This document shows, in pieces, positions 1 to 36,731 of a stretch of DNA of 36,731 nucleotides; the stretch's first letter is position 1, and every line of letters starts with the position of its first letter. The translations under genes were made by a program, and so were the position numbers. The DNA comes from Candidatus Hydrothermales bacterium. GTDB taxonomy: Bacteria; Hydrothermota; Hydrothermia; Hydrothermales; JAJRUZ01. The notes under the pieces were generated by a model. It had not been told where the DNA came from. It did not search any database and was given only the letters and a program-made list of their open reading frames with translations. Location: the NCBI GenBank assembly GCA_039630575.1, contig JBCNUW010000019.1, positions 1-36,731 of the forward strand. Reading direction: 5' to 3'.

Positions 1-1971
1 ATTAGGTCTCGTATACTTTGTATGTTGACTTGTACTACTTAAAGGTATCCATTTGACTAAATTTCCATTTTCATCTTTTTCATATTCTTCTAATTCTTTT
101 TTTTTAATAATATTTTCATATAAAAAGGACTTTTCTCTACCAAAACATAAAATATATTCATGCAGTTCTGTCAAATCTGTTTCAGATAAATTGCCTTTGC
201 CACCCATTTTTTTCCATATTAGATCACCAAATCTTTTTGGAAAAAGTGAAGTCATAATCATTCCTAGTTTATAAGACTCAAAATGTTGATTACCGTTATT
301 ACCAATGCTTACGAAAATTACTCCATCTTCTTTCATTAATTCTTTTGCCAAACTCAATCTACTCTCCATCATAGTAAGCCAAGAAGAATGCTGATATCTG
401 TCCTTATATAAAAACTCATCACTTCCAGTATTATAGGGTGGATCAATATAAACCACCTGCACCTTTTCTTTATATTTCTCCAAAAGTAAATTTAAAGCTT
501 GCCAGTTTTCACTTTTGATCAAAATTCCATCTAAAAGGTCATCTAAATCTGCGTTTTTAGTTAGATTTTCAAGCAATCTTTCTTTAAATTCCTGAGAGAA
601 ATATTTTGTATCTACGGGAAGCTTTTTATTTTTTAGCTCTTCTTTATTCTTAGGAATTTCAAAACCTAATTCCTGCCACTCCTTCTTTTGCTCCTTATTT
701 TTCCATATCTCATCATAAAAATCTTCAGGAACTCTATCAGTGGTTATTACATACTCAGTCTTTATAACAAATTTTTTCTTTTCCCATAACCTCTTTTGAA
801 ATTCTTCAATCTGAGAGAGAAAATCAATTATTATACCTCCAATATCACGCACGACCTTTGCACGGGTGATATGCTTGTCTAACAATTTTTCTTTTTCCAG
901 TATCTCAATGTCCAAAACTTCAGACTTTATAAAATAATCAAGTTGCTCTGATAAGAATTTTTTGAGATTTTTGTGAATAAAAAAATCCCTCGTATTTTTT
1001 GCAGTAAAGCGATTAAGATGATACAAAAGAAGAGAAATAGATGAACCTTCCTTATCCTTTTTATATTCTTTTTTTAAAGCAAGATTTAATATTGACTCTT
1101 TAACATTATTCAGTATTTCCTCTTCTATAATGATGTTTAATTTATTTTGATTTATTCCCTTCTTTTGGTCGCTTTCAGTTCCACTACTTTTATTTTTTGA
1201 AAACTTTTTTCTATATACTTCAACTACTTTATCATCATTTTCAAGCTCTCTATACTGAAATCTTACAATAAGCGTAGAATTATTAATTTGGATTGGATCT
1301 TCCTCACTTAAAATAAAAAACCTACTTTTTTTCTCTTTATTTGAACCTAATTCTTGTGAAGCTGAAACAACACGAAAGATAACTTTATAGTCACCTGCTT
1401 TAAAAGTATAATCTCTGAAAAAAAGACCTGTTTTAATATAGTATTGGTCATAATTTGCCCAGTAAAGTTTTACTTCCTCCCCATTATAAGGAATTACATA
1501 TTTATGCCCCTTTATTGAATAGCGAAGCTGAGGTATAAAGTCACCTTCTTCATAATACCTTGAAAAGAAATTATAAAGATCAATAAAAACCTGTCGCTTA
1601 ATCTCTTCAATATTTTCAATTTCTTCTTTCCGATCTTTCAAAGAAAGAAATTCTTTTCCTAAAGGTGTATTCTTAAATTCCTCCTTTAGTTCTCCGCTTA
1701 ACGTAAAAGCATCTTCTCCTAAAAGCTTAGCAATTTCTTTTTTGATCTTTTCAAATTCTTTATCAATTTCTTCTTTTTGCTCTTTTTTATATTTTGAGAA
1801 AGCCTCTTCAACTTTATTTTTTAGGTCTTCATTAATAAATTTTTCTATCTGATTTCGCTTATAATTCAAAATCCGATAAATACCAAAATCTAAATCAGAA
1901 GCATCAAACTGAAAAATATTTCTTAGAACATTTTGAAACTTCCCCTCAATATAATTACTTTCCCTCTCCAT
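1..1971 (-). CDS. Site-specific DNA methyltransferase, beta class (type III R-M Mod-like), partial, runs off the left edge
   Basis: Manual translation: ATG at 1971 gives MERESNYIEGKFQNVLRNIFQFDASDLDFGIYRILNYKR. Catalytic motif VVYIDPPYNTG has DPPY at 433-444 (codon ~510). The same frame is open at position 1 (LVKWIPLSSTSQHTKYTRPN). GGTAGGA RBS-like sequence upstream. Absent from the ORF track because no stop lies in the window. Confidence 0.88.
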   Translation of the reverse strand, partial: MERESNYIEGKFQNVLRNIFQFDASDLDFGIYRILNYKRNQIEKFINEDLKNKVEEAFSKYKKEQKEEIDKEFEKIKKEIAKLLGEDAFTLSGELKEEFKNTPLGKEFLSLKDRKEEIENIEEIKRQVFIDLYNFFSRYYEEGDFIPQLRYSIKGHKYVIPYNGEEVKLYWANYDQYYIKTGLFFRDYTFKAGDYKVIFRVVSASQELGSNKEKKSRFFILSEEDPIQINNSTLIVRFQYRELENDDKVVEVYRKKFSKNKSSGTESDQKKGINQNKLNIIIEEEILNNVKESILNLALKKEYKKDKEGSSISLLLYHLNRFTAKNTRDFFIHKNLKKFLSEQLDYFIKSEVLDIEILEKEKLLDKHITRAKVVRDIGGIIIDFLSQIEEFQKRLWEKKKFVIKTEYVITTDRVPEDFYDEIWKNKEQKKEWQELGFEIPKNKEELKNKKLPVDTKYFSQEFKERLLENLTKNADLDDLLDGILIKSENWQALNLLLEKYKEKVQVVYIDPPYNTGSDEFLYKDRYQHSSWLTMMESRLSLAKELMKEDGVIFVSIGNNGNQHFESYKLGMIMTSLFPKRFGDLIWKKMGGKGNLSETDLTELHEYILCFGREKSFLYENIIKKKELEEYEKDENGNLVKWIPLSSTSQHTKYTRPN

Positions 1972-2002
1972 AGTTTATCCTACCTATTATTATAATTTTT
2001 AA

Positions 2003-2031
2003 ATTATAAACAAAAAAACAGAATCTTTCAA
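2003..2031 (-). promoter_or_regulatory. Sigma70-type promoter for the methyltransferase
   Basis: Minus strand TTGAAA (2031-2026), 17 bp spacer, TATAAT (2008-2003), about 30 nt upstream of ATG 1971. Confidence 0.6.
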
Positions 2032-2072
2032 ATTAAATAATAAATTCTTAAAATCTCTTTCACACTTTTAAT

Positions 2073-2480
2073 CTATAACCTTAAAACCCATTTTTCTTTT
2101 GAATCCCCTGGAGAATAAAAATCTTTTATTATTCCTTCGCAATTAAATCCATATTTTTATAAAGATTTTTTGCTTTTAAATATTGCTCTGATGTACAAAG
2201 AACAACAAGCCTTACTCCACTTTTTTTTAAACCTCTTCTAATATTTTTTTTTCATAAGAAGATCAAAAAGTCATAATTATTGATAATCAGAATCAATGAT
2301 TATCCAGTCATCCTTATAGCATTATTTGTGAATCATTTTCTCTTAATTTTTAAAATCCTAAAATTTCACTATTACTATACATTTCTCAAAGAATTCCAAG
2401 CTAAAACTCTACTTCCAAAGTTATTTAATATATCCCTTATTTCTTCTCTTAAAACCCACCTTAATTTCCATAAATTCTTT
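2073..2480 (-). pseudogene. Decayed GNAT N-acetyltransferase
   Basis: Minus-strand fragments in order: EILGF*, DWIIIDSDYQ*L*LFDLLMKK (motif A-like with two stops), LKKSGVRLVVLCTSEQYLKAKNLYK, a 1-nt shift in an A-run, then YGFNCEGIIKDFYSPGDSKEKWVLRL* (TAG 2075-2073). The 5' boundary is approximate. Confidence 0.7.
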
Positions 2481-2798
2481 TAATCACTAAATACACAATT
2501 TACTTGACATAAAAGTTAAAAAATAAAACTAAAATTAATTACTAACCCATCTGAAAGTTACTCTAAACTTTTTTAAAAAAAAGTTATTCAGAAAACCATC
2601 ATTAAAATACGTTAATAAATAACTTCGTAAACTTTCACACAAGATGTTTTAAATTTAATTTATATAAACTTTAGAAAAAAATATTAGGAATCTACTTTTT
2701 AAGTCAATTAAACAAAATTTAAGAATTTAATTAAAAAGATAGATAGATTTCTTTCTTTTACATTATAATTACATAAAAAATAACTAAAAGGAGGATAT

Positions 2799-3434
2799 AT
2801 GAAGGGTATCTTTATCTCTATCTTAATTCAGATTAATGTAGACTTAATCATAAAAGAATGTGAAAAGAAATGGGAAAGTGTAAACACCTATACATGTATC
2901 TATGAGAGTTATCAGAAAAAAGATAATGAGGAGGATAAAAGAAAATACTTCGTTGAATTTAAAAAACCCCTTTGGATAAGACTCAAGGTTCTGGAGGGGA
3001 AAAATAAAAACAGTGAAGTCCTTTATAACCCTGAAAAAAATATCGTTAGAGGAAGAAAAAGCGGAATGCTAAGAGGAATTGTTCTAACATTAAACCCAGA
3101 TGATAAAAGAGTAATTTCCCTAAGAGGTTTTAGAGTATATCACGCAGGCATAGGAGAAATATATAGAAGAATGTTTGAGTATTATAAAAAAGGCTATCCA
3201 TCAAAAATTTTAGGAACATTCAAAGAAAAAGGCTTTGAAGGTTATAAGATTGAATTTGAAGTTAAAGAACCTTCCGAATTTTTCGGATGTGCAAGGGAAG
3301 TTTTTTGGATAAGGAATGATTTTATTCCTTACAAATGTGAACAATGGGATGAAAAAGGTGAGTATGTACTTTACTCAGAATTTTTAGAAGTCAACTTAAA
3401 TGTTAAAATAGAAGAAGAAAGGTTTAATTTGTGA
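2799..3434 (+). CDS. Exported LolA-like / DUF1571-type protein
   Basis: AAGGAGGA RBS, short hydrophobic N-terminus, then F-x-KP-x-x-IRL and a C-terminal 'EV-NLN-x-I-x-x-x-x-F' pattern typical of LolA-fold proteins. Confidence 0.6.
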   Translation: MKGIFISILIQINVDLIIKECEKKWESVNTYTCIYESYQKKDNEEDKRKYFVEFKKPLWIRLKVLEGKNKNSEVLYNPEKNIVRGRKSGMLRGIVLTLNPDDKRVISLRGFRVYHAGIGEIYRRMFEYYKKGYPSKILGTFKEKGFEGYKIEFEVKEPSEFFGCAREVFWIRNDFIPYKCEQWDEKGEYVLYSEFLEVNLNVKIEEERFNL

Positions 3435-3525
3435 AAATCTTAAAAGGGGTCTATACAGTGGGATATATTAATTTTAAAATTTCGTGATTTAAATTGAACA
3501 AAAAATATTTAAAATATAGAAAAAT

Positions 3526-4746
3526 TCATAAACTTAAGGTATAGATTTTTTCAAAACTATTTACAATATTTTGCCAAGAAAAATTTTTATTGACAAATTC
3601 CTTAGCATTCTTAACAAACTTTTCTTGTAAAGTAGAATCTGATACAAGCCTATCCATTGCCAAAGCAAGTCCAGTAACATCCTTTTCTTTAACTAAAAAA
3701 CCGTTATAACCATCAATTACTATATCAACAATACCACCAACAGATGTGGCAATAACAGGTGTACCAAAATACATGGACTCAATTAAAACAACTCCTAAAC
3801 CCTCTGTATCACCTTTTGAATCAAAAATAGCAGGTAAAACAAAAATTGAAGAGGTGAGATACTCTTTTAAAAGTACTGACTTATCAACAAAACCAAGAAA
3901 ATTTACTTTTTCATCTATTTTTAATTCACTGGTCAGTTTAAAAAGATCATTTTTCAAAGGACCATCACCAACTATACAAAGCTTATAATCACTATACTTT
4001 TGAGAAAAAATTTTAAAGGCTTCAATTAAGTATTTAACACCCTTTCTTTCAACTAATCTCCCAACAAAAAGAACTTTTTTTTCTTTGGCATAGCTTTTCC
4101 CCTCTAAATTTAAGTCAAAAATATCAAGAGAAACACCAAAAGGAATAACCTTTACTTTCTTTTCAGGCAGATTAAAAACTTTTATCAAAGACTTTGTATA
4201 GGAAGAATTTACAGTAATAAAACTTGATTTTTTCAAAAAATATTTAAAAAAGTTGACAAAAATCTTCCCTGTAAACTTACTCTTTGTAATGTTTTTCAAA
4301 AGTATTAATTCAGCACTATGAAAGGTAGATACAATAGGGCTTTTCAAAAAAACTTTAAATAAATAGCCAAAAATAATGTGAGGGATTGGCCAATGCACAT
4401 GGATTACATCTATTTTCACTTTTTTTAGAAAATTTTTGTATTTAAAAACACCCTTAATCCCACCGAATAAATAAAAGGGGACCAAAAAGTAATAAATTAT
4501 ATTTTCCTTTAATCTTTCAGGAATAGCCACATCATGTGTCAAAGTCTCAAAATTTGAAATAAAATATCTAAACCTGAAAATTTTAAAATTATTGAAGCTT
4601 TTTTGCTTCAACCCTTTGTATGATGAAGTAAAAATGTAAATTTCATGACCTTTTTTCTCAAGTTCCTTTAAGAATCTAACAAGCCAAGGTGTTATAACAT
4701 CACTTTTATTTCTTGGAAATGCAGTACATAAAGTTAAAATTTTCAT
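3526..4746 (-). CDS. Glycosyltransferase family 4 (GT-B)
   Basis: LFVGRLVERKG, IVGDGP, EGLGVVLIESM...PVIAT.VGGI motifs. Confidence 0.93.
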   Translation of the reverse strand: MKILTLCTAFPRNKSDVITPWLVRFLKELEKKGHEIYIFTSSYKGLKQKSFNNFKIFRFRYFISNFETLTHDVAIPERLKENIIYYFLVPFYLFGGIKGVFKYKNFLKKVKIDVIHVHWPIPHIIFGYLFKVFLKSPIVSTFHSAELILLKNITKSKFTGKIFVNFFKYFLKKSSFITVNSSYTKSLIKVFNLPEKKVKVIPFGVSLDIFDLNLEGKSYAKEKKVLFVGRLVERKGVKYLIEAFKIFSQKYSDYKLCIVGDGPLKNDLFKLTSELKIDEKVNFLGFVDKSVLLKEYLTSSIFVLPAIFDSKGDTEGLGVVLIESMYFGTPVIATSVGGIVDIVIDGYNGFLVKEKDVTGLALAMDRLVSDSTLQEKFVKNAKEFVNKNFSWQNIVNSFEKIYTLSL

Positions 4747-4763
4747 TTATTTAAAAATTTTCT

Positions 4764-4778
4764 TATAATTAAACAATG
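4764..4778 (+). promoter_or_regulatory. -10 box directly before the proS start (leaderless-type)
   Basis: TATAAT at 4764-4769, 6 nt before ATG 4776; no SD present. Confidence 0.5.
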
Positions 4779-6479
4779 AAATTCAACAGATCTTTCATAA
4801 AAACACTACGTGAAAACCCAAAAGATGCTGACAACCCTGCCTATGCCCTTCTTCTCAGAGCAGGATATATAAGGAAAATCTCAGCTGGAGTGTTCCTATT
4901 TTTACCATTAGGTCTTAAAAGCATTAAAAAGATAGAAAAAATAGTAAGAGAAGAAATGGATAGAATAGGGGCTCAAGAAATGCTCTTTTCAGCTCTTTCT
5001 CCAAAATCAATATGGGAAGAATCAGGAAGATGGGAATCTTTTGGTGATGACATGTTTAGGCTCAAAGATAGGAAAAACTCCGATTTTGCCCTCTCACCAA
5101 CCCACGAAGAAATTGTTACATTTCTTGCAAGAGATGAAATTAGATCCTTTAGAGAATTACCCCAAATATGGTACCAGATCCAAACAAAATTCAGAGATGA
5201 ACCAAGACCAAGAGGTGGTCTTTTAAGATGCAGAGAATTTTCTATGAAAGACTCCTATTCACTTGATGCAACTTGGGAAGGATTAGATGAATCTTATAAC
5301 AAACATAAATTAGCCTACGAAAGAATTTTCAAAAGATGTGGTCTTAAGTTTCACTTTGTCCAAGCATCTTCAGGACTTATGGGAGGAAAAGAATCGGGTG
5401 AATTTATGGTCGAAAGTGAATGGGGAGAAGATAAACTTGTCATATGTCCAAAGTGCAGTTATAAGGCAAATAAGGAAGTTGCTAAATCTAAACCTAAAGT
5501 AAAAAGCTACATAGGTGAAGAAAAGAAAGAAAAAGTTTATACTCCAGGAATAAAAAGTGCAAAAGATGTATCCTCATTTCTTTCCGTTCCACTTGAAGGT
5601 ATATTAAAAAGTATTTTAGTTTTAGGAGCAGAAAAACCGATACTTGCAGTGGTTAGGGGAGATTATGAACTTCATATTGGTAAATTATCATCACTTTTGA
5701 ACTCTACCCTGAAAATAGCTGATCCAGATGAAGTAAAGGAAATTTTAGGTGTCTCTGCCGGATTTGTAGGACCTCTAAATTCAAAAGTTCCCATCATTAT
5801 AGATGAATTTGCAAACGAAATAATAGGAGGTGTTGCAGGAGCAGGAGAAGAGGATTACCATGTAAAAGGAATTACCCCTTCTAAAGATTTTAAAATAGAA
5901 AGAGTTGAAGACATCAAAGAGGCAAAGGAGGGTGATCTATGCTACTTTTGTTCTGAAGAACTGATATTCAAAAATGCTATAGAAATCGGACACATCTTTA
6001 AACTTGGAACAAGATATTCTGAATCAATGGGAGCCTATTTTACTGATAAAAACGGTAAAAGAAAACCCATAATTATGGGTAGTTACGGTATAGGTATAGG
6101 TAGAATTCTTCTTTCTGCCGCGAGTTCATATATGGACGAAAATGGACTTTCCCTTCCCATCACAATAGCACCCTTTGATGTACATATAGTAGATTTTAAT
6201 TTAGATAAAACTATCACCAAAAAAATAGAAAAAGAATTTAAAGAAAACGATTTGGATTACCTAATTGATGATAGAGATGAAACACCTGGGGTCAAGTTCA
6301 AGGATGCTGATTTAATAGGGATTCCTATAAGAGTAACCTTAGGTAAAAATATTAAAAAGGATTTAGCAGATATTTTTATAAGAGAGAAAAAAGAAAAAAT
6401 AGAAGTAAATTTAAAGGAACTAAAAATTAAAGTAAAGGAAATAGTAGAAAAAAAGAAGAAGGAGCTAAATGATGTATGA
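4776..6479 (+). CDS. proS: Proline--tRNA ligase (bacterial type with editing insertion)
   Basis: PTHEE, QIQTKFRDEPRPRGGLLRCREF.MKDSYS, IEIGHIFKLG, MGSYGIGIGR, GVKFKDADLIG. Confidence 0.98.
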   Translation: MKFNRSFIKTLRENPKDADNPAYALLLRAGYIRKISAGVFLFLPLGLKSIKKIEKIVREEMDRIGAQEMLFSALSPKSIWEESGRWESFGDDMFRLKDRKNSDFALSPTHEEIVTFLARDEIRSFRELPQIWYQIQTKFRDEPRPRGGLLRCREFSMKDSYSLDATWEGLDESYNKHKLAYERIFKRCGLKFHFVQASSGLMGGKESGEFMVESEWGEDKLVICPKCSYKANKEVAKSKPKVKSYIGEEKKEKVYTPGIKSAKDVSSFLSVPLEGILKSILVLGAEKPILAVVRGDYELHIGKLSSLLNSTLKIADPDEVKEILGVSAGFVGPLNSKVPIIIDEFANEIIGGVAGAGEEDYHVKGITPSKDFKIERVEDIKEAKEGDLCYFCSEELIFKNAIEIGHIFKLGTRYSESMGAYFTDKNGKRKPIIMGSYGIGIGRILLSAASSYMDENGLSLPITIAPFDVHIVDFNLDKTITKKIEKEFKENDLDYLIDDRDETPGVKFKDADLIGIPIRVTLGKNIKKDLADIFIREKKEKIEVNLKELKIKVKEIVEKKKKELNDV

Positions 6480-6924
6480 AGCAGAGAAAGTAAAAGATGT
6501 TTTGTTTAGTATTTTGGAAAAGGAGCTAAGTGAGGAAAAAATAACCCTTTTAGACCTATCAGTAAAAGGTTATGGGACAAAATTCAAAATTATACTAACA
6601 ATAGATAAAAAAGGAGGGATAACAGCAGAAGACACGAAAAGGTGGGCAGAAAGGCTCATCTCAATAATTAAAGTTGAAGGATTAGACATACAAAGTGAAA
6701 TTGAGGTAACATCTCCAGGTCTTGATAGGGAATTAAAATCTGAAAGGGAATTTATATGGGCAAAAGGTAAAAAGGTAAAATTGATTACAAAAGATAAGGA
6801 AATAAAGGGCCTTCTACTTGATTTTAAGGAAAATTTATTTTATATTCTATTTGATAAAAACTTAATTAAAATACCTTTAGAAGAAGTAAAAAAAATAAAA
6901 TTGTGTGAAATGGAGGACATCTAA
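6469..6924 (+). CDS. rimP: Ribosome maturation factor RimP
   Basis: IDKKGGIT..D and EVTSPGLDREL motifs; lies directly upstream of nusA. Confidence 0.93.
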   Translation: MMYEAEKVKDVLFSILEKELSEEKITLLDLSVKGYGTKFKIILTIDKKGGITAEDTKRWAERLISIIKVEGLDIQSEIEVTSPGLDRELKSEREFIWAKGKKVKLITKDKEIKGLLLDFKENLFYILFDKNLIKIPLEEVKKIKLCEMEDI

Positions 6925-8088
6925 ATGAAGGCTCGTGAACTGTTTGAATATATTGACCAGATAACACGATTAAGAAGAATTGATCGAGAATATGTGATAA
7001 AATCATTGAAGGATTCTTTCGAAATAGCTATTAAAAAATATTTTAGAGATAATGCTTTTCCAATTGAAGTAGAAATTAATGAAAAAACCGGTGAGATAAA
7101 AATTTGGATTTTAAAAAAAGTTGTTAATGAAATAAAGAATCCAAACTATGAGATAACTTATCAAGAAGCAAAAAAAATAAAACCTCTTGTAGTTCCAGGC
7201 GAAAATATAAGAGTGGAGATGAGTATAGAGGAACTTGGAAGAGGAGTTATATATAGAATGAAAGAAATGTTTACAAAAAAAATAAAAGATGCTGAAAGAG
7301 AAAGAATATATAAGGACTTTGAAACAAAGATTGGAGATATAGTAAGAGGGGTTGTCCAAAAAGTTGACAAATCAGGAGTCTATTTGGGTCTTGGAAGAGC
7401 TGATGGATTTATGCCTCCTGAGGAACAGATAAGAAAAGAAAAATATCGAATAGGATCTGAAGTAAGAGGACTTGTTTTAAGTGTAGAAACATCTGGAAGA
7501 AGACCCCTTGTGAAAATATCAAGAACTCACCCCAATTTTTTAAGAAAATTGCTAGAACTGGAAGTCCCAGAAATATTAGATGGAGTTGTAGAAATAATGG
7601 GCATTGTTCGCATTCCAGGAGAAAGGGCTAAAGTCGCAGTCAGATCCCATGATCCGAGAGTAGATCCCCAGGGGGCTTGCATAGGGATTAGGGGATCAAG
7701 AATCCAAATAATTACAAGAGAACTCGCTGGTGAAAAAATTGATGTAATACCTTGGAGTGAAAACAAATTGGAATTTGCCAAAAATGCTCTCTCTCCATCA
7801 AGACCCCTACATGTTGTAAAAGAAGAAGATAAAATTATAGCTGTTGTACCTGACGAAGAAATTAAGGCAGCAAAAGGAACTGGTTCACAAAATGCACAAC
7901 TTGCCTCAAAATTAGTTGGTGATGAAATCTGGGTAATCTCCCAAAGTGAATGGGAAGGAAGAAAAAAAGTTTTAATAGATGAAATGATAATGCCAGATGA
8001 AATTAAAATTGAATTGAAAAAAGAAACAGATGGTGTATTCTCCATATACGAACTTAGAGGAAGACTTAAAACAATGAAAATATATTAA
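6925..8088 (+). CDS. nusA: Transcription termination/antitermination factor NusA
   Basis: S1 and KH domains: SRTHP, EVPEI.DG, R.PGERAKVAV, DP.GACIG.RGSRI, EKIDVIPW. Confidence 0.97.
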   Translation: MKARELFEYIDQITRLRRIDREYVIKSLKDSFEIAIKKYFRDNAFPIEVEINEKTGEIKIWILKKVVNEIKNPNYEITYQEAKKIKPLVVPGENIRVEMSIEELGRGVIYRMKEMFTKKIKDAERERIYKDFETKIGDIVRGVVQKVDKSGVYLGLGRADGFMPPEEQIRKEKYRIGSEVRGLVLSVETSGRRPLVKISRTHPNFLRKLLELEVPEILDGVVEIMGIVRIPGERAKVAVRSHDPRVDPQGACIGIRGSRIQIITRELAGEKIDVIPWSENKLEFAKNALSPSRPLHVVKEEDKIIAVVPDEEIKAAKGTGSQNAQLASKLVGDEIWVISQSEWEGRKKVLIDEMIMPDEIKIELKKETDGVFSIYELRGRLKTMKIY

Positions 8089-8258
8089 GTTTAAATAAAA
8101 AAAATAATAAATTAAAATAAACAAAAGTTTTAAAAATGAAAAAATAAAAAGAAACTACTCCAAAAAGTAAAAAAACTATAAAAGCTAATGAAGAAAGAAA
8201 AGAAAAAAAGAAAAAGGAAAAACAAAAAAAGGTTAGAGACTTAGCAAAGGAACTTGAG

Positions 8259-10328
8259 ATGTCTACAAAAGCATTAAAAGAACTAATGAAAGAAATGGGA
8301 ATTGAAGTTAAATCTCATATAAGCCCTATAGATATAGACACGGAAAAAAGAATCAGAGAATTTATTGAGAAAAGAAAAACAGAAGAAATGGAAATGCTAA
8401 AGAAGAAAAAGGAAATATGGGGAGAAGAGGAAAAGACAAAAAAACAAATTGAAGAGGAACCTACTCTTACGGAAGAAGAAATAGAGACAAAATTAAAAGA
8501 AACACTCTCAAGATTAAGAACTGGTCCAAAAATCAAAAAAAAGTTTAAAAAGGAAAAAGAAGAAGTTGAGGAAGTTTTAGAGGAAAAAGTGGAAAGTAAA
8601 ATATACATTCCAGGTGCACTTACAGTTGGAGAATTTGCAAAAATGATGGGAGTAGATCCTGCGCAAGTAATAGAAAAATGCATTTCACATGGTCTTTTTA
8701 CCACAATAAACCAAATCCTTGACATTGATACAATGATAATAATTGGAGAAGAATTAGGCTTTAAAGTAGAAGTAAAAGCAGAAGAAATGGTTGAAGAAGA
8801 AGAAAAAGAATTAGAAGAGAAAAGACCACCTGTTATCACTGTTCTCGGACATGTTGATCACGGAAAAACAACCCTTCTTGACTATATAAGAAAGACAAAA
8901 TTGGCAGAAAAAGAACCTGGTAGAATAACTCAACATATAGGAGCCTACCAAATTGATTATAATAAACAAAAAATCACCTTTATTGACACACCAGGTCATG
9001 AGGCTTTCACAGCACTAAGAGCAAGAGGTGTAAAAGTAACTGATATTGCTCTTTTAGTTGTCGCAGCAAATGAGGGAGTCAAAGAACAAACAAAAGAAGC
9101 TATCTCCCATGCAAAAGCTGCTTCTGTACCCATAATTGTTGCAATAAATAAAATGGATCTTCCTAATGCTAACGCTGAAAAAGTCATGGCAGAACTATCT
9201 GAAGAAGGTCTTGTTCCTGAGGAATGGGGCGGAAATACAATTATGGTTCCAATATCGGCAAAAACAGGAATGGGTATTGATAATTTACTTGATGCAATTC
9301 TTTTGGTAGCTGAAGAACTAAACTTAAGAACAACCTATAAAGGAAAAGCTAAAGCTATTGTAATTGAAACAAAACTCGATAAAGGAAGAGGACCTCTCTG
9401 TACAGTAATAGTTCAAAGGGGAGTTTTAAGAAAAAAAGACCCTATACTTGTAGGCACAACTTGGGGAAGGGTTAGAAATCTATATAATGAGTGGGATCAA
9501 ATTATAGAAGAAGCATATCCATCAACCCCATGCGTTGTACAAGGTCTCGAAGAATTACCCTCCCCTGGCGATATCCTCATAACCATGCTCTCAGAAAAAG
9601 AAGCAAGGGAAGAAGCATATAAAAGAAAGGAGCTAAAAAAAGAACAAATAAAAAGAGCTGAACTTCAAACTGTCTTAACAAATATACAAGAAAAAATTAA
9701 AAAAGGTCTTGTTAAAGAATTACCTGTTATAATAAAGGCAGATACACAAGGATCTGCTGATGCCCTTTCTGATACTTTATCAAAAATGGTCTATGAAGAG
9801 ATAAGAGTAAACATAATCCATAAAGGGGTAGGAATTGTCTCTGAAAATGATGTACTACTTGCATCAGCCTCAAACGGTGTAATACTTGCATTTAATACTA
9901 ATATAGACTCAAAAGTAAAAAATCTTGCTAGAAACGAAAAAGTTTTGATTTTAGAACATAAAATCATATATCACGCCTTAGATGAGATCAAAAAAATCTT
10001 ATCCGGTATGCTTGAACCTGAGGAGGTAGAAGAAATTATTGGACAAGCTGAAGTAAGAAAAGTTTTTAAAGTCTCAAAATTTGGACAAATAGCTGGATGT
10101 ATAATAAAAAGTGGGAAAATTATCAAGGGATATACAGCAAGAGTTAAAAGAGATGGCAACGTAATTCATGAAGGTATAATTGATTCTTTAAAACATTACC
10201 AGGAAGATGCTCAAGAAATTGAATCTGGTAAAGAATGTGGTCTTCATATTGTAGAATATAAAGACATAAAAGAAGGAGATATAATTGAAGTATTTATAAG
10301 AATCAAAAAAGAAAAAACTTTAGAATGA
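8259..10328 (+). CDS. infB: Translation initiation factor IF-2 (true start probably upstream; frame open from 8148)
   Basis: RPPVITVLGHVDHGKTTLLD, ITQHIGAY, DTPGHEAF, NKMD, GKECG. IF2-N homology (KVRDLAKEL) begins before the first in-frame ATG. Confidence 0.97.
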   Translation: MSTKALKELMKEMGIEVKSHISPIDIDTEKRIREFIEKRKTEEMEMLKKKKEIWGEEEKTKKQIEEEPTLTEEEIETKLKETLSRLRTGPKIKKKFKKEKEEVEEVLEEKVESKIYIPGALTVGEFAKMMGVDPAQVIEKCISHGLFTTINQILDIDTMIIIGEELGFKVEVKAEEMVEEEEKELEEKRPPVITVLGHVDHGKTTLLDYIRKTKLAEKEPGRITQHIGAYQIDYNKQKITFIDTPGHEAFTALRARGVKVTDIALLVVAANEGVKEQTKEAISHAKAASVPIIVAINKMDLPNANAEKVMAELSEEGLVPEEWGGNTIMVPISAKTGMGIDNLLDAILLVAEELNLRTTYKGKAKAIVIETKLDKGRGPLCTVIVQRGVLRKKDPILVGTTWGRVRNLYNEWDQIIEEAYPSTPCVVQGLEELPSPGDILITMLSEKEAREEAYKRKELKKEQIKRAELQTVLTNIQEKIKKGLVKELPVIIKADTQGSADALSDTLSKMVYEEIRVNIIHKGVGIVSENDVLLASASNGVILAFNTNIDSKVKNLARNEKVLILEHKIIYHALDEIKKILSGMLEPEEVEEIIGQAEVRKVFKVSKFGQIAGCIIKSGKIIKGYTARVKRDGNVIHEGIIDSLKHYQEDAQEIESGKECGLHIVEYKDIKEGDIIEVFIRIKKEKTLE

Positions 10329-10600
10329 GTATAGGGGGCATAAGAGTGGAAATTTTAATTCAAGATAGTTTTTCATTAAAAGAGAAACGAAAAATCTTAA
10401 ACAGTCTAAAAGAGAAAATTTTAAACAATTTTAATGCTTCAATAGCAGAGATAGACGATAATGAAATATGGAATAAAAGCATAATAGATATTGCAATAGC
10501 AGCAAAAGACCAGTATAATTTAAACGATAGGATTTTAAAGATTAAAAATTTTCTAATGAGAGAAAATGGAATAGAAATACTAAAAATAGAGAAACTTTAA
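10325..10600 (+). CDS. DUF503 (YlxP-like) protein
   Basis: SLKEKR, FNASIAE motifs; conserved position between infB and rbfA. Confidence 0.88.
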   Translation: MSIGGIRVEILIQDSFSLKEKRKILNSLKEKILNNFNASIAEIDDNEIWNKSIIDIAIAAKDQYNLNDRILKIKNFLMRENGIEILKIEKL

Positions 10601-10611
10601 AGGAGTTCAAT

Positions 10612-10896
10612 TTGAAAACATATAGACCTGAGAGAATTTCAAAAGAAATAATGAAAGTTATAAATGAGGTAATAAGAGAGGATATAAATGATCCCAGAAT
10701 TGCTAATTTAATTATACTTGAAGTAGAAGTTTCCAACGATTTAAAAAAGGCAAAGATTCACTACACTCAATTGAAAGAAGAAAAAGAAGAAAACATTGAA
10801 AAAGTTTTGGAAAGGGCAAGAAGTTATATAAGAAAAAAAATAGCAGAAAAAATTGAACTAAAATTTATGCCTGAAATTTTCTTTATAAGGAGGTAG
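10612..10896 (+). CDS. rbfA: Ribosome-binding factor A
   Basis: R.ERI, DPRI, VEVS.DLKKAKI, MPEI.F; TTG start with AAGGAG RBS. Confidence 0.93.
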   Translation: MKTYRPERISKEIMKVINEVIREDINDPRIANLIILEVEVSNDLKKAKIHYTQLKEEKEENIEKVLERARSYIRKKIAEKIELKFMPEIFFIRR

Positions 10897-10904
10897 GGCA
10901 ATAT

Positions 10905-11819
10905 ATGGCAGAAAAAATAAACGGCTTCCTCAACATAAAAAAACCAAAAGGCTGGACAACCTATGATTGTGTGAGACATGTTAAAAAAACATTAAATGAA
11001 GAAAAGGTAGGACATGCAGGAAATCTTGATCCACATGCAACCGGTGTTGTAGTAATAGGTATTGGAAAAGCAACAAAACTTTTACCTTATGTTATGGATC
11101 TTGAAAAGGTATATATAGCTGACGTCAGACTCGGAATATTAACTGATACCTGGGATATAACTGGTGAAATCATTCAAAGAAAAGAAATTCCTGAATTTTC
11201 AAAAGAAAAGTTAGAAAAAATAATAAAAGAATTTGAAGGTGAAATAGAACAAATACCACCACCCTATTCTGCTGTTAGAAAAGGTGGAAAAAGACTATAT
11301 GAACTAGCTAGACAAGGCATAATTGTCACTCCAAAATCTAAAAAAGTATTCATAAAGCAAATAAGCCTTTTAGATATCAGAAAAAATAGTTTCACAATAA
11401 GAGTAACCTGTTCAAAAGGAACTTATATAAGAGCCCTCGCAAAAGATATTGCAGAAAAATTAGGCACACTTGGTGTAATTGAAAATCTGTTGAGAGAAAG
11501 AGTTGGACATTTTTACATAAAGGAATCTATTGACCCCAATGAAGATCTTCTTTCCCATTTAAAACCTCTTGAATATGGAGTCCTTCACTTCGGAGAAGTT
11601 TCACTTAAAAAGGAAGCAGCTGATGACTTTGAAAGGGGAATTCCTATTCCTTTTACTAGTTTTTTAAGATTTTCAGCAAATTTAAAAAGGTTTTCCTATG
11701 TTAGAGTTTATGACGAAACAAAAAATTTTATAGGAATAGGTCAGATAGATGTGGAATATCTTAATCCAAGAAAAGTTTTCTCAAAATTTGAAGAATCGGC
11801 ACAAATTGAAGATATATAG
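10905..11819 (+). CDS. truB: tRNA pseudouridine(55) synthase
   Basis: KVGHAGNLDP.ATG, Q.PP.YSA, CSKGTYIRALA.D. Confidence 0.96.
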   Translation: MAEKINGFLNIKKPKGWTTYDCVRHVKKTLNEEKVGHAGNLDPHATGVVVIGIGKATKLLPYVMDLEKVYIADVRLGILTDTWDITGEIIQRKEIPEFSKEKLEKIIKEFEGEIEQIPPPYSAVRKGGKRLYELARQGIIVTPKSKKVFIKQISLLDIRKNSFTIRVTCSKGTYIRALAKDIAEKLGTLGVIENLLRERVGHFYIKESIDPNEDLLSHLKPLEYGVLHFGEVSLKKEAADDFERGIPIPFTSFLRFSANLKRFSYVRVYDETKNFIGIGQIDVEYLNPRKVFSKFEESAQIEDI

Positions 11820-12747
11820 AATAAACTTTCCAGATTTCCCAAAAACAGAAGACATTATTTTAATAGTAGGAAATTTTGACGGCGTTCATCTAGGACATAA
11901 ACTCTTGATTGAGGAAGGAAAAAAAATCTCTAAAATATTTAAAAAAAAACTGGTTATCTTAACCTTTGAACCACATCCCTATCTTTTTTTTCATAAAAAC
12001 AAAAAAAATTTTCTTTTAACTACCCTTGAAGAAAAAATCGAAATCATTAAAAGTTTAAAAGTCGACGAACTATGGATATTAAATTTTAACGAAAAAATTG
12101 CCGAAACTTCTCCAGAAGATTTCCTAAAGCAACTTTTTAGGATCCAAATATCAAGATTAATCATTGGTCCTGACCACACTTTTGGTAAAGATAAAAAGGG
12201 AAACATATTTACCTTATACGAAATTGCAAGAGAAAAAGATGTAATATTAACACTTTTCCCCCTTGTTAAATATAAAAACAGAAAAATATCAAGTACAAGG
12301 ATAAGAGAGTTGATAGAAAAAGGAGAGATAGAGGAAGCAAACAAACTTTTAGGATATAAATTCTTTATAAATGGAGAAAAAATTAAAGGCTCTGGTAGAG
12401 GAAAAAAAATTGGCTTTCCTACTATAAATTTAAAAATATCTGATCTAAAAGTAAAACCAAAAGAAGGAGTTTATATAGTGGAAGTTTTTATTGGAAATAA
12501 AAATTTTAGAGGGCTTTTATATTACGGTAACCGCCCAACATTTAATGAAGAAGAAAAAATTTTTGAAGTTCATCTTTTTGATTTTAAAGAAGAATTTAAA
12601 ATAAAAAAATTAAAAGTAGATTTTTATAAGTTTATTAGAAGCGATAAAAAATTTGAAAATGAGATGGAATTAAAAAAACAAATTGAAAAAGATGTAAATA
12701 TAGGATATACTTTTTTTTTAAATATGGGTTCAACTCCCATAAAATAG
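11806..12747 (+). CDS. ribF: Bifunctional riboflavin kinase/FAD synthetase
   Basis: GNFDGVHLGH, TFEPHP, ISSTRIR, GRGKKIGFPTIN, RPTF, EVH. In-frame TTG at 11806 preferred over GTG 11749, which overlaps truB by 71 nt. Confidence 0.95.
   Translation: MKIYRINFPDFPKTEDIILIVGNFDGVHLGHKLLIEEGKKISKIFKKKLVILTFEPHPYLFFHKNKKNFLLTTLEEKIEIIKSLKVDELWILNFNEKIAETSPEDFLKQLFRIQISRLIIGPDHTFGKDKKGNIFTLYEIAREKDVILTLFPLVKYKNRKISSTRIRELIEKGEIEEANKLLGYKFFINGEKIKGSGRGKKIGFPTINLKISDLKVKPKEGVYIVEVFIGNKNFRGLLYYGNRPTFNEEEKIFEVHLFDFKEEFKIKKLKVDFYKFIRSDKKFENEMELKKQIEKDVNIGYTFFLNMGSTPIK
12683..12711 (+). promoter_or_regulatory. Internal promoter for rpsO-pnp inside the 3' end of ribF
   Basis: TTGAAA (12683-12688), 17 bp, TATACT (12706-12711). 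Confidence 0.6.
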
Positions 12748-12757
12748 CCTTTCTAAA

Positions 12758-13024
12758 ATGCTAAATAAACAGAAAAAAAGAGAAATAATTGAAAAATTTA
12801 AAATTAACGAAAAGGACACAGGAAGCGAAGCTATCCAAGTTGCCTTAATAACAGAAAGAATAAATTACCTTACTGAACACCTTAAAAAACATAAAAAAGA
12901 TGTACACTCCAGATACGGATTAATAAAACTTGTTGGTAAAAGAAAAAGACTTTTAAATTATCTCAAAAAGAAAGACTATAAGTTATATTCAAAAGTAGTA
13001 AATGAACTTGGATTAAGAGGATAA
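12758..13024 (+). CDS. rpsO: 30S ribosomal protein S15
   Basis: DTGS..IQVALITERI..LTEHLK.HKKD.HSR.GL.KLVGKRKRLL.YL; 88 aa. Confidence 0.98.
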   Translation: MLNKQKKREIIEKFKINEKDTGSEAIQVALITERINYLTEHLKKHKKDVHSRYGLIKLVGKRKRLLNYLKKKDYKLYSKVVNELGLRG

Positions 13025-13025
13025 A

Positions 13026-15119
13026 TTGAAATCTTATAAAATTAATTTAGATAACTCAGAAATAATAATTGAAATTGGAGAAATTGCGAGACAGAGCCAA
13101 GCTTCAGTTTTAGTTAAAAGTGGAGAAACTGTTATTTTAGCTTTAGCACTTTCCTCACGTAAAACTGAAAAAACTGATTTTCTACCACTGCTTGTAGAGT
13201 ATAGAGAACAAACCTTTGCAGCTGGCAAAATACCCGGAGGATTCATAAAAAGAGAAGGAAGACCAAGGGATAAAGAAATAATTTATGGAAGAGCCATTGA
13301 TAGAAGCATAAGACCTCACTTCCCAGAAGGTTTTACAGATGAAGTAGAGATTGTAGTTTTGCTTTTATCTTATGACATGGAACATGAGGGAGACCTTCTT
13401 GGTATAATTGGAGCATCCTGTGCCTTAACTATTTCGGATATACCATTTCTTGGTCCAATCGGAGCTGTAAGAGTAGGAAAAATAAATGGAAAATTTATAA
13501 TAAACCCTAAAAGAAGTGAACTTGAAAAAAGCGAATTCAACCTTTTACTATCCGGAAAAAAAGAAGGAATAAGCATGATAGAATTTCAGGGAAGGGAAAT
13601 AAAAGAAGAAGAAATACTTGAAGCAGTGAAATTTGCAAAACCCTATATTGAAAAATTAGTTTTATTTCAAGAAAAAATTCAAAACGAAATAGGTAAGGAT
13701 AAATACGATTATAATAGAATATATATTGATGATGAGATTGCCCAAAAAATAAACACCTATAGAGATGAGTTAGAAAAAAAACTATTTATTCAAGAAAAAA
13801 CCTTGAGAACAAAAGCGTTAGAAGAATTAAGAGAAAAAATAATAAGTGAATTAATTAAAGAATTCCCAGAAAAAGAATTAGAAATAAAAATAGCTTTAAG
13901 TAACTGTGAAAAAGATATAGTAAGACAAAAAACCGTAAAAGAGAAAAAGAGAATGGACGGAAGATCTTTAAATGAAATAAGACCGATTCGGTGTGAAATT
14001 TCAGTTTTACCAAGAACACATGGATCAGCTATCTTTACAAGAGGCGAAACCCAAGCTCTTTGTGTTACAACTTTGGGAACAAAAGAAGATGCTCAAAGGC
14101 TAAGTGAACTTGAAGGAGAAGAAGTAAAAAGATTCATGCTTCATTATATGTTTCCCGGATTCTCAACAGGAGAAATTTCGCCCTTAAAGGGACCTTCAAG
14201 AAGGGAAATTGGACATGGCTATCTTGCTGAAAAAGCTTTGGAACCGTTGATGCCTTCAGAAGAGAAATTTCCCTACACAGTAAGAGTTGTCTCACTAATA
14301 CTCGAATCTAACGGTTCAACTTCAATGGCCTCTGTATGTGGAGCTTCCCTTTCCCTTATGGATGCAGGAATTCCAATAAAAGCATCTTGTGCAGGAATTT
14401 CTATAGGTTGGATGGATTATGATGGTGAAGATGTTTTACTAACTGATATTATAGGTTCTGAGGATCATTATGGAAACATGGATCTAAAAATTGCAGGAAC
14501 ATACAAGGGAGTTACAGCAATACAACTTGATATAAAAAAGACTTTTTTACCAGATCATATTTTTGAAAAAGCACTATTTGAAGCAAAAAGAGCAAGAGAA
14601 TTTATCCTTCATACAATGTCTAAAACAATTAAAGAACCAAGAAGTTCAATATCAAAATATGCTCCAAAGGTAAGAGCTTTTGTTATACCAAAGGAAAAGA
14701 TAGGTGAAGTAATAGGACCAAGTGGGAGGGTCATAAAGAGAATAATAGAAAAAACCAATGTAAAAATAGATATCGATGATACAACAGGTGAAGTATTTGT
14801 CTATGGAGATCAAAGTGAAAATGTTGAAGAAGCCCAGAGAATGATTGAAGAAATAGTTCAGGATGTAAAGGTCGGAAAAGTATACATTGGAAAAGTAAAA
14901 AGAGTGGAAAACTTTGGTGTTTTTGTTGAAATTATTCCTGGAAAAGTTGGACTTTTACATATCTCAGAATGGTCTCCATATAAAATAAGAAATTTAATTC
15001 AAGAGGTAAAAGTTGGTGATGAAATAATTGTAAAGGTAATAGGAATTGACGAATTGGGAAGAATAAGGTTATCAAGAAAAAATATTGAAACTAATTTAAA
15101 AAGTGAAAAAATAATGTAA
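13026..15119 (+). CDS. pnp: Polyribonucleotide nucleotidyltransferase
   Basis: GKIPGGFIKREGRP, HGSAIFTRGETQ, RREIGHG, ESNGSTSMAS, KH and S1 domains. Confidence 0.98.
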   Translation: MKSYKINLDNSEIIIEIGEIARQSQASVLVKSGETVILALALSSRKTEKTDFLPLLVEYREQTFAAGKIPGGFIKREGRPRDKEIIYGRAIDRSIRPHFPEGFTDEVEIVVLLLSYDMEHEGDLLGIIGASCALTISDIPFLGPIGAVRVGKINGKFIINPKRSELEKSEFNLLLSGKKEGISMIEFQGREIKEEEILEAVKFAKPYIEKLVLFQEKIQNEIGKDKYDYNRIYIDDEIAQKINTYRDELEKKLFIQEKTLRTKALEELREKIISELIKEFPEKELEIKIALSNCEKDIVRQKTVKEKKRMDGRSLNEIRPIRCEISVLPRTHGSAIFTRGETQALCVTTLGTKEDAQRLSELEGEEVKRFMLHYMFPGFSTGEISPLKGPSRREIGHGYLAEKALEPLMPSEEKFPYTVRVVSLILESNGSTSMASVCGASLSLMDAGIPIKASCAGISIGWMDYDGEDVLLTDIIGSEDHYGNMDLKIAGTYKGVTAIQLDIKKTFLPDHIFEKALFEAKRAREFILHTMSKTIKEPRSSISKYAPKVRAFVIPKEKIGEVIGPSGRVIKRIIEKTNVKIDIDDTTGEVFVYGDQSENVEEAQRMIEEIVQDVKVGKVYIGKVKRVENFGVFVEIIPGKVGLLHISEWSPYKIRNLIQEVKVGDEIIVKVIGIDELGRIRLSRKNIETNLKSEKIM

Positions 15120-15161
15120 ATTAAAAAAGGTTCAAATCCAAAATTTTTCAAATTTGAAATT

Positions 15162-16346
15162 ATGTCAGAATCAATGCTATTTGAACTAAAAAAATTTTTT
15201 GACTTGGATGACTACCTAACTGAAGAAGAAAAACTTATAAGAGATACCATAAGAGATTTTATAAAAAAAGAAGTTCTTCCTTATATAGGTGAATGGTGGT
15301 TAAAAGGTGAATTTCCAAAACATCTGATTCCCCAGATGGCTGAACTTGGTTTATTTGGACCTACTATACCTGAAAAATATGGAGGAGCTGGACTTGGTTA
15401 TGTTGCGTATGGTTTAATGATGCAAGAACTTGAATATGGAGATTCTGGAATAAGAAGTTTTTGCTCTGTTCAGTCTTCTCTTGCTATGTACTCTATATAT
15501 ACCTTCGGATCTGAAGAACAAAAAAACAAGTACTTGCCCGAAATGGCTAAAGGTAAATTAATAGGTAGCTACGGTTTAACTGAACCGAACGCTGGAAGTG
15601 ACCCAGATTCAATGGAAAGTAGGTGTAAAAAAGATGGAAATCACTGGATTATCAATGGAAGAAAAATGTGGATTACAAATGGGTCTACCTGTGATTTATC
15701 TATCATATGGGCTAAAGATGAAAACAACAGAATCCAGGGATTTATAGTAGAAAAAGGCACAAAGGGCTTTGAATCAAAAGAGATAAAAACAAAAATATCT
15801 TTAAGAGCGTCAGATACTTCAGAATTAATCCTTGATGAAGTAAAGGTTCCTGATTCACAAAGACTACCAAATACAGAAGGTTTAAAATCTGCTTTAATGC
15901 CTTTAAATGAAGCAAGATACGGAATTACCTGGGGTTGTATAGGATCTGCCTGGGCTTGCTTTGATGAAGCATACAAACATGCCCTTGTAAGAGAACAGTT
16001 TAAAAAGAAAATAGCATCCTTCCAAATAATTCAAGAAAAACTAGTTGATATGTTTGAGAAAATATGGAAAGGACAACTCCTCTGTCTACACCTTGGAAGA
16101 ATGAAAGAAAAAGGGAAAGCAAGATACATACACGTATCACTTGTTAAAAGAAATAACACCAAGTTGGCACTTGAAGTCGCAAGAGAAGCAAGAGTAATTT
16201 TAGGAGCTTACGGTATAACAACAGAATATAATTCATTAAGACACGCTAATAACCTTGAAAGTGTGCATACCTATGAAGGAACCTATGAAATTCATACTCT
16301 CATTGTAGGTAGATATCTAACAGGAATTGACGCAATAGATAGATAA
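15162..16346 (+). CDS. Acyl-CoA dehydrogenase (glutaryl-CoA dehydrogenase-like)
   Basis: ELEYGDSGIRSF.SVQSSL, GLTEPNAGSDP, KMWITNG, LNEARYGI.WG, TYEGT. Confidence 0.9.
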   Translation: MSESMLFELKKFFDLDDYLTEEEKLIRDTIRDFIKKEVLPYIGEWWLKGEFPKHLIPQMAELGLFGPTIPEKYGGAGLGYVAYGLMMQELEYGDSGIRSFCSVQSSLAMYSIYTFGSEEQKNKYLPEMAKGKLIGSYGLTEPNAGSDPDSMESRCKKDGNHWIINGRKMWITNGSTCDLSIIWAKDENNRIQGFIVEKGTKGFESKEIKTKISLRASDTSELILDEVKVPDSQRLPNTEGLKSALMPLNEARYGITWGCIGSAWACFDEAYKHALVREQFKKKIASFQIIQEKLVDMFEKIWKGQLLCLHLGRMKEKGKARYIHVSLVKRNNTKLALEVAREARVILGAYGITTEYNSLRHANNLESVHTYEGTYEIHTLIVGRYLTGIDAIDR

Positions 16347-16358
16347 TTTTAGCTCTTA

Positions 16359-17333
16359 ATGGACTATTTTAAATCAGAAGAGGATTTCGTAGATTTTATA
16401 AAAAAGTTTCAATTTCCTCATCCTTATTTAAGAGAAGGAATCGGTGAAGACACAGCTATATTGGAACTTGATACTAAACTAATTTCCGTTACAACCGATT
16501 CTTACTCAGAGGAAATACACTTCAGAAGAAATTATTTGACTTTGAGGGAAATAGCCTATCGTACCACAGCAGGAGCTCTAAGTGATCTTGCAGCTTGTGG
16601 AGCAAAACCGATAACAATTCTTATATCACTTTTAATACCTGAAAATTTTCGGAAAAGTGAAATAGAAGAATTTTACATAGGGATTATAGAGGTTTCTAAC
16701 AATTTTGGAATTTCAATTTCTGGTGGTGATCTGATAAAGATAAAAGGTAAATTTTCTTTTACGATCACCTGTATTGGAGAAATAATCGATTATCCAATAT
16801 TAAGAAAAGGTGCTAAAGAAAATGATTTAGTGTGCATAACAGGTGATACAGGAAGAGTTCTTGCTTCACTTGAAATACTTGAAAATAATCTTGAGGTTGA
16901 TGAAAAAATAAAGAAAAAACTGATAGAGAAATTCAAATATCCTAAACCGAGGATTGCAGAAATTATTGAGTTAAAGGAAAAAATAAAGATTAACTCTGGT
17001 ATTGACATTTCAGATGGTATTTCAAAGGATGCAAAAAGATTAGCAAAAGCCTCTGGTGTAAAGATAGTATTGGAGGAAGAGAGGCTGCCCATTTTCCCAG
17101 AGCTTTTCTCTTTTGCAAATTTATTGAAAAAAGATCCACTTTATTATATCACCAATTCAGGGGAAGAGTACGAAGTGCTATTCACAGTTCCTGAAACTGA
17201 ACTGAATAAATTACCTAAATGGATAACTGTTATAGGAAGAGTTGAAAGAGGAGAAGGTCTTTTCATTAAGGATAAAAAAGGAAATATTAAAGAGTTAAAA
17301 GGAGGTTATGATTTTTTCGAGATAGGTAAATGA
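16359..17333 (+). CDS. thiL: Thiamine-phosphate kinase
   Basis: GIGEDTA, LSDLAACGA, GGD, IDISDG, GEEYE.LF. Confidence 0.93.
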   Translation: MDYFKSEEDFVDFIKKFQFPHPYLREGIGEDTAILELDTKLISVTTDSYSEEIHFRRNYLTLREIAYRTTAGALSDLAACGAKPITILISLLIPENFRKSEIEEFYIGIIEVSNNFGISISGGDLIKIKGKFSFTITCIGEIIDYPILRKGAKENDLVCITGDTGRVLASLEILENNLEVDEKIKKKLIEKFKYPKPRIAEIIELKEKIKINSGIDISDGISKDAKRLAKASGVKIVLEEERLPIFPELFSFANLLKKDPLYYITNSGEEYEVLFTVPETELNKLPKWITVIGRVERGEGLFIKDKKGNIKELKGGYDFFEIGK

Positions 17334-17335
17334 TT

Positions 17336-17364
17336 TTGAAAAATTTTAAAATTGAGAATAAAAT
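17336..17364 (+). promoter_or_regulatory. Promoter for tRNA-Arg and downstream genes
   Basis: TTGAAA (17336-17341), 17 bp, TAAAAT (17359-17364), 8 nt before the tRNA 5' end. Confidence 0.6.
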
Positions 17365-17372
17365 TAAATGAA

Positions 17373-17446
17373 GCGCCCGTAGCTTAATTGGATAGAGCAC
17401 AGGGTTGCGGACCCTGAGGTTGTGGGTTCAAATCCCACCGGGCGCG
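17373..17446 (+). tRNA. tRNA-Arg(GCG)
   Basis: Cloverleaf: acceptor GCGCCCG/CGGGCGC, D arm GCTT..GAGC, anticodon stem CAGGG/CCCTG with loop TT-GCG-GA (anticodon 17407-17409), T arm GTGGG-TTCAAAT-CCCAC, discriminator G. CCA is not encoded. Confidence 0.96.
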
Positions 17447-17458
17447 AAAAAGTTGAAA

Positions 17459-18151
17459 ATGATAAAAGCATGTATATTTGATCTTGACAACACTCTGCTT
17501 GATTTTATGAGGATGAAAAGGGAGTCAGTAGAAATGGCAGTAGAGGCTATGATAGATGCTGGATTAAAAATTAAAAAGGAATATGCAATTGAGAAAATAT
17601 TTAAACTTTATGGAGAAACACATATCGAAGATCAGAAAATTTTTGATAGGTTTCTTGAAATCGAGCTTGGTAATATTGACTACAAGATACTTGCAGCAGG
17701 TATTGTAGCATACAGAAAAGCAAAGACAGCTAATATGATATTATACCCACACATAAAGTTTGTTTTAACAGAACTTTTAAGAATGGGACTAAAGCTTGGA
17801 GTTATTTCAGATGCACCGAGATTACAAGCTTGGACCAGATTGGCAGAAGTGGGTCTCCATACAATATTTGATGCTGTCATTACTTGGGATGATACTGGAA
17901 TAAGAAAACCAAACCCTGAACCTTTTGTCGCTATACTAAAAAAATTAGATGTAAAACCACACAATGCGTTAATGGTTGGTGATTGGGCAGAAAGAGATAT
18001 ATATGGTGCAAAAGAAGTAGGTATGATAACTGTATTTGCCAGGTATGGAGATACTTTTGGAACAAAAAATTCTGGTGCTGATTTTGAGATCGATGACCCC
18101 CTTGAACTTATCGAAATAGTAAAGAAATTAAATGAAAATCAAGGAACTTAA
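17459..18151 (+). CDS. HAD-superfamily hydrolase (subfamily IA)
   Basis: FDLDNTL, ISD, KPNPEPF, MVGDW..RDI.GA. Start moved to ATG 17459 because the ORF-track start lies inside the tRNA. Confidence 0.92.
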   Translation: MIKACIFDLDNTLLDFMRMKRESVEMAVEAMIDAGLKIKKEYAIEKIFKLYGETHIEDQKIFDRFLEIELGNIDYKILAAGIVAYRKAKTANMILYPHIKFVLTELLRMGLKLGVISDAPRLQAWTRLAEVGLHTIFDAVITWDDTGIRKPNPEPFVAILKKLDVKPHNALMVGDWAERDIYGAKEVGMITVFARYGDTFGTKNSGADFEIDDPLELIEIVKKLNENQGT

Positions 18152-18518
18152 AAGCGGAGTTGACTTAATAGAAATTGAAAGAATAAAAAATGCTTACAAA
18201 AAATTTGGTGAGAAATTTTTAAAGAGGATATTTACAGAAAAAGAAATTGAATATGCTTTTAAAAACAGAAATCCTTTTATCCATTTGGCAGGTCGTTTTG
18301 CTGCTAAAGAAGCTGTGATGAAATCTCTGGGAAGTGGTTTTGGAAAAGGCGTTTACTTTAAAAAAATAGAAATTGTAAGAGACAAAAGCGGTAAGCCTGA
18401 AATAAAACTCCATGGAGATTTAGAAGAAAAATTTAAAAACAAAAAATTCTCAGTATCAATAACCCATGATGGAAAATATGCACTAGCTTTTTGTATTATG
18501 TTAGATTGTGAAGAGTAA
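18132..18518 (+). CDS. acpS: Holo-[acyl-carrier-protein] synthase
   Basis: GVDLIEIERI, AGRFAAKEAVMKSLG.G, GKP, SITHD. Confidence 0.95.
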   Translation: MKIKELKSGVDLIEIERIKNAYKKFGEKFLKRIFTEKEIEYAFKNRNPFIHLAGRFAAKEAVMKSLGSGFGKGVYFKKIEIVRDKSGKPEIKLHGDLEEKFKNKKFSVSITHDGKYALAFCIMLDCEE

Positions 18519-19317
18519 ACACTATAATAAACTTTTTGAAAGGTTTGAGGAACTCAAAAGTAAAATTAAAATTGGTGCCACCTTTGAAGAAGTAAAGAAT
18601 GAGTTAAAGGAACTTTATATAGAGGTAAAAGATGAAATTGACTTTCTTTTAGAACTTCTAGAGGAGATAAAGAGGGAAACTTTAAAATTGAAAACAGGTT
18701 CTGAAGTACAAGATCCTTACAAGTTTGTCCAAAGACTTCAGATTACCGAGGTAGATATAACTACCTTTTTAGAAAAAGGTTGGAATGAAATTGCAAAAGG
18801 TAACTATGATGAGGCTATAAGAATTCTTGAAAATGTAAGAGAAAAATCTCCTGACAATGTGAAAGTTTTAAATCTTCTTGGGTGGGCTTATGTCCAGGCA
18901 GGAAGGTTCGATGATGCCTTTCCTCTTTATATTAAAGTTCTTCAAATTGAGCCAAGAAACACAATGGCTATGAAAGATATTGGTTATATATGTTATAAAA
19001 AGGGAATATATGGAGAAGCTATAGAACACTTAGCTAAAGTGATAAGAATTGATAATAATCCTACTGCTACTCTTTACGCTCTCTATTATTTGGGTTTAAT
19101 CTATCTCGATAGAGAAATGTATGACGATGCTGTCTCATTTTTTAAAAAGGCACTTGAAAGAGGACCAAACCTTATAGAAGCTATATACCATTTAGGAATT
19201 ACCTATGAGAAAAAGAAAGAGTATGAAAAGGCAAAAGAAAGTTTTAGGAGAGTTATTGAAATAGCACCTGACTCAAAATGGGCTAAAAAAGCAACAGAAA
19301 GGCTTGAAAATGTTTGA
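18508..19317 (+). CDS. Tetratricopeptide repeat protein with helical N-terminal domain
   Basis: About five TPR units (LGWAY..GRFDDA, IGYICY..G.Y.EA, LGLIY...MYDDA, LGITY...EYEKA). Confidence 0.88.
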   Translation: MKSKHYNKLFERFEELKSKIKIGATFEEVKNELKELYIEVKDEIDFLLELLEEIKRETLKLKTGSEVQDPYKFVQRLQITEVDITTFLEKGWNEIAKGNYDEAIRILENVREKSPDNVKVLNLLGWAYVQAGRFDDAFPLYIKVLQIEPRNTMAMKDIGYICYKKGIYGEAIEHLAKVIRIDNNPTATLYALYYLGLIYLDREMYDDAVSFFKKALERGPNLIEAIYHLGITYEKKKEYEKAKESFRRVIEIAPDSKWAKKATERLENV

Positions 19318-20113
19318 AGAATTCTTCGGTTTTAAAAAATCACCATTTAAAAACACTGTTGATTTAGATTTTCTTTTTTGGGCTGAAAATATAAAGGAAA
19401 GTTATGCAAGAATTCTTTATCAAATTTTTGAATTAAAAGGCGGGCTATCTTTAATTCTCGGTGAGATTGGATGTGGAAAAACAACCCTCTCTAAATTACT
19501 TGAGAAGGACTTAAAAGAAAAAGAGAAAAAAACCTTACTTCTTTTAGACCCCCTTATATCACCGTCAGCTTTCTTAAATCTTTTAGCTAAAAATTTCCTT
19601 GAAGGTGAAAATTATAAAAAAAGTAAAACAGCCTTAAGAAGTGAATTAGAGAAAAAGTTTATAAGTGACCCTTTTAAATTTATAATTCTAATTGACGAAG
19701 CTCAACTTTTAAGTTCCAAACTGCTCGAGGAGATTAGATTACTCCTAAATATGGAGATACCCGAGGGAAAACTTTTACAGATAGTTCTTTTTGGGCAAAT
19801 GGAATTAAAAAGGAAATTAAAAAAGTACCCTGCAATAATGCAAAGAGTTGCAATCGCTTACACCTTAAATCCATATTCTGAAGAGGAGACAGAAAGTTAC
19901 ATTAAACATAGATTAAAAGTTGCTGGAGGAGAAGAGGATATATTTGAGAAAGAGGCAATAAAAGAAATTTTTTCAATTACAAAAGGTTATCCCAGACTAA
20001 TCAATAGTCTCTGTTCTAATGCCCTTTTTGTTGCCTTTACAAGGAATAAAAAAAGAGTTGATAAAGAAATCGTTTCCCTTATAAAGAAAGATTTTGAATT
20101 TCATCTTGGTTAA
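19310..20113 (+). CDS. ExeA/GspA-family AAA ATPase (stand-alone)
   Basis: MFEEFFGF..SPF start, Walker A GEIGCGKT, Walker B LIDEAQ, LLQIVLFGQ.EL, YIKHRL..AG, G.PRLIN. Confidence 0.9.
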   Translation: MFEEFFGFKKSPFKNTVDLDFLFWAENIKESYARILYQIFELKGGLSLILGEIGCGKTTLSKLLEKDLKEKEKKTLLLLDPLISPSAFLNLLAKNFLEGENYKKSKTALRSELEKKFISDPFKFIILIDEAQLLSSKLLEEIRLLLNMEIPEGKLLQIVLFGQMELKRKLKKYPAIMQRVAIAYTLNPYSEEETESYIKHRLKVAGGEEDIFEKEAIKEIFSITKGYPRLINSLCSNALFVAFTRNKKRVDKEIVSLIKKDFEFHLG

Positions 20114-20119
20114 AAATTA

Positions 20120-21589
20120 CTAAATTTCAAAATTTAACACTTTTTCAATTTTTCTAAGGACTTCAAAAGGTGCCAAATCGTCAGTAAATATTTTTAAATC
20201 TTTAAAATTGGAATTAAGAAAATTATCAAGTTCAGATGGAATATTTTTCTTGAGAAGCAGAAGAGCCCTGATACTTGAATATAACTCTGAAATAGTTATT
20301 ACCTTAAACTTATCTAAGATATCTAATAGTTTCAAACAGGAATTCATAGTCATTGGAACATAGTCTTCTTGATTCTGTGAGGTTGGTATTGAATCTGAAA
20401 GATCAGGAAACGTTAAGGTTTTTATATAGGAAACGAGGGATGCAACAAGAACATGCAAAATCATAAGTCCTGATTTTTTTCCAGGTTCAGTAGAAAGGAA
20501 CTTGGGCATTTCAACTACTTCACTACCCATTAAATGATTAATCCTTCTTTCAGAAACATTTGACAAAACTGAGATAATTTTTTTTAAATTTTCAGCAGCA
20601 AAAGATAACCTTATTCCTATAAAATTTCCTCCAGAGATTACTCTGTCATTTAGTATTAAGGGATTATCAGATACACACTCAATTTCTTCATCAACTATCC
20701 TTTTACAGAATTCAAGAACTTCATCAGTTGTACCCCTTATCTGTGGCATGCATCTAAAAGAATAAGGATCTTGGACAAGTTTCTTTTTTCTCTCAAATTT
20801 ATAATCCCTAAGAAATTCTCTATAAATTTTAGCAAACTTTTTTTCACTCTTTGAGTTTCGTAGACTAATTAAACTCTCATTAAATATATCAGGATTTCCA
20901 TCTATTGCAACAAATGAAAAAAGGAAAGCTCTATCATAGAAAGATAAAACAGTTTCCAGAAACTTAATAGCATAAACTAATATAGCAAGTGAAACTTGAG
21001 TCCCATTTATAAGAGCGATTGCCTCTTTATATTCCATTTCAAGTGGCTGTGTATTCGTAGATTTAAGAACTAAATATGTCGGTAAAAGTCTTTCATCATG
21101 AAAAACCATTCCTCCACCAGTAAGAGCTAAGGCTATATGCGAAAGTGGAATTAAATCTCCACTTGCACCCACAGACCCAAAAGAAGGAACATAAGGAACA
21201 ATATTTTTGTTTAGAAATTCCTCAAGTTTTAATATTATCTCAGGTCTTACACCTGAGTACCCTTTGGATAACATATACAACCTTAAAAACATCGCCATTC
21301 TTACAATTTCCTTCTTAAGAGGTTCTCCATAACCCGCTGAATGGGAAACAATAAGATCTTTTTGAAAATCCTTTAGCTCGTCAAAATTCAATTTTCGGTC
21401 AGCAAGTCTTCCAACTCCTGTGTTTATCCCATAATAAAGTTCATCCCTTCTTATCAAATTTTCAAGAACTTCTCTATTTGCTTTAACTTTCTTCAAAACC
21501 TCTGATTCAATTTTTATCTTTCTCCCCTTCGCAATGTTCCAAAGTTCATCAATACTTAATTTATCAAGTCCTATATGAAAGTACCTCAT
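20120..21589 (-). CDS. hutH: Aromatic amino acid ammonia-lyase, histidine ammonia-lyase-like
   Basis: YYGINTG.G, LIVSH, MIO tripeptide GSVGASGDL, ALINGT, QDPYS.RC, SDNP, GGNF, NQED. Alternative TTG start at 21595. Confidence 0.8.
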   Translation of the reverse strand: MRYFHIGLDKLSIDELWNIAKGRKIKIESEVLKKVKANREVLENLIRRDELYYGINTGVGRLADRKLNFDELKDFQKDLIVSHSAGYGEPLKKEIVRMAMFLRLYMLSKGYSGVRPEIILKLEEFLNKNIVPYVPSFGSVGASGDLIPLSHIALALTGGGMVFHDERLLPTYLVLKSTNTQPLEMEYKEAIALINGTQVSLAILVYAIKFLETVLSFYDRAFLFSFVAIDGNPDIFNESLISLRNSKSEKKFAKIYREFLRDYKFERKKKLVQDPYSFRCMPQIRGTTDEVLEFCKRIVDEEIECVSDNPLILNDRVISGGNFIGIRLSFAAENLKKIISVLSNVSERRINHLMGSEVVEMPKFLSTEPGKKSGLMILHVLVASLVSYIKTLTFPDLSDSIPTSQNQEDYVPMTMNSCLKLLDILDKFKVITISELYSSIRALLLLKKNIPSELDNFLNSNFKDLKIFTDDLAPFEVLRKIEKVLNFEI

Positions 21590-21591
21590 AT

Positions 21592-22842
21592 TCAAAAAAG
21601 AGACATTTGTGGTTTATATTTTTTTTCATAGTTTTTATCATCTTCTTTTTCAAAAACAATTATTTTTCCATAAACACCGTCATAACCTGGTATTCTCTTT
21701 ACTTTACCGTCTCTCATGTTTTTTATTCCTTCAACCAGTTTTTCATCTACACTATTTAAAAGTTCATCTAAATCAACATTAAGCAAAACATTTATCTCAT
21801 TATCATATTTTTTTACAAGAAATTCCCAAATTTTTTCAGTTTCCTTAGTGTTTTCTCCCTTATCTATTGCCTGAGCGATAATCTCTCTAAGTGGAACGAG
21901 ATTTTTAAAAGGAATATAATATTCCGGTTTCTCCCCAAAATTTCTGTTTCTTAACTTATAAACTCTTGACAAAACACCGATAGTAAGAGGTCGGTTACAT
22001 TTTGGGCATTTATTATTAAACTTGATCGATTCCTCAGGATGGAGAAAAACTCCACAGCTTCTATGTCCATCATAATGATACTTACCCTCTTCAGGAAAAA
22101 ACTCAATAGTAAACAAAAATTTTTCCTTGTCTTTTTTCTCTAAAACACCTTTTAGCTCTTCATATGATAGGTAATCTTTAAAAACGTTTGCCTCACGACC
22201 TATTCTTTCAGGAGAATGTGAATCCGAGTTTGAAACAAGAGAAAAATTATCAAGAGAGGAAAGCATCCAATTCATAGGGGGATCAGATGAAAGTCCTGTT
22301 TCAAGAGCCTGTATTTCCTTTACATAATTTCCAAATGCCTCTTCTAATGAGTCAAAACCAGAATTAGATCCAAAGAGAGAAAACCAAGGTGTCCATATAT
22401 GGGCCGGTATAATCATGATATCTTTTGAAATTTCCCTAACTAACTCAATAAAACTAATAGTATCTAATGAAAAAGTGGGTCTTCCATCTGATCTAACAGA
22501 TCCAAAAAGAGAGATTTTCTTTTCAAGTTTCTCAACAGTTAAAAAGTCTGGAAAAGTTAGAATAATATGAATCCTTCTAACTTTATTATCTTTTGAGAAA
22601 ACAAGATTTATCTCAGTTGTTAAAATAAATAATGTCCCATCTATTTCAAAGTAACCGTCACCCCTTTCTTTTAAAATTCCTTTAAGTTCTTTTCTATATT
22701 CGGGATGTAGTATATCTCCGGTTCCAAGTAGATGAATTCCTTTAAATTTTGCATACTTTGAGAGAAAAATTGGGTTCATATTATGGCTTGTAGCTCTGGA
22801 GTAAAAAGAGTGTATGTGTATATCAGCTATAAAATAGTTCAT
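21592..22842 (-). CDS. Endonuclease Q family (PHP-domain) protein
   Basis: ADIHIHS.YSRATS, GTGD..HP, PAHIWTPW.S, ETGLSSD, SNSDSHS...GRE, GKYH..GH..C...CPKC...GV..RV, PGYDGVYG. Confidence 0.92.
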   Translation of the reverse strand: MNYFIADIHIHSFYSRATSHNMNPIFLSKYAKFKGIHLLGTGDILHPEYRKELKGILKERGDGYFEIDGTLFILTTEINLVFSKDNKVRRIHIILTFPDFLTVEKLEKKISLFGSVRSDGRPTFSLDTISFIELVREISKDIMIIPAHIWTPWFSLFGSNSGFDSLEEAFGNYVKEIQALETGLSSDPPMNWMLSSLDNFSLVSNSDSHSPERIGREANVFKDYLSYEELKGVLEKKDKEKFLFTIEFFPEEGKYHYDGHRSCGVFLHPEESIKFNNKCPKCNRPLTIGVLSRVYKLRNRNFGEKPEYYIPFKNLVPLREIIAQAIDKGENTKETEKIWEFLVKKYDNEINVLLNVDLDELLNSVDEKLVEGIKNMRDGKVKRIPGYDGVYGKIIVFEKEDDKNYEKKYKPQMSLF

Positions 22843-23591
22843 TTTAGTGCTACGTATTGAATTCTTGTAGTATAAGAATTGGGTAAGCTATACTTCAAAT
22901 GTTCATATACATTAACATTTTTAAAACCTGCTTTCTTTAAAAGATCTACTACCTCATCGATAAAGTAGCCTTTTTCAAAGTGAATTTCTTTAACGTATTT
23001 TTCCTTTCCATTTTCTTTCCATTCTATTGTAATTTCAAGTTTTGAAATTTTTTCCTCCTCCATCCACTCATTTTCCCAGATGGAGATAAAATTCTTATGA
23101 ATTTTTATATCTTTTCTTGTATTCCATAATTCTTTAAGTGCAAAAATAGAATTCATATCAAATAAAAAGATTCCTTTACTCTCTAAATTCTGATAAACAC
23201 AGGAGAAGGAGTTATAAAGTTCTTCCTTAGTCAAAAGGTAATTCATACTATCGAAGAAGCAAAAAATTGCATCAAACTTTAATTTAAAATGAAAATTTCT
23301 AATATCTGAAAGAACAAGAAAAATTTTTTTATTTAATTTTTCCATTTTTCTTTTGGCTACCTTCAGCATTTCAACTGATTTATCAATACCCACTATTTTT
23401 TTGCAAGATTCTGAGAGATAAATAGTTGGAGTTACTGTGCCACAAGCTAAATCAAGAAATTTTTCCTTTTTAATGTTGAAAATATTCAAGAATGTAAGTG
23501 TGTAATCAACCCACTCTTTATAAGAAACATTACTCATTAACTCATCATAAAATTGTGCAATTTTAGTAAAGGGTTTTGAGATATCTGACAC
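22839..23591 (-). CDS. Class I SAM-dependent methyltransferase
   Basis: LDLACGT, GIDKS..ML, FD...C.FDSMNY, G.FLFD. Probable GTG start at 23591 overlaps the upstream TAG. Confidence 0.88.
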   Translation of the reverse strand: MSDISKPFTKIAQFYDELMSNVSYKEWVDYTLTFLNIFNIKKEKFLDLACGTVTPTIYLSESCKKIVGIDKSVEMLKVAKRKMEKLNKKIFLVLSDIRNFHFKLKFDAIFCFFDSMNYLLTKEELYNSFSCVYQNLESKGIFLFDMNSIFALKELWNTRKDIKIHKNFISIWENEWMEEEKISKLEITIEWKENGKEKYVKEIHFEKGYFIDEVVDLLKKAGFKNVNVYEHLKYSLPNSYTTRIQYVALK

Positions 23592-24790
23592 TAAAAGCTT
23601 TTTTGTAAAGATTTCCAATATTCTTTTAAATCACTCCTTTTAATTGTATCAATTAAATAATCTGTAAACTCTGAGCTTGTAGCACCTGTTGACCTACCTG
23701 TAATAACCACTTTTTTTTCATATTGACCACAAATATCAAGAGCCATATCAAGTAAATCGCCTCTTTCATTATAACCAATATGTCTTAGGAGCATTGCTGA
23801 AGCTCTGATAACACTTGAAGGATCTGCATATTTAGCTCTACCCTCCTCTACCATTCTTGGAGCAGAGCCATGGATAGCTTCAAACATAGCATATCTTTTC
23901 CCCACATTTGCACTCCCAGCTGTTCCAACACCACCTTGAAATTCAGCAGCTTCATCAGTAAGTATGTCTCCGTATAAATTTGGCATAACTAAAACCTGAA
24001 ATTGTGTTCTTCTGTGTTTATCAATTAGTTTAGCTGACATAATATCAATAAACCAGTCATCAGCCTCAATGTCAGGATATTCTTTTGCAATTTCGTAAAA
24101 AACCTTTAAAAACCTGCCGTCTGTTTTTTTAATCACATTAGCCTTTGTAACTGCTGTTACTCTCTTTTTACCATTCTTTTTTGCATATTCAAAAGCAAGT
24201 CTTATAATTCTTTCACTTCCAGGTGATGTTATTACTTTAAAATCAATTGAAAGATCATCTGTGACATCAATTCCCTCACTTCCCACAGCATAAAGATCCT
24301 CAGTATTTTCCCTGAAAAAGATCCAATCAATTCCCTCAGAAGGGACTCTAACAGGTCTTATATTAGCAAAAAGATCAAGTTCTTTTCTAAGTGCTACGTT
24401 TGCACTTTCTATATTAGGCCAGGGATCACCAGCTTTTGGTGTTGTAGTAGGTCCTTTTAAAAGTACATGGCACTTTTTTATTTCCTCAAGAACATCATCT
24501 GGGACAGCTTTATTAACTTTTGCTCTATTTTCAATAGTTAACCCCTCTATTTTTCTGAACTCTACAATTTTGTTTTTTTCCTCTTCATGTAGTAAAAATT
24601 TTAAAACTCTAAGAGCCTCATCTGTTATAAAAGGTCCTATTCCGTCTCCTCCTGCTACACCTATAACAATTGGTCTTATTTTAGTGTAATCGATCCAGTC
24701 CTCTGCACTTTTGATTCTTTCGACCCTTTCTATTTGTTTCCTTAAAATTTCCGCAAACTTCTCTTGTGCCTTTTTAATTTTATCTTCCAT
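23591..24790 (-). CDS. Isocitrate/isopropylmalate dehydrogenase family protein (isocitrate-type signature)
   Basis: GDGIGP, LKGPTTTP, SANVALRKELDLFANIRP, RENTEDLY, KANV, NLYGDILTD, FEAIHGSAP. Confidence 0.9.
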   Translation of the reverse strand: MEDKIKKAQEKFAEILRKQIERVERIKSAEDWIDYTKIRPIVIGVAGGDGIGPFITDEALRVLKFLLHEEEKNKIVEFRKIEGLTIENRAKVNKAVPDDVLEEIKKCHVLLKGPTTTPKAGDPWPNIESANVALRKELDLFANIRPVRVPSEGIDWIFFRENTEDLYAVGSEGIDVTDDLSIDFKVITSPGSERIIRLAFEYAKKNGKKRVTAVTKANVIKKTDGRFLKVFYEIAKEYPDIEADDWFIDIMSAKLIDKHRRTQFQVLVMPNLYGDILTDEAAEFQGGVGTAGSANVGKRYAMFEAIHGSAPRMVEEGRAKYADPSSVIRASAMLLRHIGYNERGDLLDMALDICGQYEKKVVITGRSTGATSSEFTDYLIDTIKRSDLKEYWKSLQKSF

Positions 24791-24797
24791 CCTAATT

Positions 24798-25361
24798 TTA
24801 TCTTCTTTTATGGATTTGAACCTTATAAAATATATCCTTACTTATAACTGGGTTAATTACAAAGTTTTTAAAAATCATTACATACTTTACAAAAAGATCT
24901 GTAGAAATAATATTCAACTTGTAAGGTTTATTGTTGTCAGGTTCTATGAAAACTTCAATAGTATCATACACTAAGCTTGAATCTTTTCTTTCAAAAATAA
25001 AAATTGATGTGTCAGCTTTAATTTTCTCCTCCTTCAAATTATACAAATTTTCAAAATTAAAAAGAAAAAAATCCGGTAAATAGGGCGATGAAAAAATTTC
25101 TGACTCTTCTTTTTCTTCATAATCGTATATAAAAATTTTATTTTTTCTTACAAATAAAATCTGCGAATCAGGTTTTGTGATTGAAAATCTCAAGTATCCT
25201 TCTTTACTTGCCCAAAGCATACCCTCAAATTCTCTCGCATCACCATCTGAGATTAAAATTTCAGTAAATTCAGCATAAATTGTTTTAACATTATTAAGGT
25301 AATATTCGCTTATTTTTTCCCAAGTTGAAAAAAATAAAATTAAGTATAAAATTTTTATCAC
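24798..25361 (-). CDS. Outer-membrane lipoprotein carrier LolA-like protein
   Basis: Short signal, then A.F.E...F.G.L...LRF....PD.Q and C-terminal F.N..IN.....F, consistent with the LolA fold. Confidence 0.7.
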
Positions 25362-26230
25362 TTAGATAATTTATTTTTAACTAAGATTGCAACCTCAGAG
25401 GGTAGCGTTGCAACTGAAACATTAGCCTCTTTTAAAGCATTTATTTTACTTTCAGCTGTACCTTTTCCTCCCTCTATTATAGCTCCAGCATGTCCCATTC
25501 TCTTCTCAGGTGGTGCTGTTCTACCTGCTATAAATGCTACAACAGGTTTTTTTAAATTCTTTTTTATATATTCAGCTGCATCCTCTTCGTCAGTTCCACC
25601 TATTTCACCGATTAAAACAATACATTCTGTTTCACTATCTTTTTCAAACAGTTCAAGCAAATCGATAAATCTGGTTCCGATAATTGGATCACCACCAATT
25701 CCAACAGCTGTAGATTGACCTAAATTATTATTAGTTAAATGATAGACTACTTCATAGGTTAATGTGCCACTTCTTGAAACAACACCTACTGGTCCTTTTT
25801 TGAAAATATGTCCAGGCATTATTCCAACCTTTGCAACAGATGGAGCAATTATACCAGGACAGTTTGGACCTATTATCCTTACATCAGTTCCCTTAATATA
25901 ATCCAAAATTTCAGCCATATCTTGAGCAGGTATTCCTTCGGTAATTGTAACTATAAGTTTAATTCCTGCATCAATAGCCTCGTACATTGCATCTTTTGCA
26001 AAGGGAGCAGGAACAAAAATTACTGAAGTGTTTGCACCCTCTTTTCTTACAGCTTCAGATACACTGTTGAAAACTGGAATATCATCAACCTTCTGTCCAC
26101 CCTTAGATGGAGTAACACCGGCAACAACTTTTGTTCCATATTCTTTCATTTTAATTGCATGAAAGGAACCGTCCCTTCCTGTAATACCTTGAACCAAAAC
26201 TCTTGTGTCATGAGATAAAAGTATCGCCAT
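25358..26230 (-). CDS. sucD: Succinate--CoA ligase subunit alpha
   Basis: [45 protein letters not shown] (phospho-His); GGAGG RBS. Confidence 0.97.
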
Positions 26231-26401
26231 TTTATAATCCTCCTTTAATTTGAAAATTATTTTTAATTATAAGACTTTTGTACTTGAAAACAAAAATTTT
26301 TATGAAGAATAATTTATTTACTTCCTTCTTTTAATTTATTGCATAGCACCTTATAAATTTTGTTAAAGCAGAAAATAAATTAGAATAGCTTATAATTAAC
26401 T

Positions 26402-26956
26402 ATGAAGAAAATCTTAATAGCTTTACTTCCTTTAATTTACTACTGCGTAAAACCTTTAAATCATGATAAAGCCAGAATTAAAAAAGGAGAAAACTTTTAC
26501 AGTGGCTTCGAAGGATTTTATACCAAGAGTTACAGTGATTTTCGATCCTATGGAATCATAGGTACTATAGGAGCCTACTATGGATTATCTGAAAATCTCG
26601 CCTTGGGAGTTGAAGTTTCGGCAGGTTCTGAAAGTTATGAAGAAAGCAAAACTTGGTTTTGGCCTCTTTTTCATGGTTATGGATTCATAAAATTTTCTTA
26701 TCCCTTTTCTTATTACATTCTTAGTATTAAAGGTGGGGCAGGTTATCCTGATAGACTCAAACTTGGAATACTTCTCGGAATACCTGATACTGAAAAATTT
26801 ACTATTTCTTACTTCCGGTATTACCCAAATCTTAATTTATTTAGTCTAAGTATACAAATGACTAAAAATGCTTTTCTTTCAACAGGTTTTATCTTTTATA
26901 TATCTAGTATATACTACCTAGTATCTTTTAAGTTGGGAATCTCTCTTAGAAATTGA
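26402..26956 (+). CDS. Hypothetical protein, probable lipoprotein or outer-membrane beta-rich protein
   Basis: MKK + hydrophobic stretch + Cys15; aromatic/Gly-rich alternating strands and a beta-strand-like C-terminus. Confidence 0.6.
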   Translation: MKKILIALLPLIYYCVKPLNHDKARIKKGENFYSGFEGFYTKSYSDFRSYGIIGTIGAYYGLSENLALGVEVSAGSESYEESKTWFWPLFHGYGFIKFSYPFSYYILSIKGGAGYPDRLKLGILLGIPDTEKFTISYFRYYPNLNLFSLSIQMTKNAFLSTGFIFYISSIYYLVSFKLGISLRN

Positions 26957-26968
26957 ACTAAGTTTTAT

Positions 26969-28579
26969 ATGATTTTTCTTTTTCTTTTCTCTCAAGTTAT
27001 GACCTCTTCTTTTCTTGAAAACAGAGGAATAAGGTTTCACCTTGGTATTGACATTTCAACTTATAAAAAAATTGGTATACCTATAGAAAGCCCTTTTAAA
27101 GGTAAGATAATAAAAATAGTTGATAAATGGAAAGGATATGGAAAGGCTGTTTATATAGAAAATGATTTAAAAATCATTTATTTATATGCTCACTTAGATG
27201 AATTTAGAAAGGATTTAGAAGAATATGTATATTATGAGAAAAAGAGAATTAAAAAAAATGAAATAGATATAGACCTAAATATCGAAATAAATGAAAAAGA
27301 CACAATAGGTTATTCAGGAAATACCTCAACAGTAGTGCCCCATATTCACCTTGAAACAAGAAAAAAGTTCAGTAAAGCTCTCAATCCTCTTTTTTTTCAT
27401 GATATAATAGATACAATAAAACCTGTTATTAAAAAAATAAAAATTTACCCACTTGGGAAATCTTTGATTTATTCAAGTTTTTTACCTATTGAAATAAATA
27501 GACCTTTTCCTGAAACTTTAAATATAACTTCTGATTTCTTTTTATGGATCTCAGCCTATGACATTCAAGAAAAAAATTTAGACAAAATAAGTATTTACTC
27601 TTTGAGAGTTTTTTTAGGAGATTCACTTATTTGTGAATTGAAATATGACAGTATAGACATTAATAAAAACTTTCTTGCAAGAGCTCTTTATACAGAAGCA
27701 CAAGGTACCTTTTCTGAAAGCTTTATTCATCCCATTTTAACAGATGAAGCTTTCTGGAGTGGCAGCACATTTATAAATTTAGAAAATAGTTTAAGTCCCA
27801 TTAAAATATTTGTATATGATTTCAAAGGTAATGTTGACTCAGCAAAAATTTTCATTAAGAAAGAAATAGATAGGCATAAAAATATAAAAAAGAAAAAGGG
27901 AATATATTTTGTTTTTGATGGTCTTGTTATAGTTGACACACTTGAAAGAAAGATTTTGTTAAAACCTGGGCAATTAGGAAAAATATTTGATTATACATAC
28001 ATATTCCCCTTACCTGAAAAAGATTACTTTGTAAAACTAAAAAATTTTGATCTATGGATACCAAAAAACTTTCAATTTTTCCCCTACCCTATATTTTTAA
28101 AGGAAATTGAAGATACTTTACTTGTATACTGTGCTGAAATTCTTTTTAAAAACCCTTTAAGAGTAAAAGTAAAGAACAAAAAAAATAAAGAAGTAATTTT
28201 AAAATCATACGGAAATAAAAACTATAAATTTTTAACCTCAGATTCAATTTTTGAAAGTTATTCATGGGGCAAATTTTTCAAAACTGTTGATACATTTAAA
28301 CCTGTAATTATAGGAAAAGAAATTCACTATATTAACCCTTCAGGATTTGAAATTGAATTTATAGTAAAAGATAACAGTTCAGTAAAAAATATAGAATTTT
28401 ATATTGATGAAGAATGGGAACCTGTAAGCTACAACCCCTTAACTAACATTGCAAGAATTAGAGTTTTTAGAAAAATTAAGAAAAGAGAAAGTAATTTTAG
28501 ATTGATCGCAGAAGATTATTCGGGAAACAACTGTGAGATGGTAGGCAAATTAATTAGCAAAAAAATAAATTTGAAGTAA
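26969..28579 (+). CDS. M23 family metallopeptidase with long C-terminal beta-rich region
   Basis: HxxxD (HLGID), GYG..VYI, YAHL, IGYSGNT, HxH (PHIHLE), NPL. Confidence 0.87.
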   Translation: MIFLFLFSQVMTSSFLENRGIRFHLGIDISTYKKIGIPIESPFKGKIIKIVDKWKGYGKAVYIENDLKIIYLYAHLDEFRKDLEEYVYYEKKRIKKNEIDIDLNIEINEKDTIGYSGNTSTVVPHIHLETRKKFSKALNPLFFHDIIDTIKPVIKKIKIYPLGKSLIYSSFLPIEINRPFPETLNITSDFFLWISAYDIQEKNLDKISIYSLRVFLGDSLICELKYDSIDINKNFLARALYTEAQGTFSESFIHPILTDEAFWSGSTFINLENSLSPIKIFVYDFKGNVDSAKIFIKKEIDRHKNIKKKKGIYFVFDGLVIVDTLERKILLKPGQLGKIFDYTYIFPLPEKDYFVKLKNFDLWIPKNFQFFPYPIFLKEIEDTLLVYCAEILFKNPLRVKVKNKKNKEVILKSYGNKNYKFLTSDSIFESYSWGKFFKTVDTFKPVIIGKEIHYINPSGFEIEFIVKDNSSVKNIEFYIDEEWEPVSYNPLTNIARIRVFRKIKKRESNFRLIAEDYSGNNCEMVGKLISKKINLK

Positions 28580-28600
28580 CTAATAAAAGGAACTTATAAT
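28571..28600 (+). promoter_or_regulatory. Promoter for mgtE
   Basis: TTGAAG (28571-28576), 18 bp, TATAAT (28595-28600). Confidence 0.5.
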
Positions 28601-28629
28601 TAGTTTTTACTATAAAAATTTCCACAAAA

Positions 28630-30015
28630 ATGGAAAAACGAAAATCACACATATCTGTTGCAGAACTTTTAAAACCGGAAATAAAAGAGTTGATAAGAAA
28701 TAAAAATTACAGAGAGTTAAAAGCAGCAATAGTTAATTTTGAACCTGCAGACATAGCTGAATTGCTTCAAGAGCTTAATAAAGAGGAAGCAATATCAATC
28801 TTTTTGATGCTGCCAAAAGATTTAAAAACAGAGGTATTTTCAGAACTTGACAGCAATTTTCAGGAGGAGATTATAAAAGGTCTAAAAGAGGAAGAAATAA
28901 AAGTTATATTATCAGAGCTTTCACCAGATGATAGAACTTCTCTTTTTGAAGAACTTTCCCCCTCTCTAACAAGAAAACTTTTGAATCTACTTACACCTGA
29001 AGAAAGAAAAGAGACTCTCACTCTCTTAGGGTATCCAAAAGGAAGTGTTGGAAGACTTATGACACCAGATTATGTAGCTTTGAACAAGGACTTTACAATT
29101 AAAAGAGCAATTGAACATATAAGAAAACATGGTATAGATGCAGAAACAATTAACAATATTTATATTGTTGATGAAAATTGGAGACTACTTGACGATATTC
29201 CTTTAAGAAAAATTATTCTTGCAGATCCAAATGAAAAGATAGAATCTCTCTTAGACTTTAGTTTCATTTCAATAACCCCATACGAAGATCAAGAAAAGGC
29301 AGCACATATAATGAGAAAATATAATTTGATATCATTACCAGTAGTTGATAATGAAAACCACCTTTTAGGTATAGTTACAGTAGATGATATAATGGACATT
29401 ATGGAGGAAGAGCAAACTGAAGATATAGCAAAAATTTCTGCAATACACCCGGAAACTATAGGACTTGAGTTAATGACAAAAATCAAAGAAATTCCTATAA
29501 GAAAACTATACAGAAGTAGAATTGGTTGGCTTCTATTTTTACTTTTTATAAATCTTATAACCGGTGGAATAATTCAGAGGTTTGAAGATACTATTGCAAA
29601 GTATATTGTGCTTGTTACATTTTTACCAGTACTCATTGACACTGCTGGAAATGCTGGATCACAATCTGCAACACTTGTAATAAGAGCTATGGCACTAAAA
29701 ACTGTTGAATTTAAAGATTTTTTCTACTTAATCTTCAGAGAAATTCTCATTTCATCTACTTTAGGATTTACACTGGGTTTAGGAATATCTTTAATAGGTC
29801 TTTTTAGAAGTCAATCGTTGATTATAACTTTATGTATAGGTTTCTCTATGATTGTGAATGTCCTCGTTGGAAGTTTAGTAGGTATGTCTTTACCATTCAT
29901 ACTTACAAAATTAAAAAAAGATCCAGCCTCAGCAAGTGCACCACTTGTTACAACTATTGCTGATATCCTTGGAACTTTTTCTTACCTACTTTTAGCTTCA
30001 ATTTTCTTAAAGTAA
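28630..30015 (+). CDS. mgtE: Magnesium transporter MgtE
   Basis: N domain (PADIAE, PDDR), CBS pair (GRLMT, LPVVD..LLGIVTVDD), TM motifs R.GWL, GNAGSQ, DPA.AS.P.VTT.AD. Confidence 0.97.
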   Translation: MEKRKSHISVAELLKPEIKELIRNKNYRELKAAIVNFEPADIAELLQELNKEEAISIFLMLPKDLKTEVFSELDSNFQEEIIKGLKEEEIKVILSELSPDDRTSLFEELSPSLTRKLLNLLTPEERKETLTLLGYPKGSVGRLMTPDYVALNKDFTIKRAIEHIRKHGIDAETINNIYIVDENWRLLDDIPLRKIILADPNEKIESLLDFSFISITPYEDQEKAAHIMRKYNLISLPVVDNENHLLGIVTVDDIMDIMEEEQTEDIAKISAIHPETIGLELMTKIKEIPIRKLYRSRIGWLLFLLFINLITGGIIQRFEDTIAKYIVLVTFLPVLIDTAGNAGSQSATLVIRAMALKTVEFKDFFYLIFREILISSTLGFTLGLGISLIGLFRSQSLIITLCIGFSMIVNVLVGSLVGMSLPFILTKLKKDPASASAPLVTTIADILGTFSYLLLASIFLK

Positions 30016-30035
30016 ATTATTTAAATAAACTTCAT

Positions 30036-33000
30036 CTAATCAAACTGAACACCGTATATCTTTGAAATGCCTCTATCCATAGTTACTCCGTAAACCTTGC
30101 CCTTTATTTCCATTGTCCTCTTGTTATGAGTAATAAGTAAAAGTTGTGATTTTTCTGATAATTTCTCTATGTAACTGATTAGTCTCAAAGTATTTGAGTC
30201 ATCCAAAGATGCATCAATTTCATCCAATGCGAAAAATGGAGAGGGTGATATCTTTGCAAGAGCAAAAAGAAAAGTTAAAGCAAATAAACTTCTTTCTCCT
30301 CCAGAAAGTAATAAAACTGATCTTATTTTTTTTCCATTCGGTGAAACATCAATTAAAAGTTCAGATTCAAGAAGATTTTTTTCATCTGATGGCTTTATTC
30401 TAACATCTCCGCCAAGTAAAATTGTAGAAATATTTTTTAATTCTTCTTTTAAAAGATCCAAAAATTCTAAGTATTTAGCCTTTGCTTCTTTTTCCATTAA
30501 AGATAATGACTCTTTTAATTTAATAACACTTTCCTCAAGATCTCTATAGGCCTTTATTTTCTCATAATATTCTTTTTCTAAAATTTTAAACTCCTTCTCA
30601 GCTAACAGATTAACATCATGCATCTTATCAATCTCTTTTTCAATTTCAGCAATTTCCTCTTTCAATTTCTTTACAGAAATATTTTCAGGTATATACTCAA
30701 GACCAGCTGGATAAAACTCGAGACCCTTTTCTATTTCGTTTATATCCTGTTTTAACTTTAATATTCTTTCCAACATTCTTTCAAGGTTTTTTTCTTTAGC
30801 ATTTAATAAGTTCCTCCTCTCCTCTATATCTTTCTCAATCTCTTTTAACTTAGACTCAATCCCAGATGTACTTTCTTCTAAATCATTAAGTATCTTTTCA
30901 AGATTTTTTCTTTTAATTTCAAAATCATCTATGTCACCCTCAACTTTAAGAATTTTTTCTTTTATTTCTCTAAACTCCTTTTCTCTTTCCAATAAATTAT
31001 TCTCATAAAATTTAATCTTTTCTTTTAAACTCTCATATTCCTTTAATTTTTCTTCCGCAACTCTAAGCATTTCAAATTCTCTCAACTTTTCTTTCTCAAT
31101 TTTTTTTAATCCTTTTAAATCCTCTTCTTTTTTTGCTATTTCAAGAGAAATCATTTCTCTTTCTTTTTCTAATTCCCTTAAACTCGTAATGTTTTTCTCG
31201 TAATCATCTTTAAAGCTACTTAGTTTTAAATCTATCAGATTTAGTTCAGACTTTATCTTTTCATAAATTGAATTTAATTTGTAAACCTTTTCTCTAATCA
31301 TTTCTCTATCCTTAAGAATTTCACCAAACTCCTTTTTTAGTACCTCAAGTTCTTTTTTAATTGAATCTAAATCCTTTCTCTTTTCAAAAGTTATCTTTTC
31401 TAACTCTATTATCTTTTTATTGTATTCAATTTTATCGAAAAGAACTTTTCTAAGAATACCATCTTTTGTTATTAAGAATCCATCCTTTGAGACAGCATAG
31501 TCACACTCATTTTTTCTCCAAGCATTTAAAGCTTCTATTTTACTCTCAAAAATTTTTAATCCACTAAATCTTTCTCTGATAAGATTTCCTATCCCCTCGG
31601 TATCTTTAAAACCTGGAATTAAGGTTTCCTTATATTTTTCTCTCTCTATAATAACCTTTCCTCCTTTTTCAAGAAATCTTTGAATTTTGTCGTTAAATTC
31701 TTTGTTGTTTAGCACTTTCGCTTCAAGAATATCCTCAATTACAAAGAAATACTCTTCATTTTTAGAAAAATCCAAATAACTATATAAAAACTTAAGCTCC
31801 GGAATCATATCTTCATCAATTTTTAAAGCAGATTTTAGTTTAATTAATTCTCCCTCTAATTTTTTTGTTTCATTCTCTAATTTAAATAATGTATCTCTTT
31901 TATTCCTTTCTTTCTCTAAAAGGTAATCTGATTTATTCTCTAATTCATTGAGTAAACTCTGAAGATTCTCTTTTTCAAATTTAAGTTCATTTATTTCTCT
32001 CTCTTTTGATTTTTTAACATTTTCAATTTCTTTTATGTTGTTTTCCAAGTCTTTATTTTTACTTAAGAGATTGGAAATTTTAAAATCTACCTCTTCTTGT
32101 CTTAATTTATACCTTACAAGATGTTTTTCACTTTCTTTAATACCATTTGAAATTTCTTCTAATTCTTTTCTAATTTCTTCGATTTTATCCTTTTTGATAT
32201 TTAAAAACGGTTCTTTCTCTTTGAGATTTTCTCTTAAATTTTCTAATTTCTTTTTATTCTCCTCTAACAATGAGCTTAGGAAGGTTTCTCTGTCTTTAAG
32301 AGTTGATAGTTCACCGTATTTACGGTTCAATTCTGATAAAAGTTCTTCTTTTTGAGTTAAAAGTGGATTTTTTTTTCTTCTCAAAAATTCTAATTCTTTT
32401 AAAAGATTTTCCCTTTCGGAGGCTATTCTTTGAATATTTTCTTTTAAAACATGTATTTCTTCTTCAAGATTTTTGAAAAATCTTTCGCTTTCTTTTAGTT
32501 CTTTTTCTTTTTTACTTTTATCTCTGATTAGCTTCGAATATTCAGCTTTTAAAATTAAGCTTCTTTTTTCTTTTAAAATTTCGTTTAAAATTCTATAATT
32601 TTGAGCTTTTTTCATTTCTTCCTCAAGTTTTTTAATTCTTTCTTTTTTATCTTTCATAACAATTTCAAAAGCTTTTAAGTCTCTTTCAGTTTTCTCTAAC
32701 CTCTTCTCTATAATTTTCTTTTTATGGTCAAAATCGTAAAGTTCGCAGGCTTCAAAAATCATTTCTTTAATTCTTTCTTTTGGTTTTCTTATAAGCTCCT
32801 CTACATCTTCCCATTGGAATTGAGTATAACTTTTTTTTCCAAAAAGTTTTTCTATCTCTTCTTTATAATTTCTCTCTGAAACAGTATAATCATTTATAAG
32901 GTATTCCTGGGAATTATCTCTATAAACTCTTCTTGTTAACTTTTTATTGTTATTTTCATTTTGTATTAAAATCGAGACCTCAGCAAAAGGTGCTGCTTTT

Positions 33001-33212
33001 TTTTCCTTTGTCCCCCAGAAAATAAGTTCTTTAGGTTCTTTAACTCTTAATTTATTCAATCTATTTTCACCAAGAACAAACCTTACTGCTTCAAAAATAT
33101 TTGATTTACCACAGCCGTTTGGACCAATTACAAGAGAAATTCTATCAGATAGAAATATTTCAGCTCTTTCAAATGATTTAAAACCATTTAATATTATACT
33201 TTTTATCTTCAT
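30036..33212 (-). CDS. smc: SMC-family chromosome segregation ATPase (divergent hinge)
   Basis: GFKSF, Walker A GPNGCGKSN, long coiled coils around a central globular region, VNL.A..E, LSGGE signature, LDEIDASLD, ITH. Confidence 0.85.
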   Translation of the reverse strand: MKIKSIILNGFKSFERAEIFLSDRISLVIGPNGCGKSNIFEAVRFVLGENRLNKLRVKEPKELIFWGTKEKKAAPFAEVSILIQNENNNKKLTRRVYRDNSQEYLINDYTVSERNYKEEIEKLFGKKSYTQFQWEDVEELIRKPKERIKEMIFEACELYDFDHKKKIIEKRLEKTERDLKAFEIVMKDKKERIKKLEEEMKKAQNYRILNEILKEKRSLILKAEYSKLIRDKSKKEKELKESERFFKNLEEEIHVLKENIQRIASERENLLKELEFLRRKKNPLLTQKEELLSELNRKYGELSTLKDRETFLSSLLEENKKKLENLRENLKEKEPFLNIKKDKIEEIRKELEEISNGIKESEKHLVRYKLRQEEVDFKISNLLSKNKDLENNIKEIENVKKSKEREINELKFEKENLQSLLNELENKSDYLLEKERNKRDTLFKLENETKKLEGELIKLKSALKIDEDMIPELKFLYSYLDFSKNEEYFFVIEDILEAKVLNNKEFNDKIQRFLEKGGKVIIEREKYKETLIPGFKDTEGIGNLIRERFSGLKIFESKIEALNAWRKNECDYAVSKDGFLITKDGILRKVLFDKIEYNKKIIELEKITFEKRKDLDSIKKELEVLKKEFGEILKDREMIREKVYKLNSIYEKIKSELNLIDLKLSSFKDDYEKNITSLRELEKEREMISLEIAKKEEDLKGLKKIEKEKLREFEMLRVAEEKLKEYESLKEKIKFYENNLLEREKEFREIKEKILKVEGDIDDFEIKRKNLEKILNDLEESTSGIESKLKEIEKDIEERRNLLNAKEKNLERMLERILKLKQDINEIEKGLEFYPAGLEYIPENISVKKLKEEIAEIEKEIDKMHDVNLLAEKEFKILEKEYYEKIKAYRDLEESVIKLKESLSLMEKEAKAKYLEFLDLLKEELKNISTILLGGDVRIKPSDEKNLLESELLIDVSPNGKKIRSVLLLSGGERSLFALTFLFALAKISPSPFFALDEIDASLDDSNTLRLISYIEKLSEKSQLLLITHNKRTMEIKGKVYGVTMDRGISKIYGVQFD

Positions 33213-33221
33213 ATTTAAAAC

Positions 33222-33803
33222 CTAAGGTTTAAACCAAAATTCACCTTTTAAACTTTTTGTTCTTTTTATTATCTCGACCATATTTTTTGCTATTCTGTCA
33301 CACTCAAATAAAGTATCAGTATTTTTATCGATAGATCCTACAGCATAGGTAATAGAATAAGGAGGAATTATTGCTCCCATGAAATTTAAGGGTATGATTA
33401 TTGAAGAAGCTGTGCTTATGGCACCATCCTCTTCACAGGAAACAACACAAGAAACCACTTTACCAGCAATAAGTGGTTCTAAATTATCCAAAGCTGTTAA
33501 TAGATCGATAAAATTTTTCATAAGCCCCGATGGACCAAACCAGTATACAGGGGTTCCAAAAACAAGTCCATCTGCCTTAAGAATCTTTTCATAAACTCGG
33601 GGTAAAACTTCCTTGAAAACTTGTGGATTACAAAGTGATTTATCCTTCGAATAACAGCCTACGCAGTATGGAACGTTCTGTTCGATAAGGAAAATTATAT
33701 CTGTTTCCGCACCTAATTCTTTAGCTCTTTCAAGAACAGTATTTAAAAGAATTGTTACTTTTCCCTCTTTTATTGGAGATCCTGAAATTCCAAGTATTAG
33801 CAT
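33222..33803 (-). CDS. Flavodoxin-family / iron-sulfur flavoprotein-like FMN reductase
   Basis: GISGSP...G, CVGC...C, ADG.VFGTPVY, MKNFID, GKV. Confidence 0.88.
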   Translation of the reverse strand: MLILGISGSPIKEGKVTILLNTVLERAKELGAETDIIFLIEQNVPYCVGCYSKDKSLCNPQVFKEVLPRVYEKILKADGLVFGTPVYWFGPSGLMKNFIDLLTALDNLEPLIAGKVVSCVVSCEEDGAISTASSIIIPLNFMGAIIPPYSITYAVGSIDKNTDTLFECDRIAKNMVEIIKRTKSLKGEFWFKP

Positions 33804-33808
33804 AAATC

Positions 33809-33838
33809 ATTTTAAGATTTTAAAAATCCTACTTTCAA
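33809..33838 (-). promoter_or_regulatory. Leaderless-type promoter for the flavoprotein-smc unit
   Basis: Minus strand TTGAAA (33838-33833), 18 bp, TAAAAT (33814-33809), 5 nt before ATG 33803. Confidence 0.55.
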
Positions 33839-33890
33839 ATTTTTTTTTAAACAAATTTTATTTATAATTATTGTATAAAAGGAGAAAGAA

Positions 33891-35222
33891 ATGGAAGAAA
33901 AAACAATATGCTTCAATTGTGGAAAATATATAGGGGCAAAAGATAGATGTCCCTATTGTGGAGAAGAACAACTAAAACCTATTGGAATTGAATTTTTAAG
34001 GTGGTCTAGTCTATTAATAGCTATTGCAGGTGTTATCTTTTTATTTATTTCCGCAAGAACAGAAGATGCTCCTTTAGTAAAAGTGGTAGATTTAAAACCA
34101 ACTATGAACTTTGCAAAGGTAAAAATGCAAGGGATAGTAGAATCTTCTCCTTATTACGATGAAGAAAAAGGAGGGTACCTTTCCTTCTGGCTTAATGACG
34201 GTACAGGAAATATTAAAGTTAGAGCCTTTAAGGATGTAGCAAAAGAAATTATTGAAAAAAAAATATACCCATCAATAGGGGATTCAGTTTTTTTAAAAGG
34301 AACACTCTATGCAAAAGAGAACTTTCTATTAACAATTGAAAAAAGTGAAGATTTAAAAATCAAGATTCCAAATCATCTTAATGTTAAAATTAAGGAAATA
34401 ACTGATACATTAATAGGAAAGAGAGTTGAAACTGAAGGTACTGTATATTCTGTAAATGAGTATAAAAATAAATCTGTTGGCATTAGAATAGGTGATATGG
34501 GGAATTTTATAACTGTTTTTATACCTCATTATTATAAAGAAAAAGAAAAAATTATTGGTCTTGAGAGGGGAACAAAAATTAAAGTTAAAGGTGCTGTTTA
34601 TGTTTATAAGGATAACCTTGAGATAATACCTCATTTTGTAGATGAAATTGTAGTTGTGGGAAAAGAAGAAATAAAAATTAGTAAAAAGAGAGAAACTACA
34701 AGGATAAAAGGTGAAGTTTTACAAGGAACAACTTTTAAAAAGAGTATAAAATTAAAAATAAAAACAGAAGAAGGAATTGAGGAGATACTTTTATGGAAAT
34801 CTCTTCTTGAAAAAAAGTATAAAAATGAAATAGTTAAAATTATCACAGGATCTATTATAGAATTTGAAGTCTATGAAAGAGAGTATAAAGGTAAAAAGGA
34901 AAAAAATGCGAGAAGTCTAAAGGTGATATCATATCCTGAAAAGGCTACAAAAATTTCTGAAGTATTAAATAGAAATATTGGGGAATTTTTAAAAACCGAG
35001 GGAAAGGTTGAAAATATCACGGAGTTTAAAAAGGGAACAAGAGTAATCATAAAAGATGAAACAGGTGAACTTATAGTTTGGATATGGAAAGACATTTGGG
35101 ATAAAGTTAAAGGAACATTTGGTGAAGGAGATAATATAAAAGTAATAGGTGAATTAAAGGAATTTAAAGGTAAAAAGGAGATTATTCCAAGAATTTATTA
35201 TGACATTATCCCATTAAAATGA
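33891..35222 (+). CDS. Membrane-anchored protein with N-terminal Zn ribbon and four tandem OB folds
   Basis: CFNC-x9-CPYC, one TM helix, then repeats with DGTG.I.V / DETG.L.V, G..V.V.G and YK..LEIIP / FKGKKEIIP motifs; AAGGAG RBS. Confidence 0.78.
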   Translation: MEEKTICFNCGKYIGAKDRCPYCGEEQLKPIGIEFLRWSSLLIAIAGVIFLFISARTEDAPLVKVVDLKPTMNFAKVKMQGIVESSPYYDEEKGGYLSFWLNDGTGNIKVRAFKDVAKEIIEKKIYPSIGDSVFLKGTLYAKENFLLTIEKSEDLKIKIPNHLNVKIKEITDTLIGKRVETEGTVYSVNEYKNKSVGIRIGDMGNFITVFIPHYYKEKEKIIGLERGTKIKVKGAVYVYKDNLEIIPHFVDEIVVVGKEEIKISKKRETTRIKGEVLQGTTFKKSIKLKIKTEEGIEEILLWKSLLEKKYKNEIVKIITGSIIEFEVYEREYKGKKEKNARSLKVISYPEKATKISEVLNRNIGEFLKTEGKVENITEFKKGTRVIIKDETGELIVWIWKDIWDKVKGTFGEGDNIKVIGELKEFKGKKEIIPRIYYDIIPLK

Positions 35223-36532
35223 ACATACTTCTTTGTCTCCTTGTAACCCTTTTAGGGACAACTGTAGGCATTCTCTTTTCGTGGATACCTGCACTTCATA
35301 TTTACAACATTCTGGCATTAATAATTTTTATTGAAAGTGAATTTTATATTTTACCTTTAAACCTTTTGCCTTACTTTTTCACTGGTGCTATTGTTGGATA
35401 TTCTTTTACAGGGATCATACCTGCTGTATATTTTTCAACTAATGATGATTCTACGCTTTTTTACTTATTGCCAGCGCAAAAATTTCTTCTATATGGAAGA
35501 GCCCATGAAGCTGTTTTGCTTTCCACAATTGGATCTGTAGGTGCAGCTTTTATAGTTTTGATTTCAGCAGCCTATTTACCTTTTATTTTACCTCCTTTAA
35601 GGGATTTACTAACTCCTCACATGGCATGGATAATTGCTTCAGTAGGAGCTTTTATGATATTGTCTGAATGGCCCAGGACTACTGATAGGCCCAAAACACC
35701 CCTTGGAAGGTTAAAAGAAGCTTGGGGTTCACTAATCATAGGGATTTTAGTTTTTACTTTATCAGGTATTCTTGGGTATATAGTTTTAAGAGGTGGGCTG
35801 ATGAAACCTGAGACATCCTTTCAGAATCTTATGCCACTTTTCCTTGGTTTATTTGCTGTTCCATGGTTAACAATTAATGTAATATCAAAACCTATAATAC
35901 CAATTCAGAATACTGAAAATAAGGTTGTAACGAATTATACAAGAATTTTACGAGGAATTTTTGCTGGATCCTTAGGTGGTGGAATTGCTGCGTTTTTTCC
36001 TGTTATAACAGGTGGTGTAGGTGCTTTTCTTGCTGGTCATGCTACTGCACAAAGAGGGGATGATATCTTTTTAATTGGACAAGGAGCAAATAGATTTTTG
36101 TATTATGTTGGTGGTTTTTTATTATTTTTTGTTCCTTTTTTGCATATAAGGAGAGGGGGAGCAGCCTGGATGCTCAACATACTTTACACTCCTCAGACTT
36201 TTTCAGAATATTTTTTGATAATTGGATCTTTACTTATAAGTTCTTTTATAGCTCTTTTTTTTACTTTAAAAATATCAATTGTAATAGCAAAAAATATACA
36301 TAGAGTTCCTTATAAGAATCTTTCAATAACAATTTTAATTTTTGTAATATTTCTTACTTTTATAGTGACGGGTTTTGAAGGTCTTCTTATTTTAATTGTT
36401 TCAAGTGCTGTAGGGTTATTGCCGCCTCTTTTTGGAACAAGGAGATTGAATTGTTTGGGTGCTCTTATTTTACCACTTACAATTCAAATGAGTTCTTTTG
36501 CTCAAAGTTTTGCTAAGTTAATGGGTTTTTAA
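35219..36532 (+). CDS. TctA-like (tripartite tricarboxylate transporter permease family, archaeal-type) membrane protein
   Basis: Many hydrophobic segments; G..(F)SWIP.LH, LLP..K.L..GR..EAV.LS..GS, P.F.GLF, G.LP...G.RR..C.G motifs; ATGA overlap with the upstream gene. Confidence 0.8.
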   Translation: MNILLCLLVTLLGTTVGILFSWIPALHIYNILALIIFIESEFYILPLNLLPYFFTGAIVGYSFTGIIPAVYFSTNDDSTLFYLLPAQKFLLYGRAHEAVLLSTIGSVGAAFIVLISAAYLPFILPPLRDLLTPHMAWIIASVGAFMILSEWPRTTDRPKTPLGRLKEAWGSLIIGILVFTLSGILGYIVLRGGLMKPETSFQNLMPLFLGLFAVPWLTINVISKPIIPIQNTENKVVTNYTRILRGIFAGSLGGGIAAFFPVITGGVGAFLAGHATAQRGDDIFLIGQGANRFLYYVGGFLLFFVPFLHIRRGGAAWMLNILYTPQTFSEYFLIIGSLLISSFIALFFTLKISIVIAKNIHRVPYKNLSITILIFVIFLTFIVTGFEGLLILIVSSAVGLLPPLFGTRRLNCLGALILPLTIQMSSFAQSFAKLMGF

Positions 36533-36731
36533 TCATTAATATCTATTTAAAACATCATACAGAGAAAATCTTAAAAGACTTTTAATAACATCCTCTAATT
36601 TACCACTTTTAGCCCATGTTTGCCATTTTTTAGGCAAAAAATTGAATTTTTAATGCCTTTTAATTTCAAAAGTTATTGATTTTCAAAGTTTTTTAATTTT
36701 AATCTCTTTTAAATTTTTAAAAAATGGTGGG

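Follow-up and report, generated by a model that had tools for sequence, protein, structure and literature searches.

A conserved pair of OB-fold and archaeal-type TctA-like genes in Candidatus Hydrothermales as a possible core of a nucleic-acid import system

The locus studied here raises the question of what a membrane-anchored OB-fold protein does beside a TctA-like permease that lacks the usual TctB and TctC partners. It lies in a 36,731-nucleotide contig of a Candidatus Hydrothermales bacterium, and this whole stretch of analysed DNA is referred to as the window. A preliminary description had read the two genes as a nucleic-acid capture and uptake system; its observation on the gene pair was confirmed and its interpretation was partly supported. 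The features concerned are the following.

33863..33868, + strand: TATAAT, candidate -10 element with no recognisable -35 (sequence; recurrence in relatives)
33880..33884, + strand: AGGAG, Shine-Dalgarno-like, with the ATG 6 nt further on (sequence)
33891..35222, + strand: gene 1 (P0001, 443 aa; open reading frame, Pfam PF01336/PF13742, AlphaFold2 model)
33909..33959, + strand: Cys4 ribbon C7xxC10-x9-C20xxC23, putative Zn ribbon, predicted to be cytoplasmic (conservation)
33987..34061, + strand: single TM helix, residues about 33-57, predicted N-in/C-out (model helix; K+R bias)
34074..35213, + strand: four tandem OB folds, residues about 62-441, predicted to be extracytoplasmic (model; fold matches)
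35219..36532, + strand: gene 2 (P0002, 437 aa), archaeal-type TctA-like polytopic membrane protein (PF01970; COG1784-like)
G000:C1:11370-12377, - strand, outside the window: predicted YdjM-like membrane metallohydrolase (PF04307)

The positions of the reading frames bear out an ATGA overlap of genes 1 and 2 at 35219-35222, and the two frames likewise overlap by 4 nt at the 6 family-level junctions listed. The pair is divergent from the flavoprotein gene, as had been stated. Of the control signals claimed for it, the TATAAT and the ribosome-binding site are both present as strings, whereas the TATAAT has no -35 partner; it is absent from the promoter-scan output, and the same hexamer occurs 76 times in the whole window (30% GC). 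A role as -10 element is nevertheless plausible on sequence grounds, because 4/5 relatives also have TATAAT 7-23 nt ahead of the start and the fifth has TAAAAT. An AGGAG-like site precedes gene 1 in 1/5 relatives only. The listing contained no RNA holder. Recent transfer of the pair into the host genome was considered and rejected, since its GC and GC3 are in line with those of housekeeping genes and its location by the flavoprotein and smc genes is common to the family.

The AlphaFold2 model of the gene 1 protein (mean pLDDT 86.6) contained one hydrophobic helix at about 33-57 and OB domains at about 62-156, 163-255, 268-347 and 351-441, in agreement with the single TM helix and four OB-like repeats described earlier. 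The CxxC-x9-CxxC ribbon was also found, as C7xxC10-x9-C20xxC23; in an alignment of 132 homologues C20 and C23 were invariant, and conservation at C7 and C10 was 90% or higher. The Cys4 motif occurred in 132/162 gene 1 homologues scanned. The two motifs attributed to the repeats held for half of them each: DxTG is present in OB1 and OB4 and absent from the other two, and Y/F-K-x3-E-I-I-P is present in OB2 and OB4 and absent from the other two. Across the bacterial family, the number of OB repeats ranges from 2 to 7. OB folds can bind oligosaccharides and proteins as well as nucleic acids. The fold matches of gene 1 were the OB arrays of HIN-200, CST, Teb1 and RPA, and the best of them were nucleic-acid-binding arrays (RPA32, CST and HIN types), not carbohydrate-binding ones; gene 1 shares the tandem OB folds of the RPA/CST-type arrays. 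The soluble part of the array is basic (pI 9.3), and conserved aromatics stand at positions 74, 99, 113 and 239. K+R content was higher before the TM helix than after it in 105/133 homologues and equal in 13, and in 11/80 loci the permease has beside it a paralogue of the same OB type with a lipoprotein anchor. These results indicate that the array is most likely extracytoplasmic, facing outward as had been proposed.

The pairing is conserved beyond the host, as the preliminary description required, and extends across several phyla. Relatives came from an alignment-based scan of genome contigs; a single-protein scan of genome contigs returned nothing. Of 381 relatives the best 80 were considered; the OB gene lay upstream of the permease in 64 of these loci, 54 of them within 150 nt, and 14 of the 16 remaining genomes had an OB match elsewhere. 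The records with the pair were titled WOR-3, Anaerolineae/Chloroflexota, Kiritimatiellia/Verrucomicrobia, Spirochaetes, Planctomycetia and, in one case, Archaeoglobales. The bacterial distribution was sparse (9/201 and 4/151 genomes). The sample of 151 genomes was drawn from the phylum around an Anaerolineae genome; its 4 permease carriers were also the only genomes with the OB array (3 genomes) or the YdjM-like gene (3 genomes). The permease of the archaeal type was near-universal in the sampled archaeal phylum (140/151), mostly stand-alone in the 40 archaeal loci inspected, with OB matches in 3 and YdjM-type matches in 0. Two cyanobacterial plasmids carried a distant, separate version, in which an orphan TctA-like gene is preceded by a TM-OB-OB gene; on one of them a nuclease-related gene comes next. 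We found no paper in the literature on the bacterial form of the module.

The claim of a two-gene module held for the pair itself and fell short in number, as the module comprises three genes or more, and a gene for a YdjM-like hydrolase tracks the pair. The third gene (65.1 bits against PF04307 YdjM, cut-off 29) is unlinked to the pair in the host genome; it adjoins the pair in 36/80 loci and is present in 65/70 carrier genomes. The permease and the YdjM-like gene occurred in the same 6/61 class relatives; this class-relative profile covers those two genes. An apparent TctA-YdjM fusion at one locus (L041) was discarded as an artefact of scaffolding, because a run of N lies within it. Seven residues of the YdjM-like protein are invariant in 18 rows (H6, D43, D46, H188, H193, H232, D236), and this His/Asp pattern suggests a metal site of the phospholipase C/P1-nuclease type, which would lie, as hydropathy suggests, on the side of the N-terminus, probably in the cytoplasm. 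The YdjM-like profile had no significant match among PDB sequences. No ATPase occurs in the module. An LTD-DUF11-PLD exoenzyme with HxK(x)4D motifs was encoded in 10/80 loci. PLD domains can act on lipids. YdjM has been placed in one alignment with the domains of S1-P1 nuclease and phospholipase C and has been proposed as a phospholipase (PMC8557891).

The action of PLD domains on lipids and the phospholipase proposal for YdjM would suit a module that moves or remodels an envelope lipid or glycan; YdjM would then be a phospholipase, the PLD protein would act on lipids, the OB folds would bind carbohydrate, and the archaeal relatives would have only an indirect role in transformation; the near-universal, housekeeping-like archaeal permease also fits. 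We consider this unlikely, given the nucleic-acid-type OB matches above, a sparse bacterial distribution across lineages with unlike envelopes, and archaeal genes that tolerate deletion (PMC10133366).

The P0002 permease matched PF01970 TctA at 139.7 bits and was the sole PF01970 match in the host genome (G000, 94.7% complete), which had no PF07331 or PF03401 match; it is thus an orphan, and the reported absence of tctB and tctC stands. TctB and TctC were likewise not among the recurrent neighbours of the 80 module loci. Tree, BLAST and hhalign results supported its placement with the archaeal stand-alone type and not with canonical TctA. The permease profile A1 scored archaeal PF01970 proteins at 72-199 bits, and P0002 aligned end to end with a TctA-like protein of Methanoculleus bourgensis (24% over 432 columns, E 1e-18; hhalign, 99.3%). 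Against canonical TctA, BLAST gave no significant match (best E 0.16), and profile A1 gave no full-length match on 3 haloarchaeal canonical loci. In a quick tree, which carried a long-branch warning, the 8 canonical TctA rows formed their own side (SH-aLRT 100), the archaeal rows, from one sampled phylum, formed one side with support 73, and the module clade had a long stem of 1.8 changes per column and stood about 5.4 changes per column from canonical TctA. Because the stem is long, the function of the permease may have shifted; because the clade is far from the TctA proteins that use TctC, the proposal that the OB array replaces TctC as receptor amounts to an analogy. Across 24 module and 57 archaeal sequences, 29 alignment positions were at least 80% identical in both sets, and the positions common to archaeal-type proteins include H27, R312 and R408.

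NCBIfam held no family for P0002, the permease profile had no match among PDB sequences, and Foldseek returned no match to the model at E 0.001. The nearest solved fold was barley YS1, a small-solute carrier of the OPT family, at Z 11.5-11.7 (rmsd 5.8-7.0, 273-287 aligned), a match within the noise range for helical proteins, with the next row at Z 6.5-7.8; CitS and DASS carriers gave weak fold rows. Makarova et al. suggested that arCOG04469/COG1784 (DUF112) could be carboxylate transporters (PMC5898192). Those proteins share PF01970 and the lack of tctB/tctC with the module permease, but the archaeal members are mostly stand-alone, whereas most members of the module clade are bacterial and the clade goes together with OB and YdjM genes. 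The likeness to canonical TctABC is limited to distant homology through PF01970, and the module permease differs in having no TctB/TctC partners. An ordinary TTT-type carboxylate permease without TctB/TctC, next to an OB gene that is unrelated or a substitute receptor, would agree with the Pfam assignment, that suggestion and the CitS and DASS rows. It is very improbable in view of the missing tctB/tctC, the distance from canonical TctA in tree and BLAST, and recurrent partners that are OB, YdjM and PLD genes, not genes of carboxylate metabolism.

The predicted complex of the permease with gene 1 residues 1-160 scored 0.58, compared to 0.00 for the best control, with at least 92% of contacts in common between runs and partner pLDDT of at least 73. 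The mark for the complex score was reached by 116/157 solved complexes and 2/215 mismatches, but of those that reached it, only 18 solved complexes and both mismatches scored 0.60 or under. The model thus gives weak support to a possible OB-permease binding.

A comparable pair has been described in methanogens. In Fonseca et al. 2023 (PMC10133366), MMJJ_13020 of Methanococcus maripaludis JJ has an OB fold and one TM helix and MMJJ_13030 is TctA-like with 11 TM helices; in-frame deletion of either abolished transformation, and both were complemented. The TctA-like homologue SAMN04488571_104187 of Methanoculleus thermophilus was also required, and that species had no clear MMJJ_13020 homologue. 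A transporter role for the methanogen TctA-like protein is the hypothesis of that paper, in which the archaeal DNA transporter is still to be found. Because such a pair is essential in M. maripaludis, the DNA-uptake idea is not new in kind. Both pairs combine an OB gene with a single TM helix and an orphan TctA-like gene, with consecutive locus tags in M. maripaludis and no TctB/TctC; this likeness is by published description, while the permease sequence comparison concerns congeneric Methanoculleus proteins, to which P0002 is homologous over its whole length. The bacterial module differs in that its host also has ComEC, its permeases form a distinct long-stemmed clade, and it has a putative Zn ribbon and 2-7 OB repeats, neither mentioned for MMJJ_13020 in the available text, and a conserved YdjM-like third gene not listed in the screen's table there (PMC10133366).

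A replacement of ComEC by the module was not borne out at genome level. ComEC (PF03772) was found in the host genome and in 54/54 bacterial carriers tested (50/50 and 4/4); the Archaeoglobales genome was the only carrier in which PF03772 was not found. DprA, a ComEA-like gene, a ComF-like gene and pilus ATPases also occur in the host, which would make a second channel for transformation redundant. That the module offsets a cut-down ComEC was rejected, as ComEC frames were short across the whole class sample with or without it (mostly 370-530 aa; 59/61 genomes matched, 53 of these without the module); most Anaerolineae and Kiritimatiellia carriers had frames of about 700-900 aa. ComEC is described as required by all competent bacteria and as combining an OB fold, a channel and a beta-lactamase-like nuclease (PMC12455585). 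By analogy with that account, the module may divide the work in the same way, among an OB binder, a passage through the membrane and a metal-dependent hydrolase, but its channel and hydrolase come from other families, its parts are on separate genes, and the ComEC nuclease is external whereas the YdjM-type site is probably cytoplasmic.

The coexistence with ComEC favours nutrient scavenging, in which the OB array would gather extracellular DNA or RNA at the cell surface, nucleases would cut it, and the permease would be a secondary carrier of short oligonucleotides or nucleotides, no genetic information entering. The exoenzyme of 10/80 loci, the S1-P1 nuclease alignment of YdjM and, weakly, the OPT-family fold match point the same way. 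We regard it as doubtful, because the archaeal counterparts are needed for whole-plasmid uptake (PMC10133366), which a nucleotide carrier would not explain, and no nucleoside-catabolic or phosphate-regulon genes recur among the module neighbours.

The reading we prefer, at somewhat less than an even chance, is that the pair is the core of a three-part machine for DNA capture, import and processing, kin to the methanogen pair and working beside ComEC. The deletion phenotypes of the methanogen pair, the conserved pairing, the joint occurrence with the YdjM-like gene, the archaeal-type permease and the nucleic-acid-type OB matches count in its favour. Against it count the long stem of the module clade, the redundancy with ComEC, a small-solute carrier as nearest solved fold, the missing ATPase, the mostly stand-alone state of the archaeal permeases, the lack of a clear MMJJ_13020 homologue in M. 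thermophilus and the other ligands that OB folds can bind. The OB array would bind a DNA strand outside the cytoplasmic membrane, the TM helix and first OB fold of gene 1 would dock on the permease, the permease would hand the nucleic acid inward, and the YdjM-like protein would trim or degrade one strand at the membrane, with the Zn ribbon as a cytoplasmic interaction site; some Anaerolineae may add the LTD-DUF11-PLD exoenzyme and a lipoprotein OB paralogue. A bolder form, possible and held tentatively, is a second bacterial DNA-import machine of archaeal type and unrelated to ComEC, in which a COG1784 permease as DNA conduit, joined by an outward-facing OB array and a membrane nuclease of YdjM type, would make up a convergent, split counterpart of ComEC moving between phyla and onto plasmids.

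Through the module, the leading archaeal transporter candidate is tied to a set of bacterial genes that are tightly co-inherited. A third component is named whose catalytic residues can be put to the test, and soluble OB arrays become available for binding assays, so that DNA import in ComEC-less cells becomes directly testable. If only fragments are imported, the module would still be an undescribed nucleic-acid scavenging system; if the archaeal-type reading is true, the DNA transporter long sought in archaea would be identified, along with a missing partner.

The window is contig C11 of the host genome G000 (1.89 Mb, 94.7% complete), and the closest named homologues of the two module proteins, P0001 and P0002, come from WOR-3/Ca. 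Hydrothermales (87% and 92% identity). The following features of the window were considered.
1-1971, minus strand: frame of at least 657 aa, leaving the contig, with an N6/N4 DNA methyltransferase domain in its late part
26969-28579, plus strand: 536-aa protein with M23 peptidase matches (Pfam) near its N-terminus
30036-33212, minus strand: 1058-aa SMC-family protein, with Pfam matches to SMC_N and AAA families and none reported to an SMC hinge family
33891-35222, plus strand: gene 1, the OB gene (P0001, 443 aa)
35219-36532, plus strand: gene 2, the TctA-like permease (P0002, 437 aa)

The anatomy of the module is established here: the sequence bore out both ORFs with their ATGA overlap, and the Cys4 ribbon, single TM helix and four OB folds of gene 1. 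The OB motifs quoted in the preliminary description (DxTG and Y/F-K-x-x-x-E-I-I-P) were present, but each in only two of the four repeats. The TATAAT assigned to the pair has no -35 element and is a frequent hexamer in this 30% GC DNA, although a similar hexamer lies just 5' of the start in all five relatives examined. Because both divergent genes at window 33803-33891 have, across the family, a -10-like hexamer a few bases 5' of the start codon and in many cases lack a Shine-Dalgarno sequence, their leaders are suggested to be short or absent. The flavoprotein and smc genes adjoin the pair in all five relatives fetched and its base composition is ordinary, so the pair is a settled resident of this family.

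A GTDB alignment scan with the permease confirmed 381 relatives, and locus counts rest on the best 80. The linkage of the pair is established among these 80 loci, with an OB homologue at most 150 nt upstream in 54 and farther upstream in 10. No OB homologue was seen upstream in 16 of the 80 (8 of them with less than 1.5 kb of upstream DNA); 14 of these 16 genomes have one elsewhere, in one case a single-domain match only. Record titles covered WOR-3, Anaerolineae and other Chloroflexota, Kiritimatiellia/Verrucomicrobia, Spirochaetes, Planctomycetia and one Archaeoglobales contig. OB folds numbered two to seven in the 54 Zn-ribbon ORFs, with four in 32. The far more distant permease of a Pseudanabaena galeata plasmid (23% identity) also has an OB gene directly upstream (L205:2445-4939), as does its relative on a Cylindrospermopsis curvispora plasmid (L206:3228-7406), where a nuclease-related gene lies downstream; the association thus recurs in two distant branches. 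Both plasmids are non-mobilizable.

The distribution of the module was sparse in both bacterial phylum samples, at 9 of 201 genomes in its own phylum (one a fragment) and 4 of 151 around an Anaerolineae genome, seed counted. An OB hit occurred in 3 of 40 archaeal loci fetched (flanks of about 4 kb). Among 151 archaeal genomes, the seed alone gave a match to the full-length OB array. One archaeal locus has a 144-aa TM plus single-OB gene (L185:2615-3046, minus strand) about 1 kb downstream of a TctA-like gene on the same strand. The Archaeoglobales genome G061 carries a module-clade permease and OB array on a 2.7-kb contig plus an ordinary archaeal copy (C300, C185), a double set that may stem from transfer or mis-binning.

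P0002 was the sole PF01970 protein found in G000, and neither TctB nor TctC was found in this 94.7% complete genome. A quick maximum-likelihood tree, for which the tool gave a long-branch warning, comprised 90 rows (8 canonical, 57 archaeal from one archaeal phylum, 24 module clade, 1 cyanobacterial). In it a very long branch separated the canonical rows from the rest, and the module rows formed a clade on the archaeal side (SH-aLRT 100, stem 1.8). Pairwise tests concurred: a Methanoculleus bourgensis protein matched P0002 end to end (24% identity, E 1e-18, hhalign 99.3%), and the TctA of an Azospirillum tctCBA operon gave no significant match. The module permease is thus set apart from canonical TTT systems, as had been supposed. 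Of 151 genomes sampled from the archaeal phylum, 140 had PF01970, mostly as one copy. According to the available part of Makarova et al. (2015, PMC5898192), arCOG04469/COG1784 proteins stand alone in most cases and could be carboxylate carriers; we regard carboxylate transport by the module as highly improbable. The P0002 model was confident (pLDDT 85.5, pTM 0.86). Its best fold match, barley YS1 (Z 11.7, rmsd 7.0, 287 aligned), exceeded the next rows yet lay inside the chance range for helical proteins, and fold searches gave no clear solved relative.

In 105 of 133 gene 1 homologues, K+R counts were higher before the TM helix than after it. The loci also contain 20 OB ORFs that lack the Zn ribbon, of which 11 began with a lipoprotein-type signal (our own pattern) and most of the remaining 9 are cut by contig ends. 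This charge bias and these signals both place the OB folds, by inference, on the outer side of the cytoplasmic membrane and the ribbon in the cytoplasm, in keeping with the outward-facing array first proposed. In Anaerolineae-type modules, a second OB paralogue combines a lipoprotein-type signal, a Pro/Thr linker and two OB folds.
Loci with the lipoprotein-type OB paralogue: L005, L006, L010, L012, L024, L028, L040, L046, L068, L071, L072
The best fold matches of the array were HIN-200, CST, Teb1 and RPA, and its best PDB sequence match was archaeal RPA32 (E 1e-4). The predicted complex of the permease with gene 1 residues 1-160 scored 0.58 against 0.00 for the best control, in a calibration that passed 116 of 157 solved complexes and 2 of 215 mismatches and in which passing scores of at most 0.60 comprised just 18 solved complexes and both mismatches. 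Contact agreement was at least 92% and partner pLDDT at least 73, and the prediction weakly suggests contact between these residues and the permease. As the PDB copy searched had no TctA-like sequence, the prediction is unlikely to reproduce a complex that was already solved.

The claim of a two-gene module held for the pair, but a third, YdjM-like gene lay within the flank in 36 of the 80 loci. In G000 this gene is unlinked.
G000 contig C1, 11370-12377, minus strand (L131:7359-8366): YdjM-like gene
It is flanked there by tgt-like and aminotransferase-like genes (named by eye from translations). The YdjM-like gene was found in 65 of the 70 carrier genomes that were searched, all drafts or MAGs, the exceptions being G246, G251, G061, G062 and G427. 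It occurred in exactly the 6 permease genomes of 61 class-level genomes, a match that counts as one event because these are one family. Among 151 Chloroflexota-type genomes, the YdjM-like gene and OB array were confined to the 4 permease carriers, in 3 each; two more own-phylum carriers had all three genes, and the 40 archaeal loci gave no YdjM hit of the module type (flanks of about 4 kb). The encoded YdjM domain has a soluble insert; H6, D43, D46, H188, H193, H232 and D236 are invariant, and we take the H6/D46 spacing to resemble that of P1 nuclease. In the accessible part of PMC8557891, YdjM is aligned to the domains of phospholipase C, Het-C and S1-P1 nuclease, and the authors favour a phospholipase function; handling of envelope lipid or glycan by the module is, in our estimate, unlikely. 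An LTD-DUF11-PLD exoenzyme occurred in 10 of the best 80 loci, whereas a search of G000 with its PLD part gave no match. In one sub-lineage, a LysM plus lamin-tail-domain gene lies directly 3' of the permease (L033:7136-7897, L068:7386-8153, L071:7320-8069).

G000 also encodes ComEC, DprA, a ComEA-like gene and PilB/PilT-type ATPases, and a ComF-like gene whose match fell below its cut-off.
G000 contig C24, 329-1486, minus strand (L001): ComEC core, 385 aa, Pfam competence core
Pfam found neither the DUF4131 OB nor the beta-lactamase-like domain in this frame (architecture as in the available part of PMC12455585). ComEC frames were short across the class, at about 370-410 aa in the host's order. 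Eight Kiritimatiellia-type genomes (G220, G223, G225, G227, G230, G234, G236, G257) carry, in a frame of about 1130-1185 aa, an additional ComEC-like match that is divergent, and G000:C20:6587-11664 (L132) holds two tandem PilB-type and one PilT-type ATPase beside an MglA/MglB-like pair (named by eye). Every bacterial carrier in two samples gave a ComEC match (50 of 50 and 4 of 4, with some genomes in both), and the archaeal carrier gave none. Since ComEC is, to our knowledge, near-universal in bacteria, a parallel route is still compatible with its presence, but the ComEC-independent route first envisaged fills no ComEC gap in the bacterial carriers tested.

According to the accessible part of Fonseca et al. 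(2023, PMC10133366), deletion of MMJJ_13020 (OB fold, one TM) or of MMJJ_13030 (TctA-like, 11 TM) abolished natural transformation of Methanococcus maripaludis, each with complementation; the Methanoculleus thermophilus homologue was likewise needed, and the authors propose that the TctA-like protein may be the DNA transporter. We found no publication on the bacterial module or its YdjM partner in a search thinly covering subscription papers and bioRxiv supplements, and later work by the same group is possible; the available parts of PMC11267900, PMC13385129 and bioRxiv 10.64898/2026.09.03.749268 add nothing on it. Our leading reading, put forward tentatively, is that the module captures DNA and imports it alongside ComEC, each biochemical step being one that we infer: the external OB array would bind DNA, the DNA would then pass through the permease, and the YdjM-like hydrolase would process it. 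Such a machine would work like the methanogen pair, a counterpart matched by description and not by sequence. Scavenging of fragments is the less likely alternative. For archaea the central idea has been published before; the bacterial module brings the question of DNA import independent of ComEC within reach of experiment.
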